From: an uncultured Clostridiaceae bacterium | Lineage (GTDB): Bacteria > Bacillota > Clostridia > Saccharofermentanales > UBA5734 | DNA: 64,000 nt | Reading direction: 5' to 3' | NCBI GenBank assembly: GCA_942493365.1 | Contig: OW818697.1 | Span: 1,634,634 to 1,698,633 of the forward strand | In this document: positions 1-64,000 of the stretch, piece by piece | Numbering within the stretch: the stretch's first letter is position 1 | How the letters are laid out: each line of letters opens with the position of its first letter | Notes under the pieces: generated by a model | Told to the model about the DNA's origin: nothing | The model's input: the letters and a program-made list of their open reading frames with translations, nothing else | The model's database searches: none | Program-made: the position numbers and the translations under genes

Positions 1-626
1 TCGGCGGCGTCATCGTCGACAGCGGCAAATTCAACTGGACCAACGGCAAATTTCCCGGCTTCACCGAGCCCGACCCGTCCTACCACGGCATCAACTACGT
101 CGATACTTATGGTCAGGCCGCTTACATTATCAAAGCCAGAATGCAGTTGATGCGCGATTTCGGCGTCTACCCCGCTGCCAATTCGGCCTTTCTCTTGAAC
201 CTCGGGCTGGAAACGCTGGCCATCCGCATGGAGCGCTACTGCCAAAACGCCCTGACGGTGGCCCAATACCTGGAAAATTCTGACAAGATCGAATCGGTCA
301 ATTACCCCGGTCTGGCCAGCGACAACCACTACGCCATGGCGCAGAAATACCTCAAAGGCACCAGTGGTGTCGTCACCTTCGTCATCAATGGCGGCAAGGC
401 CAACGCCATCAAGTTTATGGACGGCCTAAAGCTGGCCTCGAACGAGGTGCATGTCGCCGACATCCGCACCTGCGTCCTCCACCCGGCCAGCGCCACCCAC
501 CGCCAGCTGACCGACGATCAGCTGTTCGCGGCCGGCATCAATCCCGGCATGATCCGCTTCTCAGTCGGCCTGGAAAACATTGACGACATTCTTGAGGATA
601 TTGCGCAGAGTCTGGCGCGAGTCTGA
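1..626 (+). CDS. metY: O-acetylhomoserine/O-acetylserine sulfhydrylase family PLP enzyme, C-terminal part (5' end outside window)
   Basis: Frame 3 is open from nt 3. The translation GGVIVDSGKFNWTNGKFPGFTEPDPSYHG...HVADIRTCVLHPASATHRQL...MIRFSVGLENIDDI is the conserved C-terminal half of OAH sulfhydrylases. Confidence 0.85.
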   Translation, partial: GGVIVDSGKFNWTNGKFPGFTEPDPSYHGINYVDTYGQAAYIIKARMQLMRDFGVYPAANSAFLLNLGLETLAIRMERYCQNALTVAQYLENSDKIESVNYPGLASDNHYAMAQKYLKGTSGVVTFVINGGKANAIKFMDGLKLASNEVHVADIRTCVLHPASATHRQLTDDQLFAAGINPGMIRFSVGLENIDDILEDIAQSLARV

Positions 627-644
627 AATAGTACTTATGAGTTA

Positions 645-673
645 TTGACATATTATATCATATGGCGCATAAT
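645..673 (+). promoter_or_regulatory. candidate sigma-70-type promoter for the DUF4160/DUF2442 pair
   Basis: TTGACA (645-650), 17-nt spacer, CATAAT (668-673). It sits 33 nt upstream of ATG 706 and overlaps the alternative TTG 673 start, which argues against that start. Confidence 0.4.
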
Positions 674-705
674 TGATTTATAAATATCGATTGGCGGTAG
701 ATATA

Positions 706-960
706 ATGCCTGAAATTGCAAGGTTCTTCGGGATTATTATAAAAATGTATTACCAGCAGAGTGATCATAACCCGCCACATATTCATGCTGTTTACGGAGA
801 GTATATGGGAGCGATCAATATTCGCACATATAAAATGATTGAAGGCGATTTACCGATCAGGGTACAGTCATTAATCAAAGAGTGGCTTATGCTCTATCAA
901 ATTGAATTGGAAGAAATGTGGAACACGCAAGAATTCCGCAAGCTTCCGCCGCTTGAGTAA
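706..960 (+). CDS. DUF4160 domain protein
   Basis: MPEIARFFGIIIKMYYQQSDHNPPHIHAVYGEY is the typical DUF4160 N-terminus (FyGI.I.MY...H.PPH.H). The start is moved from the TTG 673 of the ORF track to ATG 706. Confidence 0.8.
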   Translation: MPEIARFFGIIIKMYYQQSDHNPPHIHAVYGEYMGAINIRTYKMIEGDLPIRVQSLIKEWLMLYQIELEEMWNTQEFRKLPPLE

Positions 961-974
961 TTTGAGGTAATTTT

Positions 975-1442
975 ATGTTTCACAAAATCCATGCTGTTCA
1001 TCCACTCCCCGACATGCAATTGATGCTTTGGTTTACTGGCGGTGCAATTAAGCAGTATGATGTTCGACCCCTCCTGAAAAAGTGGAAAAAGTTTGTCGAT
1101 CTACAGGACGAACTGCTTTTTAAATGCGTAAAAGTTGATGCTGGTGGATATGGTATTTCGTGGAATGATGATTTAGACCTTTCCTGTAATGAATTATGGG
1201 AAAATGGATCACAAGCTGATCCAATGGAGATTCAACGTATCAAATTCATCGGCAGCATCATCGATGCACGCCGTCAATCTGGCATGTCACAAAAGGATCT
1301 CGAGGAAGCATCGGGCGTCAAACAACCGGTTATCGCAAGACTGGAGCGCGGTGAAACCAATCCTCAGTTATTAACACTCTTACGAATTTTATCGCCTCTT
1401 GGAAAAACTATTCGAGTCGTAAACTCAGAAAACCAGGTGTGA
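975..1442 (+). CDS. DUF2442 domain fused to a C-terminal XRE-type helix-turn-helix
   Basis: The N-terminal part (IHAVHPLPDMQLMLWFTGGAIKQYDV...GYGISWNDDLDLSCNELWENG) is DUF2442-like. The C-terminal part (GMSQKDLEEASGVKQPVIARLERGETNPQLLTLLRILSPLG) is a Cro/C1-type HTH. The gene starts 14 nt after the DUF4160 gene. Confidence 0.8.
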   Translation: MFHKIHAVHPLPDMQLMLWFTGGAIKQYDVRPLLKKWKKFVDLQDELLFKCVKVDAGGYGISWNDDLDLSCNELWENGSQADPMEIQRIKFIGSIIDARRQSGMSQKDLEEASGVKQPVIARLERGETNPQLLTLLRILSPLGKTIRVVNSENQV

Positions 1443-2359
1443 ATTTGCGCGATTTAATCAAAACCCACTACCGCCAAACCGGCCCCTACACCTACGCCGG
1501 CCCTTATGCCGATTACTTTCGCAGCCTGCCCGACGATCTGGCCGAGCTCAGCCGACTGGTCTGTGCGCAGATCATTCACCGAGCCACCCTGCGCGAAGGC
1601 AATACCAACGCCAACCAGGATCTTCGTTACGGCGACATGACCCAGTTCCCCTGGTCCCGGCAGCGGTGCGAAGACGATGTTTTCCTGACCGCCAGTGCCA
1701 TGACGGCGGAATTGTTTCGGCTCGATGAAGCGGGATTCACACTGGCTCGTAAAGTCGAAAACAAAATCGTCGTGACCTGCCGCTATGTGTCGGTGCTGAT
1801 GTCGGCGATTTTCAAAGCCAAGGGCATCCCTTGCCGCTCGCGCAACGGTTTCGCGCCCTATTTTTTCGAGGGCCAAATTGTAGACCATTGGATCAATCAG
1901 GTCTGGTCTGACGCGCTAAACCGCTGGATCACCTTTGATGCCGATGGTTTTTACGATCGCGGCAAAATCGGCTTTGAACAGTACGATATGCCCGTCGATC
2001 GCTTCGACTGGGCGGCCGAGACCTGGCTGGCCGGCCGCCGCGGCGACACCAGCCGCACACAATACATCTATGCCGATGGGCTTGGCATCAATCCGCTCAA
2101 GGCGATCATTCGCAGCGTTTTTTATGATTTCCATGCCTTGATGAATCATGAAATATCCTACAAATTTCAGCCTTGCTATGTCGATGGCAAATATGATCAG
2201 CTGACCGAGGATGATTTTCGCGAAATCGACGAATTGGCCGAGCTGATGTGCGATCCGGACAAAAATTTCGACAACCTCTTGGTCTTGTGGAATACCCAGC
2301 GGAAATTCCGCATTTTGAACAGCCCGCTGGTGTATGACCAGGATAATAACTCAAGATAG
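1439..2359 (+). CDS. transglutaminase-like (papain-fold Cys-His-Asp) domain protein
   Basis: A TCRYVSVLMSAIFKAKGIPCRSRNGF ... DHWINQVW ... WITFDAD spacing is typical of the transglutaminase-core C/H/D triad. The GTG start overlaps the upstream stop (GTGA). Confidence 0.7.
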   Translation: MNLRDLIKTHYRQTGPYTYAGPYADYFRSLPDDLAELSRLVCAQIIHRATLREGNTNANQDLRYGDMTQFPWSRQRCEDDVFLTASAMTAELFRLDEAGFTLARKVENKIVVTCRYVSVLMSAIFKAKGIPCRSRNGFAPYFFEGQIVDHWINQVWSDALNRWITFDADGFYDRGKIGFEQYDMPVDRFDWAAETWLAGRRGDTSRTQYIYADGLGINPLKAIIRSVFYDFHALMNHEISYKFQPCYVDGKYDQLTEDDFREIDELAELMCDPDKNFDNLLVLWNTQRKFRILNSPLVYDQDNNSR

Positions 2360-2382
2360 AAGATCAATGCAAATAATTGTTA

Positions 2383-2391
2383 TGCTATACT
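2383..2391 (+). promoter_or_regulatory. extended -10 element (TGcTATACT) directly in front of the helicase ATG; possible leaderless mRNA
   Basis: TG at 2383-2384 and TATACT at 2386-2391. Only 7 nt (tttattc) separate it from ATG 2399, with no Shine-Dalgarno in between. Confidence 0.3.
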
Positions 2392-2398
2392 TTTATTC

Positions 2399-4876
2399 AT
2401 GGAAAATGAACACTCGCAAAACACCAACGAACCTCCCCGTCACGCCCTGCGGATCGCCGTGCGCACGTTGGCCGAGACGGTGCATCGCCAAGGCGGGCTG
2501 GCCGGACCGCTCTACAGCGGCGTCAGCTCGGCCGACGGCATCCGGCTGCACCAGCGCTTCGTCAGGTTGCTGGGCGAACGACATCCGGACGCGACGGTCA
2601 CCGCCGAGCTGGCGCTGAACACGCTCTATTCCAGCGCGGAGTTTGACCTGCAAATCAGCGGTCGCTGTGATGCTTTGCTGCAGTTGAATGATGATATCTG
2701 CCTGATCGAAGCCAAATCCTTCACCGGCCCCGCCGACCGTTTGCCGCGCGAGGGTGAGCCGACGCATTGGGCGCAGGCCAAACTTTATGCCTGGCTTTTT
2801 TTGGAAACGCGCCCGGAGCTCCGACAGCTGTCGGTCGGTCTGGCCTATTTGTCTTTGGAATCCGCCGATGCTGTTGAAATGCAGCGTTTGCAGACGCGAG
2901 AAGAACTGTCAGCCTTTTTTCTCGAAACCTGCCGCGTCTATCTGGACTTCACTGGTGACCTGTTGAAAAGCAAGCTGCGCCGCGACCAGAGCGGGCTGGA
3001 CTGCCGCTTCCCCTACCCCGATCTGCGTGCTGGTCAGAAGCAGTTCATGCGCGAAGTCATCGGGGCGGCCCGGCAGAAAAGCGCTGTATTTATCCAAGCG
3101 CCGACCGGCACCGGCAAAACGATGGCGGCGCTTTATCCCGCGGTCAAGGCCGTGGCCAATCATTTGGCTGATCATTGCTTTTACCTGACCGCCATGACCT
3201 CGACGCGCCTGGTGGCGCTGCGCGCGCTTGAAGATTTGCAGAAAGCCGGACTGCTGATGAAGGGCGTCGTGCTTTATGCCAAGGAAAAACTTTGTCTGGA
3301 ACCTGAACTGTATTGCGACAGCCGTCAGTGTTCATTCGCGACATCTTATTACGATCATCTGCCGGCAGCGCTGCGTGAGCTGTTTTTGCTGGAAAACGTC
3401 AGCCGGGATGAAGTCCTGACTTGCGCCAAAAAGCACAAAGTCTGTCCGTTCGAGCTGTCGTTGGACATTGCGTTGTACTGCGAAATCATCATTTGCGACT
3501 ATAATTATGCTTTTGACCCCCGTATCAAGCTGGACCGCTTCTTTGGCAGCGATGCCCGCACCCAGCTGCTGCTGATCGACGAGGCACACAACCTGCCGGC
3601 GCGCTCGCGGGAGATGTTCAGTGCCGCCCTGGACAGCGACAGCCTTCTCGCAGCGCTGGCAGCTATTGACGGACTGTCGCCGCAGCTGACGCAGTCATTG
3701 GGCATCCTGCAAGGCTACATGGCACGTCTGGCCCAGGAACTGTCCGGCAACGAGCCCGGTATCGATCGGGTCGAAAAGGGCATCACCCGCAATGCCGTCA
3801 TGATCGCTGACAATTTTCGCGCCACCCGCGAATTGCCGGCGACCCTGCTGGCCATGCTCGGGCGCTTTTCATACCTTTGCCGTCAGTTTCTCGATCAGCA
3901 CGCGGACTTTCCAGGTCGGCGAAAGCTGCTGGATTTCTATTTCAGCGGTTTATACTTCAGCCGCGTGGTTGAAGAGTTTTTTGACCTGACCTATGTGACG
4001 ACGTTTCAGCTGGTCGGCCGCAAGCTGTCGATTCAAATGCTCTGCCTGGACGCCGCCGAAAAGCTGGCCCGAACATACCGCAGTCTGCATGCCGCAGCTT
4101 TTTTCTCAGCCACGCTGTCACCGATCAATTACTATGTCGGCCTGCTGCACGGCAGCAGCCAAACCGCGCAGCCACAGACGCTGCTGCTGGGGTCACCCTT
4201 CCCGCCCGAAAACCTCCTGGTCATGGTCTGCAGCAATCTGTCGACCCGCTTCAAACAGCGGCAGGAGACCGTGCAGCCAATTTTGCAGATGATCCTGCAG
4301 GCCGTTGGCCAGCGAACGGCCAACTATCTGGTTTATGTGCCTTCCTTTGCCTACCTGTCGATGCTGCGCGGGTTGATCCGGGTGGCGCCGGAACACGCGG
4401 AAATTGACTGGATGTTTCAGCAGTCGGACATGAGCGAGTCGCTGCGCCGCAAGTTTCTCAACCGTTTTGAGACGTTTGGTCAGAAAACCCTCGTTGCTGT
4501 CGCCGTCATGGGCGGCGTCTTTTCCGAAGGCATCGATCTGGTCGGTGAAAAGCTGGCCGGCGTTGTCGTCGTCGGTGTCGGCTTGCCGCAGATCAGTCCC
4601 GAACGCGAAATCATGAAGCAATACTATGCCGAGTCGCTGGGCAGCGGCTATGAATACGCCTACGTCTATCCGGGGTTCAACAAAGTCCAGCAGGCCGCAG
4701 GCCGCGTCATTCGCACCGAAAACGATCGCGGTTTCATCCTGCTGATCGATGACCGCTTTGCCACGCCGGAATACGTCAGCCTCTTTCCAAACGAATGGCA
4801 GCCGGTCGCGGTTGCCGACCCCGCCGAATTGTCAGAGCATCTCAACGAATTCTGGGATCAGGTTGCAGGCCCTTGA
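2399..4876 (+). CDS. DinG/XPD(Rad3)-family ATP-dependent DNA helicase with an N-terminal PD-(D/E)XK-like nuclease domain
   Basis: Walker A QAPTGTGKT and DEAH box LLIDEAHNL. A Cys-rich insertion (KLCLEPELYCDSRQCSF...KVCPFE) is consistent with the XPD-type 4Fe-4S domain. C-terminal motifs are GVFSEGIDL and QAAGRVIRTENDRG. The N-terminal ~190 aa carry GRCDALL...ICLIEAKS (D...ExK). Confidence 0.85.
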   Translation: MENEHSQNTNEPPRHALRIAVRTLAETVHRQGGLAGPLYSGVSSADGIRLHQRFVRLLGERHPDATVTAELALNTLYSSAEFDLQISGRCDALLQLNDDICLIEAKSFTGPADRLPREGEPTHWAQAKLYAWLFLETRPELRQLSVGLAYLSLESADAVEMQRLQTREELSAFFLETCRVYLDFTGDLLKSKLRRDQSGLDCRFPYPDLRAGQKQFMREVIGAARQKSAVFIQAPTGTGKTMAALYPAVKAVANHLADHCFYLTAMTSTRLVALRALEDLQKAGLLMKGVVLYAKEKLCLEPELYCDSRQCSFATSYYDHLPAALRELFLLENVSRDEVLTCAKKHKVCPFELSLDIALYCEIIICDYNYAFDPRIKLDRFFGSDARTQLLLIDEAHNLPARSREMFSAALDSDSLLAALAAIDGLSPQLTQSLGILQGYMARLAQELSGNEPGIDRVEKGITRNAVMIADNFRATRELPATLLAMLGRFSYLCRQFLDQHADFPGRRKLLDFYFSGLYFSRVVEEFFDLTYVTTFQLVGRKLSIQMLCLDAAEKLARTYRSLHAAAFFSATLSPINYYVGLLHGSSQTAQPQTLLLGSPFPPENLLVMVCSNLSTRFKQRQETVQPILQMILQAVGQRTANYLVYVPSFAYLSMLRGLIRVAPEHAEIDWMFQQSDMSESLRRKFLNRFETFGQKTLVAVAVMGGVFSEGIDLVGEKLAGVVVVGVGLPQISPEREIMKQYYAESLGSGYEYAYVYPGFNKVQQAAGRVIRTENDRGFILLIDDRFATPEYVSLFPNEWQPVAVADPAELSEHLNEFWDQVAGP

Positions 4877-5631
4877 ATCGAAAGTGCTTCGAGGTCTTTG
4901 AGCAAATTGAGCCGCGAATAGGACTTCTCCATTTGGTGGGTCAGATAACGATCGGATAAATTGATAAAATCGCGGCGGGCTTCCGGACTGAGCCGACAAT
5001 TGAACAGCCTTTCCAGCGGAGCGTCCAAGGCATGTTGCAGGCTGGCCAATGCGCCTGCTGATAAGGTCGATGAATCGCCTGTTTTTTGTCGACAGCCCGG
5101 TCGATCGCAAAGGGTGCCGCAGGCCTTGATGCTGAAACGTGCGTTTTCACCGATCGCCTCGCCGCATTGGACGCAAAGGTCCACGCAGGGGGAAAAGCCG
5201 ATTACAGCCAAAAGACGCATCTGCGCCAGATGAACGGTCAGCAGCGGATCAGGTAACGCTTGCAGGGCTTGCAGACTGAAGGCCCAAAGCCGATAAACAT
5301 CCGGCTGTGCAGCCGCGTCGCGCGTGGCGTCGAGCAGAACCTCGGCCAGATGAGCCGCGCAGACCAGGCGGTCGAGATCCTGCTGCAGCTGGGAAAAGGA
5401 CTCGATCAATTCAGCGCCGTTTACTGTGTAATGGCCTTTGTTGACAAACAGCTCAAATTCGCTGAGGGCAAAGATCTGGGTTGTCATCAGCAATTGGCTG
5501 CGCGTCCGCCGCGCGCCGCGCGCCGAAGCGCTGATCAGGCCGTAATCGGCCGTCAGAATATTGATGATGCGGTCGGCTTCACCGACGGGCACTTCACGGA
5601 TGACAAAGCCCTTGAGTTTTAGATGCGGCAT
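4858..5631 (-). CDS. recO: DNA repair protein RecO
   Basis: MPHLKLKGFVIREVPVGEADRIINILTADYGLISASARGARR plus a C-terminal Cys cluster (CVQCG...C..C). The start is trimmed to ATG 5631, because the longer ORF would overlap era. The position downstream of era is conserved. Confidence 0.9.
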   Translation of the reverse strand: MPHLKLKGFVIREVPVGEADRIINILTADYGLISASARGARRTRSQLLMTTQIFALSEFELFVNKGHYTVNGAELIESFSQLQQDLDRLVCAAHLAEVLLDATRDAAAQPDVYRLWAFSLQALQALPDPLLTVHLAQMRLLAVIGFSPCVDLCVQCGEAIGENARFSIKACGTLCDRPGCRQKTGDSSTLSAGALASLQHALDAPLERLFNCRLSPEARRDFINLSDRYLTHQMEKSYSRLNLLKDLEALSIQGPAT

Positions 5632-5644
5632 GCAAGCACCTGTC

Positions 5645-6607
5645 TCATTTCTTGATTTCGTAGCCCAAATTACGCAGGATACCCGTTCGATTGCGCCAGT
5701 CTTCCCTGACCTTGACATGCAGTTCGAGATAGCAGCGGCAATTCAGCAGCGACTCGATTTGGATGCGGGCACCCGTGCCGATGTTGACGAGTTTTGATCC
5801 ACCCTTGCCGATCAGAATGCCTTTGTGTGAATCTTTATCGCAATAGATCGAAGCGCTGATTCGCACCAGATCACGTTCAATGTCAGCATCTTCCTCGATC
5901 GGTTGGCCATCGGCCATCTCTTCAAAGGATTCGACCTCGACCGCTGTGCCGTGCGGAATTTCCTCGCTGGTCATCAGCAGGATCTGCTCGCGGATCAGTT
6001 CGGCGCAGATCGAACGCTCGGTTTGATCGGTGACACTGTCGACCGGAAAATAGCGCGGACCTTCGGGTAACAGGCTCTGGATGACCTTGATCAGTTCGGG
6101 TACGCCATCGCCGGTTCTGGCCGAGACCGGAATCAGCGCGGCAAAATTGTAGGCGGCCGCATAATCGGTCAGCAGCGGCAGCAAGGCTTCCTTGACCGTA
6201 TGGTCGACTTTGTTCAAAACCAGAATGACTGGTTTGTTCAGCTTGGCCGCTTTTTCCAATATGCCCGCTTCGATCTTGGGTACGCCGCGGCCGGTTCTCG
6301 ATTCGGTCGCGCCTTCAGCGTCAATCAGCAAGAGAATAATATCCCCATCGGCCAACGCGGTGGCGGCGCAGGACATCATGTACTCACCCAGTTGGGTGCG
6401 CGGCTGATGCAGACCAGGGGTGTCGAGAAAAATGATCTGACTGTTCTCGTCATCGACAACCGCCCGGACAACCTGGCGTGTTGTCTGAGCCTTGGGCGAG
6501 GTTATGGCCAACCGGATGCCGGCGAGCCTGTTGAGCAGGGTCGATTTACCGACATTGGGGCGGCCAATCAGGCTGACAAAACCTGATCTGAAGTTAGGTG
6601 TGTTCAT
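5645..6607 (-). CDS. era: GTPase Era
   Basis: FVSLIGRPNVGKSTLLN (G1), DTPG (G3), NKVD (G4) and a C-terminal KH domain. Confidence 0.95.
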   Translation of the reverse strand: MNTPNFRSGFVSLIGRPNVGKSTLLNRLAGIRLAITSPKAQTTRQVVRAVVDDENSQIIFLDTPGLHQPRTQLGEYMMSCAATALADGDIILLLIDAEGATESRTGRGVPKIEAGILEKAAKLNKPVILVLNKVDHTVKEALLPLLTDYAAAYNFAALIPVSARTGDGVPELIKVIQSLLPEGPRYFPVDSVTDQTERSICAELIREQILLMTSEEIPHGTAVEVESFEEMADGQPIEEDADIERDLVRISASIYCDKDSHKGILIGKGGSKLVNIGTGARIQIESLLNCRCYLELHVKVREDWRNRTGILRNLGYEIKK

Positions 6608-7134
6608 TTTTGTGCTCCTCTTCCCAGACCCAATTGGTCCAGGATTGCTTTTTGTTTGCGTAACATTGCTTTTTCTTCGTTTTCATCGATGTGGTCGTAC
6701 CCGACCAGATGCAGCAGGCCATGAACCATTAAAAAGGCGATTTCCCGTGCCGGCGAGTGTCCGTAAGCCTCAGCCTGGCTGAAGACGCGATCCAGTGAGA
6801 CAACAATGTCGCCAAGCAGCACAGTTGGCTGCTCCGGATGGTCCGGATCAAAATCTTCGACGCCGGGTACCTTGATCAGCTGGCCTTCTGCGGCATCCAG
6901 CATCGGAAAGGACAGGACGTCGGTCAGGCTGTCGACCTGGCGCGTCTCGCGATTAATTCGCCGCATGATGCGCGGCCCGGCAAAGGTGACTGTCACCGAG
7001 GTGTCAATGTCCAGCCGTTTGAATTGGCGGCCGATCAGGGTGGCATTCAGGGCTGCTGGCAGTGCGCGGCTGATCAATTGGCGCCATTCGGCGACCGGAT
7101 ATTTACTCTGCTGATTGACGTATTGGACGATCAT
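6604..7134 (-). CDS. ybeY: rRNA maturation endoribonuclease YbeY
   Basis: Zinc-binding motif HGLLHLVGYDH. ATGA overlap with era. Confidence 0.9.
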   Translation of the reverse strand: MIVQYVNQQSKYPVAEWRQLISRALPAALNATLIGRQFKRLDIDTSVTVTFAGPRIMRRINRETRQVDSLTDVLSFPMLDAAEGQLIKVPGVEDFDPDHPEQPTVLLGDIVVSLDRVFSQAEAYGHSPAREIAFLMVHGLLHLVGYDHIDENEEKAMLRKQKAILDQLGLGRGAQK

Positions 7135-9202
7135 CGGGATACTTCACCCTTTCATGAAAATGGCCGGTGTAGACCTGTAAATAGGCCTCGACCAGAACTT
7201 CAACATCGTGATAAGACAAACCGGACGCAATCAGTTGGTCTTGTTCGTTTTTGGTTTTGATGATTTTTCGGATCAATTTTTCGGCATCCTCGAGCTTGTT
7301 CGTGCCCGTGGATTTCATCGCCGCCTCCACCGAGTCTGAGAGCATGACAATCGCCGACTCACGGCTTGATGGAATCGGACAGCGATACTTGAAACGCGTC
7401 GGATCAGGGTCTGGCCGATTGCCGTCCTCTGCGCCTTTAAGCGCTTTGTAGAGAAAATAGGTTTGCGCGGTCGATCCGTGATGTTCGTAGATAATTTTCA
7501 GAATCGGCCCCGGCAAGCGATAGCGGCGGCCAATACGCAGGCCGGCTTCGGGGTGATTGAGTATCATCTCGGCGCTTTCTTCCGGCGTAAGGAAATCATG
7601 CGGGTTTTCCCCTTCCTGGTTTTCCGTGAACATCAGCGGATTTTCCAGTTTGCCGATGTCGTGGTAATACGAGCCAACTCGAGCCAGCAAGGCATTGGCC
7701 CCGATGGCCAACGCGCCGGCGTCGGCCAGGTTGGCCACCATCATGCTGTGCTGGGAACTGCCGGGTGCTTCGACAAACAGCCGCCGCAGCAGCGGATGCC
7801 CGGGCTGGGAGAGCTCAATCAGGCGCATGGGCGATACCGAATTGAACAACATTTCAAAAAGCGGCATGATACCGATGGCCGCGATGACCGACAAGGCACC
7901 GCTCAAAGCAGCGTAGCCGCAGTTCAGCGAGATGTCGGCCCAGGTCTCACGTTGGAGCAGGCCATAGGAAATGGTCGCGATAAAATTGGCGCCCGCCGTC
8001 GTGATGATGATAAAGGCATAATTGTCCTTGCGGATGATGCCGCGCGTGAAAAGGGATGCCACCAGGCAGCCGCACATTGCGACGACCAAGAAAATCGGGT
8101 TGAAATTGGTCATCGGCAAGATGGCGGCCGTCAAGGCCAGCGAGAGAATGAGGGAGGCACGGAAGCCAAAATAGGAGGAGATCAGCACCGCTGCAAAGTA
8201 GACTGGCGGCGACAGCGGCGCGCCCCGGGTTGTATAGACCGAAACGAGCAGCGGAATCAGCAGGGCCAGCGCAAGCGCCGCGAAATCGCTGACCGTTTTG
8301 ATTGTTTCCTTTTCATAGTGCTTGATGTAAAAGCCGGTCATGCTGATCAAAAGCAGCAGGAGCAGGGCAATGCCGGCCAAATAGACAAAATCCAGACCGC
8401 CGCCGTCGATCAGTGACAGATCAAGGAGCAGGGCAAACGTGTCGTCGGTTATGATGTCACCCACCGAAACGATGCGGCTGCCCTTTTCGATCAGGACCGG
8501 GTTGGACAGGATTTTGTTGTAGGCGGCATCGCGGGCATTTTTGCTGGCGGCTTCGTCATAAACCACATTGGATTTCAGCAGAAATCCCAGGGTGGTTTCA
8601 ATAATCCGACTGTCATCTTTGTTGAAGGCCAAAGAGTTTTCCAGTTCGGTAATCTTTTCTGTCAATGAGTTTATCAAGCCCGCATCATCGACTTTATCCA
8701 GCATAATTAAATTGGCGATGGAAACAGCGTGATCTTTTACACTGGCAAATCTCTCATTGTCCAGACTGGCGTAAATCAAAGCATCGGTTTGCGCCAGGAC
8801 GATGCCAAACTGGCTGTTTACCTGCTCAACGATCTGCCCGGCCAGCTCGGCTGTCGTTATTCTGTCGGCACCGGCCGTCGGCAATGCAGCCCGCGCAGCT
8901 CTCAATTCCGTAATCAACGCAAAGAAATCGCTGACACTTTCATTGACAGCGTTCGCTCGCTCAACCGAGCGCAGCATAACATCCGGCACCTCCGCCGCTG
9001 CTTTTTCTGCTCGGATTTGCGTTTCAACCTTGTCGACGACGCTGCGCGGCGCGGCAATATCAACATTGCTGGCATCGCCGACCTTGAGATTGTATTTTTG
9101 CTGAATAGAGCCAATGTAGACAGCCAAAACAACCGTTGCAAACAAAATGACAGACAGGATGATGATCAGAAATCGTTTGAAGCCAGAAGTCATTTTGGGC
9201 AT
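7103..9202 (-). CDS. 7TM-HD membrane phosphohydrolase (PgpH/YqfF-like)
   Basis: N-terminal TM segment with an extracellular region, then seven TM helices, then an HD domain (HSMMVANLA...YYHDIGK). The start is trimmed to ATG 9202, 8 nt after GGAGGT. The phoH-HD-ybeY order is conserved. Confidence 0.85.
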   Translation of the reverse strand: MPKMTSGFKRFLIIILSVILFATVVLAVYIGSIQQKYNLKVGDASNVDIAAPRSVVDKVETQIRAEKAAAEVPDVMLRSVERANAVNESVSDFFALITELRAARAALPTAGADRITTAELAGQIVEQVNSQFGIVLAQTDALIYASLDNERFASVKDHAVSIANLIMLDKVDDAGLINSLTEKITELENSLAFNKDDSRIIETTLGFLLKSNVVYDEAASKNARDAAYNKILSNPVLIEKGSRIVSVGDIITDDTFALLLDLSLIDGGGLDFVYLAGIALLLLLLISMTGFYIKHYEKETIKTVSDFAALALALLIPLLVSVYTTRGAPLSPPVYFAAVLISSYFGFRASLILSLALTAAILPMTNFNPIFLVVAMCGCLVASLFTRGIIRKDNYAFIIITTAGANFIATISYGLLQRETWADISLNCGYAALSGALSVIAAIGIMPLFEMLFNSVSPMRLIELSQPGHPLLRRLFVEAPGSSQHSMMVANLADAGALAIGANALLARVGSYYHDIGKLENPLMFTENQEGENPHDFLTPEESAEMILNHPEAGLRIGRRYRLPGPILKIIYEHHGSTAQTYFLYKALKGAEDGNRPDPDPTRFKYRCPIPSSRESAIVMLSDSVEAAMKSTGTNKLEDAEKLIRKIIKTKNEQDQLIASGLSYHDVEVLVEAYLQVYTGHFHERVKYPDDRPIRQSAE

Positions 9203-9203
9203 G

Positions 9204-10163
9204 CTAGTTACCTCCCTGCTGGCCAATTTTTTCGTACGCCCTGATAATGCGCTGGACCAGGGCATTGCGGACCACATCGCGCTGGGTCAGTTCAACGAAC
9301 GCCAGGCCTTCGACATCTTGCAGAATATTGCGGGCTTCTTTCAAGCCCGATCGTTTGCTGGGCGGCAGATCGATTTGCGTGATATCCCCCGTGACAACTG
9401 CCCGCGAGTTGAAACCGAGACGGGTCAGAAACATTTTCATTTGTTCTGGTGTAGTATTTTGCGCTTCGTCAAGAATGATAAAGGCTTCATCGAGGGTTCG
9501 ACCGCGCATGTAGGCCAGCGGCGAGACCTCAATCAGTCCTTTTTCCAGATTTCTCAGATAGTTTTCAGCGCCCATCAGTTCATGCAAAGCATCAAAAAGG
9601 GGCCGCATATAGGGGTCAACCTTGGTCTGTAAATCACCCGGCAGAAAGCCCAGATTTTCACCAGCTTCAACGGCCGGCCGGGTCAGGATGATCCGACCGA
9701 CTTCACGGGCCCGAAAGGCGTTGACGGCCATGGCGACGGCCAAAAAGGTCTTGCCGGTGCCGGCCGGTCCGATGGCAAAGGTGATTTCGTGTTGGCGAAT
9801 CGCCTGAACGTAATCGCGCTGCCCGATGGTCTTGCTGCGGATCGGGCGTCCTTTTGCCGTCACACAGACGCAGTCCGGTGTATAGCCGATCACTTGCTCA
9901 AGGTTGCCATCACGCGCGGTATCACAGAGGTAGGTCACCAATTGGAGGTTAACCGGGTGGTTTTGGCGCTCGATTTCCAAAAGTCGTTCGCAAACCGCCA
10001 GGGCTTTCACCAAATTCTCTTCATCACCCTGCAGTAGCATGCCTTGATCAGTTACTTCAATATTGACATCCAGCAGTTGTTCAATGATCTCCAGATGACC
10101 ATTGCAACTGCCAAATACCGACTGCGCCGCCGTGGTGTTTTCGACCCGGATCTTTTTCTCCAT
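9204..10163 (-). CDS. phoH: PhoH-family ATPase (YbeZ-like)
   Basis: Walker A GPAGTGKTFLAV, ILDEAQN and TGDITQIDLP. Confidence 0.9.
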   Translation of the reverse strand: MEKKIRVENTTAAQSVFGSCNGHLEIIEQLLDVNIEVTDQGMLLQGDEENLVKALAVCERLLEIERQNHPVNLQLVTYLCDTARDGNLEQVIGYTPDCVCVTAKGRPIRSKTIGQRDYVQAIRQHEITFAIGPAGTGKTFLAVAMAVNAFRAREVGRIILTRPAVEAGENLGFLPGDLQTKVDPYMRPLFDALHELMGAENYLRNLEKGLIEVSPLAYMRGRTLDEAFIILDEAQNTTPEQMKMFLTRLGFNSRAVVTGDITQIDLPPSKRSGLKEARNILQDVEGLAFVELTQRDVVRNALVQRIIRAYEKIGQQGGN

Positions 10164-10174
10164 GCCGTTCTCCC

Positions 10175-10891
10175 CTATTCGCCGTCAGGAATCAGCAAAT
10201 CGATCTTGAAGGCGATACTGTCTTCACCCAAGGCTCGAATGGTTAATTCGGGCAAAGCTTCAATACTGATATCGTATTGGTCATTTTCATATTTGATGTT
10301 GCTCAAAATTGAATCACGATCGCCGTAGAGGATGTCCAGGATGTATTTCTCATCGGAAGGATTGGTAATGGCCTTGATGGTAAACGTCGCATTGCCAACG
10401 AAATTCTTGCCATTGATGACAATTGAATCCCCATTATCCTTGATTTCCGACATAGCAACGATGCGTTCGTCGTTGACGGATATCGCCTGAGCGCCAATGC
10501 TGCGCAGATCATCCACAAAACGGAGCAGGATGCCGACATTGACGCTGATGTCCTGTGCGCAGCTGATTCTGATTTCAATGCCATAATTCTTGACTTCGCG
10601 CAAACCGGCAAAAATAGCAGCACGTTCTTTTTCGTTGATAATCGACTGAATCTGAACATCGCCAGCTGCCTTGTCGTTTTCCAGCAGACTGCAGTACTTG
10701 TTAAGATCAAAATTTCGCTTCGAAAGTTCTTCATTCTTGTTGGCGTATTCAATGATTTTTTCCTGCAGCTCAGACAAGCTGTACTCGGACAAATTGTCCA
10801 GATTGACGTTTTTCATCTGGAGCGCGATCAGGATCCCCAGAATAACGCAAACCACCGTAAAAGCAACTGATTTTAGAGCATTGGGTTTCAT
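10175..10891 (-). CDS. DUF881 domain membrane protein
   Basis: N-terminal TM segment, a coiled segment, then the DUF881-like pattern (GIEIRIS...ISVNDERIV). Confidence 0.65.
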   Translation of the reverse strand: MKPNALKSVAFTVVCVILGILIALQMKNVNLDNLSEYSLSELQEKIIEYANKNEELSKRNFDLNKYCSLLENDKAAGDVQIQSIINEKERAAIFAGLREVKNYGIEIRISCAQDISVNVGILLRFVDDLRSIGAQAISVNDERIVAMSEIKDNGDSIVINGKNFVGNATFTIKAITNPSDEKYILDILYGDRDSILSNIKYENDQYDISIEALPELTIRALGEDSIAFKIDLLIPDGE

Positions 10892-11661
10892 GGCGCAACG
10901 ACCTCCAGCCTGTCAATGTATTTTTCGATATTATCGGCCTCAGCAAAGGCCGGGATTACGATACGATCAGATTTTTCGTAGCTAATTTTGATCATGTTGG
11001 TCGCTTGTCTGGTGTTGAAGTCCTGATCGTTAAAAACTGCCGTTGCCAGGGCCTCTGGATCGCCAAGGGCGATGATGACGTATGGCGGACTCAATCGTTC
11101 CTGGTTGCAGCGAATGGTCAGGCCGATGCAGTCAATGTTGGACGCATTGGTGAACCGGTTGCCGTTGATGGAAAATGCCGCTGCGCCGGCGCCATTGAGC
11201 AGCTCAAGGGCATGTCGCACATTGAAATCATGGACAATCATATCCGGCAATTCAAAATCGTCCAGAATCAGGATCAGGCCGGGCCCGCTAACCTCAGTCA
11301 AGCCTGCCAATATCCTGGCCTTTTCCAATTCGGCCTGCAGTTCGCCTTGGCCTGAATTGATCAGCAGTTGGTCAATCATCGCCGTCTTTTGCAGCGTAAG
11401 TTTTGCGTTTTCATCTTGCAAGGCCTGAAAATGCGACTGATACTCGGCCAAATTCTGCTGCCGTTGTTCAAAAAGCTCGACCAGATTGCGATTGGGATTA
11501 TCCGCGCGCACCGTCATGATGTGACTCATCAGAATAATACCGAAGCCCAGCATCAGCACGAACATCAGGAATTTTTGCTGGAAACGCTGGCTGGAAAAAT
11601 ACTGGCTGAGATATGGTTGCCAATCTTTCTTGACGCGCGGGTTTTTTCCCAGGCGGTTCAT
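10888..11661 (-). CDS. DUF881 domain membrane protein (paralogue of the downstream gene)
   Basis: TM segment plus coiled coil, then VSGPGLILILDD...FSINGNRF, typical of DUF881. ATGA overlap with the next gene. Confidence 0.7.
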   Translation of the reverse strand: MNRLGKNPRVKKDWQPYLSQYFSSQRFQQKFLMFVLMLGFGIILMSHIMTVRADNPNRNLVELFEQRQQNLAEYQSHFQALQDENAKLTLQKTAMIDQLLINSGQGELQAELEKARILAGLTEVSGPGLILILDDFELPDMIVHDFNVRHALELLNGAGAAAFSINGNRFTNASNIDCIGLTIRCNQERLSPPYVIIALGDPEALATAVFNDQDFNTRQATNMIKISYEKSDRIVIPAFAEADNIEKYIDRLEVVAP

Positions 11662-12557
11662 TGGAGGCTCGCCAGCAAGGACTCAAAATAGTCCGGCATC
11701 GGGCATTCGATGTGCATCATTTTTTTGCTGACCGGATGCTCAAATGTCAGCCCAAAGGCATGCAGGGCCTGCCCGGCCAAATGATAGTTTTTGCGGCCCA
11801 CGGCGTAGACGGGGTCGCCGACGACAGGATGCCCGATGTACTGGAGATGAACCCGAATCTGATGCGTGCGGCCGGATTCCAGATCAGCTTCGATCAGCGT
11901 GGTCGACTGAAAGCGCTTGAGGACTTTGAAATGGGTTACCGACGGTTTGCCTTGACTGACAACAGCCATGCGCTGGCGATTACGCGGATCGCGTCCGATG
12001 GGCGCGTCGATTGTGCCGCTGTCGGCGGTTACCAGACCATACACCAAGGCCGTGTAGGTGCGGCGGATTTCATGCCGGCGAATTTTATCGGCAATGTCAG
12101 CATGCACCTGGTTATCCTTGACCACCAGCAGCAATCCCGACGTATCCTTGTCAATCCGATGAACAATACCGGGGCGAATGACCCCATTGAGATCAGAAAG
12201 CTGGCCGGCGCAATAATCAAGCAGAGCATTGACCAGCGTGCCGGAACGATGCCCGGCAGCAGGATGAACCACCATGCCCTGAGGCTTGTTGATCACCAGC
12301 AGCCACTCGTCTTCATAAACGACATTCAAAGGTATCTTTTCAGCCTGGATCGTCGATGGCAGCGGGTCGGGGACCCCGATTTCGATCGTCTGCCCCGAAA
12401 CCGTTTTCCAGGCGGGCTTCAGAGGATGCCCATCGAGCGTGACGAGACCATCGCTGATCAGCTTGTGCAAATAAGCGCGTGAATACTGGGGCAGCTGTCT
12501 TGCCAGAAAGCTGTCCAGACGTAGCACATTTGCATCAGTCTGAAGGGTCATCAACAT
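11658..12557 (-). CDS. rluD: RluA-family 23S rRNA pseudouridine synthase (RluD-type, with S4 domain)
   Basis: N-terminal S4-like region, VVHPAAGH, and the catalytic motif HRIDKDTSGLLLV. The lspA-rluD order is conserved. Confidence 0.9.
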   Translation of the reverse strand: MLMTLQTDANVLRLDSFLARQLPQYSRAYLHKLISDGLVTLDGHPLKPAWKTVSGQTIEIGVPDPLPSTIQAEKIPLNVVYEDEWLLVINKPQGMVVHPAAGHRSGTLVNALLDYCAGQLSDLNGVIRPGIVHRIDKDTSGLLLVVKDNQVHADIADKIRRHEIRRTYTALVYGLVTADSGTIDAPIGRDPRNRQRMAVVSQGKPSVTHFKVLKRFQSTTLIEADLESGRTHQIRVHLQYIGHPVVGDPVYAVGRKNYHLAGQALHAFGLTFEHPVSKKMMHIECPMPDYFESLLASLQ

Positions 12558-13068
12558 GCGGGTTCTCCTCGTTTTGACTCGCGACCTTGTTGTGTTTACG
12601 GTCGGGCAGCAGGGTTCGGTCGGTCAGGATCAACAGGGCCAGCAGCCCTGCGCCGCAGACAACCAGCGAATCCGCCAGGTTAAATGTCGGAAAGACGTAA
12701 CTGCCAAAATGGAAATCCAGGTAATCCGTTACACCCAGATATTGGATTCGATCGATCAGATTGCCCAGACTGCCGGCGCAAATCACGGCCAGGCAGGCGC
12801 GAAGTTTGACATTGCGGCTTTTCCAGATGAGCGCCAGAATCACCAGCGACATAATCGATGAAATGCCGATCAGCAGATAAATGGCCCAGTTCTGATCGGC
12901 CAGAAAGCTCCAGGCCGCGCCGGAATTTCGACGATTGACCAGGTAGAAAAATCCGTCGATTACGGTGATGCTGCCACCGACGGGAATGTTTGCCATGACC
13001 ACTGTTTTAAACAGTTGATCGGCACCTGTCAGTAAAACGATTACGATGATTGCCCAGACCATATCCAC
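12535..13068 (-). CDS. lspA: lipoprotein signal peptidase II
   Basis: NSGAAWSF and GNLIDR...VTDYLDF...FNLAD motifs, with four TM helices. Confidence 0.9.
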   Translation of the reverse strand: MDMVWAIIVIVLLTGADQLFKTVVMANIPVGGSITVIDGFFYLVNRRNSGAAWSFLADQNWAIYLLIGISSIMSLVILALIWKSRNVKLRACLAVICAGSLGNLIDRIQYLGVTDYLDFHFGSYVFPTFNLADSLVVCGAGLLALLILTDRTLLPDRKHNKVASQNEENPHVDDPSD

Positions 13069-14651
13069 AACTCCTCGATACCCTCGTAAGGGTGATTTAT
13101 ATCAGGCCGACACTGCCCGACGATTCTGTCGCCATACAAGATAGCGGCTGACCGGATCAGCAGGACGCTCCAAGGGGAGCGAACGGCAGTTTCGTAGAGG
13201 GTATCGCCCAATGCTCCATCCTGCCCGTTCGGCATCTGCCAAATCGCTTGGGCCAGGTTCTGACGCCAGATTTCATAATCGGCCAGGCCAGGGCCGGTCA
13301 AGCCATTGAGCAAAGCAAAGGCGGCCGGGCGGTTGTCACTGTACAGCCAAGTCACATCAGGTTCGACCGGCATGACCGATTGTAACAAGGCCAGATCATA
13401 CTTACCACTTGCCAATGCGTTGACATAGGCATCGGCGGCCAGCGAGGTGATCTTAAAACGAATACCAGCGGTTTTCAGCATTTGTCCGACCAAATCAGCT
13501 GCCTCAACGAGCAATCTTTCGCTGGCCGGAACCAGCACGTTGATTTCTCCTTGATAGCCCCCCCACTCGCCAGGACCCAGGCTGTCTACTGCGGCAGCAC
13601 GTTGGTCGGCGGTGTCACTGATCAGCCAGCAATCGGCATTCAACGGCACCGGCGTGTTCTCACCCCAGTCTTCGCCCCCGGCGGCTGAAAATTGATCGGC
13701 TGCCAGGAGTTGCTTGATAAACAACAGCCTGCCAGGGTCAGCAAGCTCAGGGCTCTGTTTTGTATTATACGCCAAAAAGACAATCTGGTTGGCAGTATAT
13801 TGTTCAAAATGCAAACTGTTTCGCAAAATGTAACGGCTATAATCATCGGGCGGCAGATTGATCAAATCAAGCTGGTCGGATTCGTAGGCTTTCATGGCAT
13901 CTGTCAAACTGCTGAATTCCGAAATATGAATTGTTTTCAGGCTGCTGATGTCGGCCACGTCGCCTGATCTGACCAAGGTCATGCCCGCCGTCGTGGAATA
14001 GGATTCCATCTTAAAGCGGCCGGTTCCCGGGATAAGATCGTAAGCTCCGGCATACAGGCTGGCAGCTGGCACAATCGGAAATGTCAAGGCGTAGGCCAGC
14101 CAGGGACTGGCCTGATTCAAGGTCAACTGCAGGGTGTGGGCGTCAATGACTTGCACCGCGATGACAGCAGGTATTTTTGCCGCAAAGGGGGATTGCGCAG
14201 GATGGGTCATAATGTAGTCAAAGCACGCCTTGATGTCCTGGGCAGTCACCGGTACGCCATTGTGAAAGGCGCGACTTTCTGCCAACTGGATTTGCACGGC
14301 CAGGCCGGCGGTTCCCTCGATCACCGTCAGATTGGTTGCCAAGGCTGGCTCAATCTGCTGGCGGCCGTTGATTTTAAACAATCCTTCAAAAATCAGATCA
14401 TTGGCGGCCTGCCCCGATTCGCTCTTTTCCAGGAGCGGGTTCAGGGTCTGCACGCGGTAGCGCCAAAGTCGGAGCACGCCGCTGGCCGAGTTCGGGCGGC
14501 TGTTGAGATCAACGGTTGTCCCGCTTGTTGTTTCAGTCGCGCTGGTCTGTGTCGTCCGCGGGGTGGTGTCTGCGCAGCCCATAAGCAGTGTCAACAAATA
14601 CAGCACTGTCAGCAAAAAGCACAATTTGTACAGCCATCTTTTCCGGGTCAT
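13041..14651 (-). CDS. ABC transporter substrate-binding lipoprotein (family 5, peptide/nickel type), without adjacent permease genes
   Basis: Lipobox LLMGC after a signal peptide. SBP_bac_5-like core (TLNPLL...NDLIFEGLFKIN...). Confidence 0.75.
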   Translation of the reverse strand: MTRKRWLYKLCFLLTVLYLLTLLMGCADTTPRTTQTSATETTSGTTVDLNSRPNSASGVLRLWRYRVQTLNPLLEKSESGQAANDLIFEGLFKINGRQQIEPALATNLTVIEGTAGLAVQIQLAESRAFHNGVPVTAQDIKACFDYIMTHPAQSPFAAKIPAVIAVQVIDAHTLQLTLNQASPWLAYALTFPIVPAASLYAGAYDLIPGTGRFKMESYSTTAGMTLVRSGDVADISSLKTIHISEFSSLTDAMKAYESDQLDLINLPPDDYSRYILRNSLHFEQYTANQIVFLAYNTKQSPELADPGRLLFIKQLLAADQFSAAGGEDWGENTPVPLNADCWLISDTADQRAAAVDSLGPGEWGGYQGEINVLVPASERLLVEAADLVGQMLKTAGIRFKITSLAADAYVNALASGKYDLALLQSVMPVEPDVTWLYSDNRPAAFALLNGLTGPGLADYEIWRQNLAQAIWQMPNGQDGALGDTLYETAVRSPWSVLLIRSAAILYGDRIVGQCRPDINHPYEGIEELWIWSGQSS

Positions 14652-15430
14652 TCGTCGATCCTGATCCGTTCAATCTGTGTTGCCTGGCCGGTGATCGGAT
14701 CAGCCTCAATAAATACGCCGCAAAGGGCCGAAGGTCCTTGGGCAACTTCGTAGGGCGCTGGCAGACGATCAACAAAACGCCGCAGTGAGGATTCTCGTTC
14801 CATGCCAATGATGCCATCCCGGGGGCCGGTCATGCCAACATCGGTGATCGTGGCCGTCCCGCGCTCGAGAATTCGCTCGTCGGCTGTCTGAACATGGGTA
14901 TGCGTGCCCACAACCGCGCTGACTCGACCATCAAGATAAACGGCCATGGCCGTCTTCTCGGCCGATGCTTCGGCATGAAAATCGATCAGCGACAATTTGG
15001 TGTTGTATTCGGCTTTAAGCCGGGTCAGCATTTCATCGGCTGTTGCGAAGGGGTCGTTGGCAGGCTCCATGTAAACGCGGCCAAGGAGATTGATGACCAG
15101 CAGTTTGCCCGCCGGATGTTCAAACACGGTAAAGCCACGGCCGGGCCATGAGGCCGGCACATTGGCCGGTCGAACCAGATGGCGAATGTCATCGGCGGTA
15201 TTCAACAGGTCGTGTTTGGACCAGCAATGGTTGCCCATCGTTAAAATATCAACACCACAATTTTGAATTTCTTTCGCCAGGGTAGCGGTCAAACCGAGCC
15301 CCGCTGCCGCATTTTCCGCATTGGCCACACAGACATCTGCCTGCCATTTCTTTTTCAGATCGGGCAGACTGGCCTTCAGCAGTTTGCGGCCGCCCGCGCC
15401 GACCAGATCACCGATAAACAGAATTCGCAA
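14648..15430 (-). CDS. ymdB: YmdB-type metallophosphoesterase (2',3'-cyclic-nucleotide phosphodiesterase family)
   Basis: MRILFIGDLVG..GR, ANAENAAAG, GNH and GTHTHV motifs. It lies downstream of rny, as in Bacillus. Confidence 0.9.
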   Translation of the reverse strand: MRILFIGDLVGAGGRKLLKASLPDLKKKWQADVCVANAENAAAGLGLTATLAKEIQNCGVDILTMGNHCWSKHDLLNTADDIRHLVRPANVPASWPGRGFTVFEHPAGKLLVINLLGRVYMEPANDPFATADEMLTRLKAEYNTKLSLIDFHAEASAEKTAMAVYLDGRVSAVVGTHTHVQTADERILERGTATITDVGMTGPRDGIIGMERESSLRRFVDRLPAPYEVAQGPSALCGVFIEADPITGQATQIERIRIDE

Positions 15431-15514
15431 TCAATTTCCTCCATCAAAGAAACATTTTTGTTTCAGCTTATATTTTAACATAGAAGCGCCGGATTGGACA
15501 GAAAAAGGATGCCT

Positions 15515-15541
15515 GTCCCAGCAGCTGAATTGTGCTGGGAC
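15515..15541 (-). terminator. hairpin between rny and ymdB (partial terminator or processing site)
   Basis: GTCCCAGCA / TGCTGGGAC form a 9-bp stem with a 9-nt loop. On the minus strand it is followed, after 8 nt, by CCTTTTTC. Confidence 0.4.
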
Positions 15542-15591
15542 ATGACACCCTTTTGGTTGGTCCTTTTGTTCAAGTTGAGATCAAGCAAGAC

Positions 15592-17169
15592 TTACTTGGC
15601 AAATTCTGTTACGCGGGTTTCCCGAATGATGTGAACTTTGATCTGACCGGGATAGTCCAGTTCATCTTCAATTTTCTTGCAGATTTCACGGGCTTTCAGG
15701 ATCATTTCGTCGTCTTTGACATTTTCCGGGCGAACCATGACGCGAATCTCGCGGCCGGCTTGAATAGCATAGCATTTTTCAACGCCTTCGAACGATGTGG
15801 CAATCTCCTCGAGTTTCTGAATCCGCTTGATGTAGGTTTCCAGATTTTCGCGGCGAGCGCCGGGGCGGGCAGCCGATATGGCATCCGAAGCTGCAACCAG
15901 AACCGAAATCAGGGAATCGGGGTCAATGTCGCCATGATGCGATGCGATCGCATTGATGACTTCAGGGCCTTCCTTGTATTTCCGGGCAATTTCAGCGCCG
16001 AGCGTGATGTGCGAGCCTTCCATTTCGAAATCGGCAGCTTTGCCGATGTCATGGAGCAGGCCGGCCCGTTTGGCCATCATGACGTCCAGGCCAAGTTCAG
16101 CGGCCATCATGCCAGCCAGCCAGCAGACCTCGATCGAGTGCTGCAGGACATTTTGGCCGTAGCTGGTGCGGTAGCGGAGTTTGCCGAGCAGTTTGATGAT
16201 TTCGGGATGCAATCCCATGATGCCGGTTTCAAAGACGGCACGATCACCTTCCTGCTTGATGGTGGCATCGACTTCCTTGCGGGCTTTCTCGACCATCTCT
16301 TCAATCCGGGCCGGGTGAATGCGCCCATCGACGATCAGTTTGTCAATCGTGATGCGGGCGATTTCGCGGCGAATCGGGTCGAAGCTGGACAGGATGACCG
16401 CTTCGGGCGTGTCATCGATGATCAGATCGACGCCGGTCAGCGTTTCAATGGTTCTGATGTTACGTCCTTCACGGCCGATAATGCGGCCCTTCATCTCGTC
16501 ATTGGGCAGCGTGACCACTGAAACGGTCGCTTCGGACACGTAATCAGCAGCGTAACGCTGGATGGAACTGACGATAATATCTTTGGCCTTACGGTCAGCC
16601 TCTTCTTTGGTGGCCTCTTCCATTTGGCGGAGCATCAGAGCCATGTCATGCCGGTATTCCTGTCTGGCTTCGTCCAGCACCAGGTTTTTGGCTTCCTCAA
16701 CAGCGAGGCCGGAAATGCGTTCAAGTTCGTAGACTTTCTGTTTTTCAAGTTCCCGCGCCCGTTCTTCGAGCGCCAGGACATCGCTGACTCTTGTGTCCAG
16801 TGCCTCTTCCTTCTGGTCCAAAACCTCGAGCTTACGGTCGAGCGTTTCTTCTTTTTGTTCGAGGCGAGTGCGTTCACGTTGTAGATCGGTCTTTTTTTCA
16901 CGGACATCTTTTTCAAATTCAAGTCTTGTTTTATGGATCTCTTCCTTCGCTTGAAGAAGGAGCTCTCTTTTTCTGTTTTCGCCGGATTTTTGGGCTTCAC
17001 CGAGTAGTTTGCCGGCTTCCGCTTCTGCCTTTTCGGTTGAGTTGCGGATGGCTTCGGACTTTTTACTGAATCCACGTTGATAATAGAAAACAGTAAATCC
17101 AACTGCGATGGCAAAACCTGCGATAAATCCGACTATTGTCCATAGCCAGTCTATGGTAATCACCTCCAT
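15592..17169 (-). CDS. rny: ribonuclease Y
   Basis: N-terminal TM segment, a long charged coiled coil, a KH domain ([12 protein letters not shown]) and an HD domain (LLHDIGK). Confidence 0.95.
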
Positions 17170-17268
17170 TTATTTATTTGTCAAATTTCTAGTTTTAATA
17201 TGCTTTTGGCATTAGAATAAGCATTTATATTATTTTATAGAAAAGGTGTCATGATGTCAATAAAATAA

Positions 17269-17296
17269 ATGGCCGGTCATAATTCTGACCGGCCAT
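17269..17296 (-). terminator. rho-independent terminator downstream of hydA
   Basis: ATGGCCGGTCA / TGACCGGCCAT form a perfect 11-bp stem with a 6-nt loop. On the minus strand it is followed by TTTATTTTATT. Confidence 0.6.
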
Positions 17297-17324
17297 CACT
17301 ATAAATATTTTTGTCTTGTTGATA

Positions 17325-19097
17325 TCATTGTTCCAAAACGCTGTCAGGGTAGATTTCCCGTCGGTGATAATAGGTATGCAGCAGTTCATGCGCCAGATGG
17401 CCGTTGGCTTCGCCGAGAAAATCCTTGTAGAGAGCCGCGACATCGGGGTTCTTGTGCGATTTTCTTTCGGTTTGAACCAGATCTTCATCATAGAGCGCTT
17501 TGGCGCGCAGGGTGCGGATGTCGATATCCATCAGATCCTGCGCGTGAATCTGGGGTTGTCCGCCGCCGCAAACGCAGCCGCCCGAGCAGCCCATGATCTC
17601 AATGAAGTGATACTGCGGTGCCGTGCCGGCCTTGATGGCGTCCAGCAATTTGCGGGCGGCAGCCGTACTATGGGCGACCGCGGCCCGGATGGTGATGCCG
17701 CCCAGAACGACCTCGGCTTCTTTGATGCCCGCGTCAACGCCGCGTACAACTTTGTACTCCAGCTGGGGCAGATCTTTGCCTTCAAGAATGTCGGCCACCG
17801 TGCGCAGCGCGGCTTCCATAACACCACCGGTCGCGCCAAAGATAACGCCCGCGCCGGTGTATTCGCCGATCAGGTCCTGATCGGGTCCTTCGTCAGGCAG
17901 CTTGTTGAAATCAATGCCGGCCTGTTTGATCATGCGGGCGATTTCGCGGGTGGTCAGGACATAATCGACATCGCGGCATCCCGTCGCCGGATTGAACATT
18001 TCTTCGCGCGACGATTCGGTCTTTTTCGAGGTGCAGGGCATGATCGAAACGACCACAATATCTTTGGGGTCAATGCCCTTGCGCTTGGCGTAATACGTTT
18101 TGATGATGGCGCCTTCCATCTGGTGTGGTGATTTGCAGGTCGAGAGATTATCGAGAAATTCCGGGTAGTAAAATTCGGCGAAGCGAATCCAGCCAGGCGA
18201 ACAGGAGGTGATCATGGGCAGTTTGCCACCGTTTTGAATGCGGCCGAGCAACTCGGTGCCTTCCTCCATGATCGTCAGGTCGGCGGCGAAATTGGTGTCG
18301 TAAACCCGGCTGAAACCCATTCGCCGCAGGGCGGCAAACATCTTGCCGGTCACGCGTGTCCCGATGGGCTGACCGAATTCCTCACCCAGGGCAGCTCGCA
18401 CGGCCGGCGCGACCTGAACCACGACGTGCTTTTTCGGGTTGTTGATGGCCGTCCAGACATTTTCGGTTTCTTCACGTTCGTGCAACGCGCCGACCGGGCA
18501 GGCAATAATGCACTGGCCGCAGTAGATGCAGGGGGCGTCGGCCATGCTGATGTCGAAGGCCGGCCCGACGGCCGTGTCGAAACCGCGGTTGATGAAGGAC
18601 AGCACGTTGACATCCTGTTTTTGGCAAGCCGAAACGCAGCGGCCGCAGAGGATGCATTTGCCCGAGTCGCGGACGATTGACCAGGATTTGTCATCCAGTT
18701 TGGATGGGCTTTTATCGCCCTTGAAGTTGTATTCACGGATGCTGTAAAGCTCGCACAGATCCTGAAGTTCGCAGTTTTGGTTGCGGATGCAGGACAGGCA
18801 ATCTTTGTTGTGGTCGGACAGGATCAGCTCCAGCGTCGATTTACGCGTGGCGCGCACCCGGGGCGAATTGGTCTTGACGATCATGCCTTCGGCGACCGGG
18901 TTGACACAGGCGGCAGCCAGCGAGCGACCGCCGACAACCTCAACCAGGCAAACACGGCAGGCGCCAACTTCATTGATACCCTTCAGGTAGCAGAGTGTCG
19001 GAATCTTGATGCCGGCGGTGCGGGCTGCCTCGAGAATTGTCTTGTTGGCCGGCACACTGATCTGAACACCATCGATGGTTATATTAACATTATTCAA
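17325..19097 (-). CDS. hydA: [FeFe] hydrogenase catalytic subunit (NADH-dependent/bifurcating HydA type)
   Basis: N-terminal 2Fe-2S ferredoxin-like fold (ITIDGVQISV...CRVCLVEV), several CxxCxxC clusters, and H-cluster motifs (TSCSPGW, MPCTSKK, EIMGCSGGCVCGGG). Confidence 0.9.
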   Translation of the reverse strand: MNNVNITIDGVQISVPANKTILEAARTAGIKIPTLCYLKGINEVGACRVCLVEVVGGRSLAAACVNPVAEGMIVKTNSPRVRATRKSTLELILSDHNKDCLSCIRNQNCELQDLCELYSIREYNFKGDKSPSKLDDKSWSIVRDSGKCILCGRCVSACQKQDVNVLSFINRGFDTAVGPAFDISMADAPCIYCGQCIIACPVGALHEREETENVWTAINNPKKHVVVQVAPAVRAALGEEFGQPIGTRVTGKMFAALRRMGFSRVYDTNFAADLTIMEEGTELLGRIQNGGKLPMITSCSPGWIRFAEFYYPEFLDNLSTCKSPHQMEGAIIKTYYAKRKGIDPKDIVVVSIMPCTSKKTESSREEMFNPATGCRDVDYVLTTREIARMIKQAGIDFNKLPDEGPDQDLIGEYTGAGVIFGATGGVMEAALRTVADILEGKDLPQLEYKVVRGVDAGIKEAEVVLGGITIRAAVAHSTAAARKLLDAIKAGTAPQYHFIEIMGCSGGCVCGGGQPQIHAQDLMDIDIRTLRAKALYDEDLVQTERKSHKNPDVAALYKDFLGEANGHLAHELLHTYYHRREIYPDSVLEQ

Positions 19098-19123
19098 TGG
19101 AAATCACGCTCCTTTTGACCACT

Positions 19124-20926
19124 TCACTTTTTGATGACGGCCTTGAATTTGCAGGTCTGCTCACAGGCCCCGCAGCGAATGCATTGGCTGGCATCGATGA
19201 CAAACGGTTCTTTGCCCAGGACGCCGCTGATGCAATCCACTGGGCATCGTTTGGCGCAAAGTCCGCATTTGCGGCAGTTTTCCGGGATAATCATGTAGGT
19301 CAGAAGCGCTTTACAGACGCCGCAGCTGCATTTGTGCTCGATAACATGCTCATCGTACTCGTGGCGGAAATGCTTGAGGGTCGAGAGCACCGGATTGGGC
19401 GCCGTTTGGCCGAGCGCGCAGAGCGAGCCTTCTTTGATGGCCGTGGCCAGGCGCTCAAGTTCGCTGACATCTTCGGGCACACCGTTGCCGGACGTGATCT
19501 TCTGCAGGATTTCCAGCATGCGGTGGGTGCCAATGCGGCAGGGCGCGCATTTGCCGCAGGACTCGTCGACGGTGAATTCGAGAAAGAACTTGGCAATGTC
19601 AACCATGCAGGTGGTTTCATCCATGACGATCATGCCGCCCGAGCCCATCATCGAGCCGGCCGCGATCAGGTTGTCGTAGTCAATCGGCACATCCAAGAGC
19701 GACGCTGGCAGGCAGCCGCCGGACGGACCGCCGGTCTGAACCGCTTTGTAGGCTTTGCCGTTGGGAATGCCGCCGCCGATGTCAAATACAATTTCGCGCA
19801 CGGTTGTGCCCATCGGGATCTCGACCAGGCCAACATTATTGACCTTGCCGCCCAGCGCGAATACCTTGGTGCCTTTGCTTTTTTCGGTGCCCAGGCTGGC
19901 AAACCACTCGGCCCCTTTCTGGAAGATGACCGGGATGTTGGCGAAGGTCTCGACGTTGTTGAGAATGGTCGGTTTGTCAAAAAGACCCTTGACCGCCGGG
20001 AAGGGCGGCCGCGGGGTCGGGTTGCCGCGCTTGCCCTCGATGGAACGCATCAGGGCGGTTTCTTCGCCGCAGACAAAGGCGCCGGCGCCAAGTCGAATTT
20101 CGATGTCAAAACAAAAATCGCTGGCAAAAATATTTTTGCCCAGCATACCGAAATCACGCGCCTGATTGATGGCCAGTTGCAAGCGTTTGACGGCAATCGG
20201 GTATTCGGCGCGCACATAGGCATAGCCTTGGCTGGCGCCTATGGCATAGCCGGCGATGGCCATCGCTTCGACGATGCTGTGCGGATCACCCTCGAGGACA
20301 GCGCGATCCATAAAGGCACCAGGGTCACCTTCATCGGCGTTGCAGCAGACATATTTCTGGTCACTGACCTGCTTGGCGGCAAATTCCCATTTCAGGCCGG
20401 TCGGAAAACCACCGCCGCCACGACCACGCAGGCCGGACATTTTAACAACATTGACAATTTCACTGGGGGGTATCTTTTCGGTCAATATTTTACCGAGGGA
20501 AAGATACCCATCCTGCGCAATGTATTCTTCAATCGATTCGGGGTTGATGATGCCGCAATTGCGGAGGGCAATGCGTAGCTGCTTTTTGAAAAAGTCTGAC
20601 TCATTGACATTTTTAGCCTGATCGAGCGGAATGCTGGTGGCGACGGTCATCAGGCGCTTGACGGGACGGCCTTTGAGCAGATGTTCGCCGACTATTTCCC
20701 GGGCATCGTCTGGCTTGACTTGATAATAGATGACGCCTTCAGGATAGACCACCATGATCGGGCCTTCGGCACAGAGACCGAAACAGCCGGTCTTGACAAC
20801 CTTGACCTCATTGGCAAGTCCTTGAGCGGTCAATTCCTGCTCTAATAATTCAATGATTTTGAGTGATTGACTGGATGTACAGCCGGTGCCGCAACAAACG
20901 AGGACATGGGATCGATAAAAGTCCAT
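19124..20926 (-). CDS. hydB: NuoF-like NADH-binding FMN/Fe-S subunit of the hydrogenase (HydB)
   Basis: GRGGGGFPTGLKW, a YVCCNADEGDPGAF-like motif, ESCGKCAPCR and C-terminal 2x[4Fe-4S]. The start is trimmed to ATG 20926, 4 nt after the hydC stop. Confidence 0.9.
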   Translation of the reverse strand: MDFYRSHVLVCCGTGCTSSQSLKIIELLEQELTAQGLANEVKVVKTGCFGLCAEGPIMVVYPEGVIYYQVKPDDAREIVGEHLLKGRPVKRLMTVATSIPLDQAKNVNESDFFKKQLRIALRNCGIINPESIEEYIAQDGYLSLGKILTEKIPPSEIVNVVKMSGLRGRGGGGFPTGLKWEFAAKQVSDQKYVCCNADEGDPGAFMDRAVLEGDPHSIVEAMAIAGYAIGASQGYAYVRAEYPIAVKRLQLAINQARDFGMLGKNIFASDFCFDIEIRLGAGAFVCGEETALMRSIEGKRGNPTPRPPFPAVKGLFDKPTILNNVETFANIPVIFQKGAEWFASLGTEKSKGTKVFALGGKVNNVGLVEIPMGTTVREIVFDIGGGIPNGKAYKAVQTGGPSGGCLPASLLDVPIDYDNLIAAGSMMGSGGMIVMDETTCMVDIAKFFLEFTVDESCGKCAPCRIGTHRMLEILQKITSGNGVPEDVSELERLATAIKEGSLCALGQTAPNPVLSTLKHFRHEYDEHVIEHKCSCGVCKALLTYMIIPENCRKCGLCAKRCPVDCISGVLGKEPFVIDASQCIRCGACEQTCKFKAVIKK

Positions 20927-20930
20927 ACGG

Positions 20931-21422
20931 TCATGCCTCCTTGTATTTTTCCAGGATCGCTGGGATTTCATCGGCAGTCAGGCGGCCGTAGACATCCTCA
21001 TTGATCATCATGACCGGTGCGAGTCCGCAAGCCCCGATACAGCGGCAGGCATTGATGGAAAATTTCATATCCGGGGTGCATTCACCGGGCTTGATGCCTA
21101 AAATATCTTGCACTTTATCCAGAATCGCTTGGGCGCCTTTGACATAACAGGCGGTTCCCATGCAGACGCTGACCACGTTCTCGCCTTTGGGATTGATCGA
21201 AAAGAATGAATAAAATGATACAACTCCATAGACTTCAGCGACGGAAACACCGAGACCGAAGGCAACTTCACGCTGAACTTCCAAAGGCAGGTACCCATAA
21301 ACGCCCTGTGCTTCCTGAAGAACCTGCATCATGGCTTTACGGCCTTCCTTGCCGTGACGTTCGATGACCAGCTTGAGCTGATCCATCTTTTCGTCATGAG
21401 TCAATTGATTCATAGTTTGCAT
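20931..21422 (-). CDS. hydC: NuoE-like 2Fe-2S subunit of the hydrogenase (HydC)
   Basis: Thioredoxin-like 2Fe-2S pattern VCMGTACYVKG...CRCIGACGLAP. The start is set to ATG 21422, after GGGAGGTGA. Confidence 0.85.
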   Translation of the reverse strand: MQTMNQLTHDEKMDQLKLVIERHGKEGRKAMMQVLQEAQGVYGYLPLEVQREVAFGLGVSVAEVYGVVSFYSFFSINPKGENVVSVCMGTACYVKGAQAILDKVQDILGIKPGECTPDMKFSINACRCIGACGLAPVMMINEDVYGRLTADEIPAILEKYKEA

Positions 21423-21567
21423 GGTTTGACTCACCTCCCAATTGTATACAATATCACGATTTGTTAACAACATCAACATCTTCGTTAAATGTTTATCAAT
21501 AAATCATAAATGGTTTTTTCTCTGATTACTAGTATAATACTGAAATAGATGATTTTGGAGGCTGATT

Positions 21568-22483
21568 ATGCATTTGACCTACCAGGTGACACCCGATGAT
21601 GAAGGCCAACGAGCTGTTGACGTTCTGATTCGCCGAACCGGCATGTCACGACTGATGAGCAAAAAAATCCGCCTGTATGGTCAATTAAGTTTAAACGGGC
21701 AAGCTCATCGCATGGTGGATCCCGTCAAGTCCGGGGACGTTTTGGTGGCGATCTATAACGCCTCGCCGGGGCAGCCTGACCTGCGCGAAGTTCCGAATGT
21801 CGTGGTGCGATTTATCGATGACTGGCTGCTGGTGGTCAGCAAGCCGGCGGGGATGGTCACGCACCCGACCTTTCTTCATGAAAAGGGCTCTCTGACCAGC
21901 CTCTCTGGCCGATTATCCCCTACATCCGGTCAGTCGTCTGGATCGAGACACATCAGGGTTGGTGCTGATCGCCAGAAATGGCCATGCTCATCACGTGATA
22001 GCCAGCAAGGCGATGCAGAAGATCTATGTTGGTTTGATCCACGGTCGCTTCGCGGAAAAACAAGGTGTTATCGACGCGCCGATCCGGCGTTCGGCCAACA
22101 GCATCATGTTGCGTGAAATTCATCCAGAGGGTGCACAAGCCCAGACGCGCTGGTGTGAATTGCGCTATTTCGAGCATTTGGATGTATCGATGGTCAAATT
22201 CGAACTGCTGACTGGCCGCACCCACCAGATCCGCGTGCATTGTCAAGCAGTCGGTTTGCCGCTGATCGGCGACGGTCTCTATGGTTGGCTGGCAGACCCG
22301 GAAAAGTCATGTGCGCCGGGTCTCGATCTTGATCAGACGATGGGCCGACAGGCTCTGCACGCGGCCAGTTTAAGTTTCACCCACCCGGTCTCGGGACAGA
22401 AAATTAAATTGACAGCACCCCTGCCGACGGACTTTCGTCAATTGCTGCAAATACTCTATCAGGGGCAGTCTCTGAACGTCTGA
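21568..22483 (+). pseudogene. RluA-family pseudouridine synthase interrupted by a +1 frameshift near 21896-21910
   Basis: Frame 1 encodes the S4-like N-terminus up to ...WLLVVSKPAGMVTHPTFLHEKGSLTSL. The catalytic HPVSRLDRDTSGLVLIARNG and the rest (to 22483) continue in frame 2, where a TGA at 21893-21895 closes the frame upstream. Confidence 0.75.
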
Positions 22484-24176
22484 ACTGATCAGCTTGCCCT
22501 AAAAGCTGCGCGGCCAGCTCGCGGGCCGTCGTGTCCCCTACCCCGCCCGAAAGCAAGCGGGCCAGCTCGCTTTCACGACCGCTGCGATCCAGCAGATGCA
22601 GGCTGGTCCGGGTTTTCCCGTCCGCAGCCGCTTTTTCGATCAGCAGATGCTGATCGGCCATGGCGGCAATTTGCGCCAAATGCGTGATGCATAAAACCTG
22701 ACGTCCCCGCGCCAACTGCTGCAGCTTCGCGGCGACCCGACCGGCGGTTCGACCGCTGACGCCAGTATCAATTTCATCAAAAATCAAAACAGGAATCTGA
22801 TCGGCCAGCGAAAGAATCGACTTGACCGCCAGCATAATCCGCGAGGCTTCACCGCCCGACGCGATTCTGACCAACGGTTTGAGCGGTTCGCCGGGATTGG
22901 CGGAAATCAAGAATTCGATTTTATCCAAACCGGTTTTGGCAAATTGATCGTGCGTGGCGTCAGCCGGTTCAATACTGACGGCAAATCGCACATCTTTCAT
23001 GCCCAGATCGACCAATTCGCGGGTGATGTGCACCTCCAGCTCCTTGGCAGCCTGACGACGACGCTCGGACAATTGCCCGCCCAGGTCAATCAGCTGTTGG
23101 CGGATCAGCAGTTTCTCTTTTTGCAGTTTTTCAAATTGCTCATCGCCATCGGCCATTTGTTCCAACTGCTCGGTGGCTTGGGCAAAAAAGGCCTGCACCG
23201 CCTCCAGCGTCCCGCCGTATTTCTTTTTCAGGCGGTACAGCAGGTCCAGCCTTTCATCCAGACGTTCAAGCTCGCTGGGATCACACTCGACCGCTTCCAA
23301 GGCGGTTCGCAGATCGCCGGCGACGTTTTGCAGGGAATACAGCGCTTCTTTCAACTGTTCACCGGTTTCGTTCAACTCCGGCAGCAGCGCGGTCGACGGT
23401 TCCACCCGACTGACAATCTGGGCAAGATTGCTCAGCACCGTACTCGATGAATCACCGTTAAGCAGTTCACAGGCTTCCGACAAAGCCAGGCTGATTTTTT
23501 CGGCGTTGGCCACCAGCTTGCGGCGCTGGGCAAGTTTTTCGTCTTCGTCGGGCTTAATCCGCGCCGCGGCAATTTCCTCCGTCTGATAACGCAGCATATC
23601 GGTCATCCGGGCGCGCTCGGCCGGGTCCTGGCCCAGCGCGGCCAGTTGACGCAGGATGATCTGGAAGTCAGCGAGCACTGCCTGATAGGCCAGGGCGGCC
23701 TTGGTGACCGGCTCAGCGCCATATCGATCGAGCAATTGTAAATGGGTGTCGGTTTTAAAGATTGCTTGCTGGTCGTGCTGACCGTGAATGTCAATCAGGC
23801 AGGCTGAAAGATCGCGCAACACATTCAGCGGCACCAATCGACCGTTGACGCGGCAGACGGATTTGCCGGATGATTGAATTTCGCGGGAAAGTATCAATTC
23901 GGAAAGGTCATCATCCTCAGAAAACCCCAGGCTTTGACGAGTCTCAAGGGGCAAAAACGGCGCGGGGTCCAAAAAAACCGCTTCAACCGTTGCCCGGTCC
24001 TGACCGTGACGGATCATGTCGCGGCCGACGCGTCCACCGCCCAGCGCATCGATCGCGTCAATCAGAATCGATTTGCCCGCGCCCGTTTCACCGGTCATAA
24101 TCAGCAAGCCGGCTTCAGGCGTTAGAACAGCGTTTTCAATCAGCGCAAAATCATGGATTTCGATCCTTGACAGCAT
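22404..24176 (-). CDS. recN: DNA repair protein RecN
   Basis: N-terminal Walker A (MTGETGAGKSI), a long coiled coil, and C-terminal SGGE...LIFDEIDTGVSG. The 3' ~80 nt overlap the convergent synthase gene. Confidence 0.9.
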   Translation of the reverse strand: MLSRIEIHDFALIENAVLTPEAGLLIMTGETGAGKSILIDAIDALGGGRVGRDMIRHGQDRATVEAVFLDPAPFLPLETRQSLGFSEDDDLSELILSREIQSSGKSVCRVNGRLVPLNVLRDLSACLIDIHGQHDQQAIFKTDTHLQLLDRYGAEPVTKAALAYQAVLADFQIILRQLAALGQDPAERARMTDMLRYQTEEIAAARIKPDEDEKLAQRRKLVANAEKISLALSEACELLNGDSSSTVLSNLAQIVSRVEPSTALLPELNETGEQLKEALYSLQNVAGDLRTALEAVECDPSELERLDERLDLLYRLKKKYGGTLEAVQAFFAQATEQLEQMADGDEQFEKLQKEKLLIRQQLIDLGGQLSERRRQAAKELEVHITRELVDLGMKDVRFAVSIEPADATHDQFAKTGLDKIEFLISANPGEPLKPLVRIASGGEASRIMLAVKSILSLADQIPVLIFDEIDTGVSGRTAGRVAAKLQQLARGRQVLCITHLAQIAAMADQHLLIEKAAADGKTRTSLHLLDRSGRESELARLLSGGVGDTTARELAAQLLGQADQFRRSETAPDRVFAAIDESPSAGVLSI

Positions 24177-24181
24177 GGTGC

Positions 24182-24673
24182 TTACTCCCTGATATGACTT
24201 TTTCTGGATGAACCTTGCAGGACAACGTCATTGAGGCTGCTGCACAGCGTTATCGCCTGCTCAATCGATCTGGCAGCCACAAAGACCGTATCATCGCCGG
24301 CAATACTGCCTGCGACCTCCGCCAGTCGCATGGAGTCCAAGGCTGAAGCACAAGCCTGGGCCATCCCCGGCAAACTTTTGATGATGACCAGGTTGACGGC
24401 AAGATCAATACCCACCACGGCTTCGGCAAAAACCTTCATCAGGCGGCCCGACGCAACCTCGCCGCTGCGCTCCATGGGCACGTATTTTTGCTGTCCGCTG
24501 CCGGTCATCACTTTGATAATGCCCAGTTCCTTGATGTCACGGGAAATAGTCGCCTGGGTCACCTCGAGGCCATTGCTGTTCAGTCCCGCAACCAGGTCCT
24601 CTTGTGTGGCGATGTCCTTTTCGCGAATCAGCTGTAAAAGTCGTGACTGGCGTTCACTTTTTGAGGTTTTCAT
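24182..24673 (-). CDS. argR: arginine repressor
   Basis: R..L..LI......TQEDL...L...G..VTQATISRDIKEL wHTH and a C-terminal GTIAGDDT-like motif (GSIAGDDTVFV). Confidence 0.9.
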   Translation of the reverse strand: MKTSKSERQSRLLQLIREKDIATQEDLVAGLNSNGLEVTQATISRDIKELGIIKVMTGSGQQKYVPMERSGEVASGRLMKVFAEAVVGIDLAVNLVIIKSLPGMAQACASALDSMRLAEVAGSIAGDDTVFVAARSIEQAITLCSSLNDVVLQGSSRKSHIRE

Positions 24674-25530
24674 CGGGCTTTCCCCCTGGCCTGAATTTTT
24701 TTCGGCAATGCCGCATAGAAATTGTCGTTGCCCAGCCGGATCATTTTCAGCGATCGGGGTGAACGTTCAATGATGACGCTGCTGCCGCTGTTGAGAAATA
24801 TTTCCTGTCGACCGTCGATGGCCAGCAGCGCCTGTCCCTGGTAATCGTCGATTTTCACGATAACCCGGCTGCTTTCGGTCGCGATATAACTGCGATTGTG
24901 CAGCGTATGCGGGCAAATCGGGGTGATGAGCATCAGGGATAACTCCGGGTGAATAATCGGCCCGCCGGCCGATAATGAGTAAGCTGTCGAGCCGGTCGGG
25001 GTGGAGATGATTAACCCATCACCAGGAATGTGATCAATCGTTTCCTGATTGATGGTCAATTCAAGGGTCAGGATCCTGGAAACACCGCCGCGTGAGATAA
25101 CCGCGTCGTTCAGCGCATGGCCTTCTTCAAGCAATTGGTTGTTTTCATCAAAACAGGATACAGCGAGCATCATGCGATTTTCCAGATGATAATGGCCGCT
25201 CACAATCTGACAAATGGCCTCATCCAACTGCTCGGGCATAATTTCGGGCAAGAAGCCAACGCTGCCCAGATTGACGCCGATCAGCGGGATTTCTTCGCAG
25301 CCGATGATATGAACCAAGGAAAGAAAGGTGCCGTCGCCGCCCAGACCGAGAATCAGGTCACAAGTGCAAAATTCTGCCTGTTCGATCCCTTTTTCGGTGA
25401 TCAATGCACTTTCCGAACTGCCTGGCGCGGTGACGCAAACAGCGCCATGCCGACGGATCAGTTTGGCAGCATGACGCGCGATGCGAAAGTCTGGATCTTT
25501 ATCAGGGTTGGAGTAGATTCCTATACGCAT
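24670..25530 (-). CDS. nadK: NAD kinase
   Basis: GGDGTFL and the NRMMLAV...DGLIISTPTGSTAYSLSAGGPI motifs. The start is trimmed to ATG 25530, after AGGAGAA. Confidence 0.9.
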   Translation of the reverse strand: MRIGIYSNPDKDPDFRIARHAAKLIRRHGAVCVTAPGSSESALITEKGIEQAEFCTCDLILGLGGDGTFLSLVHIIGCEEIPLIGVNLGSVGFLPEIMPEQLDEAICQIVSGHYHLENRMMLAVSCFDENNQLLEEGHALNDAVISRGGVSRILTLELTINQETIDHIPGDGLIISTPTGSTAYSLSAGGPIIHPELSLMLITPICPHTLHNRSYIATESSRVIVKIDDYQGQALLAIDGRQEIFLNSGSSVIIERSPRSLKMIRLGNDNFYAALPKKIQARGKAR

Positions 25531-25636
25531 GGATTCTCCTCTTCTTCGGATCATGACCTTGTATTCGATTATAACCCATGCTGATTTGATCTGCATCTGG
25601 ATAAACCAGAAAAAAACACCATTTATGCAAATTATT

Positions 25637-27541
25637 TTATTTTTTGGCGGCAAGGTCCAGCAAAGCAGCCGCCTGAGCAGCTATGTCTGCCGGTTTGAGG
25701 CCTTGAGCAGCCAGCAGTTCATCACGGCGACCCTGGCAAAGCGGCGCGTCGCAGATGCCAGAAACAGCGAAGCGCGCCTTCGGTAAGGCCGTCAGCAGTT
25801 TGGGCAGCACGTATTGGCCGAAGCCGCCGGTTTGCAGGCCTTCTTCAATCAGGATCACATGGCCGGTTTTGCGAACTGATGTGAACAGCGTCGCAAAATC
25901 AAAGGGTTTTACACACTGGATCACCAGGACATCGGCTTCGATCCCCTGGCCAGCTAGAATCTTCGCGGCTGACAGCGCCGGTCCAGCCATGGTGCCAAGG
26001 GCCGCCAACGTGATATGGCTGCCCTGTCGCAAATGGTCGATGCGCAAAATCGCTGCCACATCGTTCTCTTGATCCGCAAGCGGCTCGGGTATTGCTTCCG
26101 GCCAATCGTTGCCGCGCGGATAACGAATGGCGACCGGAAGTCCGGCGTCGACGGCGTATTCCAAAGTGCGTTGTAAAGATTTGCAGTCTTGCGGGCAAAA
26201 TATTTCCAGATTGGGCAGCGGCAAAAGCAGCCCGAGGTCATAGATACCCTGATGGGTTTCGCCATCTTCGCCGACAATGCCGGCACGATCAATCGCCACG
26301 ATGACCGGTAGTTTTTGCAGACAGACATCATGTAGCAATTGGTCATAGGCCCGCTGCAAGAAGGTTGAATACAAGGCGACCACCGGAATCATCCCACCGA
26401 CAGCCAGACCTGCCGCCATGGTCATGGCGTGCTGCTCAGCGATGCCGACATCGAAAAAGCGTGCCGGGTAATTTTCGGCAAACTCGGCCAGGCCTGTGCT
26501 AAAGGTCATGGCCGCCGAAATCGCGCAAATCCGTGGGTTCTGGCTGGCCAATTGCAGCATTTTTTCGCCAAAGGCTGCTGAAAACGAGCATGAGCTGCCC
26601 GTTTGCTCGGTCACGCCATCTTCCACAACAAAGGGCGCCACGCCGTGGTAAAGCGACGGGGATTCTTCGGCAAAGCGGTATCCCCTGCCCTTTTGCGTCA
26701 TGACATGGAGCAGGATCGGACCTTTGATCTGCTGGATGGTGCGCAGATAATTTCTGAGCACAACGAGGTTGTGTCCATTGATCGGTCCATAATATCGAAA
26801 TCCGAGCTGTTCAAAAATGATGCCGTTCTTGTGCACCGTCTGCCGAAGTGATCGCTTGATTCGCTGCAGCAGTCGATAGATCGGCTTGCCCAGCCAGGGG
26901 GTTTTGAGCAGTTGGGCGTCGACCCAGGATTTGATATGGATGTAGCGCGGCGAGACGCGCAGGTTTTCCAGATGGCGCGACAGGCCGCCGACATTGGGGC
27001 TGATCGACATTTGGTTGTCGTTGAGGATGACAATCAGGTTTTCCTGCGAATGGCCGGCGTCGTTGAGGGCTTCAAAGGCCATGCCGCCCGTGAGGGCCCC
27101 ATCGCCGATCACCGCAATGGCTTTGCCGGCATGGTTGCTGCGGCTCATCGCGCGGCTGATGCCCAGGGCTGCCGATATGGAGGTGCTGCTGTGTCCGGTG
27201 TTGAAAAAATCGTAGATGCTTTCACTTTGTTTGGGAAAACCGGACAGGCCGCCCAGCTGTCGCAGCGTCGCGAAGCTCTCCAGCCGGCCGGTGAGAATTT
27301 TCCAGGCATAACTCTGATGACCGACATCAAAGACAACGCGATCACGATGAAAATCAAATTCGAGCAGCAAAGCCAGGGTCAATTCGACAACGCCAAGATT
27401 CGAAGCCAAATGGCCGCCGTTTTTGGCAACCGTCTGGATGATCAGATCGCGTACTTCGCTAGACAGCTGTTCCAATTGGTTCCGGTTGAGCTGATGCAGT
27501 TGGTCGGGTAAATCGAGATTTCCCAGTAGGGTATCTGACAT
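25637..27541 (-). CDS. dxs: 1-deoxy-D-xylulose-5-phosphate synthase
   Basis: GGHLASNLG, the TPP motif GDGALTGGMAFEALN, and EQHAMTMAAGLA. The start is trimmed to ATG 27541. Confidence 0.95.
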   Translation of the reverse strand: MSDTLLGNLDLPDQLHQLNRNQLEQLSSEVRDLIIQTVAKNGGHLASNLGVVELTLALLLEFDFHRDRVVFDVGHQSYAWKILTGRLESFATLRQLGGLSGFPKQSESIYDFFNTGHSSTSISAALGISRAMSRSNHAGKAIAVIGDGALTGGMAFEALNDAGHSQENLIVILNDNQMSISPNVGGLSRHLENLRVSPRYIHIKSWVDAQLLKTPWLGKPIYRLLQRIKRSLRQTVHKNGIIFEQLGFRYYGPINGHNLVVLRNYLRTIQQIKGPILLHVMTQKGRGYRFAEESPSLYHGVAPFVVEDGVTEQTGSSCSFSAAFGEKMLQLASQNPRICAISAAMTFSTGLAEFAENYPARFFDVGIAEQHAMTMAAGLAVGGMIPVVALYSTFLQRAYDQLLHDVCLQKLPVIVAIDRAGIVGEDGETHQGIYDLGLLLPLPNLEIFCPQDCKSLQRTLEYAVDAGLPVAIRYPRGNDWPEAIPEPLADQENDVAAILRIDHLRQGSHITLAALGTMAGPALSAAKILAGQGIEADVLVIQCVKPFDFATLFTSVRKTGHVILIEEGLQTGGFGQYVLPKLLTALPKARFAVSGICDAPLCQGRRDELLAAQGLKPADIAAQAAALLDLAAKK

Positions 27542-27566
27542 GATTGAATCCTTTCGATGGTGTTGC

Positions 27567-28463
27567 TTAATGGGTTCTGAGTCGTACATAGGCCGTCAAT
27601 CCCTCAAGAAAGTGCGTTTTCAAACCGGCCAGGTGCATGGCATGCAGCGTAGACGCCGCCAGACTGATCGAATCGTCGAGATGAACTTTTGCTGAGCTGG
27701 TGCCCAGCAGGCTGACGTAAGTCGGTTTTTTGTCCCGCGCGTCTTTGCCGACGGTTTTACCCAGCGTGCCGGCGTCGGAGGTGGTATCCAGAATATCGTC
27801 CTGAATCTGAAACGCCAGGCCCAAGGCAACGGCATATTCCGTCAGCAGCTCGGTCATCTCCTGATCAACCCCCGCCAGCGCGGCTGCGGCCAGAACTGGG
27901 GCTTTGAGCAAAGCACCGGTCTTTAATTGATGCAAAATGCGCAGTTCAGGCAAGGTGATGGTTTGTCCGGCCGCTGCCAGATCCAGCGACTGGCCGCCGA
28001 TCATGCCGCGACTGCCGGCCGCCGAAGCAATGCGGCGCGCGGCTTCAACAGAACCGGGGATTTCCGGTCGAATGGCGTCGAGCAAAATTTCATAAGCCCG
28101 GTTCAGCAGGGCGTCGCCGGCCAGAACAGCCAGTGCTTCGCTGTAAACCTTGTGGCAGGTCGGTCGTCCACGCCGCAGATCATCATCATCCATGCAGGGC
28201 AGATCGTCATGGATCAGCGAATAGGTGTGAATCATTTCCAGGGCCACGGCAAAGGGCAAAGCGACGGATCGATTGACCCCCAGCATTTCAGCTGTCGCCA
28301 AAAGAAGGACCGGCCGGATCCGTTTACCGCCGCCGAGCAAGCTGTAGCGGGCTGCTTCTACAACCTTGCCGTCGGCCAGTTCGGCTTGCTCGGGTAAATA
28401 GTCGGGCAACGCCGCATCGACTGCAGCCTGAAAGGCATCGTATTGCTGCTTGAAAAAAGACAT
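27567..28463 (-). CDS. ispA: (2E,6E)-farnesyl diphosphate synthase / polyprenyl synthetase
   Basis: First and second Asp-rich motifs LIHDDLPCMDDDDLRRG and FQIQDDILD. Confidence 0.85.
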   Translation of the reverse strand: MSFFKQQYDAFQAAVDAALPDYLPEQAELADGKVVEAARYSLLGGGKRIRPVLLLATAEMLGVNRSVALPFAVALEMIHTYSLIHDDLPCMDDDDLRRGRPTCHKVYSEALAVLAGDALLNRAYEILLDAIRPEIPGSVEAARRIASAAGSRGMIGGQSLDLAAAGQTITLPELRILHQLKTGALLKAPVLAAAALAGVDQEMTELLTEYAVALGLAFQIQDDILDTTSDAGTLGKTVGKDARDKKPTYVSLLGTSSAKVHLDDSISLAASTLHAMHLAGLKTHFLEGLTAYVRLRTH

Positions 28464-28720
28464 CAGGATTCCTCCCCGAAAGGTTTCTCCTCGATGGATC
28501 CGTCTTGTTTTTCAATCAGTTGGGTGATCTGTTTCTCGATCTCCGCCAGTTTACCGGCACAGATTTCAGACAGGGTCATGCCTTTGCGGAAAAGGGTCAT
28601 CGATTCGTCCAGACTGATGTCTCCCGATTCCAGCCGCGCGACCGTCTGCTCAAGCATTTTGACGGCCTCCTCGTAAGACAGTCCCGTTAATTCCACAGGG
28701 TCAGGTGTTGCATCATTCAT
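28463..28720 (-). CDS. xseB: exodeoxyribonuclease VII small subunit
   Basis: SYEEAVKMLEQTVARLESGDISLDESMTLFRKGMTL is the canonical XseB helix-hairpin. It lies downstream of xseA. Confidence 0.85.
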   Translation of the reverse strand: MNDATPDPVELTGLSYEEAVKMLEQTVARLESGDISLDESMTLFRKGMTLSEICAGKLAEIEKQITQLIEKQDGSIEEKPFGEES

Positions 28721-28722
28721 AG

Positions 28723-29934
28723 TTATTTCCTCCTGTCGCCGACCTGGCGAACATCACAGTTTAAGACACCATCACTGAGCCAGACATCAATCTGATCGCC
28801 CGCTTTGACCATGGCAGTCGACAGCAGCACGCGATCATTGGCGGCCAGCGTGATCATCCCATAGCCGCGCGATAAAACTTTGAGCGGACTCAAGGAGTCC
28901 AGTTTGCCGGCCAAAATCGAAAACTGCCTTTCAGCCTGCGCCACGCGTGATTGCATGGTTTGCCGCAAAAGCCGCAGCGCACGGTCACCATCCATCCGGC
29001 GACGATCAACAATCTCCAGCGGCTGACGGAAGGCCCGGTTTTGCCGCAGGTTGTCGAGATGCAGTCGCTGTCTTGACAGTCTGCTGCCCAGTGCCTGGGC
29101 CAGGCGACTGCGCATCTGCATCAGCATCAGCTCCTGTTCGCGCCGAACCGGCACAGCCAATTCAGCTGCGACCGACGGCGTTGAGGCCCGGCGGTCGGCG
29201 ACAAAATCGCAGATGGTAAAATCCGTTTCGTGGCCAACCGCGGATATAACCGGAATTTTGGAGGCAAACACGGCGCGCGCCACGATCTCTTCGTTAAAAG
29301 CCCAGAGGTCTTCCATCGATCCACCACCGCGGCCAACAATCAGGACATCCGCCTGACCGAGGCGGTTGAACCGCTCAATCGCCGCGGCAATGCTGGCGGC
29401 GGCACCTTCGCCCTGAACCTGGACCGGCATCAACTGCAGGTGAAAATTGGGGAAGCGGCGGGTCAGCACCTGGATGATGTCGCGAATGACAGCGCCAGAT
29501 GGCGACGTCACAACACCGATGGTGCGCGGCAACAGCGGCAGCGGCTTTTTGCGCTCCGGGTCAAACAGTCCCTCAGTTTCAAGTTTTTTCTTGAGCTGTT
29601 CAAAGGCCAGATACAAATCGCCCAAGCCATCTGCCGTCATGTCGCTGACATAAAGCTGGAATTTGCCGTCACGATCATAGACCGATGCTTTGGCCGTCAC
29701 AATCACCTTGAGGCCGTCGGTCGGTTTGAACCGCAGGCGGGTGGTCTGCCCTTTGAACATAACGCAACTGACGGATGCTTCTTCGTCTTTTAATGAAAAA
29801 TATAAGTGCCCCGAGGCATATGATTTGAAGCCTGAAATCTCACCCTTGACCAGAACAGGGTTAAGAATGGCATCGCGCTCGAGCAAACCCGCGACATACC
29901 GATTGAGCTGGACAACCGAAATCGGCTGGCTCAT
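28723..29934 (-). CDS. xseA: exodeoxyribonuclease VII large subunit
   Basis: N-terminal OB fold (VKGEISGFKSYASGHLYFSLKD), RGGGSMEDLWAFNEE, and VISAVGHETDFTI. Confidence 0.9.
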   Translation of the reverse strand: MSQPISVVQLNRYVAGLLERDAILNPVLVKGEISGFKSYASGHLYFSLKDEEASVSCVMFKGQTTRLRFKPTDGLKVIVTAKASVYDRDGKFQLYVSDMTADGLGDLYLAFEQLKKKLETEGLFDPERKKPLPLLPRTIGVVTSPSGAVIRDIIQVLTRRFPNFHLQLMPVQVQGEGAAASIAAAIERFNRLGQADVLIVGRGGGSMEDLWAFNEEIVARAVFASKIPVISAVGHETDFTICDFVADRRASTPSVAAELAVPVRREQELMLMQMRSRLAQALGSRLSRQRLHLDNLRQNRAFRQPLEIVDRRRMDGDRALRLLRQTMQSRVAQAERQFSILAGKLDSLSPLKVLSRGYGMITLAANDRVLLSTAMVKAGDQIDVWLSDGVLNCDVRQVGDRRK

Positions 29935-30332
29935 GCGCCGACTCCGCTGAGACGGCCCAGCACGGCATTGATGTAAGAGCGCGATTCTTCGCTGCTGTAT
30001 TTTTTGGCCAGCAAAACAGCTTCAGAAATCGCGACGTTCTCTGGAACTTCATCAACAAAAAACATTTCGAATACGGACAGACGGATGATGATCAGGTCGA
30101 CCTTGGGCAAACGATCCTTGGTCCATCGTTTAAGAAAGGGTGAGAACCTGGCGTCAAGATCGTCCGCATTCTGACGAACACCCCTGACCAACTGCGTCAT
30201 GTATTCGATTTCCTTTTCTGTCACTTCTCGGTCTTCAATGAACGAAAGGATTTGGGCATCTTCATCGCCCTTTTGCATTTCAAGCTGATACAACAGCATG
30301 AATGCCTTTTCGCGAGCATCGCGTCGGCTCAT
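29931..30332 (-). CDS. nusB: transcription antitermination factor NusB
   Basis: MSRRDAREKAFMLLYQLE... and ...RSYINAVLG, typical NusB termini. Confidence 0.9.
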   Translation of the reverse strand: MSRRDAREKAFMLLYQLEMQKGDEDAQILSFIEDREVTEKEIEYMTQLVRGVRQNADDLDARFSPFLKRWTKDRLPKVDLIIIRLSVFEMFFVDEVPENVAISEAVLLAKKYSSEESRSYINAVLGRLSGVGA

Positions 30333-30343
30333 GTGGATCCCCC

Positions 30344-30580
30344 TTACCGGAACATGCCCGGCGGCAAAATTTTGTCTAGAAGATCGCGGAAAGCTTCGCG
30401 GTTTCTAAAATATCGAATACCCAGAATATAGCCTATAACGGTGAAAAGGATGAGAAACAGGGTTTGAAAAAAACCAAAAAGTATCAGTGAAAGCGCCAAG
30501 GCAAAACCGACGACAGCACCGATCGCCCCCGGGTTTCTACCCCGCAGACCCTCCAGAAATTGCTGCCAAAACGATTTCAT
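30344..30580 (-). CDS. small two-TM membrane protein (DUF2273-like)
   Basis: 78 aa with two hydrophobic helices. It lies downstream of the Asp23/AmaP pair, as in other Firmicutes. Confidence 0.55.
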   Translation of the reverse strand: MKSFWQQFLEGLRGRNPGAIGAVVGFALALSLILFGFFQTLFLILFTVIGYILGIRYFRNREAFRDLLDKILPPGMFR

Positions 30581-30586
30581 GGCCGC

Positions 30587-31138
30587 TTACCGCTCGATGC
30601 GCGCGGCGACAGGCTCGACGCGAACAACGCGGACAACCACCTGCGCAACAGGGATGCCCGTATAACGTTCAATGTCTTTTTTGATTCGATCCTGGACCTT
30701 GGCCATCATCACGGGCACTTCAACATCCGAATACAAAACGGCGCTCAATTGAACATTGATTTTGTCACCCTTCGACGGCGCGACGCGGGCTCTGGCCGAT
30801 TTGATGCCGCACTGCGCCGACTTGGCCGCGTTGAGGGCGATGCTTTCAATGGCATCGACACCGATGTCGATGTTGCCGATATCGGTGCTGCGGATGCGCG
30901 AACGACGCAGGCGGCCGCTCATAATCCCGTAAACGATGGTCGCGACGCACAAAGCCAGCACGACCAACGAGAGGATGATGACCACGGCATTGTAAGGCGC
31001 TTTGTCAGGCAAATAGGTCATCAGCTGGAGAACGCCGCCAAGCACTGCGTTATCAATCATCATCATGAAAAACACAAAGGCAAAAACAGCTACGATAAAA
31101 GCAAAAACAATCAGGGAATAACGGACAAACTGATTCAT
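30587..31138 (-). CDS. amaP: alkaline shock response membrane anchor protein AmaP-like
   Basis: Two N-terminal TM helices and a C-terminal Asp23-like fold. ATGA-type overlap with the Asp23 gene upstream. Confidence 0.6.
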   Translation of the reverse strand: MNQFVRYSLIVFAFIVAVFAFVFFMMMIDNAVLGGVLQLMTYLPDKAPYNAVVIILSLVVLALCVATIVYGIMSGRLRRSRIRSTDIGNIDIGVDAIESIALNAAKSAQCGIKSARARVAPSKGDKINVQLSAVLYSDVEVPVMMAKVQDRIKKDIERYTGIPVAQVVVRVVRVEPVAARIER

Positions 31139-31512
31139 TTTTTGTCTTCCTCTCTGGCGATAACCCCTTTGACATGAACATTGACGGTTTCGACGATCAG
31201 CCCGGTGTATTTTTCAACGTCCGATTTAACTTGCTCCTGGAGGCTCCAGGCGACTTCCGGAATGATGTTGCCATAGAAGATGATCGGATAAACGGTGATG
31301 CCGACAATCTCTTCGCTGCCTTCATGAAAGACAACTTTGACCCCCTTGCCTTCATGTTCAACACCAATGGACTCTTTTATTGATGCGGCGGCGCTGGTTT
31401 CCAATCCGGCCACACCAGGGGTCTGCATGGCCGCTTCTGCGGCATACTGGGCAACGAACCCTCTTGACATGGTCCGCTCGCCCTTGATCGAAGCCTGCGG
31501 ATAATCGCTCAT
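31135..31512 (-). CDS. Asp23/Gls24 family envelope stress protein
   Basis: IAAEAAMQTPGVAGL...GVKV...V...G..I.EVA..LQEQVK..VE..TGL.V..VNV.V pattern. Confidence 0.85.
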   Translation of the reverse strand: MSDYPQASIKGERTMSRGFVAQYAAEAAMQTPGVAGLETSAAASIKESIGVEHEGKGVKVVFHEGSEEIVGITVYPIIFYGNIIPEVAWSLQEQVKSDVEKYTGLIVETVNVHVKGVIAREEDKK

Positions 31513-31521
31513 GGCGCGAAA

Positions 31522-32079
31522 TCAGGCTCTTTCCATATAATCGCCGGTGCGGGTGTCGACTTTGATCCGTTCACCCTGATTGACGAAGAGGGGGACTTTG
31601 ACGACAGCGCCGGTTTCGAGCGTGGCATTTTTGGTGGCATTTTGCGCGGTATCGCCCTTGACGCCGGGCTCGCAGTCGGTGATTTCCAGTTCGACGAAAA
31701 TCGGCGGTTCAACGGCAAAAACCTGGCCTTTGTACGACAGCACTTTGCAGATCATTTCCTCTTTGAGAAATTTCATCGCGTCGCCCAGCGCTTCAGCTGT
31801 AAAGGGGATTTGCTCAAAGGTATTGATGTTCATAAAGTGATAAAGATCACCGTCGTTGTAGAGGTAGGTCATATCAGCACGGTCGAGCTGCGCTTTTTCG
31901 AATTTCTCATTGGGGTTGAAGGTGCGCTCGACAACAGCTCCGGTTCTGGCGTTGCGATACTTGGTACGAACAAAGGCCGAACCTTTGCCGGGCTTGACAT
32001 GCTGAAATTCAATGACTTGAAAAACATTGCCATCCATCTCAAAGGTGACGCCATTGCGAAACTCACCTGCGCTGATCAT
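31522..32079 (-). CDS. efp: translation elongation factor P
   Basis: MISAGEFRNGVTFEMDGNVFQVIEFQHVKPGKGSAFVRTKYRN is canonical EF-P. Confidence 0.95.
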   Translation of the reverse strand: MISAGEFRNGVTFEMDGNVFQVIEFQHVKPGKGSAFVRTKYRNARTGAVVERTFNPNEKFEKAQLDRADMTYLYNDGDLYHFMNINTFEQIPFTAEALGDAMKFLKEEMICKVLSYKGQVFAVEPPIFVELEITDCEPGVKGDTAQNATKNATLETGAVVKVPLFVNQGERIKVDTRTGDYMERA

Positions 32080-32163
32080 AAAGTAATTACCTCCAATATT
32101 GCCTCATCCATGTTTGATGATGGTCAAATTCTTTCCTATTTTAGTCTATTATAATATAGACCG

Positions 32164-33036
32164 TCAAGAGAAGCGACTCTTATCCAGGTATTCCTGATAC
32201 ATCTGCTGCATTTGCGCAGCGTCTTTGGCCTGGGTCTCGTCGGATTCACAAATAATGATCGGATCCAGCTGCATTTCCACCATGACCTGGGCGAATGGCT
32301 CGAAATCCGGACCATATTCCAGATCGGACAGTTTGTGGTGCATTTTTTCACCACCGGCTGTGAATTCAATGCGGCTGAAATGGACATGCATGATCTTGAC
32401 ACGAGCCATGCCGACACCGTCAGCCAGGGTTTGGCAGACCTGCCGGAAGTCGGCCGCGGTCTTCAAACCGCCTTGCGTGCGGGCATTGTAATGGCCAAAA
32501 TCGACACAAGGGATCAGTCGGTCGTCCAATCGGCAGAGCGCGATCACCTCTTCGAGATTGCCCAATTGATTGTTCTTCCCCATCACTTCCGGGCACAGCG
32601 TGCAATCCTGCATCAGCTTCAGGTCATCAGCGGTCCGGATCGCCTTGCTCAGCAGGCCGATGGCCAACTGCAGCGCAGCTTCGCGGCTGCCGGCCTGGGC
32701 CGCGCTGCCGGGGTGGACGATCACCCGGACGGCGCCCATGTGCTGCGCCGCCTGCAAACTCTCGATGATGTAGCCAATGGTTTTGTCCTGCTTTTCCGGA
32801 TCAGGACTACCCAGATTGATATAATACGGCGCATGCAGACTGAGCTGGATCTGATGGGCAACAGCCGCTTCGCCGAGCAGCCGGGCATGGTCAGCGCCGA
32901 TGTTGACACCGCGGCCGCATTGGTATTCATAGGCTGACAGGTTTTGCGCCGCCAGCCAGGCTGGCATATCAACCGACGATTTTAACCCGGCATCATAAAA
33001 CGCCTGCGGATTGCCGGCTGGACCAAATTTCGGCAT
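32164..33036 (-). CDS. xylose-isomerase-like TIM-barrel protein (AP endonuclease family 2 / endonuclease IV-like)
   Basis: MPKFGPAGN...LSAYEYQCGRGV..., H..YYINL, VHPG, FGH and CESD metal-ligand-like motifs. Confidence 0.65.
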   Translation of the reverse strand: MPKFGPAGNPQAFYDAGLKSSVDMPAWLAAQNLSAYEYQCGRGVNIGADHARLLGEAAVAHQIQLSLHAPYYINLGSPDPEKQDKTIGYIIESLQAAQHMGAVRVIVHPGSAAQAGSREAALQLAIGLLSKAIRTADDLKLMQDCTLCPEVMGKNNQLGNLEEVIALCRLDDRLIPCVDFGHYNARTQGGLKTAADFRQVCQTLADGVGMARVKIMHVHFSRIEFTAGGEKMHHKLSDLEYGPDFEPFAQVMVEMQLDPIIICESDETQAKDAAQMQQMYQEYLDKSRFS

Positions 33037-33057
33037 AGGGATTCACCTCCGTGACAG

Positions 33058-33570
33058 TCATTTTGAATTCATTTTGTAGCGGCGCAGGAGTATTTTCTCA
33101 ATCCGGCGTTTGAGGCGAACATTCCAGACTTCCTCTGGAAAGCGCGGCCGGACCAGAATGGCCCGGCAACCCGCCCGGTGCGCCGCCATCATATCGGTCA
33201 GCAACTGGTCCCCGATCATGACGGTTTGACTGGCCGCAACGCCCGCTTTGCCGAAAGAGCGCTTCAGGGCCTTCGTCGAAGGTTTGTTGGCCAAGGCTTC
33301 ATAGGGCAACCCGAGCGACGCGGCATACTGCTGAACGCGGTGCGGGGCGGCATTGGACACGATACTGCAAACCAGCCCGGCCTGCTGGATGCGCGCAACG
33401 GCGGTGCGGGCAAATTCGTCAGCCTCATGCGATCCGTGTCTCGCCAGCGTGTTGTCGATATCCAACATCACCAGCCGAAATGCCTGGTTGGCCAAGGCCG
33501 AAAAATCGATTTCCAGCAAATCTTTATAGATTTCATCAGGCTTGATCAGCCTGTCCAATATCTTGATCAT
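33058..33570 (-). CDS. yqeG: YqeG-family HAD-IIIA phosphatase
   Basis: The LDIDNTL catalytic motif, SNA and the GDQLLTD motif. The start is set to ATG 33570 (MIKILDRLIKPDEIYKDL), because the longer ORF to 33645 would run into the divergent aspartokinase promoter. Confidence 0.75.
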   Translation of the reverse strand: MIKILDRLIKPDEIYKDLLEIDFSALANQAFRLVMLDIDNTLARHGSHEADEFARTAVARIQQAGLVCSIVSNAAPHRVQQYAASLGLPYEALANKPSTKALKRSFGKAGVAASQTVMIGDQLLTDMMAAHRAGCRAILVRPRFPEEVWNVRLKRRIEKILLRRYKMNSK

Positions 33571-33635
33571 ATTGATAGTATCTTGGTTTTTTAAGCGATC
33601 GTCAACTATTAAGCCATTAAAACTGTGGATTTTTG

Positions 33636-33664
33636 TTGAAATCAAAGCACGCCTTGTCTATAAT
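33636..33664 (+). promoter_or_regulatory. candidate sigma-70-type promoter of the aspartate kinase gene
   Basis: TTGAAA (33636-33641), 17-nt spacer, TATAAT (33659-33664). It sits 25 nt upstream of GGGGGAG-N7-ATG 33690. Confidence 0.5.
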
Positions 33665-33689
33665 TGGATTGTTTAAGGGGGAGTCAATC

Positions 33690-35042
33690 ATGAAATTATG
33701 CAAGTTCGGGGGATCATCGCTCGCCAATGCCGAGCAGATCCGCAAAGTATGCGATATTATGCTCAGTGATCCGGATCGTCGGATCATGGTTGTTTCCGCC
33801 CCTGGCAAACGCACACGTGAGGACACCAAGGTCACCGACCTGCTCATTACGCTGGCCAATGCCCGCATCAACGGCAATAACGGCTGCGGTGAGCTGCAGG
33901 CCGTCGTCTCGCGTTTCGCCGTCATCGCCGATGATCTGGGCTTGTCATCAGCATGTATGACCGCCATTGAGGATGACCTGACGGCTCGCACCAATGCTGA
34001 CTGCTCCAATGCCATGAAATACATGGATTCACTCAAAGCCGCCGGCGAAGACAACTGCGCCCGTCTGGTCGCCGATTACCTCAAAAGTCTGGGTCGCGAC
34101 GCAGCCTACTTCAACCCACAGGCGGCCGGCCTGTTGCTGACCGAAGAATACGGCAATGCGCAGGTTTTGCCCGAGTCCTACGACAACCTGGCCAAGCTGG
34201 CCGATTACCCTGGGCTGGTCATCTTCCCGGGCTTTTTTGGCTACACCAGGCAGGGCGAAGTCGTCACCTTTTCCCGCGGCGGCTCTGACATCACCGGTTC
34301 AATCCTGGCCGCAGCCACCAACGCTGACGTCTATGAGAACTGGACCGATGTTGATTCGGTGTATGCCGTCAATCCTGCGCTGGTCAACAACCCGCACCCG
34401 ATCAATGAAATTACGTATGACGAAATGCGCGAGCTTGCTTATGCCGGCTTTACGGTACTGCACGAAGAAGCCTTGGCGCCGGCCTTTCGCAAGGGCATTC
34501 CGGTCAATATTCGCAACACCAACAATCCGACAGCTCGCGGCACGATGATCGTCCGCCAGCGCTTCAATTTCGAGGGCGTCGTCACCGGCATCGCCGGCGC
34601 CAAAGGCTTTTGCACCCTGACCATGAGCAAGTATCTGATGAACCGTGAGATCGGCTTTGCGCTGAAGATTCTGCAGATTCTGGCCGACGAAGGCATCCCC
34701 TTCGAGCACATGCCTTCCGGCATTGATTCGCTGTCGATTGTCATGCGCAAAGAAGTCTTCCCGCTGGACAAGCAGGAGATCGTCATGAAGCGGTTGGTCG
34801 ATGAACTGGGTATTGAAAAAATCTCCGTCGATCGCAGTCTGGCCATCGTCATGATCGTCGGCGAAGCCATGGCGCGGACGGTCGGCGTCACGGCGCGGGC
34901 CTGTAATTCGCTGTCCAAAGCCGGCGTCAATCTGGAGATCATCAACCAGGGTTCGTCCGAGATCAGCGTCATGTTTGGCGTTCGCGAGGAGTACTGCAAT
35001 TATGCTGTCAAGGAACTCTACAAGGAGTTCTTCCAGCGCTAA
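33690..35042 (+). CDS. aspartate kinase
   Basis: MKLCKFGGSSLANAEQIRKV and VVSAPGKRT form the amino-acid-kinase fold. The C-terminal ACT repeats include IVMIVGEAM. Confidence 0.9.
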   Translation: MKLCKFGGSSLANAEQIRKVCDIMLSDPDRRIMVVSAPGKRTREDTKVTDLLITLANARINGNNGCGELQAVVSRFAVIADDLGLSSACMTAIEDDLTARTNADCSNAMKYMDSLKAAGEDNCARLVADYLKSLGRDAAYFNPQAAGLLLTEEYGNAQVLPESYDNLAKLADYPGLVIFPGFFGYTRQGEVVTFSRGGSDITGSILAAATNADVYENWTDVDSVYAVNPALVNNPHPINEITYDEMRELAYAGFTVLHEEALAPAFRKGIPVNIRNTNNPTARGTMIVRQRFNFEGVVTGIAGAKGFCTLTMSKYLMNREIGFALKILQILADEGIPFEHMPSGIDSLSIVMRKEVFPLDKQEIVMKRLVDELGIEKISVDRSLAIVMIVGEAMARTVGVTARACNSLSKAGVNLEIINQGSSEISVMFGVREEYCNYAVKELYKEFFQR

Positions 35043-35221
35043 AACCCGCGTTCTGTCGATATTCGATATCGTATATCGTTACAAATACCATTTCGTAACC
35101 CATCCTTCGTGTGCTCGCGTTGGGGTGGCTTATATTTGGCGCAATTGTAACGTGTGATATCGCAAAATACGTGAATCAATTGTAATTTGAAAGCATCAAT
35201 AATCATCAGGAGGAAAGTGAA

Positions 35222-36001
35222 ATGGAAACAAATCTGTTGAAATTGAAACGTTTTAACCTGATTATGGGCTTCTTTCATCTGATCCAGGGTATCGCGATGC
35301 TTTTTCTGGCCACAACGGTCATCCAGAAAATTGCGGCGTTTCAGCCGACCATTGTGCAGAATTTTCTAAAATTCGATGTGGCCAGCAAGACGCTGGTTCC
35401 CGATACCAAAGTCTTGTTCGACCTGCCCTTCGGCATTCTGGTCGCTTCATTTTTACTGATCTCAGCCGCCGCTCACGCTTTAATCGTCATCAAAAGCGAC
35501 AAGTATCTGGCTGATATCCAAAGGGGTATCAACAAGTATCGCTGGTTTGAATACGCCATCAGTTCATCGATCATGATCGTCCTGATTTCGACCTTGTTTG
35601 GCATCTATGACATCGCGACGCTGGTTGTCATTTTCATCGCCAACGCGACCATGAACCTCTTTGGTTTGGTCATGGAGCAGCTCAATTCTGGCGTCGATAA
35701 GAAGAACGTCAACTGGGGTCCTTTCATTTGGGGATCGATTGCCGGCCTGGCGCCCTGGATTGCCATCCTCTTGTATATGTTCGGCAACGGCAATTTTGAC
35801 AGAACACCCTGGTTTGTCTGGGCCATCGTCGGCACCTACTTTGTCGCGTTTTGTACCTTCCCGATCAACATGATCCTCCAGTACAAAGGCATCGGCAAAT
35901 GGAAAAATTACGCTTATGGTGAGCGGACCTACATCGTGCTGAGCCTGGTCGCCAAATCGCTTCTGGCCTGGCTGGTGCTCTTTGGGGCGATGCAGCCTTA
36001 A
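35222..36001 (+). CDS. heliorhodopsin (retinal-binding 7TM protein)
   Basis: 259 aa with seven hydrophobic helices. FNLIMGFFHLIQG, SAAAHALIV, YRWFEYAISSSIMIVLI and GERTYIVLSLVAKSLLAW closely parallel the remembered HeR-48C12 segments (GVFHLLQ, FHFIV, RWVEYSLSSSVMIVLI, GERAYIVLSLVAKSALAW). The TM7 Lys is K245 (35954-35956). An AGGAGGA RBS precedes the ATG. Confidence 0.85.
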   Translation: METNLLKLKRFNLIMGFFHLIQGIAMLFLATTVIQKIAAFQPTIVQNFLKFDVASKTLVPDTKVLFDLPFGILVASFLLISAAAHALIVIKSDKYLADIQRGINKYRWFEYAISSSIMIVLISTLFGIYDIATLVVIFIANATMNLFGLVMEQLNSGVDKKNVNWGPFIWGSIAGLAPWIAILLYMFGNGNFDRTPWFVWAIVGTYFVAFCTFPINMILQYKGIGKWKNYAYGERTYIVLSLVAKSLLAWLVLFGAMQP

Positions 36002-36014
36002 TGGCAGGTTAGTG

Positions 36015-36956
36015 ATGAATCAGGCATTTTTCAAAGGACGGCACAAGCACAAGCGCTATTTTGAGGGCTGGTATTTTAAGTGTATCAGCGCGGATCGGCA
36101 GCATGCCATCGCCATCATCCCGGGCATGGCCATCGATCCCCTGGGCAACAAACATGCCTTTATTCAGGTGATCAACGCGGTCAATGGCAAAACGGCGTAT
36201 CACCATTTCCCCTATGCCGACTTCGCCTCGCCAACCGATCGGTTTGCCATCCGCATTGGCAGCAACACCTTTGCCGATCAGGGCTTATCCTTGGCCATCG
36301 ACTCACCGGAGGGCCAAATCAAAGGCTCGCTGATATTTTCCAATATCCATGCTTTCCCTGTTTCACGCTTGAATCCCGGTATCATGGGACCCTTTACCTT
36401 TGTGCCGATTATGGAATGCTACCACGCGATTATTCATCTCGATCACGCCATTTCAGGTACGATCGAACTGGATGGTGAGCTGATGGATTTTAACGGTGGG
36501 GCTGGCTACATCGAAAAGGATTACGGCCGTTCATTTCCGCGCACCTACCTTTGGCTGCAGGCCAGCCATTTTGATTCGAGTCATGCCTCATTTGTTTTCT
36601 CGCAGGCGCGGATCCCCCTGCTCGGTCGGGAATTCCCTGGATTTTTCGCCTATTTCACAGATTTTGCCGGCCAAACCGTGCGCTTTGCGACCTACAATCG
36701 CTCGCGGCTGGAAAACTGGCAGGTCGATCCCATCGCCCGCACCTGCTCGGGACTGCTGCGCGGACCGCAAGGCAGCCTGACTTTTGCGGCAAAAATGATC
36801 GGCGGCGGCAAGCTACGAGCGCCGGTCGACGGCCTGATGGATCGCGAAATCATCGAAAGCATCACGGCGATCGTCAACCTTCGGCTGACCGATCGGCAGG
36901 GGCGGGTTATCTTTGCCGGAACCAGCACCGAAGCGGGTATGGAGATCAGTTGCTGA
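36015..36956 (+). CDS. tocopherol cyclase family protein
   Basis: KRYFEGWYFK and MECYHAIIHLDHAISGTIELDGELMDFNGGAGYIEKDYGRSFPRTYLWLQASHF parallel plant VTE1 ([63 protein letters not shown]). The ATG is 13 nt after the heliorhodopsin stop (the ORF-track start 35982 is probably too long). Confidence 0.8.
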   Translation: MNQAFFKGRHKHKRYFEGWYFKCISADRQHAIAIIPGMAIDPLGNKHAFIQVINAVNGKTAYHHFPYADFASPTDRFAIRIGSNTFADQGLSLAIDSPEGQIKGSLIFSNIHAFPVSRLNPGIMGPFTFVPIMECYHAIIHLDHAISGTIELDGELMDFNGGAGYIEKDYGRSFPRTYLWLQASHFDSSHASFVFSQARIPLLGREFPGFFAYFTDFAGQTVRFATYNRSRLENWQVDPIARTCSGLLRGPQGSLTFAAKMIGGGKLRAPVDGLMDREIIESITAIVNLRLTDRQGRVIFAGTSTEAGMEISC

Positions 36957-38196
36957 CCTGTTCGAGTCGGTAGATCTGACCGTTGAGGTCTACAACCCGC
37001 AGTTCGCCGGCCGCGTCTACGCCAAAAGACGCGATGTTAATCGCCGAATCAAGAATCATGGTATTGTGCGCCAACCCGTCTTCGTCGATCCAGAGCGACC
37101 AAAGCCGGCCCGATACGTAATCGCCATAGATGTAAGTTGCCTTGAGCAGCGGCGATTGTGTGCCGGCGTAGACATAGCCGCCGGTGATCGATTCGTCTGG
37201 CGCATGCGGGTATTCCCACACCGGCGGAATCATATCCGCCAAATTGAGGCCGGGAACATCTTTGTAGGCATGCAGCCCCTCTAAAGCGCTCCAGCCATAA
37301 TTGCCGCCCTTGACAATCAGATCGACCTCTTCATAGAGACTCTGTCCGACATCCGCTGCCCACAGGCGGCCACTTGCGTCAAAGCTGAAACGCCAGGGGT
37401 TGCGCAGCCCAAAGGCGTATATTTCTTCGCGGTATCCCTGCGTATTGCCGACGAAGGGATTGTCTACCGGTATGCTGAAAGGCTGGCTGCTCTCCGATGG
37501 ATGAACGTCGATGCGCAGGATTTTGCCCAGCAGCGTGGTCAGATTCTGACCATTGTTCTGAGGGTCGCCCCCGGACCCACCATCGCCGACGGCAATATAC
37601 AGGTAGCCGTCCGGCCCAAAGGCCAGGCATCCGCCATTGTGGTTTTCGTAGGGCTGGGCAAAGGTCAGCAGGACTTTTTCGCTGGCCGGGTCGGCGGCCA
37701 ATGGATTTGTCGCGCTCCGGGTCAGTCGTGAGATGACCGTCCCGGCGCTGTTGGTGTAATTAACATAAATAAAACCGTTGCTTTTATAATCGGGATCAAA
37801 CGCCAGTCCCAAGAGGCCCTGTTCACCGCCGCCGGAACGCACACGATCGGTTAGATCCAGAAAAACATCCGCGGTGGTGGTATCAGCCTGATCGACAAAT
37901 ATTTTGATTCGACCTGCCCTTTCCACGACAAAGGCGTATTGGCTTAAAGCATCGACAACGCCAAAATACAGCGGCTGATTGAAGGTCAGATTGGGGTAGG
38001 CATTAACCAGGCTGAAGGTGCCTGTTTCCGGCGCGGGTGTCGGTGTCGGCGCTGGCGTCGGCGTCGGTGTCGGCGGTGCCGTCGTTGTTATTGTTGGAAC
38101 CACCGATGTTTGCTGGCTCGTCAGCGTCGCGCCCTGGCAGGCTGTCAATGCTGAAAGTGTGATGATCATCAACAGAATAAAATGCAACTTTTTCAT
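36946..38196 (-). CDS. PQQ-dependent sugar (glucose/sorbosone) dehydrogenase-like beta-propeller lipoprotein
   Basis: Lipobox LSALTAC, a Thr/Pro linker, then FAQPYENHNGGCLAFGPDGYLYIAVGDGG...FGLRNPWRFSFD, typical of the soluble PQQ sugar dehydrogenase family. There is an 11-nt convergent overlap with the cyclase gene. Confidence 0.8.
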   Translation of the reverse strand: MKKLHFILLMIITLSALTACQGATLTSQQTSVVPTITTTAPPTPTPTPAPTPTPAPETGTFSLVNAYPNLTFNQPLYFGVVDALSQYAFVVERAGRIKIFVDQADTTTADVFLDLTDRVRSGGGEQGLLGLAFDPDYKSNGFIYVNYTNSAGTVISRLTRSATNPLAADPASEKVLLTFAQPYENHNGGCLAFGPDGYLYIAVGDGGSGGDPQNNGQNLTTLLGKILRIDVHPSESSQPFSIPVDNPFVGNTQGYREEIYAFGLRNPWRFSFDASGRLWAADVGQSLYEEVDLIVKGGNYGWSALEGLHAYKDVPGLNLADMIPPVWEYPHAPDESITGGYVYAGTQSPLLKATYIYGDYVSGRLWSLWIDEDGLAHNTMILDSAINIASFGVDAAGELRVVDLNGQIYRLEQVSN

Positions 38197-38225
38197 AACT
38201 AGTTCCTCCTTTTCTCGAAAAACGA

Positions 38226-40112
38226 TTAAGGTCTCCCCGCCTGATCATAGACCCTGCTGACTTTGAACAGCCGATCCAGTTTGTAGGTTGCGCTGTTGCG
38301 CATGGTATAGCCATTGACTGGCGTTTTGTCGACATAAATGTAATTGCTGCCGGGGTACATGTAAGCTGTCGTGCCGAGGCCGCCGAACAGAATAAAGCCC
38401 TGGTTTTGCAGCCAGATCGACCGTTCGTCCGCGCCCGTTAAAAATGAACCGTTCGGATAATTCAAAAAAGCCACCGGACCAGTCAGCGCGCCAACTTGAG
38501 CCAGCCATTTGCCGGTGTCGGCCTGAATGCGTTCCAGGCTCTGGTTGCGGGCGTCAATAAAACCGTAAGTTGATGAGGCAAAAAGCCAGCCCGTGTTTTT
38601 CAAACGGTTGATGATGGTTTGCACGGCCGCTTTGTTTTCGGCAATCTGCGCCGACGACAGGCTGATCGGCGCAAACCCATTGTCCTGCAAGGCCGCATTG
38701 CGATCATCCAGCTGATCCTCCTCCGTCACCTGACCGAAAATGCATTCATAGCCGGTCAGCGAAATCGTGCCTTTGGCGCCATCGTGCGAAAAGTCAGGGT
38801 GGGCGCTGACAAACAAGTCGAGGATGCCAATGGCCTCACCTTGACGATCGACGGTCATCTGCCCGCTGCTGTTTTGGTATTCGGCGCTGACTTCGCCCCC
38901 TTCATCCAGCACCAAATCCCAGGCGTTGCCGGTTTGGCGGCGCGAGGCATAATAGTTGAGCCCCTCAATGACCAGCACCAACGGTTTTTTGCCTTCCGGC
39001 AGCTCGAGCTGGGCGACACGCCGATCACTGGTGTAGATGCGGCTGGAATCAATCAGGATGTAATTGTTGGCATATAACTCAGCCAGCATGGCGCTGAATT
39101 CCCCGGTTGTCATCATCGAATCGTTGGCGGCATCGGCATAGCTGTCGCCGTCAAAAGCGGCAGCATTGTTGTTAATCAACGGTTTGATGCTGATCAATTC
39201 GATGCGCCCGTTGTAGGGCAGCAAAACAGCCGGCAGGTGCGTCGCGCATGCCGTCAGATCAGCCTGAATAACAGTGTCTTCGGTGTAAACAGCGGCCATT
39301 TTCTGCAGCGCCTTTTGCGCCGAAAGAAAGCGCCCGCCAGCCATCAGCGCTTGCGCCTCGTCGAGCAATGGCCGATACATTTCCGTCCGGCATTCGTCCA
39401 TGCGCAGACGAGCCTGGTCGTGGACATAGCCTGCCAGCTCAGCGTGGTCAAGGATCGTCGCAAAGCCGGCCCAGGCCGCCCAATAATGGTCCGCCTCAAA
39501 ATCAGCCATCGCCGTCATCATCATGGCCTGACCGCCCGTCATGCGCTCAAATTCACTGGGCAGTTCGCCGATGGCATCCTGCAGATTGGGCAACGTTGCC
39601 AGCTGGCTAAAAGCGTTTTCCAGGATAGGCAAACTGGTTTTGCCTTGCAGATAATCCTGACACAAGCCGCGCAAAAATGCGATCAGTCGAACCGCGGAGA
39701 CTTCGGCCATTTTTTCAGCGAAGGTCAATTCGTTGTTGTTGAGCGTCATTTGATCCAGCAGATGGTTTTCGATCGATGCCAACTGCGCATTGGTAACCGC
39801 TTCCATTTCTGCCAGGGCGTGCTGAAAGTTTTTCTGCTGCTGATCGAGCAAGCCCGACGTCAGCGCATTGCCCTGCGTCAGGCGATAAATGGCAATCGCG
39901 TCGTCATAGCGGTTTTCAGTCATGGCCAGTTTAAAGTCCTTGAGGACCGCGTCAGTTCGCTGATCGCCGGTCACGATGTAAAGACCGACAATGACAGCCA
40001 CGGTCAAGGCCACCGCAAGCAGAATGATCAGCAGGCGGCGCACCACGGGATTGCCGGTTTGTTCGTCGCGAATGTAGACCGTCTTGGCCATGTCAGGACT
40101 CTTCCAGGCCAA
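38226..40112 (-). CDS. membrane-anchored protein of unknown function (helical-repeat region plus ~300-aa C-terminal extracytoplasmic domain)
   Basis: One N-terminal TM segment (LLIILLAVALTVAVIVGLYIV). I recognise no catalytic motif. The C-terminal part vaguely recalls divergent polysaccharide-deacetylase-like proteins. The alternative start ATG 40091 would remove the overlap with parC. Confidence 0.5.
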   Translation of the reverse strand: MAWKSPDMAKTVYIRDEQTGNPVVRRLLIILLAVALTVAVIVGLYIVTGDQRTDAVLKDFKLAMTENRYDDAIAIYRLTQGNALTSGLLDQQQKNFQHALAEMEAVTNAQLASIENHLLDQMTLNNNELTFAEKMAEVSAVRLIAFLRGLCQDYLQGKTSLPILENAFSQLATLPNLQDAIGELPSEFERMTGGQAMMMTAMADFEADHYWAAWAGFATILDHAELAGYVHDQARLRMDECRTEMYRPLLDEAQALMAGGRFLSAQKALQKMAAVYTEDTVIQADLTACATHLPAVLLPYNGRIELISIKPLINNNAAAFDGDSYADAANDSMMTTGEFSAMLAELYANNYILIDSSRIYTSDRRVAQLELPEGKKPLVLVIEGLNYYASRRQTGNAWDLVLDEGGEVSAEYQNSSGQMTVDRQGEAIGILDLFVSAHPDFSHDGAKGTISLTGYECIFGQVTEEDQLDDRNAALQDNGFAPISLSSAQIAENKAAVQTIINRLKNTGWLFASSTYGFIDARNQSLERIQADTGKWLAQVGALTGPVAFLNYPNGSFLTGADERSIWLQNQGFILFGGLGTTAYMYPGSNYIYVDKTPVNGYTMRNSATYKLDRLFKVSRVYDQAGRP

Positions 40113-42291
40113 GCTGTCGGTTGGTCAGCGTGTTTTCGCGGATGTAAGTGCCGACCGCCGGCAGATTTTTGTTGCGGTAATACTGCGGTTCGGTGATGTC
40201 GGTATCGGACAGGCGGCGGAAGGTGGCCATCGTGCTGCCCTTTTTCGACAGCAGCACCTGCACGCCCTGCGTCGAACGGGTGGTCTTGATCGGAACCAGC
40301 TTGCTGTTGAAGACCAGAGCCTTGCGAATGTTGCTGGTGACCACATAGTCCTCATCGTCCAGCAAATGATGGATGGCGACCAGCGGCGATGCCACGGCAT
40401 AGGCGTTGATCAGCTTCTTGCGATTGGTCTTGGTTTCGTAGGCCACAAGCGGCACCTTGGCGATTTTGCCGCCGGCAAAGCCAAACAGCAGATGACCGGC
40501 GTAGTCCTCGGTCATGTGAATAAAGACAATGCGCTCGCCGTCTTCGAGGCCAAGCAGATTGGGTGTGTATTCGCCGAGGTCGGACGGCTTGTGGTCCTTG
40601 ACCTCGAAGCACTTGAGCTTGTAGACCGTCCCGCGGTCGGAGAACAGCAGCAGATCGGATTTGTTTTTGCCCTCGAGATCCTGGACGATCTGGTCGTCTT
40701 CCTTGGTCTTAAGATCGCCGGCACTGCGCAGCGAGGTCAGGGCAATCTTTTTGAGATAGCCGTGCTCGGTCAGGAAGAGGCGCAGGCGGAAGTCCTCGAT
40801 AAACTGATGATCGGTCAGCACTTCGACATCGTCCTCGTGCACCAGCTGCGTCAGGCGTGGTTTGCCGAATTTTTTAGCGACCGCTTCGAGTTGTTTGACG
40901 ATCACTTTGTCTATGCGTTCGCTGTTCTTCAGCGTGGCTTCCAGCTCGGCGATCTCATCGAGGATATTTTTGATATCTGCGGTCCGTTGCAGAATGTACT
41001 GGCGGTTGAGCTGACGCAGCCGAATCTCGGCGACATACTCGGCCTGCACGGCATCAATGTTGAAACCGGCCATCAGGTTGGGGACAACCTCGGTCTCCTT
41101 CTCGGTCTCTCGGACAATACGCACAGCTTTGTCGATATCCAGCAAAATCTTTTCCAGGCCGCGCAGCAGGTGCAGGCGCTCCTGCTTTTTGCCCAGATCG
41201 AAGACCGTCTCGCGCCGCACGCAGGTGCGCCGCCAGGACAGCCATTCGCCCAAGATACCCTTGACGCCCAGCACGCGCGGCGTGCCGTTGATCAGGATGT
41301 TGAAGTTGCAGGGGAAGGTGGTCTGCAGCGAGGTGAAGCGGAATATCTTCTGCATCAGGGCATCGGGATCGATTGACTTTTTGTAATCGATGGTCAGTTT
41401 GAGACCGTCAATATCGGTTTCGTCGCGGACATCATTGATTTCCTTGACCTTACCCGACTTGACCAGCTCGGTGATGTCGTCGATGATTGCCTCAACCGTC
41501 GTGGTGTAAGGAATGGCCTTGATTTCGATGAAGCCGTTCTTTTTGTCGACGTTATAAGTGCCACGCAGCTTGATGCTGCCGCGACCGGTCTGGTAAACCT
41601 GGGCCATCTCGCGCGGGTTGTAGATGATCTCGGCGCCGCCGGAAAAATCGGGCGCCGGCATGATGTCGAGCAGATCGACGCCGGGGTCGCGGATGTAGGC
41701 TATCGTGGCCTGACAAACCTCGGCCAGGTTGAAGGAGCAGATGTTGCTGGCCATGCCGACGGCGATGCCCTGATTGCTGTTGACCAGAATCGACGGGAAG
41801 CTGGCCGGTAAGAGCGTCGGTTCCTGCATCGTGCCGTCGTAGTTGTCGATGAAATCGACGCTGTTTTTGTCCATGCCACGGAAAATTTCTTCGCACAGTT
41901 TGTCCAGCCGCGCCTCGGTGTAACGGGCGGCGGCACGCTGCATATCGCGCGAATATTGGCGGCCAAAGTTGCCCTTGGAATCGACATAAGGATGCAACAG
42001 CGCCCCGTTGCCGCGGGTCAGTCGCACCATGGTGTCGTAAATGGCCTGATCGCCGTGCGGGTTGAGCTTCATGGTCTGGCCGACGATGTTGGCCGACTTG
42101 GTGCGGTTGCCGGTCAGGAGGCCCATTTTATACATGGTGTACAGCAGCTTGCGATGCGAAGGTTTGAAGCCGTCGATCTCCGGAATGGCGCGCGACACGA
42201 TGACGCTCATGGCGTAGGGCATGTAGTTTTGTTCGAGAGTATCGATAATCGGTTGCTTCTGCACCAGCCCGACCGCTTGTTTTTGTGTCAT
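40093..42291 (-). CDS. parC: type IIA topoisomerase subunit A (topoisomerase IV ParC-like; 732 aa)
   Basis: NYMPYAMSVIVSRAIPEIDGFKPSHRKLLYTM and the active-site AARYTE. Its length, shorter than GyrA, favours ParC. Confidence 0.8.
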   Translation of the reverse strand: MTQKQAVGLVQKQPIIDTLEQNYMPYAMSVIVSRAIPEIDGFKPSHRKLLYTMYKMGLLTGNRTKSANIVGQTMKLNPHGDQAIYDTMVRLTRGNGALLHPYVDSKGNFGRQYSRDMQRAAARYTEARLDKLCEEIFRGMDKNSVDFIDNYDGTMQEPTLLPASFPSILVNSNQGIAVGMASNICSFNLAEVCQATIAYIRDPGVDLLDIMPAPDFSGGAEIIYNPREMAQVYQTGRGSIKLRGTYNVDKKNGFIEIKAIPYTTTVEAIIDDITELVKSGKVKEINDVRDETDIDGLKLTIDYKKSIDPDALMQKIFRFTSLQTTFPCNFNILINGTPRVLGVKGILGEWLSWRRTCVRRETVFDLGKKQERLHLLRGLEKILLDIDKAVRIVRETEKETEVVPNLMAGFNIDAVQAEYVAEIRLRQLNRQYILQRTADIKNILDEIAELEATLKNSERIDKVIVKQLEAVAKKFGKPRLTQLVHEDDVEVLTDHQFIEDFRLRLFLTEHGYLKKIALTSLRSAGDLKTKEDDQIVQDLEGKNKSDLLLFSDRGTVYKLKCFEVKDHKPSDLGEYTPNLLGLEDGERIVFIHMTEDYAGHLLFGFAGGKIAKVPLVAYETKTNRKKLINAYAVASPLVAIHHLLDDEDYVVTSNIRKALVFNSKLVPIKTTRSTQGVQVLLSKKGSTMATFRRLSDTDITEPQYYRNKNLPAVGTYIRENTLTNRQLGLEES

Positions 42292-42316
42292 GCAATCCTC
42301 CTGCTATGATAGTCGC

Positions 42317-44302
42317 TTAGTTGACGTCCAACAGATCCAGGTAGAGGTGGCCGTCCTCTTCGATGTGCGCCTTGCGGCCGGCCAGATTGTCGCCCAGCAG
42401 CATTTCAAAGGTGTCAAAGGTCGCTTTGGCCTCACTGGGAATGACCTGGATCAGCCGCCGCGTCTCAGGGCTCATGGTGGTCAGCCACATCATCTCCGGC
42501 TCATTCTCGCCCAATCCTTTGGATCGCTGGATCTGGCAGGTGTCGGCGCCGAGTCTGGCCAGCAGGTCGCTCTTCTCTTTTTCGTCGTAGGCGAAGTAGG
42601 TCTTCTCTTCTTTTTTAATCCGCTGGGTGATCTCAAACAGCGGCGACTCGGCGATGTAAACGTACCCCTTTTCGATCAGCGTCGGCGTCAGGCGGTAGAG
42701 CATGGCCAGGATCAGCGTCCTGATCTGGAAGCCGTCGACGTCGGCGTCGGTGCAGATGATGACCTTGTTCCAGCGCAGACCGCCCAGGTCAAACTGCGAA
42801 AGGTCCTTGTTGTGTTTGGTCTGGATCTCAATGCCGCAGCCCAGCACTTTAAGCAGATCGACGATGATTTCGCTCTTGAAAATGGTCTCGTAATCGGCTT
42901 TGAGGCAGTTCAGTATCTTGCCGCGCACCGGGATAATCGCCTGAAAATCGGCGTCGCGCCCCATCTTACAGGAACCGAGCGCCGAGTCGCCTTCCACGAT
43001 GTAGACCTCACGGCGGTCGAGATCCTTGGTGCGACAGTCGACAAACTTTTTGACCCGGTTGATCATGTCGATGCTGCCCATCAGTTTTTTCTTGATGTTG
43101 AGGCGCTGCTTTTCGGCGTTTTCGCGGCTGCGCTTGTTGATCAGCACCTGCTCGACCACCCGGTCGCCTTCGGCTTTGTTTTCGATAAACCAGATCTCGA
43201 GCTTGGTCTTTAAAAGGTCGGTCATGAATTCCTGAATGTACTTGTTGTTGATCGATTTTTTGGTTTGGTTTTCATAGCTGGTCTGGGTCGAAAACGAGCT
43301 GGCCACCAGAATCAGGCTGTCCTGAATGTCGATGAAGGTGATCTTGGACTCGTTGCCCTTGTATTTGTCCCGCGACTTGATTTGGCGGTCGAGCTCGCCG
43401 ACAAAAGCATTTTTGACCGCCTTGTCGGGCGACCCGCCGTATTCCAGCCAGCTCGAATTGTGGTAGTACTCAATGGCGTTGACCTCGTTGTTGAAGCAAA
43501 AGGCGATGCTCGATTTGACTCGGTAGTCCGGCTTATCACTGCGGTCGCGGCCGCGCCCGCTGCCTTCGAAAATAACCGGCAGACTGATGCCGGTGCCGGC
43601 GTCGAGCTCGCGCACATAGCCGAGGATGCCCTCAGGATAAAAGAAGGTCGTGGTCTCGCGGCTTTCCTCGTCGATCAGCTTGAAGGTGATGCCGCTGTTG
43701 ACCACGGCCTGGCGCTTGAGTGTCGCCTTGAAGTACTCGAGCGGAATGATGATGTCGGTGAAGACCGCACGGTCGGGCCGCCATTTTTGCAGCGTGCCGG
43801 TCTTCTTTTGCCGCACCGGCTCTTTGCTCAGACCGCCGATGTTCTCGCCCTTTTCGAAATGCAGGCTGTGTTTGAAGCCGTCGCGAATGACCGTGACATC
43901 GAAGTATTCGGAGGCGTACTGCGTGGCGCAGGCGCCGAGGCCGTTCAGCCCCAGGCTGTATTCGTAGTTTTCGCCCGCGTTGTTGTTGTATTTTCCGCCG
44001 GCGTAGAGCTCACAATAAACCAGCTCCCAGTTGAAGCGTTCCTCTTTTTGGTTGTAATCCAGCGGAATGCCCCGGCCTTCGTCCTTGATTTCGATCGAAC
44101 CGTCACGAAAACGCGTGATCTCGATTTCATTGCCAAAGCCTTCACGGGCTTCATCGATCGAGTTGGACAGAATCTCGAAAAACGAGTGCTGGCAGCCTTC
44201 AAGATCGTCGGAGCCAAAGATGACGCCGGGCCGCAGGCGGACCCGGTCAGCGCCTTTCAGCGAGGAAATACTGTCGTTGTCATAGGCTTTGCTTTTGGTC
44301 AT
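42317..44302 (-). CDS. parE: type IIA topoisomerase subunit B (topoisomerase IV ParE-like)
   Basis: GHKL ATPase motifs (LKGADRVRLRPG, NSIDEA, GLNGLGA). The TOPRIM domain includes EVYIVEGDSA, plus the PVRGKILN motif. Confidence 0.85.
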   Translation of the reverse strand: MTKSKAYDNDSISSLKGADRVRLRPGVIFGSDDLEGCQHSFFEILSNSIDEAREGFGNEIEITRFRDGSIEIKDEGRGIPLDYNQKEERFNWELVYCELYAGGKYNNNAGENYEYSLGLNGLGACATQYASEYFDVTVIRDGFKHSLHFEKGENIGGLSKEPVRQKKTGTLQKWRPDRAVFTDIIIPLEYFKATLKRQAVVNSGITFKLIDEESRETTTFFYPEGILGYVRELDAGTGISLPVIFEGSGRGRDRSDKPDYRVKSSIAFCFNNEVNAIEYYHNSSWLEYGGSPDKAVKNAFVGELDRQIKSRDKYKGNESKITFIDIQDSLILVASSFSTQTSYENQTKKSINNKYIQEFMTDLLKTKLEIWFIENKAEGDRVVEQVLINKRSRENAEKQRLNIKKKLMGSIDMINRVKKFVDCRTKDLDRREVYIVEGDSALGSCKMGRDADFQAIIPVRGKILNCLKADYETIFKSEIIVDLLKVLGCGIEIQTKHNKDLSQFDLGGLRWNKVIICTDADVDGFQIRTLILAMLYRLTPTLIEKGYVYIAESPLFEITQRIKKEEKTYFAYDEKEKSDLLARLGADTCQIQRSKGLGENEPEMMWLTTMSPETRRLIQVIPSEAKATFDTFEMLLGDNLAGRKAHIEEDGHLYLDLLDVN

Positions 44303-44389
44303 GCAATGCGCTCCTTCAGGAATGATCGGTGATTATCATACCACTTCTATTATAATGGATAAAGTCGGCAAATTCTGCAAACAATTATC

Positions 44390-44426
44390 AAAAGACCGCC
44401 AAGATTCTCTTAAATCTTCGCGGTCT
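44390..44426 (-). terminator. rho-independent terminator after the tRNA pair
   Basis: On the minus strand AGACCGCGAAGATT / AATCTTGGCGGTCT form a 14-bp stem with one G-G mismatch and a 6-nt loop, followed by TTTT. Confidence 0.55.
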
Positions 44427-44429
44427 CTC

Positions 44430-44506
44430 TGGTGAGCCTAGCAGGACTCGAACCTGCGACCCACAGCTTAGAAGGCTGTTGCTCTATCCACCTGAGCTAT
44501 AGACCC
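44430..44506 (-). tRNA. tRNA-Arg (anticodon UCU), CCA encoded
   Basis: The reverse complement is GGGTCTATAGCTCAGGTGGATAGAGCAACAGCCTTCTAAGCTGTGGGTCGCAGGTTCGAGTCCTGCTAGGCTCACCA. It has a 7-bp acceptor stem (two G-U pairs), an anticodon arm ACAGC-CUUCUAA-GCUGU and a GGTTCGAGTCC T-arm. Confidence 0.9.
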
Positions 44507-44510
44507 ATTT

Positions 44511-44584
<74 letters not shown>

Positions 44585-44642
44585 ACGGGATTTCGCCTGC
44601 CTGCTGATTTTACCGCAAGGCACAATTTTTGTCCAGTACCGT

Positions 44643-44670
44643 TTTACATTGTTCGTCATCATGTTAGAAT
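44643..44670 (+). promoter_or_regulatory. candidate promoter of the homocysteine methyltransferase/MTHFR gene
   Basis: TTTACA (44643-44648), 16-nt spacer, TGtTAGAAT (TG at 44662-44663, TAGAAT at 44665-44670). Confidence 0.4.
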
Positions 44671-44700
44671 ATGAAAATCAAGACAACTGGAGGACGGCCC

Positions 44701-46482
44701 ATGCGCGCAGCCAACGAGTTATTATCCAGCGATCTGATCCTGGCCGACGGCGCCATGGGCACCTACTATGCCCAATTGGCCGGCAACAGCACGGTCAGTT
44801 GTGAACTTGCCAATACCGAGAACCCAGCGCTGATCCGCCAGATTCATCAGGAATATCTCGCGGCCGGCAGTCGCCTTTTACGCACCAACACCTTCGCCGC
44901 CGCTGCCGTCTTGGGCACGAGCGACCCCGTCGGACTGGCCGCCATCGTGCGCGCCGGTTACACCATCGCCGTCGAATGCGCCGGTGATCTGGCCTTCGTC
45001 GCCGCCGACATCGGACCGGTTTACAACCTCGATGCCGACGAAGGCGCCGCGGCCACGCAGATCGTGGTGGATACCTTTGTCGATTTGGGCGCGCAGCTTT
45101 TCATCTTTGAAACCTTCGCCGATCCAGACGACTTTCTCCCCTTCTGTCAGCAGATCAAAGATCGCCAGCCGCAGGCTGTAATCATCGCCTCCTTCACGCT
45201 GTCCGCTGATGGCTACACCCGCAAAGGCTTATCGCTGACACAGCTTTCGCGCACGATGGAAGCCAGCCCGCTGATCGACATCTGGGGCATGAACTGCGGC
45301 ATTGGCCCCACCCACCTGGCCGAACAATCGCGCCACTTGGCCGCCACCGGCAAGCCGCTGACCCTGATGCCCAACAGCGGTTACCCCCACCAGGAAAACC
45401 AGCGTTTGGTCTTTGGCTCGACGCCCGACTACTTCGCCCAAGCCACCGCCGCGATGGCTCACGGCCGCACCCGCCTACTCGGCGGCTGCTGCGGCACCAC
45501 GCCCCAGCACATCCGCGAATTGCGGCTCAGCCTGGATCAAGGCCGGCCAGAAGCGGTGCCCATTGCGCGCAATCAACCGATCGCTACCCCCGGCAAAGTG
45601 GCTGCCCACGGCCGTCTCGCCGACAAGATGGACCGCGGCGATTTTATCGTCATCTGTGAACTCGACCCGCCCCGCACCAGCCAGATGGAGCCGATCATCG
45701 CCGCCGCTCGCCAACTGCAGTTGGCCGGCTTTGACGCCATCACCCTGGCCGATTCGCCGCTGGCTCGCGTCAAGATGGAGCCCATCGCCTGTGCCGCGCG
45801 CATCGCCCGCGAGACCGGCATGCTGGTTCTCCCCCATCTCTGCTGCCGCGATCGCAATGCCAACGCCCTGCGCAGCAGCCTCTTAGCCGCCCACAGCGAG
45901 GGCATCCGCCAGGTCCTGGCCATCACCGGCGATGCCATCCCCGAGTCCGATCAAGGCTTCATCAAGCCTGTCTTCAATTTCAGCAGTTTTGGCCTGCTCA
46001 ACCTGATCCAGCAAATGAACGACGATGTCTTCGCCGATGACCCCCTGCTGGCCGCCGCCGCGCTCGATGCCGGCGTGGCCAATCCGGCGGCCGAGCTGGA
46101 TCGCGTCCTGCGCAAACAGCAAAACGGCGCCCGCCTGATCCTGACCCAGCCGGTTTACGATACGCAGGGCCTCGCCCTGATCCGTCAGGTGCGCGCCGCC
46201 GGCCTCAAAGTCCTGATCGGCCTGATGCCGCTGGTCAGTTACCGCAATGCCCGCTACATGAGTGAGGAAGTGCCCGGCATCCACATCCCGCCGGCTGTTG
46301 TCGCCCAGTTTCACCCCGATCAGACCCGCGAGCAGGCGCTCGAAACCGGGCTGGCCGCAACCCTGGCCATCGCCGCCGCCGTCCGCGCCGATGCCGACGG
46401 CTTTTACCTGATCGCCCCCTTCAATCGCGCTGACATCATGGTGCGACTACGCGAAGCACTCCTGCGCGAAAAATTGCTGTAA
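44701..46482 (+). CDS. bifunctional homocysteine S-methyltransferase / 5,10-methylenetetrahydrofolate reductase (YitJ-like)
   Basis: The N-terminal Hcy-binding domain has ILADGAMGT and the zinc ligands GMNCG and LGGCCGTTP. The C-terminal half is MetF-like (ICELDPP, ITLADSP, LILTQPVYD). The start is set to ATG 44701, after GGAGGA. Confidence 0.85.
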   Translation: MRAANELLSSDLILADGAMGTYYAQLAGNSTVSCELANTENPALIRQIHQEYLAAGSRLLRTNTFAAAAVLGTSDPVGLAAIVRAGYTIAVECAGDLAFVAADIGPVYNLDADEGAAATQIVVDTFVDLGAQLFIFETFADPDDFLPFCQQIKDRQPQAVIIASFTLSADGYTRKGLSLTQLSRTMEASPLIDIWGMNCGIGPTHLAEQSRHLAATGKPLTLMPNSGYPHQENQRLVFGSTPDYFAQATAAMAHGRTRLLGGCCGTTPQHIRELRLSLDQGRPEAVPIARNQPIATPGKVAAHGRLADKMDRGDFIVICELDPPRTSQMEPIIAAARQLQLAGFDAITLADSPLARVKMEPIACAARIARETGMLVLPHLCCRDRNANALRSSLLAAHSEGIRQVLAITGDAIPESDQGFIKPVFNFSSFGLLNLIQQMNDDVFADDPLLAAAALDAGVANPAAELDRVLRKQQNGARLILTQPVYDTQGLALIRQVRAAGLKVLIGLMPLVSYRNARYMSEEVPGIHIPPAVVAQFHPDQTREQALETGLAATLAIAAAVRADADGFYLIAPFNRADIMVRLREALLREKLL

Positions 46483-46490
46483 AGAAAAAT

Positions 46491-46519
46491 GAAAAAACCT
46501 GCGACATTGCTGCCGCAGG
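46491..46519 (-). terminator. rho-independent terminator for the minus-strand PHP/flavoprotein operon (may also stop the convergent plus-strand gene)
   Basis: CCTGCG (46498-46503) / CGCAGG (46514-46519) form a 6-bp stem with a 10-nt loop. On the minus strand it is followed by TTTTTTCATTTTTC. Confidence 0.55.
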
Positions 46520-46553
46520 CCAAATTATTGCTTCAAGGAATATCATTCCGCAA

Positions 46554-46595
46554 CTGTTACCTGTTACCTGTTACCTATTACCTGTTACCTGTTCG
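46554..46595. repeat. tandem heptanucleotide repeat (CTGTTAC)x6, two units degenerate
   Basis: The units are ctgttac ctgttac ctgttac ctattac ctgttac ctgttcg. The array ends 3 nt from the stop codon (46599-46601) of the minus-strand flavoprotein gene. Confidence 0.95.
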
Positions 46596-46598
46596 CTC

Positions 46599-47537
46599 TT
46601 AGCTTCTTTCCGGCTTAGACCCCTGGATAAAGGCTTTGTACTTGTCGTTGCGCGCTTTGAATTCCGGCGTCTTCTTCTGCTCCGCCAGTTTGGTCTCATT
46701 GCGGTAAATGTCATCCATGTGGATCAGCTTGCCGGGGATGCTGTTGTGCGCGTGTTGCAGCTGCTCGGAATCGAAGACGAATTCCATCGTGTCGCCCTTG
46801 GTGACCAGCTTGCCCTCGATGCCGCAGACTTCGCAGATCGCCTTGCCGGTGGGGGCCAGGAAGAAGTTTCGGCTGTTGCAGTTGGAGCAGATGCCGGGTT
46901 CGCCGAGGTATTTGGCGTTGGCGATATCCTTGGCGGCATTGGCGATGTTAACGCCGATCTGGTGGCATTTTTTGACGGCTTCGTCGTCGAGGATGATCGA
47001 TTTGCTCCAGGAGAAAACGGTGTCATCAATGACCTTCCACATGGTGGTCATGGCCAGCAGATTGAGGTCTGCGGATACTTTGGTCATCCAGTCACTGCCG
47101 CCGATGGAGATGAAGCTGGTGACCTTGGGTTTCAGTTTTCGCGGATCAGGGCCGGGTTTGCCCATTTTTTCAGCGATCTTGCCGGCAACGATGTTGGTGC
47201 CAGTATCATGGCTTGGACCAAAGAGACGGTCCTGCACGACGTGCATGATGCCGGGTGTGCCCTTTTCAAAAATCGGCATGACCCAGATCACGGCATCGGC
47301 ATTCAGCAGTTTCTCGTCCAGCCATTTCTCTTCATCCTTGATGACGCAATCGCCATTGCCGCCGCTCATCAGGCTGTTGACGCAGGCAATACAGCCGGTG
47401 CAAGGCTTGAGATCGAGATCCAGCAAGCGAATGAATTCGATTTCCGCGCCGGCCTCCTGCGCGCCCATCAGCGCTTCGCGAGCCATGGCATCGTTGCTGC
47501 CGTTTTTGGTGCCTCCTGATATTGCTATAACTTTCAT
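46599..47537 (-). CDS. flavodoxin-like fold (NADPH-dependent FMN reductase / iron-sulfur flavoprotein-like) protein with a C-terminal CxxC...CxxC zinc ribbon
   Basis: MKVIAISGGTKNGSN..., LKPCTGCIAC, VIWVMPIF and the C-terminal CSNCNSRNFFLAPTGKAICEVCG. The start ATG 47537 overlaps the upstream stop (ATGA). Confidence 0.7.
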   Translation of the reverse strand: MKVIAISGGTKNGSNDAMAREALMGAQEAGAEIEFIRLLDLDLKPCTGCIACVNSLMSGGNGDCVIKDEEKWLDEKLLNADAVIWVMPIFEKGTPGIMHVVQDRLFGPSHDTGTNIVAGKIAEKMGKPGPDPRKLKPKVTSFISIGGSDWMTKVSADLNLLAMTTMWKVIDDTVFSWSKSIILDDEAVKKCHQIGVNIANAAKDIANAKYLGEPGICSNCNSRNFFLAPTGKAICEVCGIEGKLVTKGDTMEFVFDSEQLQHAHNSIPGKLIHMDDIYRNETKLAEQKKTPEFKARNDKYKAFIQGSKPERS

Positions 47538-48268
47538 AATAAATCCCCTTTCAATGTAAGCCAAGGTTTACGTTTCATTAACCATTGACAGTATTCAGTA
47601 TAGCTTCTATTGATCATCAATTCCAGCGGAAATTCGATCGAACGCAAAAGTTCCAGGGCCAGATCCACCTGGCCGACGTCGGTCGAAATGTGCGCGTCGC
47701 TGTTGACCACGATCTTGACACCGTATTTTTTGCACGCCAACGCAATCAGCCGGCAATTGTAACCGGGTTGGCAATTGGCCAGCGTGTGGTTGTTAATCTC
47801 GACGGCTTTGTCATGCTCCAGGCAAGCCTTCATGACACTGTCCAAATTGTAGGGGTATGGTCCGCGGCCGGAATGGCCGACAATATCAACATTCGGATTG
47901 GCAATCACAGCCAGCCAGGCGGCGGTGTGTTCAAAACTCGTCTTTGGCGCCAGACAGATGTCGTGAAAACTGGCAATACAAACGTCGAGTCTTTTGAGAA
48001 CGTCATCCGGCAAATCCAAGATGCCGGCATAATCGACAATGTTGGCTTCGACCCCACGCAGCACATGGACCCCATGGATTTCGCGCGGCAACGAGACCAG
48101 GTTGGCAAAGTAGATAAGACGAGGCGCGCCCTTCATCGATGGGCCGTGATCGGTGGTGGCAAAACCCTCAAGACCGTTCTGGCGACAGGATTTGGCGTAT
48201 TCTTCGATGGTACTGAAAGCATGACCGCTCATCAGTGTATGGGTGTGGGAATCAAAGGCAATGGTCAT
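47534..48268 (-). CDS. PHP-domain phosphoesterase (YcdX-like)
   Basis: FDSHTHTLMSGHA at the N-terminus, plus TDHGP, GHSGR and NSDAH metal-ligand motifs. Confidence 0.8.
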   Translation of the reverse strand: MTIAFDSHTHTLMSGHAFSTIEEYAKSCRQNGLEGFATTDHGPSMKGAPRLIYFANLVSLPREIHGVHVLRGVEANIVDYAGILDLPDDVLKRLDVCIASFHDICLAPKTSFEHTAAWLAVIANPNVDIVGHSGRGPYPYNLDSVMKACLEHDKAVEINNHTLANCQPGYNCRLIALACKKYGVKIVVNSDAHISTDVGQVDLALELLRSIEFPLELMINRSYTEYCQWLMKRKPWLTLKGDLL

Positions 48269-48304
48269 ATGATCTCAAGGTTTCCTCTCTGGACACATCT
48301 GGCG

Positions 48305-49543
48305 TCAGCCGGCGTCGGTGGCCGCTGTCACATAGGTATTATAGACAAAACCTTCCATTCCGTCCATCGTCAGAACCTTCACCCAATCGCCTTCAGGAGG
48401 GGACAGCTGGTAGAGCTTGTCGCCCGTGACCAGCGTCGCCAGCAATTTGGATTCCCGCGAGGCTGCCTGACGCAGGTTGAGCTGACTGGCATTGACCATC
48501 AGCACCGGCAAATCCAGCGCCGGCGTCACATCGGGGTTGAGCGGGTCGGCGGTCACGGTCGGCAGCGGCGCGGTCGTGCTCGACGGGGTCGTCGCGGTAT
48601 CGCCGGACTTATCGCGACCCGCCATGACCAAAGCCGCAATCACGATGATCAAGATGACGGCAAAGGCGCCCAGGCCCAGATAATACGGCAGCCACTTTTT
48701 GGGCGGTGGTTTGTGTTCGATAGGCTGCATTTCTGCCGGCGGCTCCAGCACGTCCTGCACACCCAGTTCAATCGTATCGCTTTCCGATTCTTCCGACTCA
48801 ACAGACGGCACCTTGCCGAACAACCAAGGCATCCGCTCCTTCATGGTTGGCTTTTCACCGCTGTCGGGATGATGGTCTTCCTCGTGGTGCAAAACCTCCA
48901 TGGCAAACCAGGTGATCTCATCGGCAAATCCCCGCAGCCTGGCGGTGTAAAGCAAGTCGCTCACCTTGGCCGGCTGCTGCCGCATATCCAGCAACACCTC
49001 GGCAGCCTCGTTGGCGCTGAAAAAATTGAACAGCACCGGCGGCAATAAAAACAACTGATCGTGATGATTGAGGATAATCGAAAAGTATTGCAGCATATTG
49101 CCCTTGATGTTGGCAACCGACGCATGGGCATCGCGCGGCGCAGCCGGGCGCAACCGCCGCAGCTCGCCATCCCTGAAAAGGTAAAAGCCCAAATCCACCG
49201 GCAACCAGGCCTGCAAACGTCGGTCATCAAGGACAATCAGCCATTCGGGCGTCATGTGGTATTGATGCAGCAAGCCATTGAGTTCGTGGCCTTGACGTTT
49301 GGACAAAATTTTGAAAAATTCCTGCCAAACCGACACGATTTGCTGTTGTTTGATCATCGAGGCCGATGATGACTGTCCGGCGTCCTTGATGGCCACCATC
49401 AGCTGCATCGGCCGATGCGTTGTTTGGACGTGGGTGCGTTGCGAAGTTGAGGACAGCATGCCCAGGAGTGTACCATTGACCAGAAAACTGGTGTTCTGCG
49501 CGTCCTGCGAACAGATGCTCAAGGTCAAAGCCATTCGAATCAA
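48305..49543 (-). CDS. membrane protein with a degenerate PP2C-like cytoplasmic region, one TM segment and an extracytoplasmic SH3b domain
   Basis: TM segment WLPYYLGLGAFAVILIIVIAALVMAG, a Thr/Pro linker, and the C-terminal VNASQLNLRQAASRESKLLATLVTGDKLYQL...DWVKVLTMDGMEGFVYNTYV (bacterial SH3 pattern). The N-terminal assignment is weak. Confidence 0.5.
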   Translation of the reverse strand: MIRMALTLSICSQDAQNTSFLVNGTLLGMLSSTSQRTHVQTTHRPMQLMVAIKDAGQSSSASMIKQQQIVSVWQEFFKILSKRQGHELNGLLHQYHMTPEWLIVLDDRRLQAWLPVDLGFYLFRDGELRRLRPAAPRDAHASVANIKGNMLQYFSIILNHHDQLFLLPPVLFNFFSANEAAEVLLDMRQQPAKVSDLLYTARLRGFADEITWFAMEVLHHEEDHHPDSGEKPTMKERMPWLFGKVPSVESEESESDTIELGVQDVLEPPAEMQPIEHKPPPKKWLPYYLGLGAFAVILIIVIAALVMAGRDKSGDTATTPSSTTAPLPTVTADPLNPDVTPALDLPVLMVNASQLNLRQAASRESKLLATLVTGDKLYQLSPPEGDWVKVLTMDGMEGFVYNTYVTAATDAG

Positions 49544-49609
49544 AGCAAGGCCTCCCTGTTTTGGAAATAGTCATGATTATTGTAGCGTAAAATTGAGATA
49601 ATGCCCAGC

Positions 49610-50446
49610 TTATTTGTAAATTCGGCTCTTTTTGTAAACAATATTGCCCGAACCACCGTCTGACCGCTGCAGCCGTGTGGCGATTCGCTTGGCGACAAAG
49701 ACGCCCTCGCCGCCAAATTTGAAGGGGATATCGTCGACCTGGCCGGTCATGATATCGTCACAGACCCCGATCACCGAGGCGATCAGGTCGAGCGGCGCTT
49801 CGCCGTCGCGATGGGAGAGGTAAATTTTGACGTACAAACCCTGGGTCTTCGCCTGAAGGTCAAGCATATTTTCACGGTATTCCTCGACGCTCGGGCATCT
49901 TTCGTCAAACAGAAAGGTCAGCGGATTGCAGGCGTCGCCCAACAGCAGCGCCCGCTCTTCCCGCAGCAGCACCGCGACCGAACCCGGCGAATGGCCGGCG
50001 GCCGCGAAGATTTCCAGCGACAGGCCGCCCAGGTCGAAAACGTCGCCCGGCCGCATCGCATGGTAAGCGAAAGGCCGCGCCGGCTGGTAGTCAGCGTCTG
50101 GGATCAGCTCGAGCTTTTTGCCGATCATGCGGTTCATATAGTGCTTTCGCCGTTCCATCATGCTGTGGCTTTTGAACACCGCATCGTCGGCCGGATTCAG
50201 ATAGACCTCATCAAAAGCCGCTGCCCCCAGCGCATGATCCATGTGACCATGCGTGATCAGCACGATCAGCGGCTTGCCCGTCAACCCAGCGACAAAGCCC
50301 CGCAAGTCGCCGACACCGACGCCCGTGTCTAAGAGCGCCGCCCGTGTCTCGCCCTCGGCCAGGTACATCAATTCGCCGGCCACACCGGCAATGCGCGTGA
50401 CGCGGTCGGTCAGTCGCGTTGCTTTAAAGTAGGTTAAGTCATTCAT
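49610..50446 (-). CDS. MBL-fold metallo-hydrolase
   Basis: ALLDTGVG and the ITHGHMDHALG (HxHxDH) motif. Confidence 0.85.
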   Translation of the reverse strand: MNDLTYFKATRLTDRVTRIAGVAGELMYLAEGETRAALLDTGVGVGDLRGFVAGLTGKPLIVLITHGHMDHALGAAAFDEVYLNPADDAVFKSHSMMERRKHYMNRMIGKKLELIPDADYQPARPFAYHAMRPGDVFDLGGLSLEIFAAAGHSPGSVAVLLREERALLLGDACNPLTFLFDERCPSVEEYRENMLDLQAKTQGLYVKIYLSHRDGEAPLDLIASVIGVCDDIMTGQVDDIPFKFGGEGVFVAKRIATRLQRSDGGSGNIVYKKSRIYK

Positions 50447-50533
50447 GGCATTATCATAACATTGACCGCCACCGGAAGAAAAGACACTTTAAAACTGTTA
50501 TAATAGAAACAATAATCTGAGTGCTGTATCGAG

Positions 50534-53074
50534 GTGATTGTTTTGCCAATTCCCGATGACCTCAAGTATTGGAGCCTGCCCCAAGCCGATGTTTTGACCA
50601 GATACCAGACCTCGCCGGACGGTCTGACCGCCCGGGAAGCCGTTGCGCGGCAAAAAACATTCGGCGACAACGCTATTAAATCGCAGGGCAAAACAGCGCC
50701 GCTGCTGCTGCTGCTCAGCCAGTTTAAAAATCCGATCATCCTGATCATGATCATCGCCACCCTGATTTCCGGGCTAACCGGAGACTGGTTGGATTCGCTG
50801 ATCATTTTGGCCATTGTCCTGGGCAGCGTCATTTTGAGTTTTCTGCAAGAGTACAGCGCCAGCAACGCCATTGAGAAATTGCGCTCTCAAGTACAGATCA
50901 AATCAACCGTGCTGCGGGACGGCCAGACCATTGAAATTCCGACCCGCGCGCTGGTGCCGGGTGACATCGTCAGGCTTTCGGCCGGCAGCCTGATCCCGGC
51001 AGATGGCCTGATCCTGGCCTGTGACGACCTGCATGTCAACCAGTCCATTTTGACCGGAGAGGCCTTCCCCGTCGACAAAAACACCGACATCGTCGCCGAA
51101 GACGCCAATCTCAGCCAACGCGAAAACTGCGTCTTCATGGGCACCAACGTGCACAGCGGCATTGCCACCATGCTGGTGACGCTGACCGGCGGCAAAACCG
51201 AATTTGGCCAAATCGCTGGTCAACTGGCCCTGCGTCAGCCCGAAACCGAATTTGAACGCGGCGTTCGCCATTTTGGCTATTTGCTGACCGAAATGATGCT
51301 GATCCTGACCCTAGCCGTTTTCGCCATCAACGTCATCTTCAACCGGCCGGCCATCGATTCGCTGCTCTTCTCGGTCGCCCTGGCCGTCGGCATCACGCCG
51401 CAGCTGCTGCCAGCCATTATCAACGTCACGCTGTCCAAAGGCTCGCGCACCATGGCCAAGGAAGGCGTCATAGTCCGCCACCTGACCGCCATCGAAAACT
51501 TCGGCAGCATGGATGTCCTGTGCACCGACAAGACCGGTACTCTGACCGAAGGCATCGTCCGCCTCGATGGTGCGGTCGATCTCGACGGCCAGTCCGCCGA
51601 CGCCGTCTTTCGGCTGGCCTTGCTCAATGCCCGCCTGCAGACCGGCCTGGTCAATTCACTGGATGAGGCAATCATCGCCTACCAGGACCTTGACCTCGGC
51701 AAGACCGTCAAGCAGGGCGAAATCCCCTACGACTTTACCCGCAAAAGACTGAGTGTGATCGTCACCGATAGTCAGAGCTGCGATCTGATCGTCAAAGGTG
51801 CCCTCAGCCATGTGCTTGATGTTTGCACCCAGGCCCAAACCAGCACCGCGGTCAAACCACTGGACGCCGAACGGTTGGCCGGCATTCAGCAACGCTTTGC
51901 CGATTGGAGCAATCAGGGTTACCGCGTTCTGGGCATCGCTCACAAGACTGTTCCGACGCAGGACAAATACGACGTCACAGACGAAAACGCCCTGATTTTC
52001 GTCGGCTTTTTGCTGTTTCTCGATCCTCCCAAGTCCGATGCCGCCGCTACCATCGCCGAACTCAGCCGCAAAGGCGTTCAGCTGCGCATCATCACCGGTG
52101 ACAACCAGCTGGTGGCCATTCACACCGCCAAGACCGTCGGTCTCGAGGTCACCGGCATCATGACCGGCAACGATATCGCCAAACTCAGCGACGAAGCTCT
52201 GCGCAAAGTGGCAGAGACCGTCAATCTTTTCGCCGAGTTTGATCCCACTCAGAAAGAACGCATTATTCTGGCGCTCAAAAAGAACAATCACGTCGTCGGT
52301 TATATGGGCGACGGTATCAACGACGCCCCCGCGCTGCACGCTGCCGATGTCAGCATTTCGGTCAACACCGCCGTCGACGTCGCCAAAGAAGCCGCCGATT
52401 TTGTTCTGCTCGAGAAAAGCCTCGACGTCCTCAAACGCGGCATCGAACTGGGCCGCGCCACCTTTGCCAACACCCTGAAATACATCAACATCACCACCAG
52501 CGCCAACTTCGGCAACATGTTCAGCATGGCCGGAGCCTCGCTCTTTATGCCCTTTTTGCCCCTCCTGCCCAAGCAGATCCTGCTGATCAACTTCATGACC
52601 GATTTCCCCGCCATGACCTTGGCCAACGACAGCGTTGACCCCGAGATGGTCAGCAAACCCCGCCGCTGGGACATCAAGCTCATCCGTAATTTTATGTTTT
52701 CCTTCGGCCTGATCAGCTCGGTCTTTGATTACCTGACTTTCGGCGTGCTCCTCTGGGGCTTCAAAGCCCCAGAACAGCTCTTCCAGAGTGGTTGGTTCAT
52801 CCTGTCCATCATCACCGAGCTTTTGGTCCTCATCGTCATGCGCACGCGCAAGCCCTTCTTTAAAAGCAAACCTGCACCCGTGCTGCTTTTCTCAACCATT
52901 GGCGTCGGCATTGTTACCCTGCTCCTGCCCTACCTGCCGATGCAGACCATCCTCGGTATTACGCCCATCCCGCCGCTGACCCTCCTGGCCCTGCTCGGTA
53001 TCGCTGTGCTCTACATCGTGACCACCGAGGTTGGCAAGCACTTTTTCTACAAGACCAAAACCGCCCGCCGTTAA
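50534..53074 (+). CDS. mgtA: magnesium-translocating P-type ATPase
   Basis: TGEAFPV, phosphorylation site CTDKTGTLT, ITGDN, MGDGINDAPAL, and 10-TM architecture. The alternative TTG 50543 lies 8 nt after GAGG. Confidence 0.9.
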   Translation: MIVLPIPDDLKYWSLPQADVLTRYQTSPDGLTAREAVARQKTFGDNAIKSQGKTAPLLLLLSQFKNPIILIMIIATLISGLTGDWLDSLIILAIVLGSVILSFLQEYSASNAIEKLRSQVQIKSTVLRDGQTIEIPTRALVPGDIVRLSAGSLIPADGLILACDDLHVNQSILTGEAFPVDKNTDIVAEDANLSQRENCVFMGTNVHSGIATMLVTLTGGKTEFGQIAGQLALRQPETEFERGVRHFGYLLTEMMLILTLAVFAINVIFNRPAIDSLLFSVALAVGITPQLLPAIINVTLSKGSRTMAKEGVIVRHLTAIENFGSMDVLCTDKTGTLTEGIVRLDGAVDLDGQSADAVFRLALLNARLQTGLVNSLDEAIIAYQDLDLGKTVKQGEIPYDFTRKRLSVIVTDSQSCDLIVKGALSHVLDVCTQAQTSTAVKPLDAERLAGIQQRFADWSNQGYRVLGIAHKTVPTQDKYDVTDENALIFVGFLLFLDPPKSDAAATIAELSRKGVQLRIITGDNQLVAIHTAKTVGLEVTGIMTGNDIAKLSDEALRKVAETVNLFAEFDPTQKERIILALKKNNHVVGYMGDGINDAPALHAADVSISVNTAVDVAKEAADFVLLEKSLDVLKRGIELGRATFANTLKYINITTSANFGNMFSMAGASLFMPFLPLLPKQILLINFMTDFPAMTLANDSVDPEMVSKPRRWDIKLIRNFMFSFGLISSVFDYLTFGVLLWGFKAPEQLFQSGWFILSIITELLVLIVMRTRKPFFKSKPAPVLLFSTIGVGIVTLLLPYLPMQTILGITPIPPLTLLALLGIAVLYIVTTEVGKHFFYKTKTARR

Positions 53075-53086
53075 GATTTCCCAATT

Positions 53087-53114
53087 CCCTCCCAAAGCGA
53101 CCTCATCCTGCGTA
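53087..53114 (+). promoter_or_regulatory. possible sigma-I-type autoregulated promoter
   Basis: A C-rich -35-like CCCTCCC (53087-53093), 17 nt, then CGTA (53111-53114). This resembles the remembered sigma-I pattern (CCC-rich -35, CGWA -10), but I am unsure of the spacing. Confidence 0.25.
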
Positions 53115-53162
53115 TGATAGTAGTAGAGGATCCTCAACGATTATCAGCCAAGGAGGCGGCCC

Positions 53163-53885
53163 ATGTTTCGACGACCCAGTCAGCCCGAAGCGCTGATCGA
53201 AAAAATTCAGGCGGGCGATGAAACCTTGCGCAATCAGTTCATCGCCGAGAGCGTGCCCGAGATCAAGCATTGGGTTCGTCGAATCACCCATTCATATTTC
53301 GCAGAACAGGAAGATGAATTCAGTGTCGCCCTGGATGGTTTCAACCAGGCGATCAGCCGCTTCAGCAGCAGCCTGGATGTCCCGTTTTACAGTTATGCCA
53401 ACATGCTGGTCAAACACCGCCTGTTTGACTGGATGCGGCGCGACAAGCACAATCGCAACACCCGCGTTTTTTCCGACTGCGACTCGGAAGACGGCATCCC
53501 CATCGAGGAGCGTTTAGCTGACCCCCAAAGCGAACAGTTCGGACACGATTTGGAAATCAACGAATCCTTGTTGCAACTCGAGATCCATCTTCAGTCGTTT
53601 GGCTTCAGCCTCAATCAGATCACCGGCCGGTTTCCCAAACACCGCCCCAGCCAAATGTTCTGCATTCAGGCTGCTCGCCATCTGTCGAGCGATCAAACGC
53701 TCATGGTCCGCCTCATGGCCATGCATCGTCTGCCCGGTGCCGAATTGGCCAAACGGTGTCAGGTCTCGGTCAAAACGATCGAAAAAAACCGCTCCAGCAT
53801 TATCCTGCTGGCCCTCTTGATGCGCAGCGATCTTGAACTGATCCACAGCTATATCTCGGCTTTCGAAAAGGAGGCACAACAATGA
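53163..53885 (+). CDS. sigI: RNA polymerase sigma factor SigI
   Basis: LIEKIQAGDETLRNQFIAE...PEIKHWVRRIT...DEFSVALDGFNQAI..F.......F.SYANMLVKHRLFDWMR, the typical SigI N-terminus. It is followed by an RsgI gene with an ATGA overlap. Confidence 0.85.
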   Translation: MFRRPSQPEALIEKIQAGDETLRNQFIAESVPEIKHWVRRITHSYFAEQEDEFSVALDGFNQAISRFSSSLDVPFYSYANMLVKHRLFDWMRRDKHNRNTRVFSDCDSEDGIPIEERLADPQSEQFGHDLEINESLLQLEIHLQSFGFSLNQITGRFPKHRPSQMFCIQAARHLSSDQTLMVRLMAMHRLPGAELAKRCQVSVKTIEKNRSSIILLALLMRSDLELIHSYISAFEKEAQQ

Positions 53886-54850
53886 AAACAGGAACAATCG
53901 TTGGCATTGACCGTAAACACGCCCACGTCTTTACGTCCGATTGCCGCATGGTCAAACTTCAATGGCAGCCAGACATGGTTGTTGGAAAGGAAATTATGAT
54001 GGAACCCACAAACATTACCCCCGCCCCGGTTGCGCGCAACCGTCGTCTGCAATTTTCGCTGGCCGCCGCCTGCCTGGTGCTGCTGCTGGTCGTCGGTCTG
54101 ATCTTTGGCCAAGGCCTCATCACCAGCCCGGTTTACGCCACCCTGTCGATCGACGTCAACCCCAGCCTCGAGCTTTCGCTCGATCGCGACCTGAACGTCC
54201 TGTCGGTCAAGGCCCTGAACGACGATGCCACGCAGCTGCTGGCCGGGCACAACCTGACCGGCCTCTACTGGCAGGATGCCGTCAACACCTGGGCCGAAAT
54301 CCTCAAGGCCAGCAACCAGGTCCAGGTCGATACCATGCTGATTTCCGCCGTCATGCCCGAGGATGCCATTCAGCTCAAAACGCAGCTGCTCGCCATGGAA
54401 GGCACCGTCAACCAAGGCGTGCTATCCAACATCGAAGTCCGCGCCATTTACTCCAATGATGCAGCGCTCGTCGGCCAGGCCAGCCAAAACGGCCTCTCGA
54501 TCGGTCGGCAGATGCTCCTGAATCAAGCCCTGGTCCAAAATCAAAACTGGGATGAGAACAGCATCGAAAATGCCCCTTTGGGCGAGCTGATCCAAAACCT
54601 CTTACAAAATCAAGAGCAAAACCAGACCGGTATCGGCGGCAAGACGACTCAGTCCGCCGCGGAACAAACTGGTGCCTCGACCGGCATCACCGAAACCAAC
54701 CGCGAGACCAATGGCAGCGCCCAACAAACCAACGGCAGCCAAACCAATGGCAGCGCCCAACAGACCAGCCATGCGTCCAGTTCGAGTTCTTCCGCCCCAA
54801 GTAGCCAAAGCCAGCAGACCTCTCAAATCAAGCAATCTTCAGGTCATTAA
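53882..54850 (+). CDS. rsgI: anti-sigma-I factor RsgI (N-terminal RsgI_N domain, one TM segment, short extracytoplasmic region with a Q/S/T/N-rich tail)
   Basis: MKTGTIVGIDRKHAHVFTSDCRMVKL is RsgI_N-like. TM segment LAAACLVLLLVVGLIFG. The tail contains a 20-nt exact duplication (54707-54726 = 54743-54762). Confidence 0.8.
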   Translation: MKTGTIVGIDRKHAHVFTSDCRMVKLQWQPDMVVGKEIMMEPTNITPAPVARNRRLQFSLAAACLVLLLVVGLIFGQGLITSPVYATLSIDVNPSLELSLDRDLNVLSVKALNDDATQLLAGHNLTGLYWQDAVNTWAEILKASNQVQVDTMLISAVMPEDAIQLKTQLLAMEGTVNQGVLSNIEVRAIYSNDAALVGQASQNGLSIGRQMLLNQALVQNQNWDENSIENAPLGELIQNLLQNQEQNQTGIGGKTTQSAAEQTGASTGITETNRETNGSAQQTNGSQTNGSAQQTSHASSSSSSAPSSQSQQTSQIKQSSGH

Positions 54851-54947
54851 TCCTGCAAAAACCTCTTGGACAAAAGGGGGCAGTTCGCTGTCCCTTTTTT
54901 GTGCCAAAATCACAGACAGATCGCTTCAATCAAACTATAATTTGAAT

Positions 54948-55538
54948 ATGAATATTGTACAGCACATCAAAATGTTTGATCTCATCGCACCCATTTATGG
55001 GTGGTTTTTTCAATATCAAGTCAAAAACTATCGACGGATTGTCAGCAAAAACCAAGTCTTTTTTCTTGATGCTAAAAAAGTGCTGGATCTCGGTTGCGGG
55101 ACCGGCGCACTATGTTCTGTGCTCGCAGAGCAAGGTCTTTCGGTGACCGGCCTTGATGGCTCACCGAAAATGATTCGCCTGGCCAAGCGCCTCAACCAAG
55201 GCAATACCGCGGCATTCAAAGTTGGCAACGCCCTGTCCCTTGACACGACAGAATTGTCCTATGACATCGTCGTTGCCAGTTACGTGCTACATGGTCTGCC
55301 CCAAGAGCAGCGAATGCAGTTGTACCGCAAGATGAAAAGCCTGGCCACCCGGCGCGTGATCATTATGGACTACAATCAAAAGCGCGGCCTGCTGACCAGC
55401 CTGATCGAATGGATCGAACGCGGCGATTACTTCGACTTCATTCGCTCGGCCGAAACGGAAATGCGGCAGATTTTCCCAAGCGTCGAGGTCATCCAGACCG
55501 GCAAACGGGCGGCCTGGTATATTTGCAATCTAGATTAA
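54948..55538 (+). CDS. class I SAM-dependent methyltransferase
   Basis: VLDLGCGTGAL (motif I) and VVASYVLHGL. The start is set to ATG 54948, because the ORF-track start 54672 overlaps rsgI. Confidence 0.8.
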   Translation: MNIVQHIKMFDLIAPIYGWFFQYQVKNYRRIVSKNQVFFLDAKKVLDLGCGTGALCSVLAEQGLSVTGLDGSPKMIRLAKRLNQGNTAAFKVGNALSLDTTELSYDIVVASYVLHGLPQEQRMQLYRKMKSLATRRVIIMDYNQKRGLLTSLIEWIERGDYFDFIRSAETEMRQIFPSVEVIQTGKRAAWYICNLD

Positions 55539-55539
55539 C

Positions 55540-56163
55540 TCATTCCTTTGGCTTATCGCCATCCTCATGATTAAATTCGTAATTTCTTTTACGGTACTCA
55601 TAGAGCGAATCGAGAACATTCATCGATTCAATTTCTGGGTTTCTTAAATCTTCGAAAAGCTCCTGACATTTTTGCGTACTGATCCCGGTCATCTGAAAAA
55701 TCGCTTCACGCACCGCGTCAACATCAAGCAAGTTGTGGCTGGAGAGCGGTGTCATGTCAAAACCCGTTTCCTTGATCGCCGTGGCTCGCAGTACAATGAC
55801 ACAGCCCGGGATGCTGCCCTGCAGCAGCAGCTTGGCATTGCTCGTAAACCGCGCCGACAGCAGGCTCTCGTTGACCACCCGGTCGAGCGATTCGGCATTG
55901 TCCTGACTGCGAATGTACGGAATGAAGCCAACCGTTCTTTTGCTTTTGAAAATATACACGCTAATCAACATTTCATGCAACGGATGCAGAATCCAGTCAT
56001 CGATGCTCATCGTCAAAGCCAGCGCCGCCGCCAGCTGTTTGGCCGCAATAGCAGCACGATCCATGTGCCCTCTCTCCAATTCCAGAACGCCATACTTGAT
56101 CCGCATAATTTTGAGCACATCCCTTTCCGAAAGTGTATCAATAATTATTACGGACAATTGCAT
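55540..56163 (-). CDS. hypothetical protein (no family recognised)
   Basis: Open frame of 207 aa, with an alternative start at ATG 56103 (MRIKYG). It is convergent with the methyltransferase, with a 1-nt gap. Its composition is intermediate between the core and the island. Confidence 0.45.
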   Translation of the reverse strand: MQLSVIIIDTLSERDVLKIMRIKYGVLELERGHMDRAAIAAKQLAAALALTMSIDDWILHPLHEMLISVYIFKSKRTVGFIPYIRSQDNAESLDRVVNESLLSARFTSNAKLLLQGSIPGCVIVLRATAIKETGFDMTPLSSHNLLDVDAVREAIFQMTGISTQKCQELFEDLRNPEIESMNVLDSLYEYRKRNYEFNHEDGDKPKE

Positions 56164-56181
56164 AAAAGAATTAGCAGGAAC

Positions 56182-56745
56182 TCAGGTTTCGCGCGTCGAT
56201 GCTTGGACAATGAAAAAGATCAAATAGACGACTGCCAAAATGGCTGAAACCAAGGTCCAAAAAGCAAAAGCTGAAATCATCCCAACAGCCAAGGATCCAA
56301 GTATTGCGCAAACTATAAAGATGATCATCGTGGCCAAAGAGGCCCCGCGGCTTCGTCGCCCGGCAGTCGAAGTAATGCCCGCCGCCAGGAAAAACATGAA
56401 AAATAGTAATATTCCAAATCCCATGGCGGCACTCGAAGCGGAATCGTTATAATAATAGGGATAACTTTTTACACTCATAGCGACAGAAAGCAACCCGATC
56501 ATTGGCGAAACAACAATGCACAAAATTCCGATGACCATCTTGGCCACCATCGTGCCCGTTAATCGCGGGCGCGGCAGTTTCGGTAGTCTGCCTGGATATA
56601 CCGGGTAGTAAATCGGGACTGGTGCAATGTACGGCTGGTTTATGACGGGGCGTCCATAAGGATTGGCTGACTGTCCAGGTGCTGCTGTTCCGCAATCTGG
56701 GCAAAATCGGCTTTCATACTGGGTTCCTCAATTTGGACAATACAT
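56182..56745 (-). pseudogene. zinc-ribbon / Pro-Tyr-rich linker / 4-TM membrane protein with an in-frame TGA at codon 6
   Basis: The minus strand reads AAAGGAG-N7-ATG TAT TGT CCA AAT TGA GGA ACC CAG TAT GAA AGC CGA TTT TGC CCA GAT TGC GGA. This gives MYCPN*GTQYESRFCPDCG..PYGRPVINQPYIAPVPIYYPVYPG.. and runs in the same frame into MVAKMVIGILCIVV... (ORF 56182-56550). The TGA (56730-56728) sits where the second Cys of the CPNC knuckle is expected. Confidence 0.6.
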
Positions 56746-56825
56746 CGGCGATTCTCCTTTATTGAGTATTTTGAAGTTTAAGAATGTTTAAGATTTTTCA
56801 TCGTAATTCTATCATAACAAACATT

Positions 56826-56847
56826 TTATGTCGATCAGTTCTCTAGG
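56826..56847. repeat. 22-nt exact direct repeat, copy 1 (remnant of an NTase gene 3' end)
   Basis: atgtcgatcagttctctaggat is identical to 58193-58214. Similarity continues weakly for ~9 more nt. On the minus strand it reads ..ATC CTA GAG AAC TGA (ILEN*), as at the end of the NTase gene. Confidence 0.9.
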
Positions 56848-56969
56848 ATTGATAGCTACGCTTTCCTGAAAGCTTTAAGTACACATCTATTACAGTGAAA
56901 AAGCTGGACGCATCGTTTCAATTGCGCCCCTGCTTAAACCAACATACTCTGCAAAATTGAACCAGTGCT

Positions 56970-57070
56970 TTTTGCTGCGATACAAGTTTCCCAAAGTTCT
57001 GAGCGATTAAAGAAATAATCAGGGTGTTCAGACTAACGCCTTCTTCTTCCGCTTGAACAGCAATTTCCTT
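56970..57070 (-). pseudogene. fragment of a hicB-type antitoxin 3' region (RHH-like C-terminus) duplicated from, or related to, 59424-59524
   Basis: By hand alignment about 91 of 101 nt are identical to the 3' end of the intact hicB. It encodes KEIAVQAEEEGVSLNTLIISLIAQNFGKLVSQQ versus KEIAIQAEEEGVSLNTLIISLISQNYGKLVSQQ. Confidence 0.8.
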
Positions 57071-57335
57071 AGTCAGCTTGAATACTGACTCTAAACCCGC
57101 CATAAAGATCATCCTTTCTAATCGGTTCAATTACAACGAGTGAAAATTCTACATCATCATCAAGATTTATCGCCATAATTTCTGCAACGGCTTTTCTTAA
57201 CGTGACCTCTGAAATAGGGTAATTTATAATTGTCGCATCCATATCCATGGTGGAACGCAGATCAATCCCAATACAAGCCGCAATCAACAAACCGCCTTTC
57301 AAAATGAAGTTGTCCTTATAATCCGATTTCGACAA
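57069..57335 (-). pseudogene. AbiEii/AbiGii-type nucleotidyltransferase toxin, truncated at both ends
   Basis: (NERFLERL)SKSDYKDNFILKGGLLIAACIGIDLRSTMDMDATI...IEPIRKDDLYGGFRVSIQA matches the N-terminal third of AbiEii (DUF1814) proteins. The ~40 N-terminal residues usual in this family and the whole C-terminal two thirds are missing. The frame ends where the hicB-like fragment begins. Confidence 0.7.
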
Positions 57336-57366
57336 TCTTTCTAAAAATCTTTCATTACTTTTCCAC

Positions 57367-57969
57367 TCACATGAGTACCTCCAAATAATTCCTCAAAGTC
57401 TTCTCAACACCTAACTCCCTGGCGGTTTCCATAAGTAATTGAAAATCCAATGATTTATTGTTGGCAACTCTTTTCAGTGCCTCACTGAAGATTTGAATAT
57501 CAATTCGATTTTTACTTCTGAGGACATCGCAGATCGTTCTTTCTAGCGAATAAACCGTGACGGTATTGCCAAAGGAAGTCTTGGTTTTTGTTACTCCCAA
57601 TAAGTGCAGATCTTTTTTGATGAAATAGATTTTAAACTTGTCAGTGATTGTTTTCACGACCTTGTAACCACTGGGCACCGTTGCCGAATACTCAAACAGC
57701 GTACGATCTGACATCCCATGTAAATACAGGGCTGTTTCATGCGAATAAATCAGCTTTGGATACTTGCCTTGCATGGCAAACATTACATCTTCGACGGCGT
57801 CAGGAAGTGCGTAGACGCCTCTACCTACCCTTTCAAGCTGGCCATCGGCCACCATCAGTGAAAGGTAGGTCCTGGGGATCTCATACTTGTTTAAGTCAGA
57901 GCTTAACACCGTACCGTTCTGTTGTTTGATCAGCTCATCCAATTTTTTTTGATTACCGAAAGTCTTCAC
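57367..57969 (-). CDS. AbiEi-family type IV toxin-antitoxin antitoxin (wHTH transcriptional regulator)
   Basis: GTVLSSDLNKYEIPRTYLSLMVADGQLERVGRGVYAL is an AbiEi N-terminal wHTH. The C-terminal part contains YSLERTICDVLR. GTG start. It lies directly upstream of the AbiEii remnant. Confidence 0.8.
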   Translation of the reverse strand: MKTFGNQKKLDELIKQQNGTVLSSDLNKYEIPRTYLSLMVADGQLERVGRGVYALPDAVEDVMFAMQGKYPKLIYSHETALYLHGMSDRTLFEYSATVPSGYKVVKTITDKFKIYFIKKDLHLLGVTKTKTSFGNTVTVYSLERTICDVLRSKNRIDIQIFSEALKRVANNKSLDFQLLMETARELGVEKTLRNYLEVLM

Positions 57970-58192
57970 CTACTTTTCATTTATACTTACATTATCATCT
58001 TAATAAGTATAATTGTAAAGATGTGGTTTGCAGGTATAAAATTCTTCTGTGACTTCCGGCTTTTCTTGATCAGCTGCAGCATTCTGGCGGCTGCACCACT
58101 TAGTTTATTGGTGCCGGTTTCCCATGCGGGGAGATACAGTATTGATGCAAATTCGCAGCATTTTTCATACCAAATGTCTCTTCACTATTCAT

Positions 58193-58214
58193 ATGTCGAT
58201 CAGTTCTCTAGGAT
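58193..58214. repeat. 22-nt exact direct repeat, copy 2 (the real 3' end of the NTase gene)
   Basis: Identical to 56826-56847. Confidence 0.9.
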
Positions 58215-58956
58215 CGACAGCATAAGCGCGTTAAGCGGTGCCCAATCGCCTTGCTTTTCGTTTGGCTTGGCTTCAATTTGCTCACGAATCACCCTCAGGT
58301 TTCGTTCGATGAAATTGTTTAGTTCATCAATGCGCGGCGTTTCGCGGATTTCCGGCGAGGTTGTTTTCAGCTTTAACAAATCGTCGATGATCGGCCTGAG
58401 TTCAGGTTCGAGCTGTGTTTCGACAAGCTCGGTGAAAGGCATGGGCGGCGGCGTCCCGTTCTGCAATATCCAGCGACACGCCAACAGCGGTCTGATCACA
58501 TAGAAATACTTTTTCGCCTTGACCATTTCGCCCTTGAGATAATCCCGATAGTTTCCCTCGGCCATGCTCAGATAATGCCACAGCCCGGATTTGGCTACGA
58601 AATACTTGCTGATGAGCGGCAATAATTTTTCGAAATGCTCCGAGGTTTTATAAACGATGGGTGAATTGCTCCATTCAAAAAGAGTCGGATTTGAGGTATG
58701 CAAAAGCTTGAGCGTTTTGTCAATATCCCAGCCGTTAAATATCCAGCACGTCACTGAGCGGATATTCCATCACGTCTCTAGGCTTGTCGAGTCGAAGGTA
58801 ATGTTCCTTTGAACGCACGTAAAAAAAGCGCACATCATAATCGCTGTCGGGCGAGGCGAAGCCCCAAGCCCGGCTGCCGGATTCAACAGCATGTAAAATG
58901 GTGATATTTTCCGATCTCTCAATTTCTGTCAGTTTCTCAATGATGATTGCTTGCAT
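58200..58956 (-). pseudogene. Pol-beta superfamily nucleotidyltransferase (Nuc-transf/RlaP-like, YcgL-type) split by a frameshift in a T-run
   Basis: ORF 58735-58998 has LHAVESGSRAWGFASPDSDYDVRFFYV...PLSDVLDI*. ORF 58200-58754 continues in another frame with NGWDIDKTLKLLHTSNPTLFEWSNSPIVY.... Deleting one T from GATATTTAAC (plus-strand aaa at 58737-58739) restores ...DVLDINGWDIDK. The start is set to ATG 58956, after GAAGGGA. Confidence 0.75.
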
Positions 58957-59353
58957 CAAATGTCCCTTCCATGGCTGCCCTGAACGCTTTGTCGTCAAAG
59001 CCCGAATTTCTCTTCAATCCGAAATTGGGCAAAAGTTTCTGCGGCCGCGGTGAATTTGGCAGAACAACGGTCAGCACCAAATATTTGCTAATCACATCAG
59101 CTCGATCAAGTGAGTAACATTCCGAACCGTTTGGCTTGTCAAAGGAATCAAGAGGAATAAAAATCAGCCGGTTTTTCGTCACACCCACCCAATAATAAAT
59201 TGCGATAAACGCATTTACCAGAGGTGGGACAAATAAGGTCTGCATAAATGAGATCTGTTTATCAAATTTCCCAGTTGCCAACAGCTGCTCTTCCGGCAGT
59301 AAAAACTTCTCCAGCGCTTCGCGTGCAATTTGTTCTTGTTTTATCTTTTCCAT
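58937..59353 (-). CDS. hypothetical protein, possibly a bacterial PH-like (YokE/bPH-type) domain
   Basis: ~138 aa. The pattern LLATGKFDKQ....WVGVTKNRLIFIPLD recalls bPH domains, but the assignment is weak. ATG 59353 follows GGGAGGG. Confidence 0.4.
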   Translation of the reverse strand: MEKIKQEQIAREALEKFLLPEEQLLATGKFDKQISFMQTLFVPPLVNAFIAIYYWVGVTKNRLIFIPLDSFDKPNGSECYSLDRADVISKYLVLTVVLPNSPRPQKLLPNFGLKRNSGFDDKAFRAAMEGTFDASNHH

Positions 59354-59407
59354 ACTCAAACCCTCCCGGCGTTCAATGCCAAATTTGACTATAGTTTCTT
59401 CTGTTTA

Positions 59408-59782
59408 TTATAACCGATTATCATTTTGCTGCGATACAAGTTTCCCATAGTTCTGCGAGATTAAAGAAATAATCAGGGTGTTCAGACTAACGCCTTCCTC
59501 TTCAGCCTGGATGGCAATTTCTTTGTGTAAAGTTTTCGGCAACCTCAAAACAAGTCTTCCGCTAAAAGAAGTGCATGTTTCCTTCGGCGTCGGATAGCTC
59601 TGATGTTCCTCATAGTATTCATCCAGCCATAGCTCGCAAGCCGTTTTGGCCTCCAGAAGGGCCTCCGCTTCGCTTTCGCCGACAGCTGTGCAACCTGGAA
59701 GATCCGGGAACTCGACGACCCAGGAGATGTTTCCATTTTTGTTGGTATAGGGGAATACAGTTTTTCTATAGTTGGGGTACAT
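59408..59782 (-). CDS. hicB: HicB-family antitoxin (HicB fold plus C-terminal RHH-like DNA-binding tail); no hicA seen nearby
   Basis: ISWVVEFPDLPGCTAVGESEAEALLEAKTACELWLDEY is the HicB core. The C-terminal part is LRLPKTLHKEIAIQAEEEGVSLNTLIISLISQ. The start is ATG 59782 after AAGAGG (alternative 59806). Confidence 0.8.
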   Translation of the reverse strand: MYPNYRKTVFPYTNKNGNISWVVEFPDLPGCTAVGESEAEALLEAKTACELWLDEYYEEHQSYPTPKETCTSFSGRLVLRLPKTLHKEIAIQAEEEGVSLNTLIISLISQNYGKLVSQQNDNRL

Positions 59783-59810
59783 TGGCAAAACCTCTTTTCT
59801 AGTCATTGGT

Positions 59811-60671
59811 CTATTTAAACAGTCCCTCCCAATTGTCTGGGAACCCGTTGAATGCAAGATTAATATCATCAGCATATTTATGGACCAGAGCCGTAAGATT
59901 TTCAGAGAAAGATCGCCAATTTGAGCCTTTCTCTAGATTTAATCTCTTTAACATTATAATAACCGGAAATATTTTTATGCTATTGTAAGCAGAATCATCC
60001 TTAAATAGTTTAGGACGTTTCACGATTATTCGATTGTAGAGTCGACCATTGTGTGCGCAAATGTTCCGAATGTAACAAAGACACTCAAACCAGCCGGCAA
60101 GATAAAATTCGTCTATCCCAAAGCATAGTGCAATAGCTTTTTGATCTCCCGGTAACAGATTCCCAAAAAGTTTTGAAGTAATTCCAAATGACCAGGTTTC
60201 GATTGCCGCCCAGATAGGTAAGTCTTTATATATCTCAACATGATGCTTAACAAATGCTGCATCTATCATTTGATCGATTGCATTGGTATGCATTTTTAGA
60301 AACTTTTCGTGTTGCTGCTGATTCGAAAATATCGAACTATCTTTGTGGCAAATATTGCCGTACTTTATCGCCAAGTGGTTTGAAATTGAAGCTCGAAGTT
60401 TAATCTCAATTGGCTCGATTACAGCAATAAATAATCGACGTAGATTTTCATCAAATCTATAGATTCGGTAAATTTGTTCGAAAGTTGTACCTGAACGGAA
60501 AATATTGTTTCTTCGAAGTCCAAGACTATATGCGCTTAATCTGTAGTAGTGAATTCTAGATAGTAAGGTCTCGGCAGATTTATCGCTGCTGATAGTCATT
60601 CCGCGGTCCTTTAGGATTTGGATCTGCTGTTTTATCGTGGTAGCGGATTTTAAGCCTACATCATTTAGCAT
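59811..60671 (-). CDS. Abi_2 family (AbiD/AbiF-type) abortive infection protein, HEPN-like
   Basis: QIQILKDRGM...LLSRIHYYRLSAYS...IYRFDENLRRL...IEIKLRASISNHLA...YIRNICAHNGRLYN (Rx4H). The start is set to ATG 60671, because the upstream 12 codons of the ORF track lie inside the duplicated leader. Confidence 0.85.
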   Translation of the reverse strand: MLNDVGLKSATTIKQQIQILKDRGMTISSDKSAETLLSRIHYYRLSAYSLGLRRNNIFRSGTTFEQIYRIYRFDENLRRLFIAVIEPIEIKLRASISNHLAIKYGNICHKDSSIFSNQQQHEKFLKMHTNAIDQMIDAAFVKHHVEIYKDLPIWAAIETWSFGITSKLFGNLLPGDQKAIALCFGIDEFYLAGWFECLCYIRNICAHNGRLYNRIIVKRPKLFKDDSAYNSIKIFPVIIMLKRLNLEKGSNWRSFSENLTALVHKYADDINLAFNGFPDNWEGLFK

Positions 60672-60691
60672 ATGTTCACCCAGTCCGTTCC

Positions 60692-60757
60692 AAAAAAATG
60701 ACCCCACTTGGTCCGCGGTTTCTCTTTCGAGCCCTAAGCGTGTGGGGTACTGTTATC
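60692..60757 (-). ncRNA. structured leader/small RNA with an intrinsic terminator upstream of the Abi_2 gene (copy 1)
   Basis: The minus strand reads GGGGAUAACAGUACCCCACACGCUUAGGGCUCGAAAGAGAAACCGCGGACCAAGUGGGGUCAUUUUUUU. ACCCCAC/GUGGGGU form a 7-bp closing stem. Inner pairs are CGC/GCG, GG/CC and CUC-GAAA-GAG. A U7 tract follows. The 5' end is inferred from the promoter, not measured. Confidence 0.5.
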
Positions 60758-60760
60758 CCC

Positions 60761-60790
60761 ATTATACAACAAGTTCTGTGTCTAATGCAA
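60761..60790 (-). promoter_or_regulatory. candidate promoter driving the leader RNA and Abi_2 operon
   Basis: On the minus strand, TTGCAT (60790-60785), 18-nt spacer, TATAAT (60766-60761). It is conserved in the second copy (61580-61575 / 61556-61551). Confidence 0.5.
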
Positions 60791-60968
60791 CTTCAATATT
60801 GTTAGTTTGCGGAAAATTAAGTGACATTATTATGATACTATATGCGATACTGTATTTCAAGATTCTATACTTGCTTTTCAGTCAATTATATATCGCTTTT
60901 GAAATGTGATGAGCGACATTCGTTCGACAAATTTCGACAATAGCTCCTCTTGCTTTTGATCCATACCA

Positions 60969-61271
60969 TTACCTGACAGCCTTTCTAATTTCCTTCTCTT
61001 CCAACTGCAATTTGTTCAGTGTATCTTGAAAATAGTGGCGTTTGTCAATTTTCTTCTGAATTTCATCCGAGTCGAACTTATCCTTGGGCCCCAAATAGTC
61101 TGTCTTCACTTTTTTATGAACCCGATAGAGCAGATAGTAATAATCTCGATTCTTGACTTTTTTCAAAATGATCTTGCCTTTAGGCAGCGCGTCAATTTGT
61201 TCCTGGTATGATTTTTGCATGTCCAGATTTCGTTCCAATTCTTCGATGAGAACATTTTTAACTATTGACAC
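60969..61271 (-). CDS. small basic protein of unknown function (100 aa), possible DNA-binding autoregulator
   Basis: GTG start 5 nt after GAGGTG. It contains KGKIILKKVKNRDYYYLLYRVHKKVKTDYLG plus a charged helical tail. I know the motif from small proteins in mobile/defence contexts but cannot name a family. Confidence 0.55.
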   Translation of the reverse strand: MSIVKNVLIEELERNLDMQKSYQEQIDALPKGKIILKKVKNRDYYYLLYRVHKKVKTDYLGPKDKFDSDEIQKKIDKRHYFQDTLNKLQLEEKEIRKAVR

Positions 61272-61320
61272 TATGTCACCTCATACATAAAAAATAATCA
61301 AAACTGAAATTGGCAGGTTT

Positions 61321-61419
61321 TACCCTACATAATGAAATATTGTTGGCAATTTGTAGGGTATCCATTTAAATGTATTCTACCATACATATATAGATTTTTC
61401 CATATAATTGTAGGGTATC
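61321..61419. promoter_or_regulatory. operator-like triad of TGTAGGGTA motifs around a candidate promoter of the 100-aa gene
   Basis: TTGTAGGGTATC occurs at 61351-61362 and 61408-61419, with an inverted TACCCTACA at 61321-61329. The minus-strand promoter is TGGAAA (61402-61397), 17 nt, TGgTAGAAT (TAGAAT at 61379-61374). Confidence 0.45.
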
Positions 61420-61465
61420 TTTATTCCTCTACTTTCTAAATAATCCGCTTCTTCTCGTCCATACG

Positions 61466-61593
61466 CTCACCCAGTCCATCCAAAATAAAAGACCCCACTT
61501 GGTCCGCGGTTTCTCTTTCGAGCCCTAAGCGTGTGGGGTACTGTTATCCCCATTATACAACAAGTTCTGTGTCTCATGCAATTCACTCAATAT
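61466..61593. repeat. ~128-nt direct repeat, copy 2 (orphan leader module)
   Basis: See copy 1. It is followed on the minus strand by GGGTGAGCGT ATG GAC GAG AAG AAG CGG ATT ATT TAG, only 8 codons. Confidence 0.95.
61481..61547 (-). ncRNA. second copy of the structured RNA with terminator, not followed by an abi gene
   Basis: The RNA core is identical to copy 1. The U-tract is CUUUUAUUUU. Its own TTGCAT-18-TATAAT promoter is retained. Confidence 0.45.
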
Positions 61594-61663
61594 TACATTC
61601 ATTCAATTTTACATCGCATTAGAAATGAACAGAACGTCGTTCGTTCGACAAATCTCGACAAAA

Positions 61664-62551
61664 CTATTCCACTTTCCCAATGATCCGCTCGGCAATGTCC
61701 TGACCAAAGGGCACGCTGCCGTCATCGCCCGTGAACGCGGTCCACTCGTCGTAAATCGCCCGCAGATCAGCGTCCAAGTAAGTCAACGCCCGCTCGCGCA
61801 ACGCCTGCGGAATGCCATAGTAAGCCTCGGCGATGCCGCCGGTAATGGCCGCCAGCGTGTCGCTGTCGCCGCCGACCGAAATGGCGGTGCGGATGGCGTC
61901 CTCGAACGACACCGACTCCAGAAACGCCTCGATCGCCTGCGGCACCGTGTCCTGGCAGGTCTCATTGAAACGGTAGCTCGCCCGGATCTCGTCGATCGTG
62001 AAATCCAGCGGGTAATAGTCCGCCTCGATCCGCCGCCGGATCTCCTGGCGGGTCGCGCCCTGCCGCGCCATGACCATGGCCACCACCGTCGCCTCGGCCC
62101 CTTTGAGGCCCTCCACGTGATCGTGCGTGACCGCCGTGATCACCCGCGAAAGCTGGACGGCATCATCCTCCGACCGCGCGAAATCCCCCACCGGGCTGAT
62201 GCGCATGGCCGCCCCATTGCCAAAACTCTGGTAGGGCTGCGGATGGTCGCTGAACATCCAATTCGCGAACCGGCCGCCATAGCCGCAGTTGGGATACTTG
62301 CGGCCGATTTCCTGCATCCATTGGACCGTCAGTTCGCCGAGGCGCGCATCATACTCGGGGCTGTAGCCCCAGCCGCTTTCCCGCAACGGTTTCAATTTAG
62401 CTGCGGCCATGATCGCCTTGGCCACGGCGAGGGTCATGATGCTGTCGTCGGTGGCAAAGCAGCTCGCGGCAAATAATTCGAAGTCTTTGCTGCGATGATT
62501 GTTGAATTCAAATCGCGACCCGACGATGTCGCCAATGATTGCTCCTAGCAT
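61664..62551 (-). CDS. ADP-ribosylglycohydrolase family protein (DraG/ARH-like)
   Basis: MLGAIIGDIVGSRFEF...TDDSIMTLAVAKAI...GNGAAMRISPVG...GGDSDTLAAITGGIAEAYYG are the canonical ARH metal-binding motifs. Its G+C is visibly higher than both flanks. Confidence 0.9.
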   Translation of the reverse strand: MLGAIIGDIVGSRFEFNNHRSKDFELFAASCFATDDSIMTLAVAKAIMAAAKLKPLRESGWGYSPEYDARLGELTVQWMQEIGRKYPNCGYGGRFANWMFSDHPQPYQSFGNGAAMRISPVGDFARSEDDAVQLSRVITAVTHDHVEGLKGAEATVVAMVMARQGATRQEIRRRIEADYYPLDFTIDEIRASYRFNETCQDTVPQAIEAFLESVSFEDAIRTAISVGGDSDTLAAITGGIAEAYYGIPQALRERALTYLDADLRAIYDEWTAFTGDDGSVPFGQDIAERIIGKVE

Positions 62552-62847
62552 AGGGGGTTACCTCGTTGTGGAAATTTGCTCAAAGTGTGTCCGAGGCCAT
62601 AAGACTCGATTTTAACGTTGGACTGACGTCATTTAGAATTATTATAACTGTGATCGTGGGCTTTGCGAAAAGTTTAGATGGCCTTTAAGCGGTTTTGCAA
62701 GGCATTGTCCAATTTATAGATTCGATGCTATAACTGCTGATCGATCTTGTAAAATGCATCCAGCCTGGACGTCTTTTCTTGTATTTGCACTTGTTCACCT
62801 CGCGTTGATCCCTACGGATCGTAAAACGGATGCGAACTCCTATTCTG

Positions 62848-63543
62848 TCAAAATAAATCTAAGTCGCTGATTTGCATCTGTAAAGATATTGCTGGCTTTT
62901 TGTAGCAGCTTATAAAAGCAGCTCTACTTGATAATGCTTTATCAAGCTGTCCGAGATTAAGTAAACTAACAAACAGCGCTGCTGACCTAGCCTGGCAATT
63001 TACGGATTTATTATGATTGAATTCGATATCCGTAAATATTTCGAAAGAATTTAACTCTTTTGCGAGATCAGGATTTTGTAGTAAGGCGTTAATATATAGC
63101 CAGTCATAAAAAGCCGTTTTCGGTTCAAGCGACCAATCGCACCCGCTATATTGGAAATTCAACAACCTACCAGAATTTTTCAGTCGCATATCCTTTTTTG
63201 CTTCGCTTGCTGAACAATTCAGTAAATCTGTAAATGGCCCACCACAAGCAAATACTTTTGCTGATTGAAATATGTTCTCAATACTAACTCGTCTATCCAG
63301 ATCATCAACCTTCATTTTCAAATTGAAAGCACTTAGGGCAACACCTAACGGGTTTTCGGATTTTGATGAGATTTCGAGCATTCGTTTCTCGGAATATTTT
63401 TTCTTTATTTGGTTATGCAGTGATCGAATTGATTTTTGTTTCTGGCTTACAGAAAAGCCCGTAAAGAATTCAAAGTCACATAACTCTTCCGAAATAAAGT
63501 GCTTTTCATTAGGAGTTGATCTAAAGAATAATCTTTGTGCCAT
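62848..63543 (-). CDS. NADAR-like (YbiA/DUF1768 superfamily) protein, candidate DarT1-associated antitoxin
   Basis: PLGVALSAFNLKMKVDDLDRRVSIENIFQSAKVF parallels the NADAR core (FSNF..-~15 aa-..SEHYFQAQKF in E. coli YbiA). FYDWLYINAL...FTDIEFNHNKSVNCQARSAALF is a pattern I associate with DarT1-linked NADAR proteins. The ATG is 9 nt after the upstream stop, with GAGG as RBS. Confidence 0.55.
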   Translation of the reverse strand: MAQRLFFRSTPNEKHFISEELCDFEFFTGFSVSQKQKSIRSLHNQIKKKYSEKRMLEISSKSENPLGVALSAFNLKMKVDDLDRRVSIENIFQSAKVFACGGPFTDLLNCSASEAKKDMRLKNSGRLLNFQYSGCDWSLEPKTAFYDWLYINALLQNPDLAKELNSFEIFTDIEFNHNKSVNCQARSAALFVSLLNLGQLDKALSSRAAFISCYKKPAISLQMQISDLDLF

Positions 63544-63552
63544 GAATAGGCC

Positions 63553-64000
63553 TCACTTCCAATAGGCAAAGTCGTGCCTATAACTAAAGTATTCACGAGA
63601 GTAACTACTGTTGATATTGAGATTACGAGATTTGACAAGCGTTTCTACTTCATTATGCACATCATTGGTAGGCGCTAATATTCCAGTAATATATTCAATG
63701 CTAATACGCTCTTTGACTAATACCTCAGCTTGCGGATTAGATGTGAAATTGTCAGTTAAAGCCAGATCTCCACGCGTTTTTTCTCCCGCCTTGGTTGTAA
63801 TACGATCGCTAAATAATCGCTGTATTCCGGCGATACCTTTTAGCTGGTCTGGATAATTGAAGATATAGTTTAGATATTTCGTTGCATTATGCGGGCAGTA
63901 AAGCACATCTTGATATTTATTCGCCAATATAATCGGGTTTATGGTTAACATAATCCATTTATTGTCAAGATGATGTAATTTGTTCCAAAGCATCAGATAA
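63553..64000 (-). CDS. DarT-like (DUF4433-type) DNA ADP-ribosyltransferase toxin, C-terminal part (5' end probably beyond the window)
   Basis: The C-terminal NPQAEVLVKERISIEYITGILAP resembles the DarT ARTT-loop glutamate motif (QAEFLV followed by ..I..IGV). The frame is still open at nt 64000. It is followed immediately by the NADAR-like gene. Confidence 0.5.
   Translation of the reverse strand, partial: YLMLWNKLHHLDNKWIMLTINPIILANKYQDVLYCPHNATKYLNYIFNYPDQLKGIAGIQRLFSDRITTKAGEKTRGDLALTDNFTSNPQAEVLVKERISIEYITGILAPTNDVHNEVETLVKSRNLNINSSYSREYFSYRHDFAYWK

Follow-up and report, generated by a model that had tools for sequence, protein, structure and literature searches.

Organisation of the locus

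The window, the whole 64 kb stretch of DNA analysed here, contains the toxin gene abi, directly preceded by a leader module. A second copy of this module (copy 2) lies further upstream with no abi behind it, and a complete, conserved gene for a 100-aa protein is located between the copies. The features, all on the minus strand, are as follows:

59811-60671, minus strand: abi, Abi_2 / AbiD-F HEPN toxin gene (286 aa, RNxxxH motif)
60669-60940, minus strand: whole module of copy 1, adjoining abi upstream and aligning with the copy 2 module
60754-60700, minus strand: RNA of copy 1, followed by AUUUUUUU; match to model R1
60790-60785 (TTGCAT) and 60766-60761 (TATAAT), minus strand: promoter of copy 1, with RBS GGGUGA and ATG 60671-60669
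60969-61271, minus strand: 100-aa gene with a weak DUF6788 match, an independent unit
61321-61419, minus strand: control region of the 100-aa gene, with TACCCTACA / TGTAGGGTA direct and inverted repeats around a promoter-like site (61402-61374)
61436-61462, minus strand: 8-codon ORF (MDEKKRII*), junction at the end of the homology with the abi locus
61460-61661, minus strand: whole module of copy 2 (distal block, promoter, RNA, terminator, RBS and ATG), then no abi
61482-61545, minus strand: predicted RNA of copy 2 (AACAGUA, 7-bp stem P1, P2, apical hairpin P3, 3' bulge GACCAA, then UUUUAUUUU)
61491-61574, minus strand: 84-nt core of copy 2, equal to 60700-60783 (promoter spacer, -10 box and RNA to the 3' side of P1)
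61552-61581, minus strand: putative promoter of copy 2 (TTGCAT 61581-61576, 18-nt spacer, TATAAT 61557-61552)
61598-61661, minus strand: distal block of copy 2, 80% identical to 60877-60940, with direct repeats TTGTCGAGAT / TTGTCGAACGAA

The original prediction described an 84/84 identical repeat at an offset of 790 nt (61490-61573). The identity was recovered by pairwise comparison, but its placement was wrong by one position: the two cores match 84/84 at an offset of 791, 60700-60783 corresponding to 61491-61574, and at 790 just 25/84 bases match. A 71-nt core pattern has two matches in the window against none expected from shuffles. Divergence of the flanks to about 80% identity, also predicted, is evident from six mismatches in the 31 nt between core and ATG and from the 64-nt distal block. 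With such a background, an uninterrupted run of 84 matches would be expected with a probability of about 0.8^84 (roughly 1e-8), so the contrast between core and flanks is not attributable to chance. One indel of about 70 nt separates the copies, placing the distal block at offset 721 and the core at 791. As originally reported, homology stops at the start codon when the two modules are aligned, and copy 2 enters an 8-codon ORF (ATG GAC GAG AAG AAG CGG ATT ATT TAG, 61462-61436, minus strand), ahead of which the RBS GGGUGA is kept at 61472-61467.

The direct repeats of the distal block, TTCGACAA / CTCGACAA, were found where they had been placed (60923-60930 and 60933-60940; 61644-61651 and 61654-61661). 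Both blocks had also been said to abut the preceding stop codon. This holds for copy 2, 2 nt away from the stop of the ARH gene (61664-61666), but not for copy 1, where 28 nt separate the stop of the 100-aa gene (60969-60971) from the block at 60940. No further occurrence of the distal TTGTCGA repeat block turned up in the window or among the 102 loci searched, and a 6-mer test revealed no general enrichment of TCGAA-type words upstream of all RNA instances. Something like TCGAA-type words was seen upstream only in L113 and the Eggerthellaceae loci.

A predicted promoter-RNA-terminator unit

Judged from its sequence, the core forms a self-contained minus-strand unit of promoter, RNA and terminator, and the proposed promoter-RNA-terminator-RBS module ahead of abi is supported. 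The -10 box of copy 2 ends 6 nt ahead of AACAGU, the modal spacing across the family; this promoter spacing and the U-tail are family-wide features. The promoter scan did not list the copy 2 promoter because its -35 box matches at just 3/6 positions. P1 with the U-run doubles as a predicted intrinsic terminator, recovered as a terminator-like site in the scan; the 3' tails differ between copy 2 (UCUUUUAUUUU) and copy 1 (UCAUUUUUUU). The combination of a putative promoter and a terminator-like site ahead of the toxin gene is present both at this locus and family-wide. Both copies score 57.4 bits with model R1 (E 6e-11 for copy 2), which found no third copy in the 64 kb window. The abi ATG lies 29 nt past P1 in copy 1. 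A 5' GGGG...CCCC hairpin adjoins the -10 box; it was considered as a riboswitch-like antiterminator competing with P1 and rejected, the GGGG being absent from relatives and upstream of the inferred transcription start.

A sigma-70-type promoter would start transcription at AACAGU, and the RNA of about 60 nt would fold into one irregular hairpin with abiF-motif architecture plus a lineage-specific extra apical stem-loop. P1 and the following U-run would terminate most transcripts. In copy 1, read-through past this terminator would yield abi mRNA; in copy 2 it would meet just the 8-codon stub, which would give antitoxin without toxin and raise the antitoxin:toxin ratio.

The RNA belongs to the abiF motif class

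On sequence and predicted structure, the repeated RNA is a member of the abiF motif class (Rfam RF03085), a predicted AbiFr/RCd22-type antitoxin RNA of an AbiF HEPN toxin, the link from the window RNA to RF03085 being made solely via sibling sequences with the same stems and bulge. RF03085 itself did not match the window RNA when Rfam was run on the whole window, on 3.5 kb or on a 121-nt stretch, even at E 10 on the 121 nt. Short-loop sibling RNAs with the same flanking elements (AACAGUACC...GCGGACCA) score 38.1 bits against a gathering score of 37. Features shared with the motif are a P1 of 6-7 bp, a single bulged base, a P2 of 3 bp and a 3' bulge of six bases; copy 1, but not copy 2, also lies immediately ahead of a co-oriented Abi_2 gene. 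The window RNA differs in having no abi gene behind copy 2 and in its apex, where the 11-nt loop CUCUYAACRAU is replaced by a 21-nt segment with a further stem and a GNRA loop. This segment (UUAGGGCUCGAAAGAGAAACC) forms an extra stem-loop, closed by a GAAA loop in the predicted P3 fold of copy 2, and like insertions occur in several further lineages (L033, L047, L048, L054 and L057). Comparison across loci supports the apical hairpin with GAAA, GAGA, UUCG and UUUG loops. The Rfam model misses the window RNA because of this extra hairpin; it misses lineages with apical insertions and the family is therefore under-annotated.

The outer stem P1 (CCCCAC/GUGGGG in the window) is well supported: it has seven pairs with 99.6% of cells paired, 4/4 variable pairs covary, and 0/500 shuffles reach the observed score. 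Inside it, the window RNA has the bulge A, then P2 (CGC/GCG) and GACCAA, elements fixed by the search pattern, such that their invariance across loci is by construction. The RNA is found directly upstream of abi, almost unchanged, in relatives with 47-83% Abi protein identity. The expectation that the RNA is the constrained part thus agrees with relatives in which it is almost identical and the Abi proteins are just 47-67% identical.

The abi product matches Pfam Abi_2 (1e-49) and PADLOC AbiD (9e-89). It also aligns over its full length, at low protein identity, with PbAbiF of the PbAbiF-AbiFr complex (PDB 8VZ6, E 2.4e-25; Zilberzwige-Tal et al., Cell 2025), and within the HEPN motif R-x4-6-H its RNICAH is aligned with RNSCCH of 8VZ6.

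RNA genes with and without a toxin

A pattern scan of genome representatives retrieved 85 RNA instances, of which 51 have abi behind them, 23/85 lack it and 8 are followed by a degraded abi, in a survey whose exact pattern favours intact copies. On viral contigs, 8/11 instances lack abi; a first, narrower pattern had given no matches on viral contigs, and a BLAST comparison of the module with plasmid and phage records gave none. These counts suggest that toxin-less antitoxin RNA genes are common in bacteria and viruses. A short, frameshifted or internally deleted abi was detected behind an intact RNA in L013, L021, L036, L073, L078, L051, L020, L103 and L113. Two other tandem pairs were also encountered: in L012, two modules 209 nt apart precede a single abi, the first losing its homology shortly beyond the start codon; in L110, a viral contig, two modules are 139 nt apart. 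The second copy in L044 has truly decayed, with bulge and P1 mutated (25.6 bits). The ORFs behind abi-less instances are of no common type among the few inspected by eye, which were read as methyltransferase, restriction-specificity-like and transposase-like. In L098, the abi-less RNA is immediately downstream of an integrase gene, and in L100-L102 the sequence flanking the RNA is nearly the same.

Origin and role of the second copy

We give qualified preference to the interpretation of copy 2 as an additional antitoxin RNA gene, without a toxin of its own, that belongs with the adjacent AbiF-type toxin-antitoxin system, because the toxin of copy 1 is a homologue of PbAbiF, whose upstream RNA is an antitoxin in published work. 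It is most likely a remnant or duplicate that may still be able to supply antitoxin in trans. By analogy with RCd22/AbiFCd and AbiFr/PbAbiF, the RNA would bind the HEPN RNase dimer and hold it inactive until infection upsets the balance. Copy 2 most probably descends from a leader-abi cassette, duplicated or in tandem, that lost its toxin ORF as far as the start codon by deletion or replacement; the place of the lost ORF would now be taken by the unit of the DUF6788-like gene. A junction left by deletion or replacement is the better reading of the abrupt loss of homology at the ATG, and no abi remnant was found between 61272 and 61462 by tblastn and reading of the sequence. Of the two options offered originally for copy 2, the scar of a lost toxin or an extra dose of the RNA, both are readings that the comparative data favour.

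The core may have been kept identical by constraint on the RNA together with probable gene conversion. Identity is nevertheless no proof of present function, since it could predate a recent deletion, both cassettes having been constrained while they bore toxins. Moreover, the stretch identical between the copies includes 26 nt of the promoter spacer, a region that relatives do not conserve; this indicates gene conversion, a process that needs no function. It is possible, although we consider it rather doubtful, that copy 2 is inert and only marks where a second abi cassette was deleted or a local duplication took place, its identity to copy 1 being due to recency or gene conversion alone. The end of homology at the ATG followed by an unrelated gene unit, the identity across an unconstrained spacer, the nine other loci with damaged abi behind intact RNA and the other decayed toxin genes in the island all agree with such an origin. 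Against inertness, no damage is seen in the promoter, RNA, U-tract or RBS despite 20% divergence of the flanks, and a recognisably decayed copy is known elsewhere, in L044. A relic and a spare antitoxin are also not mutually exclusive, because any copy 2 that is transcribed would act as antitoxin regardless of its origin.

Toxin loss is not confined to this module. In the same island, the ORF/Pfam survey identified an intact AbiEi and a truncated AbiEii, another case in which the toxin was lost and the antitoxin kept, and the island holds further decayed toxin genes. The result is mostly clarifying: the odd 'cassette' in the window is an ordinary outcome of toxin-antitoxin turnover in a decaying defence island.

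More tentatively, solo abiF-motif RNAs may be widespread functional solo antitoxins, which would buffer their own system (here and in L012) or, when borne by phages or integrative elements, act against a host AbiF in the manner of pseudo-ToxI. This suggestion is based on the abi-less majority among viral instances, the tandem viral pair, the integrase neighbour in L098 and the flanks of L100-L102.

A role for copy 2 as leader of the 100-aa DUF6788-like gene, with hairpin termination and read-through controlling a second effector or partner, is improbable. The gene lies on the same strand with its start 190 nt past the copy 2 ATG, and the interrupted U-run of the terminator (UUUUAUUUU) would make read-through possible. 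However, it has its own promoter-like site between repeats, and analogous TACCATACA repeats are found upstream of its homologue in L093. Its homologues (21 proteins) occur in unrelated contexts; in the loci examined around them, neither an abiF RNA nor a called Abi_2 gene is close by. Conversely, tblastn detected no similarity to the 100-aa protein in any of the 92 loci searched, which carry RNA instances. Searches of Pfam, PHROGs, NCBIfam and PADLOC returned nothing significant for this protein; its confident AlphaFold model (pLDDT 94.6) matches nothing in the PDB significantly, coming closest to integrase arm-type domains (E 0.2).

We attach little likelihood to the portable 5' cassette boundary of the original prediction, a recombination module of repeats, promoter, RNA and terminator behind which toxin genes are swapped. 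The RNA is indeed far more conserved than the Abi proteins behind it, toxin-less RNA genes occur in unrelated flanks, and homology in the window ends at the start codon. This proposal is not supported, however: the distal block is unique to this locus within the window and the 102 loci searched, which also sets it apart from an integron-like cassette boundary, as does the 28 nt between that block and the stop in copy 1. Furthermore, the few ORFs inspected behind abi-less instances share no type, no recombinase was seen within the reach of the general ORF and Pfam survey of 55-64 kb, and no site signature was noticed. An assembly or duplication artefact is very improbable: exact 84-nt repeats can mislead assemblers, but this repeat is shorter than typical reads, the copies differ by 20% in their flanks and by the indel of about 70 nt, and a complete conserved gene separates them.

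Comparison with known systems

In ToxIN-type type III systems, an RNA antitoxin is encoded upstream of the toxin with a terminator between them; ToxI consists of 34-36-nt repeats in tandem, which the toxin processes, and ToxN is not a HEPN protein. Phage PhiTE carries a pseudo-ToxI, a mimic that neutralises the toxin. The window locus resembles these systems in the order of antitoxin RNA gene, putative terminator and toxin; in ToxIN-type systems, additional or free-standing copies of the antitoxin RNA are able to neutralise the toxin, as the phage-borne mimic of PhiTE does. The toxin fold is unrelated, however, and the window has no tandem array of short (34-50 nt) repeats, just two separate units 791 nt apart. 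AbiF systems and their RNA antitoxins are proposed ancestors of CRISPR-Cas13, and multiplication of the RNA component is part of that proposed transition. At this locus, the antitoxin RNA gene appears as an autonomous unit with its own putative promoter, which can duplicate and can outlive its toxin. The quick survey suggests that solo RNAs are frequent, above all on viral contigs, and such RNAs, if active, would offer a simple means of counter-defence or buffering.

The AbiF toxin with its RNA antitoxin is already known, having been described in 2025, and the present arrangement is a modest variation on it. According to a review (PMC12737573), two ncRNAs are bound by the PbAbiF dimer, and their bulge blocks the RNase; the window RNA, compared with PbAbiFr by description only, likewise is a hairpin with a conserved single-stranded bulge, the element reported to block the HEPN site in PbAbiFr. 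Antitoxin activity is known, from PMC12373285 and PMC12737573, just for RCd22 and PbAbiFr, distant members of the family. [quoted passage not shown] The RCd22/AbiFCd locus of Clostridioides difficile phi027 shows the series of promoter, ncRNA, Rho-independent terminator and abiF expressed by read-through that is predicted from sequence for the window, and shares with it the presence of two motif copies per toxin (PMC12373285). The RCd22 motifs are 19 nt apart within one transcript of 100-130 nt (PMC12373285), whereas those of the window each have their own putative promoter and terminator and lie 791 nt apart with a gene between them.

Two copies of an abiF-class RNA gene in a defence island

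The AT-rich 56-64 kb region, against ~55% GC elsewhere in the window, is a defence island. All its genes are carried on the minus strand, and those around the repeat are, in the direction of transcription:

63553-63993, minus strand, DarT gene, first in order and cut by the window end
62848-63543, minus strand, DarT1-associated NADAR antitoxin gene, after DarT
61664-62551, minus strand, ADP-ribosylglycohydrolase (ARH) gene, after NADAR, noticeably GC-rich
between ARH and the 100-aa gene, minus strand, copy 2 of the repeat, then an 8-codon ORF
60969-61271, minus strand, 100-aa gene, between the 8-codon ORF and copy 1
between the 100-aa gene and the Abi_2 gene, minus strand, copy 1 of the repeat
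59811-60671, minus strand, Abi_2 gene (abi), directly after copy 1
59408-59782, minus strand, HicB-like gene, after abi

The core of copy 1 (60700-60783) recurs in copy 2 with 84 of 84 identities. The original prediction of a repeat thus stands, with its offset corrected from 790 nt, at which just 25 of 84 positions match, to 791 nt, placing the copy 2 core at 61491-61574. Also confirmed from that prediction are the TTCGACAA repeats and the 8-codon ORF. Searching the window with 71 nt of the core gives exactly two hits, and shuffles give none. In a gapped alignment, the two modules extend from TTGTCGA (60940 and 61661) to the ATG (60671-60669 and 61462-60). The 31 nt from core to ATG contain six mismatches, the 64-nt distal block at the 5' end is 80% identical, and ~70 nt between distal block and core are present in copy 1 and absent from copy 2. 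Given flanks of ~80% identity, a simple calculation puts the chance of 84 identities in a row near 1e-8.

Contigs were fetched for relatives of Abi at 83, 67, 49, 47 and 47% identity. All of them contain, just 5' of the abi start, the near-identical sequence AACAGUACCCCACACGCUUAGG.CUCGAAAGAG.AACCGCGGACCARGUGGGGUC followed by a U-run. In one compared locus, L007, CCUCAU...AUGAGG replaces CCCCAC...GUGGGG, a double compensatory change. In the window, the 5' GGGG beside the -10 box might pair into a small hairpin; relatives do not conserve it. The commonest version in our survey, of 44 nt, is called by Rfam as abiF RNA (RF03085; 38.1 bits, threshold 37). The RF03085 model comprises stem P1, a one-base bulge, stem P2, an 11-nt loop and a six-base 3' bulge. 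The window RNA shares P1, the bulge, P2 and the 3' bulge (GACCAA), whereas 21 nt forming a further stem closed by GAAA stand in place of the loop; because of this apical insertion, Rfam returned no abiF match in the window, even at E 10. In relatives, the extra stem is closed by GAGA, UUCG or UUUG, with compensating changes in the stem. Over 27 distinct sequences, pairing of P1 holds in 99.6% of cells and all four of its variable pairs covary, with shuffles and slid registers nowhere near. With a covariance model built from these sequences, each window copy reaches 57.4 bits (E 6e-11), and the 64 kb contain no further hit. The element is securely identified: copy 2 is an additional abiF-class antitoxin RNA gene that lacks a toxin.

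Transcription unit and cognate toxin

Both window copies contain, in order, TTGCAT (a weak -35), an 18-nt spacer, TATAAT, GGGGAU and AACAGU; after P1, copy 1 continues with AUUUUUUU and copy 2 with UUUUAUUUU. The modal position of a -10-like hexamer ends exactly 6 nt 5' of AACAGU (47 of 90 distinct upstream regions), and at least five T occur among the nine bases after P1 in 105 of 109 instances. Each RNA instance is predicted from these signals to be an autonomous transcription unit.

The protein encoded downstream of copy 1 matches Pfam Abi_2 (E 1e-49) and PADLOC AbiD (E 9e-89). It aligns over its full length, HEPN RNxxxH motif included, with PbAbiF (8VZ6; E 2.4e-25), the sole family member with a solved structure. 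The matching public protein (P0001, an NCBI record) has 262 aa, 24 residues fewer than ORF 59811-60671; judging by relatives and the RBS, the probable start is the upstream ATG at 60671.

In RCd22/AbiFCd, a short RNA is transcribed from a SigA promoter and ends at a Rho-independent terminator, with abiF carried on a minor read-through transcript; this RNA is a repressor in cis and an antitoxin in trans, and it co-purifies with the toxin (PMC12373285). The same promoter-RNA-terminator-toxin order, established there by experiment, is predicted from sequence for copy 1 and abi. A review describes two ncRNAs per PbAbiF dimer, the RNase being blocked by a single-stranded RNA bulge (PMC12737573). 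By analogy with both systems, we read copy 1 and abi as an AbiF-type, type III-like toxin-antitoxin system whose antitoxin RNA gene would be the 'leader'. We infer that the window RNA variant binds and neutralises the toxin.

Toxin-less and tandem copies in other genomes

One genome per species was scanned with an exact pattern fixing only the conserved flanks, which retrieved 85 loci from Bacillota, Actinomycetota, Spirochaetota and Chloroflexota.

Table. Genes behind the RNA in the survey loci (L008-L092, genomic, and L103-L112). Damaged abi includes internally deleted abi.
Set; abi behind; frameshifted/truncated abi; no abi within 1.5 kb; undetermined
Genome representatives (n=85); 51 (43 intact, 8 cut by contig end); 8; 23; 3
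Viral contigs (n=11); 2; 1; 8; 0

A toxin-less copy is thus not unusual in this subclass of the abiF motif. Some loci without abi keep its first 15-25 codons, or have its N-terminus joined to the C-terminal GFP..W end (remnants in L013, L021, L036, L073, L078, L051, L020 and L103). In L113, which encodes a 71% relative of the window Abi, the RNA is intact and abi is interrupted by a stop codon in frame near codon 22. In an Eggerthellaceae genome (L012, 1254-1518), a single abi is preceded by two modules of promoter, RNA and terminator, 209 nt apart, the first of which loses its homology within a few codons after the start. On a viral contig (L110, 2018-2209), two complete modules 139 nt apart lack abi and are followed by a ParB/methyltransferase-like gene, assigned by reading the sequence. 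A metagenome contig (L098) carries an RNA 2 bases off that of the window (4093-4146, minus strand), directly after an integrase-like gene assigned from its N-terminus as read, and no Abi was found downstream of it; L100-L102, also metagenome contigs, nearly match L098 around the RNA. True decay of a second copy can be recognised: in L044, bulge and P1 are mutated and the score is down to 25.6 bits. Across species, toxin-less RNAs are 95-100% identical, with one or both flanks unalignable; conservation despite unrelated flanks is only suggestive here, because the instances were collected with an exact pattern.

Sequences flanking the RNA

The module had been proposed to act as a portable cassette boundary starting right after the preceding stop codon in both copies. 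The position holds for copy 2, whose distal block lies 2 nt from the ARH stop, and fails for copy 1, where 28 nt separate the block from the stop of the 100-aa gene. Nor is portability supported: across the window and 102 loci, the distal TTGTCGA block occurs only in these two modules, TCGAA-type repeats show no general enrichment upstream of the motif, and the ORFs behind toxin-less copies, a few of them inspected by eye, read as mutually unrelated. Short direct repeats of the TGTCGAA or TTTCGAAAT type lie 5' of the RNA promoter in the window (60919-60940 and 61640-61661) and are not general across the RNA family. Similar words also occur 5' of the RNA in L113 (about 650-720) and in Eggerthellaceae loci (L012, 1350-1430), so that the distal block could still be a lineage-specific operator.

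Copy 2 keeps an RBS and ATG, which lead into MDEKKRII and a stop. The next ~160 nt contain direct and inverted TACCCTACA/TGTAGGGTA repeats on either side of a promoter-like site and lead to the 100-aa gene, whose product has 21 relatives with a weak DUF6788 signature. The homologues of this gene that were examined lie in unrelated neighbourhoods without any abiF RNA, and their DNA aligns with the window only within the coding region; one (L093) is preceded by analogous TACCATACA repeats. The protein showed no similarity by tblastn to the 92 loci carrying the RNA instances then known. For these reasons, the 100-aa gene is an independent unit and not the partner of the RNA. Its AlphaFold model (pLDDT 94.6) consists of a helix, a three-stranded sheet and a long helix, with no significant structural neighbour and weak resemblance only to integrase arm-type DNA-binding domains. 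The gene with its repeats spans 60969-61419, and its product may be an autoregulated small DNA-binding protein.

Origin and present role of copy 2

The simplest origin would be a leader-abi cassette present in tandem or duplicated, its toxin ORF later removed up to the start codon, where the DUF6788 unit now lies. Between 61272 and 61462, no trace of an abi reading frame was found by tblastn or on reading the sequence. Parallel toxin losses have occurred in the same island (AbiEii and RlaP). Deleting a toxin does no harm, whereas losing its antitoxin does; such an imbalance would account for the survival of RNA genes after the loss of abi.

We lean towards copy 2 being a remnant or duplicate from which antitoxin is still supplied. 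Its functional elements are all intact amid flanks diverged by 20%, and its RNA, identical to the cognate antitoxin, would add antitoxin without toxin if transcribed. These features speak against an inert relic, which we consider rather unlikely, even though constraint on the RNA may have lasted until a recent deletion. The identity also includes 26 nt of promoter spacer that relatives do not conserve, which fits a relic and points to gene conversion rather than selection. Other readings of copy 2 have little probability.

The system itself is already known: Rfam has listed the abiF motif for years, and the antitoxin role of its RNA dates from 2025. What is new is a structural RNA variant that Rfam misses, one toxin with two antitoxin genes, each with its own predicted transcription unit, and the frequency of toxin-less copies, above all on viral contigs. 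Pseudo-ToxI acts as a counter-defence against ToxIN, and solo abiF RNAs might play a similar part, which would be, if true, the most interesting reading remaining. A lone abiF sRNA in a phage genome has already been noted in a cyanophage study (PMC9964418).

Other genes of the island

The ARH gene (61664-62551), directly downstream of the DarT1-NADAR pair, has a GC content far above that of the surrounding AT-rich island. It could be a second ADP-ribose-removing enzyme tied to that pair or a gene acquired separately. The HicB-like gene (HicB and Arc/RHH-like domain; 59408-59782) starts 29 nt past the abi stop codon, and no hicA was seen beside it among the ORFs listed. It might go with abi, perhaps as its regulator. 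Decayed toxins with antitoxins kept also occur elsewhere in the island (56827-59524). AbiEi (57367-57969) is intact; AbiEii (57069-57335) ends at 88 aa and is joined to part of another hicB (56918-57130), and RlaP is now divided between two ORFs (58200-58754 and 58735-58998). A 101-nt repeat, 90% identical (56970-57070 and 59424-59524), and a 30-nt repeat (56827-56856 and 58192-58221) are copies of the hicB and rlaP ends.

Follow-up and report, generated by a model that had tools for sequence, protein, structure and literature searches.

The low-G+C gene pair at the end of the window (the whole 64,000-nucleotide stretch of DNA that was analysed) is very probably an ordinary copy of the known DarT1-NADAR pair, and the adjacent ADP-ribosylglycohydrolase (ARH) gene is a neighbour independent of the pair and not a third part of it. 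The pair is assigned on the basis of its best solved relatives (E. coli C7 DarT1 and G. lovleyi NADAR), a dedicated Pfam antitoxin family and the canonical toxin-then-antitoxin order. A sequence-only reading had proposed three ORFs of these kinds and a DarT1-NADAR type module, with spacings of 9 nt between toxin and NADAR and 296 nt between NADAR and ARH. The Pfam models DarT, NADAR-DarT1 and ADP_ribosyl_GH match all three ORFs, the spacings are as described, and the solved relatives, the family match and the gene order bear out the module. The features are as follows.

63553-64000, minus strand: DarT1-type toxin gene, 3' 148 codons (ORF, Pfam, PDB and fold match)
62848-63543, minus strand: NADAR-type antitoxin gene, 231 aa (Pfam, PDB match, invariant residues, dN/dS)
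62552-62847, no strand: NADAR-ARH spacer, 296 nt (blastn; cassette homology to relatives ends at 62824)
61664-62551, minus strand: stand-alone ARH gene, 295 aa, 62% G+C (Pfam, motifs, composition, neighbourhood surveys)
61460-61661, no strand: copy of the leader preceding the AbiD/AbiF gene, repeats D1 and D2 (repeat search)

The toxin-antitoxin pair

The minus-strand toxin ORF is still open at the window edge (63553-63999) and ends with ...NPQAEVLVKERISIEYITGI... Extending it into the genome, as had been suggested, recovered the 328-aa toxin. The whole gene, finished from the genome sequence, occupies window-equivalent positions 63553-64539 (G000:C1:1698186-1699172), with 539 nt beyond the window edge, and it starts at an ATG with a GGGGGA ribosome-binding site. 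In the protein, the DarT domain is preceded by an orphan N-terminal extension of ~125 aa. A Pfam search with the full protein matched DarT (PF14487) at E = 8e-19 over aa 140-318 of the 337-aa ORF. The closest solved relative, and the only real match in a phmmer search of the PDB, is E. coli C7 DarT1 (8baq, E = 6e-16). An AF2 model of the toxin matches 8baq in Foldseek with E = 5.6e-15 and a TM score of 0.85, and it reaches TM 0.5-0.6 against DarT2 entries. The toxin also scores 181 bits against a profile built from 54 NADAR-linked DarTs. Alignment with E. coli C7 DarT1 shows that H17, F18, T19, D49, S63, M71, N104, Q150 and E152 are kept; the NAD+-binding H-F-T, the base-coordinating N104 and the catalytic Glu (Q150-x-E152) all align.

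The 231-aa ORF contains LSAFNL...SIENIFQSAKVF and matches NADAR-DarT1 (PF22397) at E = 3.7e-87; the match spans all but one of the model positions (211 of 212). Both proteins had been expected to match their HMM families, and they do. The best solved relative of the 231-aa protein is the G. lovleyi NADAR (8bat, E = 1e-61). Residues E89, K96, D172 and E174 are invariant among 19 homologues, and the first three correspond to the catalytic E88, K95 and D171 of E. coli C7 NADAR (PMC11543638). Judged by its dN/dS of 0.10-0.18, the NADAR gene is under purifying selection.

The two genes are tightly coupled. The toxin TGA is separated from the NADAR ATG by 9 nt (GGCCTATTC), and the NADAR ribosome-binding site sits over the toxin stop codon. 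Of 58 loci in which a DarT could be detected, most show the same toxin-then-NADAR order. Both genes of the window pair have a G+C content of 36%, their GC3 ranks among the lowest 1% of all ORFs in the genome, and NADAR was not found among 40 relatives. DNA homology with the two closest copies (L017 and L099; blastn) is limited to 62824-64556, a 1.73-kb two-gene cassette. In both copies the pair adjoins a DUF4320 gene and lacks a neighbouring ARH; in L099, further conjugative-element-type genes follow the pair. The earlier description of the module as rare does not hold. The NADAR-DarT1 family comprises more than 7,800 protein clusters at 90% identity, with at least 578 matches among 185,579 species genomes, and the DarT1-NADAR family is not rare.

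The cassette lies within a low-G+C defence island of ~37 kb, which also carries AbiE remnants, AbiD/F, HicB, a GmrSD-type restriction enzyme and a DruE-like gene with a UvrD-like helicase. In an empty-site comparison within the genus, where genomes share only ~70% DNA identity, the sequences on the two sides of the island aligned at positions that are not linked.

Positions 62824-64000 of the window, continuing to 64556 in the genome, very probably carry a horizontally acquired two-gene cassette of the DarTG1 type. The toxin is a DarT1-family ADP-ribosyltransferase and, by homology, would use NAD+ to place ADP-ribose on bases of single-stranded DNA. The modified atom in the studied DarT1 enzymes is guanine N2, and such a modification would block replication. 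The translationally coupled NADAR would strip the ADP-ribose mark, allowing the cell to survive. If the pair behaves like the DarTG systems that have been tested, an infecting phage would release the toxin onto phage DNA, resulting in abortive infection or defence. Carried by a mobile element, the two genes would be an addiction module.

Residue loss in the toxin clade

The toxin belongs to a clade of three members, comprising the source genome and two metagenomic copies. The sequence-only reading had expected N-terminal NAD-binding motifs in the toxin, and this holds in part: the toxin has H-F-T, Q-x-E and the Asn that coordinates the base, but it has neither R52 nor D54. R52 is gone through a 2-residue deletion and D54 is replaced by N, as both MAFFT and profile/HMM alignment agree. 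In addition, K74 and Y75, which make guanine contacts, are replaced by N and by K or a gap. R52 and D54 form a proton-relay pair, and the R52A and D54A substitutions abolish the toxicity of E. coli C7 DarT1 (PMC11543638). Activity and base specificity of the window toxin are therefore not guaranteed. The loss weakens certainty about the mechanism and not about the family relationship.

One explanation is that the loss has catalytically disabled or repurposed the toxin, so that the pair no longer acts as a toxin-antitoxin system. The mutational data from E. coli C7 favour this explanation, as does the retention of R52 in 52 and of D54 in 50 of 58 NADAR-linked DarTs; five rows of the alignment are gapped at R52, and four of these are clade rows (window, L017, P0122 and P0123). 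We nevertheless consider a disabled toxin unlikely. With a dN/dS of 0.12-0.15 among the three clade members, the DarT domain is, on this measure, under strong purifying selection, and the loop IRSD(S/P)(G/D)NQL is kept across the clade. An intact and constrained NADAR partner is always retained, and every other catalytic residue is present. It is conceivable, although we hold this tentatively, that the clade is a variant of DarT1 in which the R52/D54 relay is dispensable and another catalytic arrangement, acceptor atom or base is used. In such a variant the extension could be a sensor or targeting domain, and NADAR would still reverse the product.

The extension itself offers few clues. A Pfam search found no domain in it, and residues 1-104 stay below a pLDDT of 50 in the AF2 model. 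A full-library phmmer search returned four heterogeneous, repeat-like matches, including a ZZ/EF-hand protein and a 5'-nucleotidase, which were judged spurious. A Tudor/SH3-like domain was considered and is unsupported (Foldseek E > 4). A link between R52 loss and an ARH-type partner was ruled out, since the ARH-linked DarT of L125 retains both R52 and D54.

The clade is a modest lead for enzymology, in that its ADP-ribosyltransferase core is under purifying selection and two residues essential in the model enzyme are missing. It could reveal which portion of the DarT1 mechanism an active enzyme can do without, or it could indicate a different target.

The neighbouring ADP-ribosylglycohydrolase

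The ARH protein matches ADP_ribosyl_GH (PF03747) at E = 3.4e-32, above the gathering score, and its di-metal-site residues E15, D35, D36, D229, D231 and T232 align with the motifs of ARH3. Homologues at 65-72% identity are stand-alone proteins of many phyla that sit among housekeeping genes, and the subfamily is often fused to DUF6508. The G+C content of the ARH gene is far above that of the pair (62% vs 36%), as the sequence-only reading had pointed out, and its GC3 of 0.80 is in the top 2% of the genome.

Upstream of the ARH gene, cassette homology ends 24 nt past the NADAR stop codon, and the spacer contains a promoter-like TTCGCA-17-TATAAT on the minus strand at 62669-62641, with 10 of 12 hexamer matches in a consensus scan (a pattern match only). 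No terminator is predicted between NADAR and ARH, and read-through co-transcription is therefore possible. Downstream, the leader copy follows the ARH stop codon at a distance of 3 nt, and the high-G+C segment has its 3' edge there. The copy consists of 61460-61581, which is 93% identical to 60669-60790, and 61598-61661, which is 80% identical to 60877-60940. A search of 60000-64000 against Rfam gave no RNA family. The ARH is a separate, intact enzyme of different evolutionary origin, probably transcribed from its own promoter.

Neighbourhood surveys were made in both directions. An ARH was found near NADAR in 1 of 80 NADAR loci (phmmer). Among 50 NADAR-carrying genomes, there is one in which an ARH shares the contig with NADAR, 5.3 kb off and beyond McrBC (Pfam). 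In the reverse direction, none of 36 loci of ARH-subfamily genes has a DarT or NADAR within 1.5 kb. In these surveys, adjacency of the ARH is thus not recurrent. The earlier idea of a functional trio is not borne out; its other option, that the ARH is only a neighbour, agrees with the composition, with the point where homology ends and with the survey in either direction.

Two more specific roles for the ARH were weighed. As a defence-island gene in its own right, it might, for example, guard the cell by reversing the ADP-ribosylation of host proteins by phage transferases, and both it and the pair would be island cargo. Its placement inside the low-G+C defence island agrees with such a role; an ARH fragment in the same genus adjoins a DUF262 gene and a transposase, and relatives abut McrC or McrBC in L008 and L078. 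However, the neighbours in the 36 subfamily loci are mostly housekeeping genes (aldolase, EF-Tu, ABC transporters, tRNA methyltransferase), with one McrBC only and no recurrent defence partner, which makes this role improbable. Neither NADAR nor ARH has a matching model in PADLOC (2023).

A second antitoxin or back-up eraser comparable to DarG3 of DarHTG, which would make DarT, NADAR and ARH a system of three parts, is very improbable. ARH-like antitoxins for DarT have been published (PMC13069673), and DarT systems carrying them were located in L124 and L125. The ARH-type DarT antitoxin of DarHTG makes it biochemically conceivable for an ARH to act on DNA-linked ADP-ribose. The intact metal site of the window ARH and its position on the same strand, 296 nt downstream with the terminator-free spacer, would suit such a function. 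However, its likeness to the DarT-linked ARHs of L124 and L125 is at motif level only (18-20 identical residues over stretches of ~50 aa), and its close relatives are stand-alone. The closest DarT-NADAR copies lack an ARH, and homology to them stops short of it; ARH and the pair stand at opposite compositional extremes, and the surveys in both directions argue against an association. The useful result is a negative one: transferase, NADAR and ARH have come to lie together by chance in a defence island, and they make up neither a new system of three parts nor a DarHTG hybrid.

Comparison with known systems

DarTG2 consists of DarT2 and the macrodomain protein DarG and is thymidine-specific. It shares with the window pair the ADP-ribosyltransferase superfamily and the logic of reversible DNA ADP-ribosylation. 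The window toxin differs in that its fold match to this type is much weaker (TM ~0.6 vs 0.85 for DarT1), there is no macrodomain antitoxin, and the Tyr of H-Y-E is Ser, as in DarT1. The window ARH resembles the stand-alone ARH/DraG enzymes (PF03747; ARH3, T. thermophilus ARH and DraG) in its GD..G..E, TDD, GNGAAMR and GGDSDT motifs. Unlike the solved ARHs, any of which it matches at only E ~1e-10, it belongs to a large uncharacterised subfamily.

DarHTG (Liu-DS3) combines the helicase DarH, DarT and the ARH-like DarG3 (Nucleic Acids Res 2026, PMC13069673). In the window, too, a stretch of no more than 9 kb carries on a single strand the genes for a DarT, a compact UvrD-like helicase and an ARH-family hydrolase. 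In contrast to DarHTG, these genes do not form one operon, as NADAR lies between DarT and ARH, and the GmrSD gene stands between the helicase and DarT. The 699-aa helicase was considered as a displaced DarH, being 26-28% identical to DarT-linked helicases. This was rejected because it is the conserved partner of the DruE-like gene: it overlaps the stop codon of that gene, and it follows a DruE-like gene in four other genomes whose flanks have no DarT. The window ARH, for its part, is related to the DarT-linked ARHs compared (L124 and L125) by superfamily motifs only. With neither an ARH antitoxin nor a DarH operon, membership in DarHTG was rejected.

DarTG1 is the DarT1-NADAR toxin-antitoxin system with anti-phage activity from E. 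coli C7 and Geobacter lovleyi (Schuller et al., Mol Cell 2023, PMC11543638). Unlike its toxin, the window toxin has the N-terminal extension of ~125 aa with no detectable relatives, lacks R52, has N at D54 and has K74/Y75 replaced. Shared with that system are the following features: the window toxin has the DarT1 fold with H-F-T, N104 and Q-x-E, the antitoxin falls in NADAR-DarT1 with the E/K/D catalytic triad, and the genes run toxin then antitoxin, tightly coupled and in a defence island. Little is new at the system level, as DarT1-NADAR was described in 2023 and has its own Pfam family.

The DarT-NADAR pair and its setting

Three minus-strand ORFs lie at the window edge. The ORF listing bore out the positions and spacings of the sequence-only reading, with 9 nt between toxin and NADAR and 296 nt between NADAR and the ADP-ribosylglycohydrolase (ARH):

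63553-63999, minus strand, DarT toxin frame, open at the window edge
62848-63543, minus strand, NADAR gene, 231 aa
61664-62551, minus strand, ARH gene, 295 aa

The source genome is a single contig of 2.37 Mb with 53.3% G+C (window at G000:C1:1634634-1698633). Extending the contig to recover the toxin N-terminus, as had been proposed, carried the frame 539 nt past the window edge to an ATG with GGGGGA 5' of it, and the complete toxin is 328 aa. A TTG start nine codons upstream is less likely; the nearest relative has the same length of 328 aa. Between the toxin TGA and the NADAR ATG lies GGCCTATTC, and the GAGG-type ribosome-binding site of NADAR overlaps the toxin stop codon.

The pair belongs to an already known system, and the assignment to a DarT1-NADAR module was correct. 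Profile searches matched both ORFs: Pfam DarT (PF14487) matches the full toxin (E 8e-19, residues 140-318 of the 337-aa ORF), and the 231-aa protein is an end-to-end match to Pfam NADAR-DarT1 (PF22397, E 3.7e-87). Among proteins of solved structure, only E. coli C7 DarT1 (8baq, E 6e-16) is a real match to the toxin, and the best solved relative of its partner is G. lovleyi NADAR (8bat, E 1e-61). Structure modelling with AlphaFold2 yielded a DarT1 fold (pLDDT ~85 across the DarT domain), which Foldseek aligned to 8baq with E 5.6e-15, TM 0.85 and rmsd 2.8 Å, as against TM 0.5-0.6 for DarT2 structures. E89, K96, D172 and E174 of the NADAR are invariant in an alignment of 19 homologues. Their counterparts in E. 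coli C7 NADAR are E88, K95, D171 and E173, the first three being catalytic residues (PMC11543638).

The locus is very probably a module of the DarTG1 type beside an unrelated ARH: the toxin would ADP-ribosylate ssDNA bases, the NADAR partner would erase the mark, and the two would be carried in a defence island for defence or addiction. Contrary to the earlier supposition, such modules are not rare. Clustered at 90% identity, NADAR-DarT1 proteins make up more than 7,800 groups, and at least 578 loci were confirmed when 185,579 species genomes were scanned by pattern. For neighbourhood work, 80 of these were retained, plus two extra loci; phmmer detected a DarT in 58, directly upstream of NADAR in most. 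Toxin ORFs range from ~210 aa to 777 aa, and thus N-terminal extensions are common.

The two genes form a mobile, self-contained cassette. A search of 40 relatives from the same genus, family and order found no NADAR. The pair has 36% G+C and a GC3 of 0.31-0.32, the bottom 1% of the long ORFs of the genome, and the low-G+C DNA around it spans roughly 55000 to 92500 in window numbering. A collection of 5.8 billion proteins holds only two close toxin relatives (74% and 69% identity), whose NADAR partners are 80% or 76% identical. DNA homology to both covers exactly 62824-64556, which takes in the two genes plus 17 nt before the toxin ATG and 24 nt beyond the NADAR stop codon. A DUF4320 gene adjoins the pair in both relatives, neither of which has an ARH beside it; in one (L099), the genes that come next are those for prepilin peptidase, DUF3846/LPD28 and Toprim/DUF3991, a set typical of conjugative elements. 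The dN/dS values (DarT domain 0.12-0.15, extension 0.29-0.33, NADAR 0.10-0.18) indicate that all three are kept by selection.

Upstream of the toxin, in genome DNA reaching past the window edge (L003), are the following genes, with window numbering continued beyond 64000:

64707-66563 (L003:6707-8563), minus strand, GmrSD-type protein, 618 aa, DUF262 + DUF1524, directly upstream of DarT (PADLOC HEC-06, Orf5 and type IV restriction models)
66646-75068 (L003:8646-17068), minus strand, DruE-like helicase pair with a 2,107-aa protein, DEAD + MZB/DUF1998 (PADLOC DruE1, E 9e-113)

An ATGA overlap couples translation of the DruE-like gene to that of a 699-aa UvrD/GajB-like helicase, which has a ~240-aa N-terminal domain, and four other genomes of the class also carry this pair. 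The DNA upstream of it showed no recognisable DruA-D or DruH, and a 288-aa ORF there had no match. The two genes may be a two-gene Druantia-like variant.

A variant toxin active site

The expected NAD-binding and catalytic motifs were found in part. In E. coli C7 numbering, the toxin keeps H17, F18, T19, D49, S63, M71, N104, Q150 and E152, but R52 is lost through a 2-residue deletion and D54 is Asn (IRSDSG--NQL versus ND..R.D). Two MAFFT alignments (12 and 59 sequences) and an alignment to a profile built without the clade (the window toxin and two close metagenomic copies) agree on this variant. Among NADAR-linked DarTs, R52 is present in 52 of 58 and D54 in 50 of 58; four of the five rows gapped at R52 are those of the clade (window, L017, P0122, P0123). 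The clade differs from E. coli C7 DarT1, in which R52A and D54A abolish toxicity (PMC11543638). Because the toxin is under purifying selection and its partner is conserved, we think that it retains activity, with its loop rearranged. For the N-terminal extension of ~125 aa, Pfam gave no match, the AlphaFold2 model no confident fold, and searches no credible relative beyond the clade. The variant active site is a modest lead.

The adjacent ARH gene

The ARH is a bona fide PF03747 member (E 3.4e-32) and probably an active enzyme, since its motifs GD..G..E, TDD, GNGAAMR and GGDSDT align with the ARH3 metal site. The suggestion that it is only a neighbour of different composition held: its 62% G+C and GC3 of 0.80 (top 2% of the ORFs of the genome) are the opposite of the pair, and the change-over falls at the ORF ends. 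It has a putative promoter of its own, and read-through transcription from the pair may occur.

The three-enzyme arrangement, singled out earlier as unusual, is coincidental, and the proposed survey revealed no recurrence from either direction. An ARH lies within 6 kb of NADAR in 1 of 80 other loci (phmmer). Pfam detected an ARH in 24 of 50 genomes with a NADAR, and in only one of them (G079, locus L078) is it on the NADAR contig, 5.3 kb away with McrB and McrC genes between. The subfamily is very large (65-72% identity across Bacillota, Thermotogota, Bacteroidota and Acidobacteriota), often carries a DUF6508 fusion and is patchy, with members in 46 of 400 further genomes of the class. The 36 surveyed loci of the subfamily have no DarT or NADAR within 1.5 kb; their neighbours are heterogeneous and mostly housekeeping, as are those of two widespread clusters at 69-72% identity.

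Several other features of ARH loci were observed. ARH adjoins McrBC restriction genes in two unrelated genomes, just downstream of McrC (L008:128-2388) and as an ARH-DUF6508 fusion just upstream of McrB and McrC (L078:1-5501); this adjacency is not recurrent across the 36 loci. ARH homologues of 46-55% identity occur at L011, L151, L153, L154, L155 and L159. BLAST clustering gave a macrodomain-type neighbour common to six of the 46-55% loci and a vWA-type neighbour common to seven, with Pfam confirmation of one member of each cluster (Macro tally 3 matches, E <= 1e-5), which suggests a small cluster related to ADP-ribose. The leader of an AbiD/AbiF gene (60669-60940) is duplicated just past the ARH stop (61460-61661; 122 nt at 93% and 64 nt at 80% identity), with a 100-aa ORF between the copies (60969-61271). 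Several JGI records name NADAR-DarT1 and ARH homologues alike 'type I restriction enzyme M protein', which looks like an annotation artefact.

Comparison with DarHTG

DarHTG, reported in 2026, comprises a UvrD-like helicase, DarT and the ARH-like antitoxin DarG3, and was validated against phages in E. coli (PMC13069673). A hybrid with this system was considered because an ARH lies one gene downstream of the window DarT, and a UvrD-like helicase lies two genes upstream of it. DarT-ARH loci were sought in a sample of 401 genomes of the phylum of a Bacteroidaceae MAG carrying locus L029. L125 has helicase, DarT and ARH; L124 (2-3119, minus strand) has a 337-aa DarT and then a 361-aa ARH, with a 328-aa ORF that has no Pfam or PADLOC match in place of a recognisable helicase. 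The DarT of L125 retains both R52 and D54, which rules out a tie between their loss and an ARH partner.

A related arrangement occurs in Enterovibrio, Shewanella and Vibrio, where a ~490-aa UvrD-like helicase directly precedes DarT in one operon (L078:5959-8745, L041:5974-8840, L095:5998-8844) and a NADAR gene converges on it. No description of this combination was found in the literature covered. Its eraser is a NADAR, in contrast to the ARH-like DarG3 of DarHTG.

The window locus lacks both defining features of DarHTG, and a hybrid is rejected. Its ARH shares only superfamily motifs with those of L124 and L125 (18-20 identities over ~50 residues). Its 699-aa helicase has 26-28% identity to DarT-linked helicases, and each of the four further genomes of the class with a homologue, full-length or partial, has it after a DruE-like gene, with no flanking DarT, NADAR, GmrSD or ARH. 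Unlike the helicase of DarHTG, it is the partner of the DruE-like gene, whose stop codon its start codon overlaps, and a GmrSD-type gene separates it from DarT.
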